Positions 1 to 32,000 of a DNA stretch of 32,000 nucleotides are shown here, in pieces. Origin of the DNA: Candidatus Omnitrophota bacterium (lineage in GTDB: Bacteria; Omnitrophota; Gorgyraeia; Zapsychrales; JANLHA01). The stretch covers positions 3,120,001-3,152,000 of the forward strand of contig OY759724.1 in assembly GCA_963662715.1 (NCBI GenBank), written 5' to 3'. The notes under the pieces were generated by a model. That model worked only from the letters and a program-made list of their open reading frames with translations. It made no database searches and was not told where the DNA came from. How positions within the stretch are numbered: position 1 is the first letter of the stretch; each line of letters begins with the position of its first letter. The translations under genes and the position numbers were made by a program.

Positions 1-552
1 CTCCGCTCGTTCCTGCGCCAGGACCCGGATGTCATAATGGTCGGGGAAGTGCGCGATCTGGAAACGGCCCAAATCTGTGTGCGGGCCGCCTTAACAGGGC
101 ACTTTGTTTTAAGCACCCTGCACACCAATGACGCCGCATCGGCGATCACCCGTCTGATCGACATCGGCATTGAACCCTACCTGCTAACACCGTCTATTGT
201 TATGGTGGTCGCGCAGCGTCTGGCCAGGCGTCTGTGTGTCAAATGTAAAGAAGCTTATGAGCCGGTTCCCGGCCAGTTCGGAGATTTGGACATAAAAAGT
301 GATTTGCTCTACAAAGCTGTCGGATGCGATGAGTGCAATCAGACAGGGTACCGGGGCCGGATCGTCCTGACCGAGACCATGCTGATCGATGACAACATCC
401 GCGATCTAATCGCCAAAAGGGCTAATTATACCGAGATACATGACCTGGCACGGAAAAACGGCATGACGACCTTGTTTCAAGACGGAATTAAGAAGGTGGA
501 AGCCGGAGTCACCAGCCTTGATGAAGTTGTCAGCGTCACAACAGTCTATTAG
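1..552 (+). CDS. Type II secretion / type IV pilus assembly ATPase (GspE/PilB/ComGA family), C-terminal part; the 5' end lies upstream of the window
   Basis: Frame 1 is open from base 1 ([19 protein letters not shown], the Walker B/Asp-box region of this family). It is followed by the His box [14 protein letters not shown] and the tetracysteine motif CVKC...CDEC. Stop TAG at 550-552. Confidence 0.9.
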
Positions 553-585
553 TGAATATTCCGGACCTAAAGAAAGGTTGTCATT

Positions 586-1836
586 TTGCCCAAGTTTCAT
601 TATGTTGTAAAAGACTCCCAAGGCAAGACGCTCGAGGTTGATACGGAAGCCTATGACAAGAACAGCCTTGTCCAGAAACTTCAACGGCAGGGCTATTTTA
701 TTATTAAAATTGAAGAAGGACTGAGTTTAGAGCAAAAAAGAGCCCAGGATTTAGCGCAAAATGCCAAGGCAAAAGAGAAAAAATTCTCTTACAACAAGAT
801 AAAACTCTCGGATCTATTATCTTTTGCCCGACAGCTGACAACCATGCTTGAAGCCGGTGTTTCTTTATTGAGAAGCATTGATGTCATTACCCAGCAGACC
901 CAAAGCGCAAATTTTTATAAGGTTTTGTCAAAAGTCAAAAAAGATGTCGAACAGGGAAGTTCTTTATCCCAGGCTTTAAACGAGCATCCCAAAGTCTTCA
1001 ATCAGTTCTGGGTCACCCTGGTGGAAGTCGGGGAAGCCTCCGGGACCCTGCCTACGGTCCTGAACCGCTTGGCGTTTTATCTCGAACAGGCCGAACGCTT
1101 CCGTTCCACGATTATGTCGGCCTTACTTTATCCTGCGGTCCTGTTTTGTATTTGTCTGGGGGCCATCAGCGTTTTTGCCCTGTTTATCGGGCCGCGTTTT
1201 GAGAATGTCTTTGAAAGCATGGGGGTGGAGCTTCCTGGGATCACCAGAATCCTTCTGGGCACTTTTCGTTTTATCAAAGAAAAATTCTTTTTAATTGTCC
1301 TTACCATAGGGACCGTTGTCTTCCTTATAAAGAAATGGACGAAGACCCAGCCTGGCCGCAAGAAAACAGAACAATTACTCTACTCCTTGCCAACTTTCGG
1401 AAGCATTTACAAACTCATCATTGTCGAACGCTTCACATCCCAGATGGCCATTCTGGTGGAAAGCGGGGTCCCGATCCTGCATGCGCTTGATATCTGTGAA
1501 CGGCTCGTTAATAACATAACCTGCTCGGCCATTATTGCCAGCATTAAAGAAAGTGTGCGGCAGGGAGAGCTTCTGGTGGGCCCCATGGAAAGGAGCGAGT
1601 TCTTTCCCTCTATGTGTATACAGATGATATCTGTAGGGGAAGAATCCGGAGAACTGAGTAAAATGCTTCAGCATGTCGCCACTTTTTATCAAGAAACGGT
1701 GGAAACCGCGATGAAACGCTTCGCGACTCTGATCGAACCCCTGATGCTGGTCTTTATGGGGGCTGTGATCGGGGTGATTGTTCTGGCGATGTTCCTGCCT
1801 ATGTTTAATATCGCGCAACTCGGCGGAGCGAAATAA
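586..1836 (+). CDS. Type IV pilus / T2SS inner-membrane platform protein (PilC/GspF/ComGB family)
   Basis: 416-aa ORF with a TTG start, preceded by aaagaaagg. It has two repeated GspF-type cytoplasmic domains (LSFARQLTTMLEAGVSLLRSI... and ERFTSQMAILVESGVPILHAL...) separated by hydrophobic helices. It sits directly downstream of the GspE-type ATPase. Confidence 0.9.
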   Translation: MPKFHYVVKDSQGKTLEVDTEAYDKNSLVQKLQRQGYFIIKIEEGLSLEQKRAQDLAQNAKAKEKKFSYNKIKLSDLLSFARQLTTMLEAGVSLLRSIDVITQQTQSANFYKVLSKVKKDVEQGSSLSQALNEHPKVFNQFWVTLVEVGEASGTLPTVLNRLAFYLEQAERFRSTIMSALLYPAVLFCICLGAISVFALFIGPRFENVFESMGVELPGITRILLGTFRFIKEKFFLIVLTIGTVVFLIKKWTKTQPGRKKTEQLLYSLPTFGSIYKLIIVERFTSQMAILVESGVPILHALDICERLVNNITCSAIIASIKESVRQGELLVGPMERSEFFPSMCIQMISVGEESGELSKMLQHVATFYQETVETAMKRFATLIEPLMLVFMGAVIGVIVLAMFLPMFNIAQLGGAK

Positions 1837-1859
1837 GAAAGCGCTTTCTTATTTTCTTC
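1832..1859 (+). terminator. Hairpin plus T-rich tail overlapping the platform-gene stop codon
   Basis: Perfect inverted repeat aataagaaagc/gctttcttatt (1832-1853) followed by ttcttc. The TAA stop (1834-1836) lies inside the stem. The stem is AT-rich, so strength is uncertain. Confidence 0.55.
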
Positions 1860-1879
1860 AAAAAAATGCCCCTCCCGGT

Positions 1880-1908
1880 TTGACTTTGCTTTTCCCATAT
1901 GTTATACC
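1880..1908 (+). promoter_or_regulatory. Sigma70-like promoter candidate for the leader RNA / pilin operon
   Basis: TTGACT (1880-1885), a 17-nt spacer, then TATACC (1903-1908) with TG at 1900-1901 in the extended -10 position. This places a start site about 15 nt before the structured element. Manual pattern match only. Confidence 0.4.
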
Positions 1909-1930
1909 TTAACTAGATTGCGACATAACT

Positions 1931-2014
1931 TATCGATCAAGGTAAACTACCCGTGAGGGTGGGGCACAAAACTAAAGGGTCCCGGGAAAATCCCGCGACA
2001 GCCAGTTGCCGATA
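1931..2014 (+). promoter_or_regulatory. Candidate c-di-GMP-I (GEMM-I) riboswitch aptamer
   Basis: An outer helix can be drawn as tatcg(1931-1935)/cgata(2010-2014) plus caa/ttg plus gg/cc. GGUAAAC is followed by hairpin cuaccc-GUGA-gggugg (1947-1962, GNRA loop) and joiner GGCACAAAAC (1963-1972). A second hairpin is gucccggg-aaaau-cccgcgac (1979-1999), followed by the 3' segment AGCCAGUUGCCGAUA. These segments resemble, in order, the Vibrio Vc2 aptamer as I recall it: GGCAAAC-stem-GAAA-stem-GGGACGCAAAGC ... AGCGGGGUUACCGAU. The alignment is by eye. Confidence 0.6.
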
Positions 2015-2028
2015 AAAGGAAAATATGT

Positions 2029-2063
2029 GCCTATTTCACAGCGGGTGAAATAGGCTTTTTTTA
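2029..2063 (+). terminator. Intrinsic terminator (likely expression platform of the leader)
   Basis: 11-bp perfect stem gcctatttcac (2029-2039) / gtgaaataggc (2045-2055) with loop agcgg, immediately followed by ttttttt. Confidence 0.8.
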
Positions 2064-2173
2064 TTGAACCCAGCAACCCCTAAGGAGATGATGCTCAAAA
2101 CAAAAAAATAGATTGGAAAATGATTTGAGGTTAAATAAATTTGCGATATTGTATTATTAAAGGAGATATAAAA

Positions 2174-2596
2174 ATGAAAAACATGAATAATAAAAGCGGT
2201 TTTACCTTATTGGAAATCATCATCGTTATAATCATTGTTGGTGTCTTAGCCAGTTTGGCCTTACCTAGATTCTTTGCTACGGTTGAATATTCAAGAAGTA
2301 CAGAAGCTTTAGCGGCCATCAGCGCTGTCCGCCAGGCTCTGGAAAGATGTTATTTACAGAGAAACGGCGATTACACCGCCTGTAATGGTTTTGGGGTCTT
2401 GGACATTGAAGATCCGGGCAACTCCCCGAACAATCACTTCAGCTATGCTATCAGCGGAGGGTCTGCAACAGGATATACACTGACAGCGACAAGAAACACG
2501 CGTGATAATGGTGACGGCTCTTCAACGATCGTCATCTCGCAGGATGCTACGTCTGTCACTCGATCCGGAACAGGTGCGTTTGCAGGAATCCAGTAA
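2174..2596 (+). CDS. Prepilin-type (type IV pilin / pseudopilin), probable major subunit
   Basis: ATG at 2174 is preceded by aaaggagatataaaa. The N-terminus MKNMNNKSG|FTLLEIIIVIIIVGVLASLALP carries the class III signal motif (G-1, F+1, E+5, hydrophobic helix). It has two Cys and is the first pilin after the platform gene. The ORF-track start at 2141 was rejected because it has no RBS. Tandem stops TAA TAA. Confidence 0.85.
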   Translation: MKNMNNKSGFTLLEIIIVIIIVGVLASLALPRFFATVEYSRSTEALAAISAVRQALERCYLQRNGDYTACNGFGVLDIEDPGNSPNNHFSYAISGGSATGYTLTATRNTRDNGDGSSTIVISQDATSVTRSGTGAFAGIQ

Positions 2597-2630
2597 TAAG
2601 AACGTCTGAAAGTTAGCTTAGGAAGGACGG

Positions 2631-2660
2631 GGGAGCAACATTGGGTGCAATGTTGCTCCC
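2631..2660 (+). terminator. Strong stem-loop after the first pilin gene (partial terminator/attenuator or mRNA-stabilising hairpin)
   Basis: 13-bp perfect inverted repeat gggagcaacattg / caatgttgctccc with loop ggtg, followed by tcatttatat, which is only a weak U-tract. Confidence 0.6.
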
Positions 2661-2674
2661 TCATTTATATAACC

Positions 2675-3070
2675 ATGTTCAGATCCGATAAAACATATTC
2701 CCGCGACCGGGCTTTTACTCTGGTGGAAGTTATCCTGGTCACTGTCGTTTTCGGCGTAGCCGCGACATTCGCCGTGCCTCGCTTGGCTTACACGATCGAA
2801 CGCATGAGGGCGGAAGAAGGGAAACAAATTCTTCTGGCTCTCTATGCGGCTCAGAAACGATACTGGCAGGAGAACGGGCAGAATTATACGGATAATCTGG
2901 ATGATCTGGATGTCAACATCCGGAACAGTCCTTATTTTGAAAATATCCAGGTCAGCACGGCTTCTCCGCTTGCGCAACTGGAGAGGAAAAACGGCACTTA
3001 CACTTTGACGATCGATGAACAGGCACAAATTTATTGTACAGGGACGATGTGTTATGAAATGGGGTTATAG
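2675..3070 (+). CDS. Prepilin-type minor pseudopilin with atypical Ala at -1
   Basis: MFRSDKTYSRDRA|FTLVEVILVTVVFGVAATFAVPRL has F+1, E+5 and a hydrophobic helix, but Ala replaces Gly before the predicted cleavage site. It has a C-terminal CxxxxC pair. The start was chosen at the ATG downstream of the hairpin; the ORF-track start at 2645 lies inside the hairpin. Confidence 0.7.
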   Translation: MFRSDKTYSRDRAFTLVEVILVTVVFGVAATFAVPRLAYTIERMRAEEGKQILLALYAAQKRYWQENGQNYTDNLDDLDVNIRNSPYFENIQVSTASPLAQLERKNGTYTLTIDEQAQIYCTGTMCYEMGL

Positions 3071-3077
3071 TCATCAC

Positions 3078-3488
3078 ATGATGAAAAGGGACGGCCGCGG
3101 GTTTACGGTCGCGGAACTCATTGTTGTCGTTATTATCATGGGGGCGATCGCCGGGTTTGCCATTCCTAATTATACCAGATCCGTTGAGAATGCTCACTAT
3201 CAGGACGCGGTTTTACAGCTCAAGGCGATCCATTCCGCCCAGCAGATCTACAAAGTGCGGTCCGGGCAGTACTGGCCTACGGACGGGAGCACTCATTATG
3301 TTTCTGATATCAATAATGATTTGAATTTGAATGTTATTGAAGACGGGGTCACGTATGCCTGCGCCAGCAGCGATCCTGCCGTAGGGTTTTCCTGTCAGGC
3401 GCAGAGAGACGGCGGGGCATTCACCGTCTCTGTTGATCAAACGGCCCTATCGACTTCAAACCCCAGTTGTACGGGCAGTTGCCCATAA
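3078..3488 (+). CDS. Prepilin-type minor pseudopilin
   Basis: MMKRDGRG|FTVAELIVVVIIMGAIAGFAIPNY has G-1, F+1 and E+5. It has four Cys in two close pairs. The start is ambiguous: ATG 3054, 3078 and 3081 are all in frame, and 3078 avoids overlapping the preceding gene. Confidence 0.75.
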   Translation: MMKRDGRGFTVAELIVVVIIMGAIAGFAIPNYTRSVENAHYQDAVLQLKAIHSAQQIYKVRSGQYWPTDGSTHYVSDINNDLNLNVIEDGVTYACASSDPAVGFSCQAQRDGGAFTVSVDQTALSTSNPSCTGSCP

Positions 3489-3501
3489 CCGGGAGAATCT
3501 C

Positions 3502-3891
3502 ATGAGTCAACGTCAGACATATCCCTTGTCCCTGCGTCCTAAATCAGGATTCACCATCACGGAAGTTGTTATTGCAACGCTGGTCTTTTCCATTGTCGTA
3601 GGCGGGGCTATTTCCGCTCTCTCAGCGTTAAAAAAACCCGCCTATGCTTCGAAAGAAGAGGTGACCGCAGCCTATCTGGCCAAACAGATCCTGGAAGAAC
3701 TGCGTACGGACGTCAGTGCGGAAAACTGGGACAGCGGCGGTCTTAACCCCAACGGCGGGCCTTCGGCCAACGGGACATATGATAATTTATCGACCATCAC
3801 GATAGACGGCGTCACCTATACTCCGGTTTATCAGGTTGAAGATGATAACGAAACAGGGAGCCGCAAGGTCACATTAACGGTGAATTGGTAA
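3502..3891 (+). CDS. Prepilin-type minor pseudopilin (GspI/PilV-like)
   Basis: ATG at 3502 is preceded by gggaga. MSQRQTYPLSLRPKSG|FTITEVVIATLVFSIVVGG carries the prepilin motif. The C-terminal ...RKVTLTVNW resembles the ending common in GspI/PilV-type minor pilins. It has no Cys. Confidence 0.8.
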   Translation: MSQRQTYPLSLRPKSGFTITEVVIATLVFSIVVGGAISALSALKKPAYASKEEVTAAYLAKQILEELRTDVSAENWDSGGLNPNGGPSANGTYDNLSTITIDGVTYTPVYQVEDDNETGSRKVTLTVNW

Positions 3892-4508
3892 TGATGAAAC
3901 AAAAATTTAAAATAGCCCGGAATTCCGGCCTGACATTGACAGAACTTGTTATCGCGTCTATCCTTGTCGGGATCGTTATGCTGGGCATTTATTCCGTGGA
4001 TTATGCCTTGCGCGGGTCAAGGGCCGCGGCTTCGGACGATTCACTGCTGGCCATGAAGACTTGGGCCACAATGGGACATATTACGCAGAACGCCAAACTG
4101 GCGGTAGGGGATATCTCAGACCCGGGTATTGCCGCTTCATCGGGCAATAATTATTTGTGTTTCCGCCAAGATACGACAATAACTCCAAATAATTATAACG
4201 ATGATGTTTGGCAATGTTACTCAAAACTTTCCAACAATATTCATGCCTGCGCTAAAACAGCCGGGGCAGGACCTTCGGCATGCGCTAATACAGATCAAAT
4301 CATAGGGACGTATGCGTTAAAAGATTCCTGCGCTTCAGACTGCGAGCTTTTTACCTATGATGTCGTTTTAGACAATGTTTTAAACAAAATTTATGTCGAC
4401 ATTTCCCTGACAAACCGTCTGAAACCGACGTCTCCTTCAGACCCCATGTCCAACCCTGATTATACGCTCCAGACCCGTATCTTTCCGGAAGGGCACAGCT
4501 ATAATTAA
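3891..4508 (+). CDS. Prepilin-type minor pseudopilin (larger, PilW/GspJ-like), Cys-rich
   Basis: ATG at 3891 overlaps the preceding stop (TAATG). MMKQKFKIARNSG|LTLTELVIASILVGIVMLGIY has G-1, L+1 and E+5. It has six Cys. An upstream TTG at 3885 is also possible. Confidence 0.75.
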   Translation: MMKQKFKIARNSGLTLTELVIASILVGIVMLGIYSVDYALRGSRAAASDDSLLAMKTWATMGHITQNAKLAVGDISDPGIAASSGNNYLCFRQDTTITPNNYNDDVWQCYSKLSNNIHACAKTAGAGPSACANTDQIIGTYALKDSCASDCELFTYDVVLDNVLNKIYVDISLTNRLKPTSPSDPMSNPDYTLQTRIFPEGHSYN

Positions 4509-4610
4509 CCCCTTCTGCGAAATCGTGCCTCAAAGACAATATTGATTATTTAGAAATACCCCGAGATAAAAAACGCGAGGAAAAACGGGGATGTTTTTCA
4601 AACATATGGA

Positions 4611-5165
4611 TTATCGGCTCTCTGAATAATCCTTAATGGAATCCTTGAAACTTTTTGTGCCCTTTTTCTCGGATTTTGCGGACAGAAACATGGGGATTAA
4701 AACAAAGTAAACGACCACGGCAATAAATATCGTTATGGCAACCGTGACCCCTGTGACCTGTTTGTTAAAATCTATCTTACCGACTTTAAGTTCCCGGGAC
4801 AGGAACGGGAGGTTGCTGATCGTTTGATGTAATTGATAGGATGAAAAAGGCCTTTGAACAATGGCGCTGACTTTTAACGCGACAAATTCCTTCCTGGGCA
4901 CATTTTCACTATCCTGCAGAATCAGAATAGGGGTCCGGGAAAACTTTCCTTTTTGGCGAATCTGCCGGCAAAGCTCGACAGCATTGATCCCGGACAGGGA
5001 GGAACTCAATAAAATAACGGCCGGGGGCTTGTTGTTGGCCAGTAAGTCCTTGGCTTCCTGCCCGTCACTGGCATACAAAACGTCATAACCGTGATTCTTA
5101 AATCCTTTAACCAGGCCTTCGGCCTCTTTCCCTGATTCCTGGGCCAACAATAAAGAACGGGTCAT
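4611..5165 (-). CDS. Membrane-anchored degenerate (pseudo-)receiver domain protein
   Basis: 184 aa with aaggag 7 nt upstream of the ATG. The N-terminal ~120 aa have a CheY-like layout (SLLLAQES..., PPAVILLSSSLSGINAVELCRQIR, TPILILQDS, SAIVQRPF). The acidic pocket, phospho-acceptor Asp, Thr/Ser and Lys positions read Q-E, S, Q and R. A C-terminal hydrophobic helix VTGVTVAITIFIAVVVYFVLIPMFL is followed by a Lys-rich tail. Confidence 0.7.
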   Translation of the reverse strand: MTRSLLLAQESGKEAEGLVKGFKNHGYDVLYASDGQEAKDLLANNKPPAVILLSSSLSGINAVELCRQIRQKGKFSRTPILILQDSENVPRKEFVALKVSAIVQRPFSSYQLHQTISNLPFLSRELKVGKIDFNKQVTGVTVAITIFIAVVVYFVLIPMFLSAKSEKKGTKSFKDSIKDYSESR

Positions 5166-5358
5166 TTCATGACTCCTTGTATGAATAATGAATTTGGGGT
5201 TATTATACTACACGCTTTATGTCAAGTCATTATTCTATTTAGAATTTTTTTCGGATCAAAACCAGGAAAATTTTTTCCAAAGACACATAAAGACGACAGC
5301 AAGGTTGTAAAAACCGGCCGTATAGACAATTTTTATCAGACAAATAAATAAAACATAC

Positions 5359-5387
5359 TGTACAGCCCGATAAAAATCTGCTATAAC
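5359..5387 (+). promoter_or_regulatory. Candidate promoter for tRNA-Ala
   Basis: TGTACA (5359-5364), a 17-nt spacer, then TATAAC (5382-5387) with TG at 5379-5380. It ends about 11 nt before the tRNA 5' end. Manual match only. Confidence 0.3.
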
Positions 5388-5398
5388 AGATTTCAAAT

Positions 5399-5471
5399 GG
5401 GCCGGTAGTTCAGCTGGGAGAACGCATGGTTCGCAATCATGAAGTCGGGGGTTCGAATCCCCCTCGGTCCA
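5399..5471 (+). tRNA. tRNA-Ala (anticodon CGC)
   Basis: Cloverleaf read by hand. Acceptor stem is gggccgg/tcggtcc with the G3:U70 alanine identity pair. D arm is gttcagctgggagaac. Anticodon stem is catgg/tcatg with loop ttCGCaa. T arm is ggggg-ttcgaat-ccccc, and the discriminator is A. CCA is not encoded (acttt follows), and a T-run follows. Confidence 0.95.
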
Positions 5472-5529
5472 CTTTTCTTTTTTTTTGCATTCACGGAATC
5501 CAATGACGATACGGCCCTTTTAATATTAT

Positions 5530-6267
5530 ATGCACCGTTTCTTCACAAAATTCACTCTGAACAATGACTCCGTAGATATTACGGCCCCTGAAGAAATTCA
5601 TCATATCCGAAATGTTCTGCGTTTAAAAAAAGGGGATAAAATCTGTATTTTTAACGGTGAGGGGGAAGAGGCCTGCGCTACGGTATCTTTGCTGACCGCG
5701 AAAAAAATCAGAGCAGAAATTTATCAACATCATAAATACGACACGGCCGGCCGGAGCATTATTCTCGCCTGTGCCGTCCCCAAAAAAGCGAAACTGGAGT
5801 ACATCATCGAAAAAACCACAGAGCTGGGCGTTACGGAAATCATACCGGTGAAAACTCAGCGTACGGAAATTCAATTAACTCCGGAACGGGCAGAAAAAAA
5901 ATGGAACCGCTACCAGTCCGTTGCTATCAATGCTGCCAAGCAAAGTCAAAGGCCGACCATCCCGAGGATCCACCCCTACCAGACATTCCCAACAGCCTTA
6001 ACGATGCTCTCTCAAGATTCTATGCTCGGCCTTATCCCGTGTTTAGCCGGGGAATACCAAAATATCAAGGATGTTTTAGCCCGGCCGTCACCCCCAAAAA
6101 CCGTTATGCTGTTTATCGGACCTGAAGGAGACTTCACTCCGGCAGAAATACAAAAGGCCGTTGAAGCGGGAGTCGTTCCTGTTTCACTGGGGAGAAACAT
6201 CTTAAAAGTTGATACCGCCGCTATCATCAGCGTGGCTTTAGCCCAATTCCTTTGTCATAATGATTAG
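5530..6267 (+). CDS. rsmE: 16S rRNA (uracil1498-N3)-methyltransferase
   Basis: 245 aa. The MHRFF... N-terminus, HHIRNVLRLKKGDKICIFNGEG and the C-terminal SPOUT knot region FIGPEGDFTPAEI...LGRNILKVDTAA are typical of RsmE. Confidence 0.85.
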   Translation: MHRFFTKFTLNNDSVDITAPEEIHHIRNVLRLKKGDKICIFNGEGEEACATVSLLTAKKIRAEIYQHHKYDTAGRSIILACAVPKKAKLEYIIEKTTELGVTEIIPVKTQRTEIQLTPERAEKKWNRYQSVAINAAKQSQRPTIPRIHPYQTFPTALTMLSQDSMLGLIPCLAGEYQNIKDVLARPSPPKTVMLFIGPEGDFTPAEIQKAVEAGVVPVSLGRNILKVDTAAIISVALAQFLCHND

Positions 6268-8065
6268 AAAACCGATCTCATTTCAAGCTAAGCAAACATG
6301 GACCCTGTGGGCTGTTTTTCTCCTGGCCCTGGTCTTGCGGCTGGGATATCAGCATTTCCTCAAAACCAACTACCTCTTCTATGATTCCCCCAGTTCAGAC
6401 GTGACCTATTACCAGGACTGGGCCAGGGACATTGCCGCCGGAAACTGGATAGGGCAGAAAACGTTTTTCGGGCTCCCGTTATACCCCTATTTTCTCGCCG
6501 TTCTTTTCCGCCTGAGTCTGGGACATACGGAAATCGTGCGGTTATTTCACATGATGATCGGCTCGCTGAACTGCGTCCTGATTTTTCTGATAGGACAAAA
6601 ACTCTTCTCCTACCGCACCGGGCTGACCGCAGCGATACTTGCGTCATTCAACTTTATTCTTATTTACTACGACTGGATCATGATGCCGGTTCCGCTTCTT
6701 ATCATGCTTTCACTCCTGTTGCTCTGGTGTTTACTGTCCGATGCCCTTAAAGACCGGCCGAAAGACTGGTTTCTCTTTGGAATTCTGTTGGGTTTGAGCG
6801 CTTTAGGTGACGGGAAATTCCTGTTTTTCCTGCTGCTGCTGATTTTGATGATTCTTTTTAAATGGCCGTATCACATAAGGATTAAACTGTTTAAAATCAT
6901 CCTTCCTCTAGGCCTCGGCTGCGCTTTAATGCTGCTGACTGTTTCTTACCGCAACAAGGTTGTCGGAGGGGATTGGACTTTCATTAGTGCGCAAAGCGGA
7001 CTCAGTTTTTATACGGGAAATAACCGGGTGGCCACCGGCGTTTATGATCACCCGGCTTTCCTAAGACCGTCTCATCAGGGACAGGACGACGACCAGAAAA
7101 TCATTGCGGAAAAGATAGCGAAAAAACAACTGTCCCCCTCGGCCGTTTCCCGTTTCTGGAGAGCCAAAGCCCTGAAATTTATCGCTGAAGAACCGGGCCT
7201 CTACCTGAAATTATTGCTCCGAAAATTCTGTTTGTTCTTCACTGATACGGAAGACGCCCATGATGCGGACCTTTTGATGCAAAGGGACTGGCGGAAAAAA
7301 ATGGATATCAATCCCTATTGGCTCATATGTCCGCTGGGGATCGGGGGCCTCTTGCTGAGCCGAAAAAAGACTTCCTATTCCGTTTACCTCAACTTCATCC
7401 TCGCAAGTCAGCTGCTGATGACTCTCGTCTTCTTTCTCTCAACGAGGCATCGGGCGACAATCATCCCGGTATTCTTACTTTACGAGGCTTTCGCTTTGCT
7501 TTGGATATGGGACAACATCCGGAAGCCAAGCTACCGGCGTTTAGGGCTGGCCGCTGTCTTCCTTCTGATTTTTCTTTGTGTTTTTCCTCCGGAAGAATCG
7601 GATTCATCATATACGGATTTCGTTAAATGGAGCAAAAGCGGGACCGTCTTTTTAAACCGGGGAGACACTCCTGCCGCGCAAAATTATTTCTATAAAGCGC
7701 TCGCTCTTCGGCCGAACGACAGCACGACCCTTTATAATCTAGGGAACGCTTTCGTGCAGGCGAAAAATTTTGCCAAAGCTCAGGAATATTATCTTCGCGC
7801 CGTGAATATTTGTCCTCATAATGTCGATGCCCTTTTTAACCTGGCTTACACTTATGAACAGACCGGGCAATTTGAATCCGCCCTGAAATATTATCAGCAG
7901 GTCAAACAATATCAGCCCGAAAGTCTGGATGTCTGGTTCCGCTTAAGTCAGGTCTATTATCAGACAGGGGATTGCCAGAAGGCTGTGCTTTACTATCAAA
8001 ATATCATTGAGCGGCAACCGGCCCTTTCTGAGACACTTAGGAGCTGTTTAAAAAGCTGTTTCTGA
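6260..8065 (+). CDS. Polytopic GT-C-type glycosyltransferase (PMT/ArnT-like) fused to C-terminal TPR repeats
   Basis: 601 aa with about 10 or more hydrophobic helices. A first-loop acidic motif (YDSPSSDVTYYQDWARDIAAGNW) resembles PMT_2/ArnT family enzymes. The C-terminal ~140 aa form about four TPR units (ALRPNDSTTLYNLGNAF..., CPHNVDALFNLAYTY..., QPESLDVWFRLSQVY...). The start overlaps the rsmE stop by 8 nt. Confidence 0.7.
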   Translation: MIRKPISFQAKQTWTLWAVFLLALVLRLGYQHFLKTNYLFYDSPSSDVTYYQDWARDIAAGNWIGQKTFFGLPLYPYFLAVLFRLSLGHTEIVRLFHMMIGSLNCVLIFLIGQKLFSYRTGLTAAILASFNFILIYYDWIMMPVPLLIMLSLLLLWCLLSDALKDRPKDWFLFGILLGLSALGDGKFLFFLLLLILMILFKWPYHIRIKLFKIILPLGLGCALMLLTVSYRNKVVGGDWTFISAQSGLSFYTGNNRVATGVYDHPAFLRPSHQGQDDDQKIIAEKIAKKQLSPSAVSRFWRAKALKFIAEEPGLYLKLLLRKFCLFFTDTEDAHDADLLMQRDWRKKMDINPYWLICPLGIGGLLLSRKKTSYSVYLNFILASQLLMTLVFFLSTRHRATIIPVFLLYEAFALLWIWDNIRKPSYRRLGLAAVFLLIFLCVFPPEESDSSYTDFVKWSKSGTVFLNRGDTPAAQNYFYKALALRPNDSTTLYNLGNAFVQAKNFAKAQEYYLRAVNICPHNVDALFNLAYTYEQTGQFESALKYYQQVKQYQPESLDVWFRLSQVYYQTGDCQKAVLYYQNIIERQPALSETLRSCLKSCF

Positions 8066-8127
8066 AGTTGATGTTCTAACTTATTGATTACATTAACTTT
8101 CCTTCATTTTCCCCCGCAGGGCGGCTA

Positions 8128-8156
8128 TTGACAATCCCCAACGACTCATGTATAAT
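8128..8156 (+). promoter_or_regulatory. Consensus sigma70-type promoter upstream of recA
   Basis: Exact TTGACA (8128-8133), a 17-nt spacer, then exact TATAAT (8151-8156). It lies about 118 nt upstream of the recA ATG. Confidence 0.6.
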
Positions 8157-8273
8157 CATTACTCATTTTATGTATTAATATTGTTTACTATATATAAGAT
8201 ATTTACCCCAAAAAATTAAGCGGCAGCAAGTTATGTGCCATTGATAAACATCGGTTACCAAGAGGAGGGTAAA

Positions 8274-9290
<1,017 letters not shown>

Positions 9291-9310
9291 TCTCGCAGGA
9301 GGCTTTCAGC

Positions 9311-10726
9311 ATGAATAAAAGAGGAGGCATTCTTTCACTCATATTGCTGCTTTCCTTTTTTGTTTCCGCCGGGCAGACGGAAGAGCTTTCTTTGATACAC
9401 GCTGTTGAGAAAGTTGCGAAAGACGTGGGGCCTGCGGTTGTCTCGATCCGGACGGAACAGGTCCAGTATTATAGAAGCGCGCCTTATTACAGCGGGGATT
9501 TGTTTGACCAGTTTTTCTATGATTTTTTCGGGGGACACCCCCAATATCAGCAAAAACGCCAGGGACTCGGCTCCGGGGTTATCATTGACAGCCGGGGATA
9601 CATCCTTACGAATGAACATGTTGTTCGCGGAGCAGACAAGATCACGGTCATGCTGCCTGACGGCCGGAGCTTTAACGGACAGCTTAAAGGGATTGACAAC
9701 CGCTCGGATTTAGCCGTGCTTAAGATCGATCCTTTGGAAATGGTTCTGCCGCCGATTGGGAATTCCGATGATTTGAACATCGGACAATGGGTTGTGGCCA
9801 TTGGGAATCCTTTCGGTCATGTGCTCAATGATCCTCAGCCTACGGTCACAACCGGCGTCGTAAGCGCTTTACACAGAGCTTTACCGGCGACAACCCGCCG
9901 GGATACGGATTATTCTGATCTTATTCAGACCGATGCCGCGATCAATCCCGGGAATTCCGGGGGACCGCTGGTGAATCTCAAAGGGGAAATCATCGGCATT
10001 AACGTCGCCATTTTTTCCACCTCAGGAGGATATCAGGGGATAGGGTTTGCCGTACCGATCAATTACGCCAAAACGATCGTTGACCAGATTATTAAAGGCA
10101 AAAAAGTGGAGCAGGGGTGGATCGGTATCAGCATTCAGGATATGGACTATCGCTTGGCAAAATACTTTAATCTTCCTTCTGCGGAAGGGGTGCTGACCTT
10201 GAAAGTCCTGGACGACTCTCCGGCCCAGGAGGCAGGACTCAGGGATAGAGATATTATTTTATCGATCAATGACGTTAAAATGCGTTCCAGCGCGTTACTC
10301 ATCAAATATATCTCTAACCGGGATATCGGAGAGACCGTGGATATCAAAGTGCTGCGCCAAGGCGGGGAAAAAAATATCCCTGTCAAAATTGCCCGGAGGC
10401 CGGAACCAGAAGACCTTTGGGAATCTAAAACTCCGGCCGGGCAGGATAATTTGGCTGACGCTCAGCCCTGGAAAGGATTACAGCTGCAGAACATTACGGA
10501 AGAGTTTAAAGACCAGTTCCGTCTGGAAACGATCAAAGGTGTCATGGTGACAGATGTTCTCCCCAACAGCCCGGCCCAGCATGCCGGCATCCGGGAAGGA
10601 GACATCATTATCGCCGTTAACAATCAGGCGGTCCGGAATCTGCAGGATCTAAACCGTATTAAAGAAACTGTTAGCGGGAATTGCCTGATACAAACATTAA
10701 GAGGATTTTTTGTTATTGAGGATTGA
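9311..10726 (+). CDS. htrA: Periplasmic serine endoprotease HtrA/DegP/DegQ family with two PDZ domains
   Basis: It has a signal peptide and the catalytic triad contexts TNEHVV, DLAVLKI and GNSGGPL. Two PDZ-like segments follow (GWIGISIQDM..., KGLQLQNITEEF...GVMVTDVLPNSPA). Confidence 0.92.
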   Translation: MNKRGGILSLILLLSFFVSAGQTEELSLIHAVEKVAKDVGPAVVSIRTEQVQYYRSAPYYSGDLFDQFFYDFFGGHPQYQQKRQGLGSGVIIDSRGYILTNEHVVRGADKITVMLPDGRSFNGQLKGIDNRSDLAVLKIDPLEMVLPPIGNSDDLNIGQWVVAIGNPFGHVLNDPQPTVTTGVVSALHRALPATTRRDTDYSDLIQTDAAINPGNSGGPLVNLKGEIIGINVAIFSTSGGYQGIGFAVPINYAKTIVDQIIKGKKVEQGWIGISIQDMDYRLAKYFNLPSAEGVLTLKVLDDSPAQEAGLRDRDIILSINDVKMRSSALLIKYISNRDIGETVDIKVLRQGGEKNIPVKIARRPEPEDLWESKTPAGQDNLADAQPWKGLQLQNITEEFKDQFRLETIKGVMVTDVLPNSPAQHAGIREGDIIIAVNNQAVRNLQDLNRIKETVSGNCLIQTLRGFFVIED

Positions 10727-10728
10727 TT

Positions 10729-13362
10729 ATGCTTACAACATCTGATATTCGAAGAAAGTTCCTGGAATTTTTTGCCGCAAAAGGCCATTCGGTCATAAAA
10801 AGCGACTCCTTGGTGCCGAAGAACGATCCGACCGTCCTGTTCACGACAGCCGGTATGCAGCAGTTTAAACGCCAGTTTCTGGGACATATCGAAGGATATA
10901 CCCGTGCGGCCTCATCTCAAAAATGCCTGCGGACCGACGACCTGGAACAGGTCGGAGAAACGAACTTTCATCACACCTTTTTTGAGATGCTGGGGAATTT
11001 CTCTTTCGGAGATTACTTCAAGAAGGAAGCGATTGCCTGGGCCTGGGAATTTCTTACGGAAATCCTGCAGTTACCCCCGGACAAACTCTGGGTCTCTATT
11101 TATAAAGATGATACGGAGGCGGAAAAAATCTGGCTCAAAGGGATAAAAATACCGCCGGAACGTTTTGTCAAACTGGGGGATAAAAGCAATTTCTGGCCGT
11201 CTAACGCAAAACTGGACGGCCCTAACGGCCCCTGCGGCCCCTGCTCGGAAATATTTTATGATTACGGCCCTAATCCTCAATGCACGAACAGCAACTGCAA
11301 CCCTGAGTGTGATTGCGGGCGGTTCGCGGAAATTTGGAATCTGGTTTTTACACAGTTTAACCGGAAGGACGGCGGGGAACTGGAGCCTCTTCCCGCAAAA
11401 AATATTGATACGGGAATGGGCCTGGAACGTTTAGCCGCGGTCTTGCAAGGAAAACCGAGCAATTTCGATACGGATATCTTTCTGCCTATCCGTGAAACCA
11501 TTCGACAGCATATCAGCGGAGAACTGACCCGCAAAGAGGAATGCATTATCGCAGACCATGCCCGCGCCATTGTCATTGCGATCTGTGACGGCATTATTCC
11601 CTCGAACAAAGAACGCGGGTCTGTCATAAAACGTCTCATTACGGACAGTGCGAATATCGCGCTCTCTTACGGGCCGCAGGAACCGCGCATTTATCGATTA
11701 GTGCCGGTTGTTGTAGACGTGATGAAGGACCAGTATCCGGAACTGATTGAAAAGGCCGAAAACATGGCCGAACTTATCAAAAAAACCGAAGAGGCTTTTA
11801 TCCAGGTCCGGGCTCTGCGTATCCCGGAGTTGGAAGCCCTGAACCTGTCCCAAATGAGCGACCAGCAAAGAGGGGAAGTCTATTTTAAATTCCGGGACAC
11901 TTACGGCCTGCCTTTGTCCGTCATCCTTGCAACCGCCAGAAAAAAAGGGATAAAAGAAGAGGACATCCAGAAAGATTTGCAGGTTTACAGCCGGCTCATG
12001 CAGGAACAGAAAGACCGGTCCAGGGCTGCGAGTAAAATGATGGGGGACGTTTTCACGGACACCGAACTCAATCTGAATGTCGCCAAAACAAAATTTTCCG
12101 GATACGAGGAAGAGCGGACGACAAGCCGCATCCTTAAACTTTTTGTCAATCATACCGAACAGGACTCTGTCCAAAAGGGGGAGGCCGTCCAATGTATTCT
12201 GGATGAAACACCCTTCTATGCCGAATCCGGCGGGCAGATCGGAGATACCGGAACCCTGACCGGGCCTAACGGGACCATACAAATTACAGACACACAAAAA
12301 ATCTCTGATATTTTCATTCATGAAGGGAAGGTCCTGGACGGGACAGTTTCCGCCGGAGACCGGGTTGAAGCCGGTATTGATATGGAACGCCGCTTGTCGG
12401 TTATGCGCAACCACACGGCGACGCATCTTTTGCAAGCCGCCCTGAGGCAGGTGCTGGGTTCTCATGTGCAGCAGCAGGGCTCATCGGTTGACCAGGAGAA
12501 ACTGCGTTTTGATTTTTCTCATCCCAAGGCCTTAACAGCTGAAGAAATCAGGGAAATCGAAGACATTGTCAATTCGCTTGTTCTCAGATGCGACACGGTG
12601 ACCAAAGAATCCATGTCCTTGGACGAGGCAAAAAGCAAAGGGGCCCTGGCCTTTTTTGCCGAAAAATATGCCGATACGGTAAGGGTGGTGTCCATCAGCG
12701 ACTATTCAACGGAACTCTGCGGAGGCACCCATCTGGACTCAACGGGGCAAATCGGACTGTTTAAAATAATAAATGAATCCGCTATTGCGCAGGGGATCAG
12801 ACGGATCGAAGCGCGTACCGGCCGGAGAGCTTATCAGCTCATCATGGAGCAGGAAGACCAGATGAAACGCATGGCCCAACTGCTTAAAGCCCCTTTAAAC
12901 GAAATTGTTGACCGGACGTCCGTCCAGCTGCAGCGCATGAAGCAACTGGAAAAGGATATTGAAAAATACCAGTTTGAAACGATAAAGCAAACCATCCCGC
13001 AACTGATTGATCAGGCGGTCTTGCTGGACGGCATTCATATTGTCCGGAACACTTTCGAAAATGTGTCGATGAGTGTCTTAAGAAAACTGGCGGATACCAT
13101 TAAGCAGCGGGTCTCGGCGGTCATCGTCCTGGGGTCTCAATCAAAGACTGATGCCCAAATTCTGGTCGCCGTAAGCCAGGAACTCACCAAGAACGGATGG
13201 CACGCCAAAGATATTATCCAGATCATGGCCCGAAAGATTCAAGGCAGCGGCGGAGGCCGGGACCAAATGGCCCAGGCCGGCAGCAAACATCCGGAACTCT
13301 TATCAGCCGCGATGCAGGAAGCCGAAAATTTTGTTAAAGCTAAAACGAGCCACTCGGAATAA
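10729..13362 (+). CDS. alaS: Alanine--tRNA ligase
   Basis: 878 aa with the N-terminus MLTTSDIRRKFLEFFAAKGH, class II motifs, the editing domain HTATHLLQAALRQVLG...CGGTH and a C-terminal DHHA1-like GGGR region. ATG at 10729 is preferred over the TTG at 10723. Confidence 0.97.
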   Translation: MLTTSDIRRKFLEFFAAKGHSVIKSDSLVPKNDPTVLFTTAGMQQFKRQFLGHIEGYTRAASSQKCLRTDDLEQVGETNFHHTFFEMLGNFSFGDYFKKEAIAWAWEFLTEILQLPPDKLWVSIYKDDTEAEKIWLKGIKIPPERFVKLGDKSNFWPSNAKLDGPNGPCGPCSEIFYDYGPNPQCTNSNCNPECDCGRFAEIWNLVFTQFNRKDGGELEPLPAKNIDTGMGLERLAAVLQGKPSNFDTDIFLPIRETIRQHISGELTRKEECIIADHARAIVIAICDGIIPSNKERGSVIKRLITDSANIALSYGPQEPRIYRLVPVVVDVMKDQYPELIEKAENMAELIKKTEEAFIQVRALRIPELEALNLSQMSDQQRGEVYFKFRDTYGLPLSVILATARKKGIKEEDIQKDLQVYSRLMQEQKDRSRAASKMMGDVFTDTELNLNVAKTKFSGYEEERTTSRILKLFVNHTEQDSVQKGEAVQCILDETPFYAESGGQIGDTGTLTGPNGTIQITDTQKISDIFIHEGKVLDGTVSAGDRVEAGIDMERRLSVMRNHTATHLLQAALRQVLGSHVQQQGSSVDQEKLRFDFSHPKALTAEEIREIEDIVNSLVLRCDTVTKESMSLDEAKSKGALAFFAEKYADTVRVVSISDYSTELCGGTHLDSTGQIGLFKIINESAIAQGIRRIEARTGRRAYQLIMEQEDQMKRMAQLLKAPLNEIVDRTSVQLQRMKQLEKDIEKYQFETIKQTIPQLIDQAVLLDGIHIVRNTFENVSMSVLRKLADTIKQRVSAVIVLGSQSKTDAQILVAVSQELTKNGWHAKDIIQIMARKIQGSGGGRDQMAQAGSKHPELLSAAMQEAENFVKAKTSHSE

Positions 13363-13382
13363 TCAAAAAGGGAATTGCAAAC

Positions 13383-14633
13383 ATGAAAATTCTTCAACTC
13401 AATGGTCAAGGCATTCAAAATATTTATAACCGCCATCTGAATATCCAGAAAAGACATATTGAAGAAAAGGTCAAAAAAATCATTGATGACGTGCGTTTGC
13501 ACGGAGACGAGGCGGTGGTGAAATATACCCGGCGTTTTGACAAAGCCAAATTAAAAGCCAAAGACTTACGGGTCGCCGAAAGCGAGATCAGCGGAGCCTT
13601 TCAGAATATCACCAGCGATTTTATTACAAATCTGAAAACCATCATCAACAATGTCACGCTCTTTTATAAGAAACAGGTCCCCAAGCCCTGCCGGGTCAAG
13701 GACCAGGACGGGATTTTTCTGGGAGAGAACATTCATCCTTTGGACACCGTGGGGATTTATATCCCGGCAGGAACCGCACCGCTCGTTTCTTCCGTTTACA
13801 TGACGGTCATCCCGGCCAAGGTCGCCGGTGTCAAGAAGATCGTCATCGCAACACCGCCTAATCCGCAGGGGCATATCAACCCGCATATTTTAGCCGTCGC
13901 CAATCTGTTAAAGGTCAATGCGGTCTATAAAATGGGCGGGGCCCAGGCTATCGCCGCCCTGGCCCTCGGAACAAAAACCGTTCCCCGGGTCGATATGATC
14001 GTCGGGCCAGGGAACATGTATGTGACAGAGGCCAAACGCCAGCTTTTCGGATTCGTGGATATTGATATGCTGGCCGGACCGTCTGAACTTGTTATCATAG
14101 CCAACCGTTTCAGCAACCCTGACTATGTCATAGCGGACCTAGAGGCCCAAATGGAGCATTTAGGCGGATTATCCATCTTGATTACGACGTCCAAACAATT
14201 GCTGAAACAGGTGCGGAAACGGCATGCCAGCGGATACGGAATTTTCGTCAAGAACATGGAGCAGGCGGTTGAAATCGCCAACAAAATTGCCCCCGAACAT
14301 CTGGAAATCTTAACAAACAACCCCAAAAGCATTGCCAAAAAAATCCGCAATGCCGGGGCTATTTTCCTCGGGCCGTACAGCCCCACGGCTGTCGGAGATT
14401 ATGCGGCCGGCCCCAGCCATGTGCTGCCGACCATGGGGACCGCGCGGTTCTTTTCCGGGCTGAGCGTGAGTCATTTTATGAAGACAAGCCATGTGATTTC
14501 TTACTCCAAACGGGCCTTGGAAAAAGTCTATAATAACGTGATCAAAGTCGCGCAACTGGAACAATTAACCAAACATGCCGAATCTGTGCAGGTGCGTTTT
14601 CCTCCGTACCACAAGGCGGATATTAAGGGATGA
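13383..14633 (+). CDS. hisD: Histidinol dehydrogenase
   Basis: 416 aa with family-typical segments (VKYTRRFD, IYIPAGTAPLVSSVYM, GPGNMYVTEAKR, AGPSELVIIA, APEHLEI, GDYAAGPSHVLPT). Confidence 0.95.
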   Translation: MKILQLNGQGIQNIYNRHLNIQKRHIEEKVKKIIDDVRLHGDEAVVKYTRRFDKAKLKAKDLRVAESEISGAFQNITSDFITNLKTIINNVTLFYKKQVPKPCRVKDQDGIFLGENIHPLDTVGIYIPAGTAPLVSSVYMTVIPAKVAGVKKIVIATPPNPQGHINPHILAVANLLKVNAVYKMGGAQAIAALALGTKTVPRVDMIVGPGNMYVTEAKRQLFGFVDIDMLAGPSELVIIANRFSNPDYVIADLEAQMEHLGGLSILITTSKQLLKQVRKRHASGYGIFVKNMEQAVEIANKIAPEHLEILTNNPKSIAKKIRNAGAIFLGPYSPTAVGDYAAGPSHVLPTMGTARFFSGLSVSHFMKTSHVISYSKRALEKVYNNVIKVAQLEQLTKHAESVQVRFPPYHKADIKG

Positions 14634-15256
14634 AAGGACAGGATATGGAAAGTTTCAACACCCCAAGGCAAACAGCGTTTGAACGCAAAAGTAAAGAAAC
14701 CGAGATCCAATGCCGGCTGAATATCGATGGGACAGGGGAAACACGGATCAAGACTCAAATCGGATTCCTGGACCACATGCTGGAACTTTTTGCTTTTCAC
14801 GGATATTTCGATCTGGAACTGGCCGTTCAAAAAGCGGACCTGGAAATCGATATCCACCATACGAATGAAGACATCGGCATCGTTCTGGGAAAAACGTTCA
14901 AAAAAGCCCTGGGAGATAAAGAAGGAATCCGGAGATTCGGTTCCGGATTTGCCCCCATGGAATCCACCCTGGGACAGACGGTCATTGACATCAGCGGCCG
15001 CGGCTATTTCAGTCACGACCTGACAAAAGGCCAGGACCAGGAAGGATACTCGATCTCTTACATGGAGCACCTCCTGGAATCCTTTGCCCACACCCTGGGA
15101 GCGACACTCGTGGTTGAGGTCCACAATCAAAGTGATGACCTGCATACCAATCTTGAAACAGTATTCAAGTCTCTGGGCTTGGCTTTAGATGAGGCGACCC
15201 GTATCGACCCGCGCAGGGCGAAAACCGTTCCCTCAACAAAAGGGATTATAGACTAA
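14630..15256 (+). CDS. hisB: Imidazoleglycerol-phosphate dehydratase (monofunctional)
   Basis: RKSKETEIQCRLNIDGTG, GFLDHMLELFAFHG, DIHHTNEDIGIVLG and HLLESFA motifs are present. It has an ATGA overlap with hisD. An alternative ATG lies at 14645. Confidence 0.93.
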   Translation: MKGQDMESFNTPRQTAFERKSKETEIQCRLNIDGTGETRIKTQIGFLDHMLELFAFHGYFDLELAVQKADLEIDIHHTNEDIGIVLGKTFKKALGDKEGIRRFGSGFAPMESTLGQTVIDISGRGYFSHDLTKGQDQEGYSISYMEHLLESFAHTLGATLVVEVHNQSDDLHTNLETVFKSLGLALDEATRIDPRRAKTVPSTKGIID

Positions 15257-15294
15257 AATATTTTGCCGTTGAATTATAGAAGGATGACGTTATT

Positions 15295-15897
15295 ATGATC
15301 GCCATTATTGACTACGGGATGGGAAATTTAAGGAGCGTACAAAAAGCTTTTGAGAAATCCGGAGCTGACGCCCTGATCACCCATGATCCCCGGATGATAA
15401 AAAGCGCTGATAAACTGGTGCTGCCGGGTGTCGGGGCCATGGCCCCGGCCATGGAAAAGTTGCGGGAACTCGGCCTGGTTGACGGGATATGTTCTTTCGT
15501 GAATTCCGGGAAGCCTTTTCTGGGGATATGTCTCGGATTTCAGCTCTTGTTTGAAAAAAGTTTTGAAGGAGGAACCGTCCCCGGGTTAGGATTATTAGAA
15601 GGAACCGTGGAACGCTTTACGACAGGGAAAGTTCCTCATATGGGATGGAACGCCTTGCAGATGACCCAAAAAGACTGTCCCTTATGGAACGGTCTGCCGG
15701 AAAATATTTATGTTTACTTCTGCCATTCGTTCTTTGTCAAACCGGGCCGGCCGGAGGTGACATCCAGCAGCACGGATTACGGGATAACATTTACCTCTTC
15801 CGTATGGGAAAAAAATATTTTCGGAGTCCAATTCCACCCGGAAAAGAGTCAGGACATCGGTTTAAAAATTCTTAGTAACTTTATGGCCATCTCATGA
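15295..15897 (+). CDS. hisH: Imidazole glycerol phosphate synthase, glutaminase subunit
   Basis: MIAIIDYGMGNLRSVQKAF, catalytic GICLGFQLL and FGVQFHPEKS are present. Confidence 0.93.
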   Translation: MIAIIDYGMGNLRSVQKAFEKSGADALITHDPRMIKSADKLVLPGVGAMAPAMEKLRELGLVDGICSFVNSGKPFLGICLGFQLLFEKSFEGGTVPGLGLLEGTVERFTTGKVPHMGWNALQMTQKDCPLWNGLPENIYVYFCHSFFVKPGRPEVTSSSTDYGITFTSSVWEKNIFGVQFHPEKSQDIGLKILSNFMAIS

Positions 15898-16625
15898 TAT
15901 TATATCCAGCTATTGATATACAGCATCAAAAAGTTGTCCGGCTCAAACAGGGGCTTTTTACGGAAAGCACGGAATATTCGGAGAATCCTTTATCTGTTGC
16001 CCGGCAATGGCAGGACGCCGGGGCCTCCTGGCTGCATGTCATTGATCTGGACGGCGCCCAGACAGGCCGGATACAGAATTTTGAAACCATAGCTCTATTG
16101 GCAGAACAACTGGATATCCCGGTGCAGTGCGGAGGGGGCATCCGCACCCGGGACGATATTGCGGCTCTTATGCAGGCCGGAGTTCAAAGAGTCATTTTGG
16201 GGACAAAAATTATCGAAGACCTGAATTTCCTCAAAGACCTTCTCCGGCAATGGCCTGATCAAATCGCCGTGAGCTTAGACTGTGACCAGGGGCGTCTCAC
16301 GACCCGCGGCTGGACCAAGGTCACCGACATTCAGGCCAAAGATTTCGCAAAGGAGCTGGAAGATATCGGATTATCCTGTCTGATTTATACGGATATCAAA
16401 CGGGACGGAATGCTGACCGGGCCGAATTATGAAGCGCTGGAAGAGCTGCTCGCCGCCATCAATATCCCGGTCATTGCCTCGGGCGGGATCAAGGACATTC
16501 AGGATATTCAAAAGCTCAAAAATCTTGAGGGGCGCGGGTTAGCCGGGGCCATCACAGGCAAAGCTATATACGAAGGAACGTTGAACTTGAAAGAGGCGAT
16601 TCGCATATGCTCACAAAACGAATAA
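15894..16625 (+). CDS. hisA: ProFAR isomerase
   Basis: MILYPAIDI...[22 protein letters not shown] and ASGGI motifs are present. It has an ATGA overlap with hisH. Confidence 0.93.
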
Positions 16626-17359
16626 TCCCGTGTTTGGATGTCAAAAACGGGCGGGTTGTCAAAGGCGTCAATTTTGTCCAATTGCGGGATGCCGGAGATC
16701 CGGTTGAAATAGCCGAAAAATATAATCAGTTAGGGGCGGATGAGATTGTCTTTTTGGATATCACGGCCAGTCATGAAGAGCGCCCGATTATCCTGGATAT
16801 CGTCAGGGCAACCGCTGAGCAAGTCTTTATGCCGCTCACCGTAGGGGGAGGGATCAGGGAACTGGACGATATCCGGGCGTTGCTCAACGCCGGGGCTGAT
16901 AAAGTCTCCATTAATTCCGCTGCTGTGCGTGATCCCAAACTGCTCAAGGAAGCCTCGGACCGCTTCGGCAGCCAGTGTATTGTTCTGGCGGTCGATGCCA
17001 AAAAGGAAGGGGATTCCTGGATGGTTTATATTAACGGAGGCCGTATCCGCACGGACATGAATGCCCTTGACTGGGTTAAACAGGGTGAATCGCTGGGAGC
17101 CGGAGAAATCCTCTTGACGAGTATGGATTATGACGGTACAAAAGACGGATATGACTTAAAATTGACAAAGGCCGTTTGCGACAGGGTCAACATACCGGTT
17201 ATTGCTTCCGGAGGCGCCGGGACAGCAGATCATTTTTACCAGGTCTTGTCACAGACAACAGCTGACGCGGCCCTGGCCGCATCCGTGTTTCATTACGCAG
17301 AAATGACGATTGAGGACGTCAAAATTTATTTAAAAGAAAGGGATATCCCGGTACGATGA
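16607..17359 (+). CDS. hisF: Imidazole glycerol phosphate synthase, cyclase subunit
   Basis: [42 protein letters not shown] and IASGGAG are present. It overlaps hisA by 19 nt. Confidence 0.95.
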
Positions 17360-17730
17360 TGAAAGAAAAAGATATAGAGAAAATCCAAATTACACCCCGG
17401 ACGTTAAAAAAACTGAAGTTTAATCAGGACGGCCTTATTCCGGCGATTATTCAGGACCACAAAACCAAGGAAGTCCTTATGATGGCCTACATGAATATTG
17501 ATTCCCTGAAAGAAACCATTAAAATAGGGAAGACATGTTTCTGGTCCCGGTCCAGAAAAGAATACTGGGTGAAAGGGATGACATCCGGGCATTTTCAATA
17601 TGTTAAAAATATTTATTACGATTGTGACTGTGATACCCTGCTCATTACGGTTGAACAGGTCGGAGCCGCCTGTCACACGTTTAAAAAAAGCTGTTTTTAC
17701 CGAAAAATTAAAAAAGCTGAGAAAAAATGA
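17356..17730 (+). CDS. hisI: Phosphoribosyl-AMP cyclohydrolase (no HisE domain)
   Basis: [40 protein letters not shown] and [19 protein letters not shown] are present. At 124 aa it contains the cyclohydrolase only. Confidence 0.9.
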
Positions 17731-19292
17731 TTTATCCAGACATTGACCAGTTTCTAAAACTCACGCAGAAAGGGAATCTCATCCCTGTTTACGAAGAAAT
17801 CCTCGGAGACCTGGACACGCCGGTATCGGCTTATTACAAACTCGAGAATAAATCCGGGTATGCTTTTCTCCTGGAGTCTGTGGAAGGAGAGGAGAAAGTG
17901 GCGCAGTTCTCCTTTCTCGCGTCACATCCGGAAAAGGTCATTCAGTCGCGCGGGCGCGAGATTCAGATCCTGGACCTTCAAAAGAAAACAACGCATAAAG
18001 AAACATTTTCAGCCCGGGAAACTCCTCTGCGCTTTGTCCGCCAGATGATGAGTCAATATAATTTTGTCAACATTCCGGGGCTGCCCCGTTTCTGCGGAGG
18101 GCTTGTGGGGTATATCGGTTATGACACGGTCCGGTTCTTTGAACACCTGCCCAATAAACCCCAGAATGATGTCGATCTCCCGGATCTGTTGCTTGTTCTG
18201 GCAAAAAGTCTTGTTATTTTTGACCATCTGAATCATAAAATAAAGATCGTTCACTGTGTTCACATTAATCAACACGAAAGCCGTGAGACAAAGATCAAAG
18301 CCTATCATGACGCCATTGAAAAAATACAAGAGATCATCCGGGAACTCAAAAAGCCGTTCAAGACGGAAAAATATCCCGCAAAAGTCAAGAAAGAATCCCT
18401 GAACGTCCGTTCCAATATGTCACAAAAAACATTTGAAAAAATTGTCCGGGAAGCGAAGCGGCAAATCCGGGCCGGGGAGATTATCCAAGTTGTGCTTTCG
18501 CAAAGATTCGAAGTTGAAACACGTTTATCCCCGTTTTATCTCTACAGGATGCTGCGGGCCCTCAATCCTTCTCCATATATGTATTACCTTCATTTCAAAG
18601 ATGTGGCTATTGTGGGATCGTCCCCGGAACTGCTGGTACGGTGCGAAGACGGGGTCGTGGAGACCCGCCCGATTGCCGGCACGCGTCCCCGGGGCAGGGA
18701 TGAAAAGCACGACATGCTTCTGCAGGAAGACCTTCTAAAGGATCCCAAGGAAAAAGCAGAGCACATTATGCTTGTGGATTTGGGACGCAATGATCTGGGC
18801 CGGGTTTGCCAGCAGGGCAGCGTTGAACTCTCGGAGTTTATGGCCATAGAAAAATATTCCCATGTTATGCATATCGTGTCTAATGTTAAAGGTAAACTCA
18901 GGAAAGGCAAGGATTCCCTGGATGTCCTGGAAGCGGCTTTCCCGGCCGGCACGGTTTCCGGCGCCCCTAAAATCCGGGCTATGGAAATTATTGATGATTT
19001 GGAAAACGTGGCCAGAGGCCCTTATGCCGGGTGTATCGGGTATTTCAGTTTTTCCGGCAACCTTGATTCCTGTATCACCATCCGCACGATCGTTGTCGTG
19101 AAAGACAAGGCCTACATTCAGGCCGGGGCGGGTATTGTGGCGGATTCTGTCCCTGCGCGGGAATATAAAGAGACCATGAATAAAGCTAAAGCTCAAATCT
19201 TAGCTATTGAGGAAGCTCATAACATTTGGACGAATGATATAACACAAAAACGTAAAAAGAGTCGTGCTGACGATAAAAAGGAGGAAGACTAA
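17727..19292 (+). CDS. trpE: Anthranilate synthase component I-like chorismate-utilising enzyme
   Basis: The N-terminus [23 protein letters not shown] and the motifs LLES and NPSPYMYY (Trp-site motifs of TrpE) are present, as are [33 protein letters not shown] and AGAGIVADS. PabB cannot be formally excluded. The last ~20 aa form a charged tail. Confidence 0.8.
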
Positions 19293-19541
19293 ATGGAAGT
19301 TCGCATTCGACTGCAAAAAGCAGGTGCCAAAGCCAAAAAACGCTACAATTACCGGATTGTTGCCATGAACCAAATTGCGACAAGACAGGGCCGGGCTCTG
19401 GAGATTCTGGGTTATTATGACCCGGCAAAAAATCCGGCCACTATTTCCATCAATAAGGAAAAGTTGGAGAAATGGCTGAATAAAGGCGCCCAAATGACGG
19501 ATACTGTTAGATCCTTGGTAAAAAAAATCAATAAAGGTTAA
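19293..19541 (+). CDS. rpsP: 30S ribosomal protein S16
   Basis: MEVRIRLQKAGAKAKKRYNYRIVAMNQIATRQGRALEILGYYDP is the S16 signature. The ATG immediately follows the trpE TAA. Confidence 0.93.
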   Translation: MEVRIRLQKAGAKAKKRYNYRIVAMNQIATRQGRALEILGYYDPAKNPATISINKEKLEKWLNKGAQMTDTVRSLVKKINKG

Positions 19542-19618
19542 TATTTCGCCCTTTTGTGTTTAAACACAAAAAACCGATGAAATTCACCCTGAACCTGATT
19601 TAACGAAAGGTTATCCTT

Positions 19619-19897
19619 ATGCCCATGGAATCAACAGCGAGCCCGTTTACCCAAATGGTTCCCTTTATTCTCATTGCTATGATCTTTTACTGGATTGTTT
19701 TCAAGCCGGAAAAAGAAAAACAAAAGGAGAAAAAGGAAAAACTGGCAAATCTGAAAAAAAATGATCAAGTGGTCACGATCGGAGGCATCCACGGGACCGT
19801 GGTGAACATAAAAACAACGACGGTTGTCCTGCGTGTTGATGATAACGTTAAATTCGAGGTTGACAAGGAGGCCATCGCGACCATCAGCGAAAAATAG
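19619..19897 (+). CDS. yajC: Preprotein translocase subunit YajC
   Basis: It has a single N-terminal TM helix, then FKPEKEKQKEKKEKLANLKKNDQVVTIGGIHGTVVNI, which is typical of YajC. It lies directly upstream of secDF. Confidence 0.85.
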   Translation: MPMESTASPFTQMVPFILIAMIFYWIVFKPEKEKQKEKKEKLANLKKNDQVVTIGGIHGTVVNIKTTTVVLRVDDNVKFEVDKEAIATISEK

Positions 19898-19924
19898 CTA
19901 CGTATAAAGAGGAGAGAGGAGATC

Positions 19925-22126
19925 ATGAGTAAAAATCTTAAACTGCGGTTGCTTGTCGTGGTAGGCGTTATAGCAGCGTCTTTGTATTTTGCCTTACCAT
20001 TGGAAGAAAAAATAAACAAAGGGCTCGACCTTGCAGGAGGGATGCATCTTGTTCTGAAAGTCGACACGGAAAAACTGGATGAAGAAGCCAAGAAAGACGC
20101 CGTGGTCAGAGCGATTGAGATTTTACGGAACCGTATCGACCAGCTCGGCGTGGCAGAACCCGTCATCCAGCGCCAGGGAGAGGAACAGATCATCGTCCAG
20201 CTGCCCGGGATAACAGACCGCGCAAAAGCCAAAGAACTCATCGGAACCGTCGCCCAGCTGGAGTTCACCATGGTCAGCGATAATGCCGCCCTGTTCAAAC
20301 AGGCCATGGAGAATGAAGAAAACGTCCCGGAGGGTTATGAGTTAAAAAAGATAAAAGGGAAAGAAGAGTTTATTTTGCTGCACGCGAAACCTTCGCTGAC
20401 CGGGGATAAGATCAAGAATGCCATGGTGGATTTCAATCAGGCGGCTTTCGGAGAACCGCAGATCAACTTTACGCTTAACGGCGAAGGCGCCAACACTTTT
20501 GCCAAACTGACCCGGGCCCATGTCAATGACCGGCTGGCGATCGTTCTGGACGGGGAAGTCCTGTCGGCCCCGAATATCAGCGAACCCATATTAAGCGGAA
20601 AAGGGGTTATCACCGGTCAATTCTCGGTTGAAGAAGCGTCTCTTTTGGCTTTAGCGCTACGCTCCGGGTCTCTGCCTGCCCCCATGCATGTGGAAGAAGA
20701 ACGGACGATCGGCGCCCTCTTGGGTAAAGACTCCATTAAAGCGGGGAAAACAGCCACTCTTATCGGCGGTATCGCCGTCTTGGCTTTCATGCTGATCTAC
20801 TATTGGAAAGCCGGGATCATTTCCGATATCGCCTTACTGATCAATCTCGTTATTATCGTCGGCGTCATGGGCGCGTTTAATTATCTGCTCCCCGGCTCCA
20901 AGGTCACGTTAACGCTTCCCGGGATCGCCGGTATCATTTTAACCATGGGTATGGCCGTTGATGCCAATGTCCTTATTAATGAACGCATCCGGGAAGAGAT
21001 TTTAAACGGCCGGCCGATGCGAGCCGCTGTCTCCAACGGCTTTAATAAAGCTTTTACCGCCATTCTGGACTCAAATTTAACGACTTTGATTGCGGCTTTT
21101 ATGCTCTTTCAGTTCGGCTCCGGCCCCATAAAAGGCTTTGCCGTGACCTTAACCATCGGTCTGTTATCCAGCCTCTTTACAGCCGTTTTTGTCACCAGGA
21201 CATTGTTCTTGGCTCTCATTGAAATGAACATGCTGAAATCACTGCCGATGGTCAAAATTCTGTCTAATACAAACATCAATTTTGTTTCAAAGCGTTATCT
21301 GTGTTTTATTTTGTCCGCTATATTGCTGGGTGTCGGGCTCTTTCATTTCTTCCAAAAGAAAGAGGATGCCTACGGGATAGATTTTGCCGGCGGGCAAGTT
21401 CAGGAATACCGGTTCCAGAAACCGGTCGACGCCCAGACTCTCAGGGACATGTTCACGGCCAGCGGGATCGAGGATATCGTTATTCAAGGCTTTGAAAAGA
21501 CCCCCGAAGACATTATCATCCGCTCGGCGCAGGACACAGACACCGCGGTCATCCGCGTTTTTCAGGAACAGATGCCTGACAACTCCTTTGAGATTTTAAG
21601 GATAGAAAAAGTCGGGCCTATCGTGGGAAAGGCTTTAAGAAAACGGGCCATCCAGGCTATCATCTTTGCCCTGGGCGGGATTTTAGTTTTTGTCGGCTTC
21701 CGCTTTCACCATTTTGATTTTGCCACAGCCGGTGTTATCGCGCTCTTGCATGACGTGCTCATCACTTTGGGGCTCATCGTCATGATGGGCCGGCAGGTCG
21801 ACTTGCTGGTGATCACGGCCCTTTTGACCATCGCCGGTTATTCTATCAACGACACGATTATCATTTATGACCGCGTCAGAGAGAACACCAACAAGCTCCG
21901 AAAAACCAAACTCAAAGACATCCTGAATATGAGCATCAACCAGACTCTGAGCCGGACGCTCTTGACGACGGTGACAACCCTCATTGTCGTCGTCTCTCTT
22001 TATATTTTCGGGGGCGAAGTCCTTAATACATTCGCGCTCTGTTTGCTCATCGGATTCATCGCCGGTACTTATTCGACAATTTTTATTGCTACGCCGCTGG
22101 TTCTGGCCTGGCAGAAAAATAATTAA
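19925..22126 (+). CDS. secDF: Fused protein-export membrane protein SecD-SecF
   Basis: 733 aa. The SecD-type start is KGLDLAGGMHLVLKVD, followed by a large periplasmic domain and six TM helices. A SecF-type module begins around GIDFAGGQVQEYRF, with six more TM helices. Confidence 0.9.
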   Translation: MSKNLKLRLLVVVGVIAASLYFALPLEEKINKGLDLAGGMHLVLKVDTEKLDEEAKKDAVVRAIEILRNRIDQLGVAEPVIQRQGEEQIIVQLPGITDRAKAKELIGTVAQLEFTMVSDNAALFKQAMENEENVPEGYELKKIKGKEEFILLHAKPSLTGDKIKNAMVDFNQAAFGEPQINFTLNGEGANTFAKLTRAHVNDRLAIVLDGEVLSAPNISEPILSGKGVITGQFSVEEASLLALALRSGSLPAPMHVEEERTIGALLGKDSIKAGKTATLIGGIAVLAFMLIYYWKAGIISDIALLINLVIIVGVMGAFNYLLPGSKVTLTLPGIAGIILTMGMAVDANVLINERIREEILNGRPMRAAVSNGFNKAFTAILDSNLTTLIAAFMLFQFGSGPIKGFAVTLTIGLLSSLFTAVFVTRTLFLALIEMNMLKSLPMVKILSNTNINFVSKRYLCFILSAILLGVGLFHFFQKKEDAYGIDFAGGQVQEYRFQKPVDAQTLRDMFTASGIEDIVIQGFEKTPEDIIIRSAQDTDTAVIRVFQEQMPDNSFEILRIEKVGPIVGKALRKRAIQAIIFALGGILVFVGFRFHHFDFATAGVIALLHDVLITLGLIVMMGRQVDLLVITALLTIAGYSINDTIIIYDRVRENTNKLRKTKLKDILNMSINQTLSRTLLTTVTTLIVVVSLYIFGGEVLNTFALCLLIGFIAGTYSTIFIATPLVLAWQKNN

Positions 22127-22128
22127 GG

Positions 22129-24033
22129 ATGTTCCGGTCGATAAAACTGTATGTTGAGCAAAGCATCGATATTGATGAGGTCCTGCAGGAACTTTCAACC
22201 TTTCAATATCGCAGGGTTAAAACGGTTTTCACGGAAGGGGAATTCGCCTTCCGGGGAGAAGTTCTTGACATTTTTCCCAGCCAATTTGACAGCCCGGTCA
22301 GGATCGCCCTGAACGAAGACCGTATCCGTTTTATCGCCAGTTATAACATCCGTTCCGGCCAGAGCATTTGGAAACATAATATTGTCTTTATCCTGCCCTG
22401 TAAAAAGAAAAGGCCGACCCCTTTTACAACGGACACCCCTTTAAACCATTTTGTCGATATCCGTAAAGGCGATTACGTGGTGCATAATCACCACGGTATC
22501 GGCCGGTTTCTCGGCATTAAGCCGGTCGAAATCAATAAACAGCGTAAAGATCATCTCATCATTGAATACCGCGGAGGAGACAAGTTATTCATCCCCCGGC
22601 ATGACATGCATCTTGTGCAGAAATACGTCAGCTTTCAGAAAAAACCGCCCCGCCTCTATAAACTCGGATCAAAAGAATGGAAACGGGTCAGGACTCAAAT
22701 GCAGAAAAGGCTGCAACGCTTTGCCGCCGAGTTGCTGAGACTGCAAGCCGTGAGAACGAGCCTGCGGGGCTTTGCGTTCAGCAAAGACCATGAATGGGAA
22801 AAAAGTTTTGAAGAGTCGTTCCCTTTTGACGACACCCTGGACCAAAAGAGAGCCGTAGCCGACGTCCGGAAAGATATGGAGGCCGACTATCCCATGGACC
22901 GGCTGTTATGCGGGGATGTCGGATTCGGGAAAACGGAGGTGGCTTTGCGGGCCGTTTTTAAGGCCGTGCTCAGCAACAAACAAGTGGCCGTACTCGTCCC
23001 GACAACCATTCTGGCGGAGCAACATTTCTATAATTTTTCGCTGAGAATGCAGGATTACCCTGTTCAAATCGCCATGCTCAGCCGCTTCAGGACCAAACAG
23101 CAGCAGGAAAAAATCATTCAAGGGCTTGCCCAAGGAACCGTTGACGTTGTTATCGGAACCCACCGGCTCTTATCCAAGGATATCTGCTTCAAAGACCTGG
23201 GGCTGGTCGTCATTGATGAGGAACAGCGTTTCGGGGTGAGAGCCAAGGAGAAATTGAAACACCTGAAACTGATCGTAGATGTCCTGACCTTAACAGCCAC
23301 CCCTATTCCAAGGACCCTTTATATGGCCATCTCCGGAGCCAGGGACATGTCTGTTATATCGACACCCCCTCAGAACCGTACTCCTGTTTTAACGCATATT
23401 GTGGAATTCGATGAAAATTTAGTCAAATCGGCCATGGAACGGGAACTCCGCAGAAAAGGGCAGGTTTTTTTCTTGCATAACCGTGTTGAAGATATTGATA
23501 AAATTGCTAAAATAATACAGCGGCTGGTTCCGAAAGCCAGACTTGCTGTCGGACACGGACAAATGCCGGCCAGGCAGCTGGAAGATGTCATGCTGAAATT
23601 TTTAAAAGGGGTCATTGATATTTTAGTCTGCACAACAATCATTGAATCCGGCATTGACATCCCGAACGCGAATACGCTTATGGTCAATCATGCCCATCGT
23701 TTTGGTTTGGCGGAACTGCATCAGCTACGGGGACGTGTGGGGCGGTTCACGAACCAGGCTTATGCTTATTTTTTTATCCCTTCAGAAGGGGGCATATCAA
23801 AAGTCGCCCAGGCACGGTTGCAGGCTTTGGAAAAACACAGCGAACTCGGCGCCGGCTTTCAGATCGCTTTTGAAGATTTGCAGATCCGGGGAGCCGGCAA
23901 TCTATTAGGAGAGGAACAAAGCGGATACATTTCTGCCATAGGGTTTGATCTCTACTGCCGTCTGCTGAAGGAATCTATTGAACACCTAAAACCAGACAAG
24001 GAAAGGCATGTGTGTGAAAAAAATACAGTTTAA
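22129..24033 (+). CDS. mfd: Transcription-repair coupling factor, compact form (634 aa)
   Basis: A remnant of the UvrB-homology region is present (GEFAFRGEVLDIFPSQFDSPVRIALNEDRIRFI). It also has the CarD/TRCF RNAP-interaction motif (GDYVVHNHHGIGRFLGI) and SF2 translocase motifs (GDVGFGKTEVA, VIDEEQRFG, LTATPIPRTL, QLRGRVGR). It ends shortly after GFDLYCRLLKESIEHLK. Confidence 0.8.
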   Translation: MFRSIKLYVEQSIDIDEVLQELSTFQYRRVKTVFTEGEFAFRGEVLDIFPSQFDSPVRIALNEDRIRFIASYNIRSGQSIWKHNIVFILPCKKKRPTPFTTDTPLNHFVDIRKGDYVVHNHHGIGRFLGIKPVEINKQRKDHLIIEYRGGDKLFIPRHDMHLVQKYVSFQKKPPRLYKLGSKEWKRVRTQMQKRLQRFAAELLRLQAVRTSLRGFAFSKDHEWEKSFEESFPFDDTLDQKRAVADVRKDMEADYPMDRLLCGDVGFGKTEVALRAVFKAVLSNKQVAVLVPTTILAEQHFYNFSLRMQDYPVQIAMLSRFRTKQQQEKIIQGLAQGTVDVVIGTHRLLSKDICFKDLGLVVIDEEQRFGVRAKEKLKHLKLIVDVLTLTATPIPRTLYMAISGARDMSVISTPPQNRTPVLTHIVEFDENLVKSAMERELRRKGQVFFLHNRVEDIDKIAKIIQRLVPKARLAVGHGQMPARQLEDVMLKFLKGVIDILVCTTIIESGIDIPNANTLMVNHAHRFGLAELHQLRGRVGRFTNQAYAYFFIPSEGGISKVAQARLQALEKHSELGAGFQIAFEDLQIRGAGNLLGEEQSGYISAIGFDLYCRLLKESIEHLKPDKERHVCEKNTV

Positions 24034-24961
24034 ACTCATCATCCTGGCATCATTCTGGCTGTTTTCGTGGCATCCCTTATGCCCGGTTGAAGCGACAGAG
24101 GACGCCATTATCGCCGTCGTCAATGACGACATCATCACGTTAAAAGACCTGAGAGATTATGTCCAGTCTTTTGTCACACAATTAAAAATGGAAGGGCGTA
24201 CCACCAATACGGACATCAACCTGATAATAAAAGACATGGAACAAAACGGCATTAATCGTCTTATTGAGGATAAACTCATCCTTTCGGAAGCGAACCGTAT
24301 CGGGCTGGAAGTGCGGCCGGAAATTGTCGACCAAAAACTCAATGAGATCAAGCAAAGTTATAAATCTGAGAAGGATTTTCTTAATGCCCTTTTGGCGGGA
24401 GGGGCCACGATCTCGGAGTTAAAACAGAAACTGACTGATCAATTTAAGATCAAATTTATGGTTGACCGGGAAGTCAAAACAAAAGTCGTCGTCAACCCGC
24501 AGGAAGTCACGGATTACTATAAAGAAAACTTTGAGTCTTTCCAGCAGCCGGCTAAAGTGAAACTGCACTCCATCTATATCCCTAAAGAAGATGACGACCG
24601 AACGGCGCGGGAACTGGCCAAAAATATATTGCTGCAAATTATTGAAGGCAAAGATTTCCAACTCCTGGCCGACAAGTATTCTCAAGGTGCGCCCATAGGC
24701 ACCATTGAAAAAGGGCAGGCTCTTCCGGCCATTGAAAACGCCGTTTTCAAGCTGCAAAAAGGCGAAGTATCAAAAATCATAGAGTTGGACGACGGACTGT
24801 ACATCTTTAAAGCCACTGAACACGTTCCCAAGCAGATCGCAACCCTGGACCAGGTAAAAGATCAAATATCAAAAACCCTTTTCCAGAAAAAATTTAAAGA
24901 ACGCTTTCAGGACTGGATTCAGGAACTGAAAAAACAGGCTTATATTGATATTAAAAGTTAA
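24008..24961 (+). CDS. SurA/PrsA-like periplasmic chaperone with parvulin-type peptidyl-prolyl isomerase domain
   Basis: It has a signal-like N-terminus, a SurA_N-like segment (IIAVVNDDIITLKDL...) and a rotamase-like segment (VKLHSIYIP...GKDFQLLADKYSQG...GEVSKIIELDDGLYIFK). It sits immediately upstream of pdxA-rsmA, as surA does in E. coli. An alternative GTG start lies at 24014. Confidence 0.7.
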   Translation: MCVKKIQFKLIILASFWLFSWHPLCPVEATEDAIIAVVNDDIITLKDLRDYVQSFVTQLKMEGRTTNTDINLIIKDMEQNGINRLIEDKLILSEANRIGLEVRPEIVDQKLNEIKQSYKSEKDFLNALLAGGATISELKQKLTDQFKIKFMVDREVKTKVVVNPQEVTDYYKENFESFQQPAKVKLHSIYIPKEDDDRTARELAKNILLQIIEGKDFQLLADKYSQGAPIGTIEKGQALPAIENAVFKLQKGEVSKIIELDDGLYIFKATEHVPKQIATLDQVKDQISKTLFQKKFKERFQDWIQELKKQAYIDIKS

Positions 24962-25039
24962 GCTTCGCCTTAAGCCATAAGGGATTTATTTTACCGCGCA
25001 TTCGCACTCCCCGGCATTTGCAAAAACAGTCAGGTGTTC

Positions 25040-25999
25040 ATGGCCGCAAAAAAAGAAAAGACAATAGGAATCACGATGGGTGATCCGGCCGGTATCGGTC
25101 CGGAAATCATTGCAAAGACCTTGCGGACATCCGCTCTCCGGCAATGCGGGAAAATTCTTATCATCGGGGACAGTTCCGTTTTCCAGCGCTATCAGACAAA
25201 ATTTCCCGGCAACTGCACCTTCCTGGACCTTAAACTGCTTGCTAAAAATGCTGTCCGGCCAGGCCGGGGGGACGACGTGGCGGCCCGGGCGTCGCTGGGG
25301 TATTTACATAAAGCTGTTCAGCTCTTGCAAACAGGAACAATCCATGCCTTGGTCACAGCTCCGGTCAGCAAAGAAAACATCAGCGCCCTGGGGCATTTCT
25401 TTCAAGGGCACACCGAGTTTCTCGCGCAAGCCTTCCGCTGCCGACATGTCGAGATGATGTTCGTGGCCAGGAATCTCCGGGTCATACTTCTGACGAGGCA
25501 CATCCCGATCACGCAAGTCAGCTCTATGATTAACAAAAAATCCTTATTAAAAACCATCCGGACGGCGCATGCAACTCTACTGCGCCACTTCAAGATCAAA
25601 AATCCCCGCATTGCGGTATGCGGGCTTAACCCCCATGCCTCCGAAGGAGGGAGGATCGGGGATGAGGAACAGCGGTATATTCAACCGGCTGTCTCCCGGG
25701 CCCGGGAAGACGGCATCAACGTCAGCGGCCCCTTTGCGGCCGATACACTTTTTGCTCCGCATAACTCAAAGAATTTCGACCTTATCATTGCCATGTATCA
25801 CGACCAAGGCCTGATCGGGATAAAATCCCTTTATTTTGATGATCTCGTCAACACAACCATCGGGCTTCCCTTTGTAAGGACATCTCCGGCCCATGGAACA
25901 GCCTTCAATATCGCGGGGAAAAATAAGGCTCACCCGGGCTCCTTATTGGCGTCCATTAAATTAGCCGCGCAATTGATGCGTGCCGGGATGAAAAAATGA
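25040..25999 (+). CDS. pdxA: 4-hydroxythreonine-4-phosphate dehydrogenase
   Basis: IGITMGDPAGIGPEII, GHTEFLA, MYHDQGLI and TSPAHGTAFNIAGKN motifs are present. ATG at 25040 is preferred over the GTG at 25034. Confidence 0.9.
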   Translation: MAAKKEKTIGITMGDPAGIGPEIIAKTLRTSALRQCGKILIIGDSSVFQRYQTKFPGNCTFLDLKLLAKNAVRPGRGDDVAARASLGYLHKAVQLLQTGTIHALVTAPVSKENISALGHFFQGHTEFLAQAFRCRHVEMMFVARNLRVILLTRHIPITQVSSMINKKSLLKTIRTAHATLLRHFKIKNPRIAVCGLNPHASEGGRIGDEEQRYIQPAVSRAREDGINVSGPFAADTLFAPHNSKNFDLIIAMYHDQGLIGIKSLYFDDLVNTTIGLPFVRTSPAHGTAFNIAGKNKAHPGSLLASIKLAAQLMRAGMKK

Positions 26000-26808
26000 T
26001 GGGAAAAAAGCCCGCTAAAGATTCGGGAAGAGGGCCCTGGCACCCCCAAAAGCATTTAGGGCAGAATTTCCTTATTGATAAAAATATCATCCAAAAAATT
26101 ATTGCCGCCTGTGCCTTTCAGGAGGAGGATCATGTGCTTGAAATCGGACCGGGACACGGGGCCTTGACCCAGCACATTGCTCCGCGGGTCCAAAGCCTGT
26201 TGGCCATAGAGGCAGATGCCCGGGTCTGCGAAACTTTAAAACCTGTTTTCCCGCAAAAGCATGTGCATATCATCAACGCGGATTTCCTGAAATTCGATAT
26301 GTCTTCGCTGCCATCCCCATTAAAAGTGGTCGGGAACCTGCCTTACTATATTTCATCGCCCATTCTTGAGAAACTGATGTCCTGCCCCAATTCTTTTTCT
26401 GATATCTTTATAACCGTACAGCATGAATTCGGGAAAAGGCTTACGGCTCATCCGCATACAAAAGACTACGGATCTTTAAGCTGCTTTGTGCAGTATCATG
26501 CCGAAGCGCGGAAACTTTTCCTCATCCGGCCGTCCTGTTTCCGTCCCGTGCCGAAAGTCATGTCCTGCTTTCTTCACTTATCTCCCCGGGAAAAAATCCT
26601 TTCCGCTAAAGAGGAAGATATCCTTTTTAAAATTATCCGTACGGCTTTCCAACATAGACGCAAAACCATCATTAATGCCTTATCCGATTATGATGACAAA
26701 CAGCGATTAAAAGATATCTTCCACAGACTCAATTTCAATATCAAGGCGCGTCCGGAAAACTTCACCCTGCAGGACTACTGCAAAATAGCCAAAGCCTTCG
26801 GAGAATAA
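25996..26808 (+). CDS. rsmA: 16S rRNA (adenine1518/1519-N6)-dimethyltransferase
   Basis: HLGQNFLIDKNIIQKII, the SAM motif VLEIGPGHGALT, and NLPYYISSPIL are present. It has an ATGA overlap with pdxA. Confidence 0.9.
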   Translation: MMGKKPAKDSGRGPWHPQKHLGQNFLIDKNIIQKIIAACAFQEEDHVLEIGPGHGALTQHIAPRVQSLLAIEADARVCETLKPVFPQKHVHIINADFLKFDMSSLPSPLKVVGNLPYYISSPILEKLMSCPNSFSDIFITVQHEFGKRLTAHPHTKDYGSLSCFVQYHAEARKLFLIRPSCFRPVPKVMSCFLHLSPREKILSAKEEDILFKIIRTAFQHRRKTIINALSDYDDKQRLKDIFHRLNFNIKARPENFTLQDYCKIAKAFGE

Positions 26809-26899
26809 AAATCCGTTCTGTTTTATCTTTTCAAATCCATAAAAAATCGTAGAAAGCAGGGGATATTTTACGGCTGATATTCCGAAGAAAAAAGGATGC

Positions 26900-27352
26900 C
26901 TAATGGGGAGGGGAGGAAGGGGAAGTTTTTTCTGAAGAACCGCCCGGGCGCCACCCTTCAAACCAGTGTTGCACAAGGTCCTTCTTTTTGAACTCAAAAG
27001 CATATTTTAAAATCGTATCCTGAATATCCAAAGTCGTGTCGTCAAAACTGATTCCGGCCAGGTTTCCGTAACCTGAAACACGACTCCACGCCACATGCCC
27101 TTCAACTTCGACGGCTTTTGCCTCGGTTAAATAGATCGTCAGTTTGACTTTCTGATCAGGTTTGAGCTGCTGGCGCATAACGAGACAAGTCCCGGCGCAA
27201 CTCAGATCCATACTCCGGCATTCTAAAGAATCAAAATTCTCATCATAACGGCATAAAACTCTATTATTAACCTCCCAGCGGGGCAGATATCTTTTCTCTG
27301 GGCCGGTGAATTCAGGTGATTGGGATTGCGTATTTGGGCTTGTATTTTCCAT
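26900..27352 (-). CDS. Stand-alone PilZ domain protein (predicted c-di-GMP receptor)
   Basis: 150 aa containing both halves of the PilZ signature: RYLPR (RxxxR) near the N-terminus and DLSCAG (DxSxxG) about 30 aa later. A beta-rich segment follows, and the tail is Ser/Pro-rich. No purine-rich RBS precedes the ATG. Confidence 0.75.
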   Translation of the reverse strand: MENTSPNTQSQSPEFTGPEKRYLPRWEVNNRVLCRYDENFDSLECRSMDLSCAGTCLVMRQQLKPDQKVKLTIYLTEAKAVEVEGHVAWSRVSGYGNLAGISFDDTTLDIQDTILKYAFEFKKKDLVQHWFEGWRPGGSSEKTSPSSPPH

Positions 27353-27480
27353 AAATATATATTATATATTAGTTTACAATTAACAGTATTTTTCTTTTAT
27401 TTATTCATAATTTACCATTTTTTCTTAATATATGCAAGAGAATGAGGAAAAATATTATTTTTTAATTCATATTCTAAAGC

Positions 27481-27509
27481 TTGACATGGCTTAAGATTAA
27501 TGATAAAAG
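27481..27509 (+). promoter_or_regulatory. Candidate promoter for the thioesterase gene
   Basis: Exact TTGACA (27481-27486), a 17-nt spacer, then TAAAAG (27504-27509) with TG at 27501-27502. Manual match in a very AT-rich region. Confidence 0.35.
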
Positions 27510-27541
27510 TATCCTTTAAAATATATAGGGAGAGCTTATCG

Positions 27542-27925
27542 ATGGAAAAAAGAATTTTCTTTTATGATACGGATGCCGGGGGCGTGGTCTATTACGGGAA
27601 TTATCTGCAATATTTGGAAGAGGCCCGCACGGAATTTCTTGAAAAAAAAGGGTTAAGCGTTGCAATGTTCAAAGAGCGGGGTTTCCTCTATGCGGTCCGG
27701 AAGGTCTGTATTAACTATAAAAGTCCCGCCAGGTACGGGGACGTTCTGGAATGCACAGCGGAGCTTATAAAAATCACTGCAGCACAAATTCTTTTTTCAC
27801 AAAAAATTATTCAAAAAAATACCGGGATGTTGGTTGTGGAAGCCGAAGTGGCCTTAGCCTGTCTGAACCAGGATTTTAGGGCGACACAAATTCCGGAAGA
27901 CCTCAAAGCCTTACTCCAGAAATAG
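27542..27925 (+). CDS. Acyl-CoA thioesterase, YbgC/4HBT hotdog family
   Basis: MEKRIFFYDTDAGGVVYYGNYLQYLEEARTEFL shows the YbgC-type N-terminal catalytic Asp context. ATG at 27542 is preceded by gggaga. The ORF-track start at 27500 was rejected. Confidence 0.75.
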   Translation: MEKRIFFYDTDAGGVVYYGNYLQYLEEARTEFLEKKGLSVAMFKERGFLYAVRKVCINYKSPARYGDVLECTAELIKITAAQILFSQKIIQKNTGMLVVEAEVALACLNQDFRATQIPEDLKALLQK

Positions 27926-27984
27926 CGCTTGTTATTATTCTAGGCAGATGCTATTATTTTAAAATATATATTTAGAGGTGTCTT

Positions 27985-28269
27985 ATGATCACTAGGGAAA
28001 CAACACAACATATTGCCAATCTTGCGCGCATAAATCTCTCTGAAGAAGAACAGACCAAACTGACCAGGAACCTGGAAGACATCCTGACTTATATATCTAA
28101 ACTTGAACGTTTGGATATAACGGCTATTGAGCCCACAAGCCATGTTTTACCGCTCAAAAATGTCTTTCGGGAAGATGTCGTGGCCGCTTCTTTACCGCAA
28201 CAGGATGCCCTGAGCACGGCGATAACCCAACAGGACGGGGCTTTCACCGTCCCGCAAGTCGTTGAATGA
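27985..28269 (+). CDS. gatC: Asp/Glu-tRNA(Asn/Gln) amidotransferase subunit C
   Basis: 94 aa. HIANLARINLSEEEQTKLTRNLEDILTYISKLERLD is typical GatC. It lies upstream of gatA and gatB. Confidence 0.9.
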   Translation: MITRETTQHIANLARINLSEEEQTKLTRNLEDILTYISKLERLDITAIEPTSHVLPLKNVFREDVVAASLPQQDALSTAITQQDGAFTVPQVVE

Positions 28270-28285
28270 TGAAGGCCTGACAAAT

Positions 28286-29740
28286 ATGCCGTACAATGAA
28301 TTAACAGCGCATGACCTTAGCGAACTGCTTCAGAAAGGGGACGTAACCCCGGAGGCCGTCTATCAGGATTTACGACAACAGATCCTAAAACACGATAACT
28401 CTGTTCATGCTTACGTCCGGGTCAATGATGCGCTTTCCTTTAAAAAGGACACTGCAGATAAGAACACCTTGGCCATTCCTATTGCCGTTAAACATAATAT
28501 CTGCGTTAAAGGCGAAGAAACAGCCTGCTGCTCTAATATCCTCAAAGGCTTTAAGCCTCCGTACGACGCCACGGTTATTCAGAAGCTGAAAAACAGAGGA
28601 ATTCCCGTCCTGGGCCATACGAACATGGACGAATTTGCTTTTGGATCTTCCACGGAGAACTCCTGTTACGGCCCGACACGAAATCCCTGGAACCTGGATT
28701 GTGTCCCCGGAGGCAGCAGCGGAGGCTCAGCGGCCGCCGTTGCCGCTCAGGAAGCGATATGGGCTATCGGATCAGACACCGGAGGATCGATACGCCAACC
28801 GGCTTCTTTCTGCGGTGTTGTCGGGGTAAAACCCACTTACGGACGGGTGTCGCGTTACGGACTCATCGCTTTTGCCTCCAGTCTGGATCAAATCGGTCCG
28901 ATCACGAAAGATGTCCGGGACGCCGCTCTTTTACTTAATCTTATCGCCGGACATGATCCCCGGGATTCAACTTCAGCGGATATTCCTGTCCCCGATTATC
29001 CCGCTCTGCTGGATAAAGATCTGCACGGGTTGAAGGTCGGAATCCCTCATGAATATTTTGTGGAAGGGTTGGACCCTGAAGTTGAGACGGCCGTTAAAGA
29101 GGCTATTGAAGCGCTCAAAACATTGGGTGTGCAAACTGTGGATATTTCTCTGCCGCACACGGAATATTGCGTTGCGACTTATTATATTATCGCCACGGCT
29201 GAAGCCAGCTCCAATCTGGCCCGCTATGACGGCGTGCGTCACGGGCTGCGCTGCAGGCCGTCTCAGACACGTAAAAATTCCATCACGGATATGTTTGAAG
29301 AAACCCGGGCCCGGGGATTTGGGGAGGAATGTAAAAGACGCGTCATGCTGGGCACGTTTTCCTTATCTTCAGGGTATTATGATGCCTTTTATTTACGGGG
29401 CCAAAAGGTCCGCACGCTGATCAAGCAGGACTTTGACCGTGCTTTTAAGGAAGTGGATGCCATTGTTATGCCGACATCTCCGACAACAGCATTCAAAATC
29501 GGGGAAAAAGCCAATGATCCGCTCTCCATGTATTTATCGGATATCTATACGATTTCGGCGAATTTGAGCGGGATCCCGGCGGTCTCAATGCCTTGCGGCT
29601 TTTCCAAATCCGGGATGCCCATCGGGCTGCAAATCTGCGCCAAACCTTTTGATGAAGCCACGATGCTCCGGATGGCTTATCATTACGAGCAAAAGGCTGG
29701 CTGGTATAAACACAAGCCAGGACTGGAAGAAAAAAGATGA
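28286..29740 (+). CDS. gatA: Glu-tRNA(Gln) amidotransferase subunit A
   Basis: It carries the amidase signature GGSSGGSAAAVAA...GSDTGGSIRQPASFCGVVG. ATG at 28286 is preferred over the TTG at 28262. Confidence 0.95.
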   Translation: MPYNELTAHDLSELLQKGDVTPEAVYQDLRQQILKHDNSVHAYVRVNDALSFKKDTADKNTLAIPIAVKHNICVKGEETACCSNILKGFKPPYDATVIQKLKNRGIPVLGHTNMDEFAFGSSTENSCYGPTRNPWNLDCVPGGSSGGSAAAVAAQEAIWAIGSDTGGSIRQPASFCGVVGVKPTYGRVSRYGLIAFASSLDQIGPITKDVRDAALLLNLIAGHDPRDSTSADIPVPDYPALLDKDLHGLKVGIPHEYFVEGLDPEVETAVKEAIEALKTLGVQTVDISLPHTEYCVATYYIIATAEASSNLARYDGVRHGLRCRPSQTRKNSITDMFEETRARGFGEECKRRVMLGTFSLSSGYYDAFYLRGQKVRTLIKQDFDRAFKEVDAIVMPTSPTTAFKIGEKANDPLSMYLSDIYTISANLSGIPAVSMPCGFSKSGMPIGLQICAKPFDEATMLRMAYHYEQKAGWYKHKPGLEEKR

Positions 29741-31188
29741 CGGCAATAGAGCAAGAAAAATTCGAAACAGTGATCGGGCTTGAAGTCCATCTCCAGTTCC
29801 ACACAAAAAGCAAAATATTCTGCGCCTGTGCCAATCAGTTCGGACAAGCTCCGAACACAAACACATGCCCTGTGTGTCTGGGCCTGCCGGGAACGCTCCC
29901 GGTCCTTAATAAGACAGCTTTAGAATACGCCATAAAAGTCGGCCTGGCGCTTCACTGCGAAATTAATACCTTCATCAAATTTGACCGCAAGAACTATTAC
30001 TACCCGGATCTTCCCAAAGGATACCAGATATCTCAGTACGATTATCCGATAGGACGCAACGGGTATATCGATGTTTTGTCCGAACAAGGGGCGAAAAGAA
30101 TACGCATTCACCGGGCGCATCTTGAAGAGGATGCAGGAAAACTCATTCATGACTCTAATAATAAGCTGAGTCTGGTCGATTATAACCGCACGGGCACGCC
30201 CTTAATGGAGATCGTAAGCGAGCCGGACATGCGGGCGCCACAGGAAGCCTATGATTATTTAAACACCCTGAAACTTATCCTGCAATATTTGCGGGTTTCT
30301 GACTGCGATATGGAAAAGGGGAGTTTACGGTGTGACGCCAATATTTCCCTCAGGCCGGCCGGGGAAACAAAACTCGGCGTCAAATCAGAAATCAAAAACC
30401 TGAACTCATTCCGGGCCGTAAAGGCGGCTCTGGAATATGAAGTGACCCGCCACCAACGCCTGTTGCTGGCCGGCAAGCCGGTTGTTCAGGAAACAAGGCT
30501 CTGGGATGAACAGGAGCAAGTCACGCATGCCATGAGAAGCAAGGAAGAAGCCCACGATTACCGCTATTTTCCGGAACCGGATCTGGTGCCTTTCACGGCA
30601 TCGAAAAATGTTGTGGAGGACATCCGCCAGTCGTTACCGGAAGCCCCGCAGGACAAACTGGCCCGTTTGAAAAAACAATATGAACTGGCTGATTATGATG
30701 CTAATATTCTTGTTCAGGATCCGGATCTGTCTGATTTTTTTGAAGAATGCGCAAAAGGATTTAAATCCTATAAAAAAATATGCAACTGGATCAACGGCCC
30801 GGTCTTGCAGGAAATGAACCAAAAGAAGACCTCTTTGGCCGATTTGAACCTTTCAGCAAAAAACTTTATTGAACTTATAGAAAAAGTTGAAGAAGGGACG
30901 GTGAGTCAACTCGTTGGAAAAGACATATTCAAGAAAATGCTGGACACCGGACGCGCCGCGTCAGAAATTATCGAGTCCGAAGGTCTGGCACAGGTTTCTG
31001 ACCACAAGGCATTGGAACGCTTTGTGGATCAGGTGATTGCCAATAATGCCAAAGCCGCGCAAGAAATCAAAGACGGAAAGATGCAGGCATTAGGATTTTT
31101 GATCGGACAAACCATGAAACTCACTCAAGGCAAAGCCAACCCCAAAATGCTGGGGGATCTTATAAAAAGGAGGCTTCTCGATGGCTAA
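29737..31188 (+). CDS. gatB: Asp/Glu-tRNA(Asn/Gln) amidotransferase subunit B
   Basis: FETVIGLEVHLQ, CPVCLGLPGTLPVLN, HLEEDAGK and LRCDANISLR are present, with a C-terminal YqeY-like tail. It has an ATGA overlap with gatA. Confidence 0.95.
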   Translation: MTAIEQEKFETVIGLEVHLQFHTKSKIFCACANQFGQAPNTNTCPVCLGLPGTLPVLNKTALEYAIKVGLALHCEINTFIKFDRKNYYYPDLPKGYQISQYDYPIGRNGYIDVLSEQGAKRIRIHRAHLEEDAGKLIHDSNNKLSLVDYNRTGTPLMEIVSEPDMRAPQEAYDYLNTLKLILQYLRVSDCDMEKGSLRCDANISLRPAGETKLGVKSEIKNLNSFRAVKAALEYEVTRHQRLLLAGKPVVQETRLWDEQEQVTHAMRSKEEAHDYRYFPEPDLVPFTASKNVVEDIRQSLPEAPQDKLARLKKQYELADYDANILVQDPDLSDFFEECAKGFKSYKKICNWINGPVLQEMNQKKTSLADLNLSAKNFIELIEKVEEGTVSQLVGKDIFKKMLDTGRAASEIIESEGLAQVSDHKALERFVDQVIANNAKAAQEIKDGKMQALGFLIGQTMKLTQGKANPKMLGDLIKRRLLDG

Positions 31189-32000
31189 AAAGTTTTTTTC
31201 TGTGTTTTTGGGATTATCTTTGATCCTGTTTTTTTCTTCTCTCGCTGTTTCCCAAATGGATGCATCAAAAAAGATTGACGACCTCTATTCTCAAATAGAG
31301 ATATTCAGTTATGCTTTAACGACTATTCAATCAGAATACGTGGACGAAAAAAAACCTCAGGATATCATTTACGGGGCCTTGTCAGGGATGTTAGCTTCTC
31401 TGGATCCGCATTCACAATTTCTCACTCCGGAGGACTACCTGGATCTTAAAACCGAAACCCAGGGGAAATTCGGAGGCTTAGGGATCGAGATTTCCATCAA
31501 GGACGGATTATTAACAATTATCAGCCCTATCGAGGGGACGCCGGCCTGGGAGGCGGGATTAAAAGCCGGGGATATTATTGTTAAGATAGAAGATGAAATC
31601 ACAAAAAATATTACGCTGGGGGACGCGGTCAAGAAATTAAGAGGGGAGCCGGGAGAACCGGTCACGATCACCATCCTCCGCGAAAAAGAATTTAAAATTG
31701 AAGATTATACCATCGTAAGAGAAATCATTCAGATTCAGGATATCAAAGACACACAAATCCTGGAAGATAATATCGGATATATTCGCCTCACAGAATTCCG
31801 GGAAGATACCCATAAAGAATTTCAGAAAGCCATCGTTGAATTGCGGGAACAAAATGCCGACAGTCTCATACTGGACCTCCGAAACAATCCCGGAGGATTG
31901 TTAAACGCGGCTATTGACTGCACGGACGAGTTATTAGCACCGGGGCTGATGATTGTTTCGACAAAAGGCCGCCGTCTATCCCAAAACCTGGAAACAAAAT
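31181..32000 (+). CDS. Carboxy-terminal processing protease (S41 family), N-terminal part; continues past the window end
   Basis: This ORF is absent from the supplied ORF track because no stop falls in the window. My translation is MAKKFFSVFLGLSLILFF... (signal), YGALSGMLASLDPHSQFL, GKFGGLGIEI, PDZ GTPAWEAGLKAGDIIVKI and YIRLTEF...LILDLRNNPGGLL. The start overlaps the gatB stop by 8 nt. Confidence 0.85.
   Translation, partial: MAKKFFSVFLGLSLILFFSSLAVSQMDASKKIDDLYSQIEIFSYALTTIQSEYVDEKKPQDIIYGALSGMLASLDPHSQFLTPEDYLDLKTETQGKFGGLGIEISIKDGLLTIISPIEGTPAWEAGLKAGDIIVKIEDEITKNITLGDAVKKLRGEPGEPVTITILREKEFKIEDYTIVREIIQIQDIKDTQILEDNIGYIRLTEFREDTHKEFQKAIVELREQNADSLILDLRNNPGGLLNAAIDCTDELLAPGLMIVSTKGRRLSQNLETK

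Follow-up and report, generated by a model that had tools for sequence, protein, structure and literature searches.

Positions 1880–2173 appear to comprise the promoter of the first type IV prepilin/pseudopilin gene, together with the 5' leader of this gene, in a 32-kb stretch of a Candidatus Omnitrophota genome (hereafter the window, meaning the whole stretch that was analysed). Positions 1930–2015 are almost certainly a c-di-GMP-I aptamer, which very probably acts through the terminator. The leader as a whole is probably a c-di-GMP-I riboswitch with an antiterminator, repressing pilin transcription. The element adds a clear new case to a well-known switch class and leaves the knowledge of RNA sensing unchanged. 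For the uncultured phylum Omnitrophota it offers a tractable way into regulation, and the short RNA suits in vitro work. The features of the locus are as follows.

37–552, + strand: C-terminal part of a PilB/GspE-type pilus assembly ATPase (Pfam T2SSE, E 6e-52).
586–1836, + strand: PilC/GspF platform protein gene (Pfam T2SSF, E 1.5e-58).
1830–1855 (core) and 1826–1859 (outer pairs), + strand: hairpin over the pilC stop codon, followed by TTTTCTTC (folding).
1880–1908, + strand: sigma-70-type promoter (sequence; arrangement kept in 29 of 32 leaders).
1930–2015, + strand: c-di-GMP-I (GEMM-I) aptamer (RF01051 match; covariation in 29 orthologues).
1930–1935/2010–2015, + strand: outer helix P1 of the aptamer.
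1942–1943/1966–1967, + strand: 2-bp helix of the aptamer.
1947–1952/1957–1962, + strand: P1a of the aptamer, with the GNRA loop GUGA.
1970–1981/1997–2007, with a distal stem 1983–1987/1991–1995, + strand: P1b of the aptamer.
1953–1968, with the core GGCACA at 1963–1968, + strand: predicted antiterminator, aptamer-side strand.
2026–2039, + strand: predicted antiterminator, terminator-side strand (UGUGCC at 2026–2031 plus the 5' arm).
2029–2062, + strand: intrinsic terminator (11-bp stem 2029–2039/2045–2055, loop AGCGG, T7 at 2056–2062).
2067–2093, + strand: conserved motif AACCCAGCAACCCCTAAGGAGATGATG, extended Shine-Dalgarno-like plus ATG (conserved in 14 leaders, A2).
2160–2165, + strand: pilin Shine-Dalgarno AAGGAG (sequence; conserved as ATAAAGGAGA in the A2 leaders).
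2174–2596, + strand: first prepilin/pseudopilin gene, the putative regulated gene (Pfam N_methyl and ComP_DUS).
2629–2662, + strand: 15-bp hairpin directly 3' of the first pilin gene (structure scan and folding).
2645–4508, + strand: four more prepilin-type genes (Pfam N_methyl in each; ORFs).

The gap between the end of pilC/gspF (1836) and the prepilin ATG (2174) measures 337 nt. The preliminary description, made from the letters of the window, had counted 338 nt, but its view of the gap as a structured leader and not a plain spacer holds. It had further proposed that an ~84-nt two-hairpin element resembles the c-di-GMP-I core, and had suggested an Rfam search for this family, which is clearly positive. 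The RF01051 match is full-length, spanning 1931–2013 on the + strand and model positions 1–87 of 87, with 57.8 bits versus a gathering score of 35; with all 32 kb of the window searched against 4227 Rfam families, E is 5.5e-9. In the GEMM motif, the first hairpin has stems of 2 bp and 6 bp, an internal loop of 3 nt, and a GNRA loop; an A-rich linker then leads to a second hairpin, which is variable (PMC1950547). All of these elements, together with P1, are present in the window. The loop GUGA is of the GYRA type. GEMM members with a GYRA loop lack the tetraloop receptor (PMC1950547), and the Rfam alignment accordingly shows deletions in the receptor columns. The 5' regulatory position with an expression platform is likewise found, with the promoter upstream, the terminator downstream, and the prepilin gene next.

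Related families were rejected. For c-di-GMP-II, no Rfam match was obtained in the window at the gathering threshold or within 1800–2250 at E up to 10. RF03167 (c-di-GMP-I-GGC) scores 55.8 bits, below its gathering score of 59, and the window carries A1968 where the consensus of this variant has G. In a narrow search RF03167 displaced RF01051 on E-value; the RF03167 model includes P1, whereas the RF01051 model lacks it. The RF03167 labels of five relatives (L004, L013, L014, L017, and L030), all of which have A at the defining position, were also set aside as probably the result of competition between related models.

At three positions where the Rfam consensus has a conserved G, A, and C, the aptamer has the same bases, G1941, A1968, and C2009. 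They are the equivalents of G20, A47, and C92 in Vc2 numbering, which we take to be the ligand contacts from the Vc2 crystal structures. The 3'3'-cGAMP class (GEMM-Ib) has A at the G20 position, and this assignment was rejected, as the window has G1941. The preliminary description had argued that the retained G favours c-di-GMP over cGAMP, which is borne out by G1941 and extended by the A and C at the A47 and C92 equivalents. Judged from the sequence, the presumed ligand is c-di-GMP, which is favoured over cGAMP because canonical bases occupy all three positions. The G20 equivalent is G in the window and in 27 of the 29 aligned orthologues and, among these, A only in L040; the relative L019 has U. 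The A47 and C92 equivalents are A and C in the window and all aligned orthologues.

The cellular context is consistent with this ligand. A PilZ-domain protein is encoded in the window. The ATPase gene runs past the 5' end of the window, so that the N-terminus lies outside, and the C-terminal fragment within it shares 89% identity with the corresponding end of the L001 ATPase. The N-terminus of the latter matches the NCBIfam c-di-GMP_motif (MshEN) with 65.4 bits versus a cut-off of 38. With N-terminal tandem 24-residue RLGxxLLxxGLLxxxxLxxxLxxQ motifs as the MshEN criterion, motif II of L001 is perfect and motif I contains K for R and K for G; a strict pattern matches 24 of 36 ATPases. The PilZ protein and the MshEN ATPases of the relatives suggest that c-di-GMP signalling is in use in these bacteria. 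Furthermore, since the pilus ATPase of close relatives carries an MshEN domain, which binds c-di-GMP, the system may sense the messenger twice, by the riboswitch and by the ATPase. If the ATPase does bind c-di-GMP, as is probable, this surface structure would be controlled in layers that may oppose each other.

The unit of promoter, aptamer, and terminator occurs in 30 of 42 related Omnitrophota loci (31 Rfam matches), and three further aptamers with long P1b insertions were recognised by eye beyond these matches. In total, about 90 leaders are available, including natural variants at the G20 position, P1b insertions, and one P1b deletion, and they form a ready-made mutational series. The covariation check on orthologous leaders that had been proposed earlier is positive. 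In 29 sequences, 91.7% of the cells are paired versus 30–45% with the partners slid, and 12 pairs of the aptamer helices are changed on both sides, a number reached by 0 of 500 shuffles. The 1983–1995 pair shows a C–G to A–U swap when the window is compared with L001, its closest relative. An orthologous prepilin of ~140 residues lies 3' of the riboswitch in 31 of 32 leaders, which covers all loci of sufficient length for the judgement, and the riboswitch stays with the pilin even where pilC is 1.9–4 kb off or the pilin is duplicated. The same leader type also precedes TPS-type and YadA-like adhesin genes.

At the upstream border, the proposed hairpin on the platform-gene stop is present at 1826–1859. 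It has a folding energy of −10.4 kcal/mol (z −2.8), contains a perfect 12-nt inverted repeat, and likely serves the operon before it as a weak terminator or as a stabiliser of the 3' end. The promoter-like TTGACT-17-TGnTATACC reported earlier is likewise found, with the −35 element TTGACT at 1880–1885, a 17-nt spacer, and the extended −10 element TGtTATACC at 1900–1908 (TATACC at 1903–1908), from which we infer a transcription start near 1915. In 29 of 32 leaders, the corresponding arrangement TTGACA-17-(TGn)TATAC(C/A/T) precedes the aptamer core by 23–51 nt. The suggestion that the pilin is controlled separately from the ATPase and platform genes is supported, because the leader has its own conserved promoter and the unit follows the pilin through rearrangements and duplications, including cases in which pilC is distant.

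The terminator, described earlier as an 11-bp stem plus U7 about 110 nt before the pilin ATG, is found as such at 2029–2062 and ends 112 nt before the ATG. Its energy is −16.6 kcal/mol (z −5.6) with a 5-nt loop. A terminator is located 3' of the aptamer in 32 of 32 genome-derived leaders and in 50 of 51 metagenome leaders, with a linker of 12–43 nt across the leaders, about 15 nt in the window, and no overlap; the aptamer and the terminator form a legal joint structure of −42.8 kcal/mol. The 5' arm (G)CCTATT is common to 26 of 31 terminators, usually preceded by GTG, which is unexpected of a plain terminator. Different arms exist in L007, L010, L011, L013, and L041; those of L010, L011, and L041 show little or no complementarity to the aptamer, and those of L007 and L013 a moderate degree.

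The preliminary description had found no convincing antiterminator pairing; however, complementary and co-evolving strands have now been identified. Across the leaders, the P1a 3' strand and GGCAC pair with GUG and the terminator 5' arm and loop. In the window, GGCACA at 1963–1968 holds the A47 equivalent and the 3' half of the ligand-adjacent 2-bp helix, and the pairing may reach further, into 1953–1962 (P1a loop and 3' strand). In a transcript ending before the terminator 3' arm, 1963–1968 pairs with 2026–2031 at a probability of about 0.97, and this 6-bp helix is populated at 0.6–0.9 for 3' ends from 2032 to 2050. The helix takes three G–C pairs from the terminator base, changing the hairpin from −15.4 to −6.1 kcal/mol. 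In the window, the extended antiterminator is 3.1 kcal/mol less stable than the minimum-energy fold; in 14 of 31 related leaders, it is the most stable fold. Folding of truncated transcripts pairs at least five arm bases with the aptamer in 14 of 31 leaders, and the gain is 3–12.6 kcal/mol in 29 of 31.

The duplexes between the aptamer strand and the terminator arm have energies of −14 to −27 kcal/mol (median z −4.3). Co-evolution was assessed by comparing cognate with permuted duplex energies, in permutations that ignore shared ancestry: the cognate duplexes reach −20.5 versus −18.8 ± 0.4 (0 of 10,000), the variable distal part alone −6.47 versus −4.88 ± 0.37 (0 of 10,000), and the distal part with the metagenome leaders added −5.19 versus −4.03 ± 0.24. 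The co-evolution of the two segments is repeated in 62 metagenome contigs. These comparisons stand in place of fixed-column covariation, which is not feasible for the antiterminator because the distal register differs between lineages, with bulges of 1–3 nt. The clade of the window (the window, L001, L002, and L036) has the short 6-bp antiterminator, in which three of 11 arm bases are captured, and by duplex energies the cognate pairing in this clade is no better than the non-cognate one; L017 and L031 are examples of leaders with a long antiterminator. At equilibrium, the terminator of the window wins once the 3' end passes 2053; therefore, any antiterminator effect in this clade would be kinetic. 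With secondary-structure energy as the sole criterion, P1 and the 2-bp helix are hardly populated, and the model therefore relies on the ligand and on tertiary contacts, which the software does not score. The minimum-energy fold of the whole leader reproduces neither P1 nor the 2-bp helix and extends the terminator by pairing of the A-tract with the U-tract; by itself, this fold is uninformative about switching.

In the proposed mechanism, transcription would start at the sigma-70-type promoter, and the nascent RNA would fold into the class-I c-di-GMP aptamer and then the terminator. The antiterminator would compete with both the aptamer and the terminator, which themselves can coexist. Without c-di-GMP, the antiterminator would hold the G–C base of the terminator, and the polymerase would read into the pilin gene. 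With c-di-GMP, the aptamer core would be locked and the 5' arm free, allowing the terminator to form and transcription to stop at about 2062, with a predicted terminated RNA of about 148 nt. High c-di-GMP would thus yield less pilin mRNA, in the manner of a Cd1-type transcriptional OFF switch. This logic is predicted because the ligand should block the sole conserved and covarying alternative pairing, that of the aptamer core with the terminator 5' arm; as a product of modelling, the OFF sign is reasonably likely. Of the Cd1-type features, aptamer–terminator compatibility and an antiterminator of aptamer strand and 5' arm were found computationally, the latter weaker in the clade of the window. 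The leader would be an example of a natural, well-populated OFF-switch design, in which a terminator arm doubles as the partner of an internal aptamer strand.

The same aptamer and terminator would also be compatible with an ON or more complex logic, in which the ligand promotes read-through, for instance if the terminator were disfavoured by the bound aptamer or by an unrecognised structure, and c-di-GMP would activate both the pilin and the MshEN-type ATPase. The general promotion of adhesion and pili by c-di-GMP, the MshEN domain in the ATPase of the relatives, the occurrence of the leader type before adhesin-like genes, and the weak antiterminator of the window itself would all fit such a logic, and the pilA1 riboswitch of Clostridioides difficile is an ON switch (PMC6366702). 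However, the terminator and the aptamer do not overlap, being separated by the 12–43 nt linker, and the only conserved alternative pairing is the one that ligand binding should prevent, which makes the ON logic improbable. Sensing of another cyclic dinucleotide, for example 3'3'-cGAMP, or promiscuous sensing, has a small probability. In its favour, c-di-GMP and cGAMP are recognised by GEMM-I aptamers that are almost the same, with G20 as a selectivity factor and not a strict filter (PMC9262584); the G20 equivalent also varies in L040 and L019. This is countered by the G of the window and of nearly all orthologues, by the invariant A and C contacts, and by the PilZ protein and MshEN domains, which point to c-di-GMP signalling.

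Just as unlikely is a stand-alone small RNA or constitutively terminated leader, with the pilin promoter located after 2062, perhaps within AACCC...GGAGATGATG. The conserved motif directly after the terminator, the 112 nt of further leader before the ATG, and the fact that the window terminator always forms at equilibrium would be in keeping with this arrangement. Nevertheless, a promoter scan of the + strand between 2056 and 2173 found no sigma-70-like site, and the linkage of riboswitch and pilin through rearrangements and pilin duplications argues for cis control. In addition, the motif in L016 and L018, which lack the riboswitch and retain the related AGAAAGGGAGGTGATG, sits 3' of the promoter-like TTTATAAT and would therefore be transcribed as leader RNA. 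Finally, chance resemblance or a decayed, non-functional relic is effectively refuted: some relatives are indeed decayed or remodelled, as in L032, whose aptamer lacks P1b, and in L019, which is changed at two otherwise invariant positions, but in the window the match has E 5.5e-9 with all core positions intact, and the covariation extends across loci whose PilC proteins are only 56–85% identical.

In these bacteria, the pilin and apparently adhesin-like genes too appear to be wired directly to c-di-GMP, probably negatively. C-di-GMP usually promotes adhesion, and OFF logic for the pilin, and apparently for the adhesin-like genes too, would be contrary to this pattern. Binding of c-di-GMP to MshEN is usually activating, and an OFF riboswitch would oppose the activation expected from the MshEN-type ATPase. 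It is conceivable, though doubtful, that one pilus is controlled by c-di-GMP at two levels with opposite signs, the messenger binding the MshEN extension ATPase and shutting off the major pilin through the OFF riboswitch. The platform in this opposite-sign arrangement would be a terminator hairpin mimicking the P1a hairpin of the aptamer itself. If true, the pilus would be under incoherent, pulse-generating control, and a small c-di-GMP-repressed surface-structure regulon (the pilin plus the TPS-type and YadA-like adhesins) would exist, the reverse of the usual rule.

Among known systems, Cd1 in the flgB leader of C. difficile resembles the window in its c-di-GMP-I aptamer and in the control of a surface or motility structure. 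In Cd1, the aptamer and the terminator coexist, an antiterminator of an aptamer strand and the terminator 5' arm opposes both, and the ligand favours termination (PMC9262584). The Cd1 antiterminator pairs the pocket residues C87 and G86 with downstream nucleotides (PMC9262584), whereas the internal strand in the window consists of the 3' half of the 2-bp helix, the A47 equivalent, and the P1a 3' strand. The targets are also different, flagella in Cd1 and a pilin in the window, as are the phyla, and the OFF behaviour is measured in Cd1 but predicted here. Cdi-2-4, in the pilA1 leader of C. difficile, likewise combines a c-di-GMP riboswitch and a terminator in the leader of a major type IV pilin, with read-through into the downstream pilus genes (PMC6366702); unlike the window, it utilizes a class-II aptamer of unrelated fold and is ON versus the OFF predicted here. 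The pilM riboswitch of Geobacter metallireducens (GEMM-Ib) shares the GEMM-I fold, the pilus genes, and the intrinsic terminator, but it senses cGAMP, is ON, and has a mutually exclusive aptamer and terminator (PMC9262584). Moreover, it controls the pilM assembly genes and not the pilin gene.

The hairpin architecture is common to the window, the Vc2 of Vibrio cholerae, and the first-described GEMM. In the GEMM collection of Weinberg et al. (2007), most of the terminators noted overlapped the second hairpin, predicting ON (PMC1950547); the terminator of the window does not overlap the aptamer. The preliminary description was right that a c-di-GMP-I element splits the pilus cassette, but a GEMM near pilus genes is not unusual, pilM, pilO, pilQ, pulF, and cpaA having been associated with GEMM already in 2007 (PMC1950547). 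In the searchable literature, no GEMM member of the window's type is described from Omnitrophota or from a pilin leader.

The post-terminator motif occurs once per locus, solely 3' of the terminator, and the region 2067–2093 is unstructured (z +1.3). The short ORFs from its ATG have 3–22 codons and are not conserved among the A2 leaders. A role as a promoter or general signal was rejected on the single occurrence per locus and the lack of a sigma-70-like site and of stable structure. In the surrounding genes, the platform protein also matches NCBIfam GspF/PilC models under their cut-offs, and its orthologues are 84–85% identical in Omnitrophota genome bins. In L006-type loci, a 587-aa membrane protein is inserted between pilC and the riboswitch; its identity with the TPR/PMT_2 membrane protein of the window (6260–8065), considered as a shared pilin-modification gene, was rejected (BLASTP E 0.45). 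The gene at 2174–2596 has a GspG/PilA-like N-terminus by NCBIfam, with scores under the cut-offs, and is probably the major prepilin/pseudopilin. The further prepilin-type ORFs are located at about 2675–3070, 3015–3488, 3433–3891, and 3885–4508 (start codons approximate) and could encode minor pilins reachable by read-through. The hairpin at 2629–2662 is possibly an attenuator or 3' stabiliser that sets the ratio of major to minor pilins.

The gap between the pilus platform gene and the first prepilin gene contains each element named in the preliminary description: a hairpin on the stop codon, a promoter, a two-hairpin element and an 11-bp terminator with a T7 tract. On the minus strand of the gap region, neither a conserved ORF nor an RNA-family match exists as a competing reading.

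Features of the pilC–pilin gap (window positions)
586–1836 (+): pilC/gspF platform gene (Pfam T2SSF)
1826–1859 (+): hairpin across the pilC stop codon, −10.4 kcal/mol
1880–1908 (+): promoter TTGACT-17 nt-TGtTATACC, read from the sequence
1930–2015 (+): 86-nt two-hairpin element closed by an outer helix; c-di-GMP-I aptamer (RF01051)
2029–2062 (+): intrinsic terminator, 11 bp + T7 (computed hairpin)
2063–2173 (+): remaining leader, 112 nt from the terminator end to the ATG
2174–2596 (+): first prepilin gene (Pfam N_methyl)

The two-hairpin element, previously called GEMM-I-like, matches the c-di-GMP-I family RF01051 over the full model length at 1931–2013 (+), with 57.8 bits against a gathering score of 35 (E 5.5e-9, for the entire window against all 4227 Rfam families). 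In the Rfam alignment, G1941, A1968 and C2009 occupy the conserved G, A and C, the counterparts of the ligand-contact positions G20, A47 and C92 in the Vc2 structures. The G20 position steers selectivity among cyclic dinucleotides (PMC9262584). A GUGA loop caps the first hairpin, and the alignment shows the second hairpin with its tetraloop-receptor columns deleted, the same pattern as described by Weinberg et al. for receptor-less GYRA-loop GEMM RNAs (PMC1950547). In a narrower Rfam search, RF03167, the A47G "GGC" variant, displaced RF01051 on E-value; its 55.8 bits fall short of the model's threshold (59), and the defining position is A, not G, in the window, so this identity was rejected. 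The class-II c-di-GMP model, also proposed earlier for comparison, gave no match in Rfam.

Genome bins that carry the label Candidatus Omnitrophota, a part of them deposited as "uncultured Planctomycetales", contain PilC orthologues with 84–85% identity; 42 related loci were fetched. Rfam reports 31 c-di-GMP-I matches in 30 of these loci, every one downstream of pilC and on its strand. In L019, L026 and L038, the aptamer is present with a long second-hairpin insertion and is missed by Rfam; L016, L018 and L021 have no aptamer. Homologous leaders show the compensatory covariation that the preliminary description asked for: across 29 aligned aptamers, 12 pairs changed on both sides, 0/500 shuffles reach the observed values, and 91.7% of cells in the canonical helices are paired, against 30–45% with the partners slid. 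Even the window and its closest relative are distinguished by a C-G to A-U swap at 1983–1995.

Of 32 genome-derived leaders, 29 have a TTGACA-17-(TGn)TATAC(C/A/T) promoter 23–51 nt ahead of the aptamer core, and all have a terminator after the aptamer. In 31 of the 32, the next gene encodes an orthologous ~140-aa prepilin whose N-terminus reads GFTLLEIIIVIIIVGVLASLALPRFF; the contig of the remaining leader ends too early. In one sub-clade, an inserted gene separates pilC from the riboswitch–pilin unit, and the unit stays with the pilin. The gene encodes a polytopic membrane protein of 587 aa whose C-terminus is TPR-like, unrelated to the TPR/PMT_2 protein at 6260–8065 of the window (BLASTP E 0.45):

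L006 7261–9024, also L003, L004, L008, L012, L040, L005 and L009: 587-aa membrane protein gene

In L029, two tandem pilin paralogues each possess their own riboswitch, promoter and terminator (units 10334–10447 and 11339–11453). Because the unit follows the pilin through insertion and duplication, the riboswitch belongs to the pilin gene rather than to the pilC junction, which agrees with the earlier proposal that the ATPase and platform genes do not share their control with the filament subunit. L079 also carries two tandem riboswitch units on one contig (998–1031 and 1616–1649). Directly 3′ of the first pilin gene in the window, a very stable 15-bp hairpin (2629–2662) extends over the position annotated as the start of the following prepilin ORF; it probably acts as an attenuator or a 3′ stabiliser by which the major pilin is kept more abundant than the minor ones.

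The preliminary description found no convincing antiterminator pairing; comparison of the leaders reveals one. The 5′ arm (G)CCTATT(C/T), usually with GTG just before it, is common to 26 of 31 terminators, a conservation unexpected for a plain terminator, and is complementary to the aptamer strand AGGGTAGGGCAC, which comprises the 3′ strand of the first hairpin stem (P1a), the 3′ half of the adjacent 2-bp helix and the A47-equivalent. The arm–aptamer duplexes have energies of −14 to −27 kcal/mol (median z −4.3 versus shuffled arms). The pairing often extends from the first terminator-loop bases to the P1a loop and 5′ strand, where both sides change together, as in UCCGUA/UAUGGA (L003), ACUCGUA/UAUGAGU (L017) and CCUGCA/UGCAGG (L037). 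Cognate duplexes are stabler than permuted ones, both overall (−20.5 versus −18.8 ± 0.4; 0/10,000 permutations) and with the conserved core excluded (−6.47 versus −4.88 ± 0.37; 0/10,000). When transcripts cut before the terminator 3′ arm are folded, at least five arm bases lie on the aptamer in 14/31 leaders, with a gain of 3–12.6 kcal/mol in 29/31. Because the aptamer and the terminator do not overlap and can coexist in a joint structure, c-di-GMP binding would block the antiterminator and favour termination, giving OFF logic. An OFF architecture of this kind is described for Cd1, the flgB leader of Clostridioides difficile (PMC9262584), which likewise has a separate terminator.

The window and its three closest relatives have a short version of the alternative helix, pairing GGCACA (1963–1968) with UGUGCC (2026–2031). 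Its probability is ~0.97 before the terminator 3′ arm emerges and 0.6–0.9 for 3′ ends at 2032–2050; it removes three G-C pairs at the terminator base, weakening the hairpin from −15.4 to −6.1 kcal/mol. The extended antiterminator form in the window lies 3.1 kcal/mol above the minimum-energy fold. The completed terminator wins at equilibrium, and within this clade cognate strands pair no better than non-cognate ones. An OFF switch is therefore fairly probable rather than assured, and its effect in the window would have to be kinetic.

Several leaders depart from the common form. L040 (~4113–4125) has A at the G20-equivalent (AAAAAAGTAAAC), the cGAMP-type base, and L019 (~7430–7445) has U there, together with C at the P1a-closing position, where G is invariant elsewhere; specificity changes, decay or assembly errors may account for these variants. 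In L024 (7466–7610), L026 (7400–7540) and L038 (7290–7440), which are truncated or missed by Rfam, an insertion of ~60 nt in the second hairpin apparently forms a branched extra domain, and the three share a conserved stretch of ~90 nt (GGAAATATCGAAAACT...GGCGGGATCGATATACCGCGACTTAGG) from the terminator to the pilin gene. The shortened leader of L032 (~7430–7545) keeps the outer helix, P1a and the CCTATTCT terminator and lacks the second hairpin entirely, and is probably a ligand-blind derivative. In addition, 14 pilin leaders share a conserved motif, AACCC-N2-(C/T)AACCC-N2-3-AAAGGAG(T)GATG, located 10–40 nt beyond the terminator; among them are:

window 2067–2093; L001 7485–7511; L006 9293–9320; L007 7499–7525; others: post-terminator motif

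The ~90 nt following it have no conservation, and the riboswitch-less L016 and L018 retain AGAAAGGGAGGTGATG after their promoter. The motif resembles the complement of the canonical 16S rRNA 3′ end. It could stabilise the leader in the manner of STAB-SD, serve as a standby site for ribosomes or begin a mini-ORF that is not conserved.

When metagenome contigs are scanned once with a degenerate pattern based on the aptamer core of this clade, 63 cores appear on 62 contigs. A terminator is present in 50 of the 51 leaders with enough sequence, and 38 carry the CC(C/T)ATT arm. The antiterminator co-evolution repeats (2/5,000), and for the distal part both data sets combined give 0/10,000. The prepilin comes after 32/49 leaders; most other cases precede secreted proteins, namely TPS-domain exoproteins (Pfam TPS, E 1e-24) and other proteins whose matches, to YadA-head (24.9 bits, cut-off 25) or UspA1-type repeats, are weaker:

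L043, L061, L092, L094: adhesin-like targets with a TPS domain
L046, L048, L085, L104: adhesin-like targets with YadA-head/UspA1-like repeats

These adhesin-like genes follow an aptamer of the same subtype, again with the CC(C/T)ATTC terminator arm. Because the metagenome leaders precede prepilin or secreted-protein genes, one switch type appears to control several genes for surface structures, a small set.

Upstream of pilC, the closest relative L001 carries pilM-like and pilO-like genes, one gene that matches no Pfam family, a secretin and a PilB/GspE ATPase (4218–5948; orthologue of window 37–552). The ATPase N-terminus matches the c-di-GMP-binding MshEN domain (Pfam E 2e-15; NCBIfam c-di-GMP_motif 65.4 bits, cut-off 38), with two 24-residue motifs 5 residues apart, a spacing likewise found in PMC5013675; the strict pattern occurs in 24/36 ATPases. 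Of its own ATPase, the window includes just the last 171 residues, and we infer a MshEN domain there because this fragment is 89% identical to its L001 counterpart. The pilus system may thus sense c-di-GMP at both the protein and the RNA level. A second sign of c-di-GMP signalling in the organism is:

26900–27352 (−): PilZ-domain protein, 150 aa (Pfam E 1.5e-10)

c-di-GMP-I is among the commonest riboswitch classes, and the element would not surprise a specialist. Pilus genes are already in the first list of GEMM-associated genes (PMC1950547). The major pilin of C. difficile also has a c-di-GMP riboswitch, but with a class-II aptamer and ON logic (PMC6366702), and the GEMM-I relative that controls pilM in Geobacter senses cGAMP and is likewise ON (PMC9262584). 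New here are the host phylum, which the literature searched links to riboswitches only in passing mentions, the class-I aptamer in a pilin leader, the predicted antiterminator that recruits an internal strand of the aptamer, and the possible pairing of the riboswitch with a MshEN ATPase.

The rest of the window is ordinary chromosomal DNA. Just after the pilin cluster and convergent with it, 4611–5165 (−) encodes a response-regulator receiver protein with a hydrophobic C-terminal segment, followed by tRNA-Ala(CGC) at 5399–5472 (+), which has the same relative position in many related loci.
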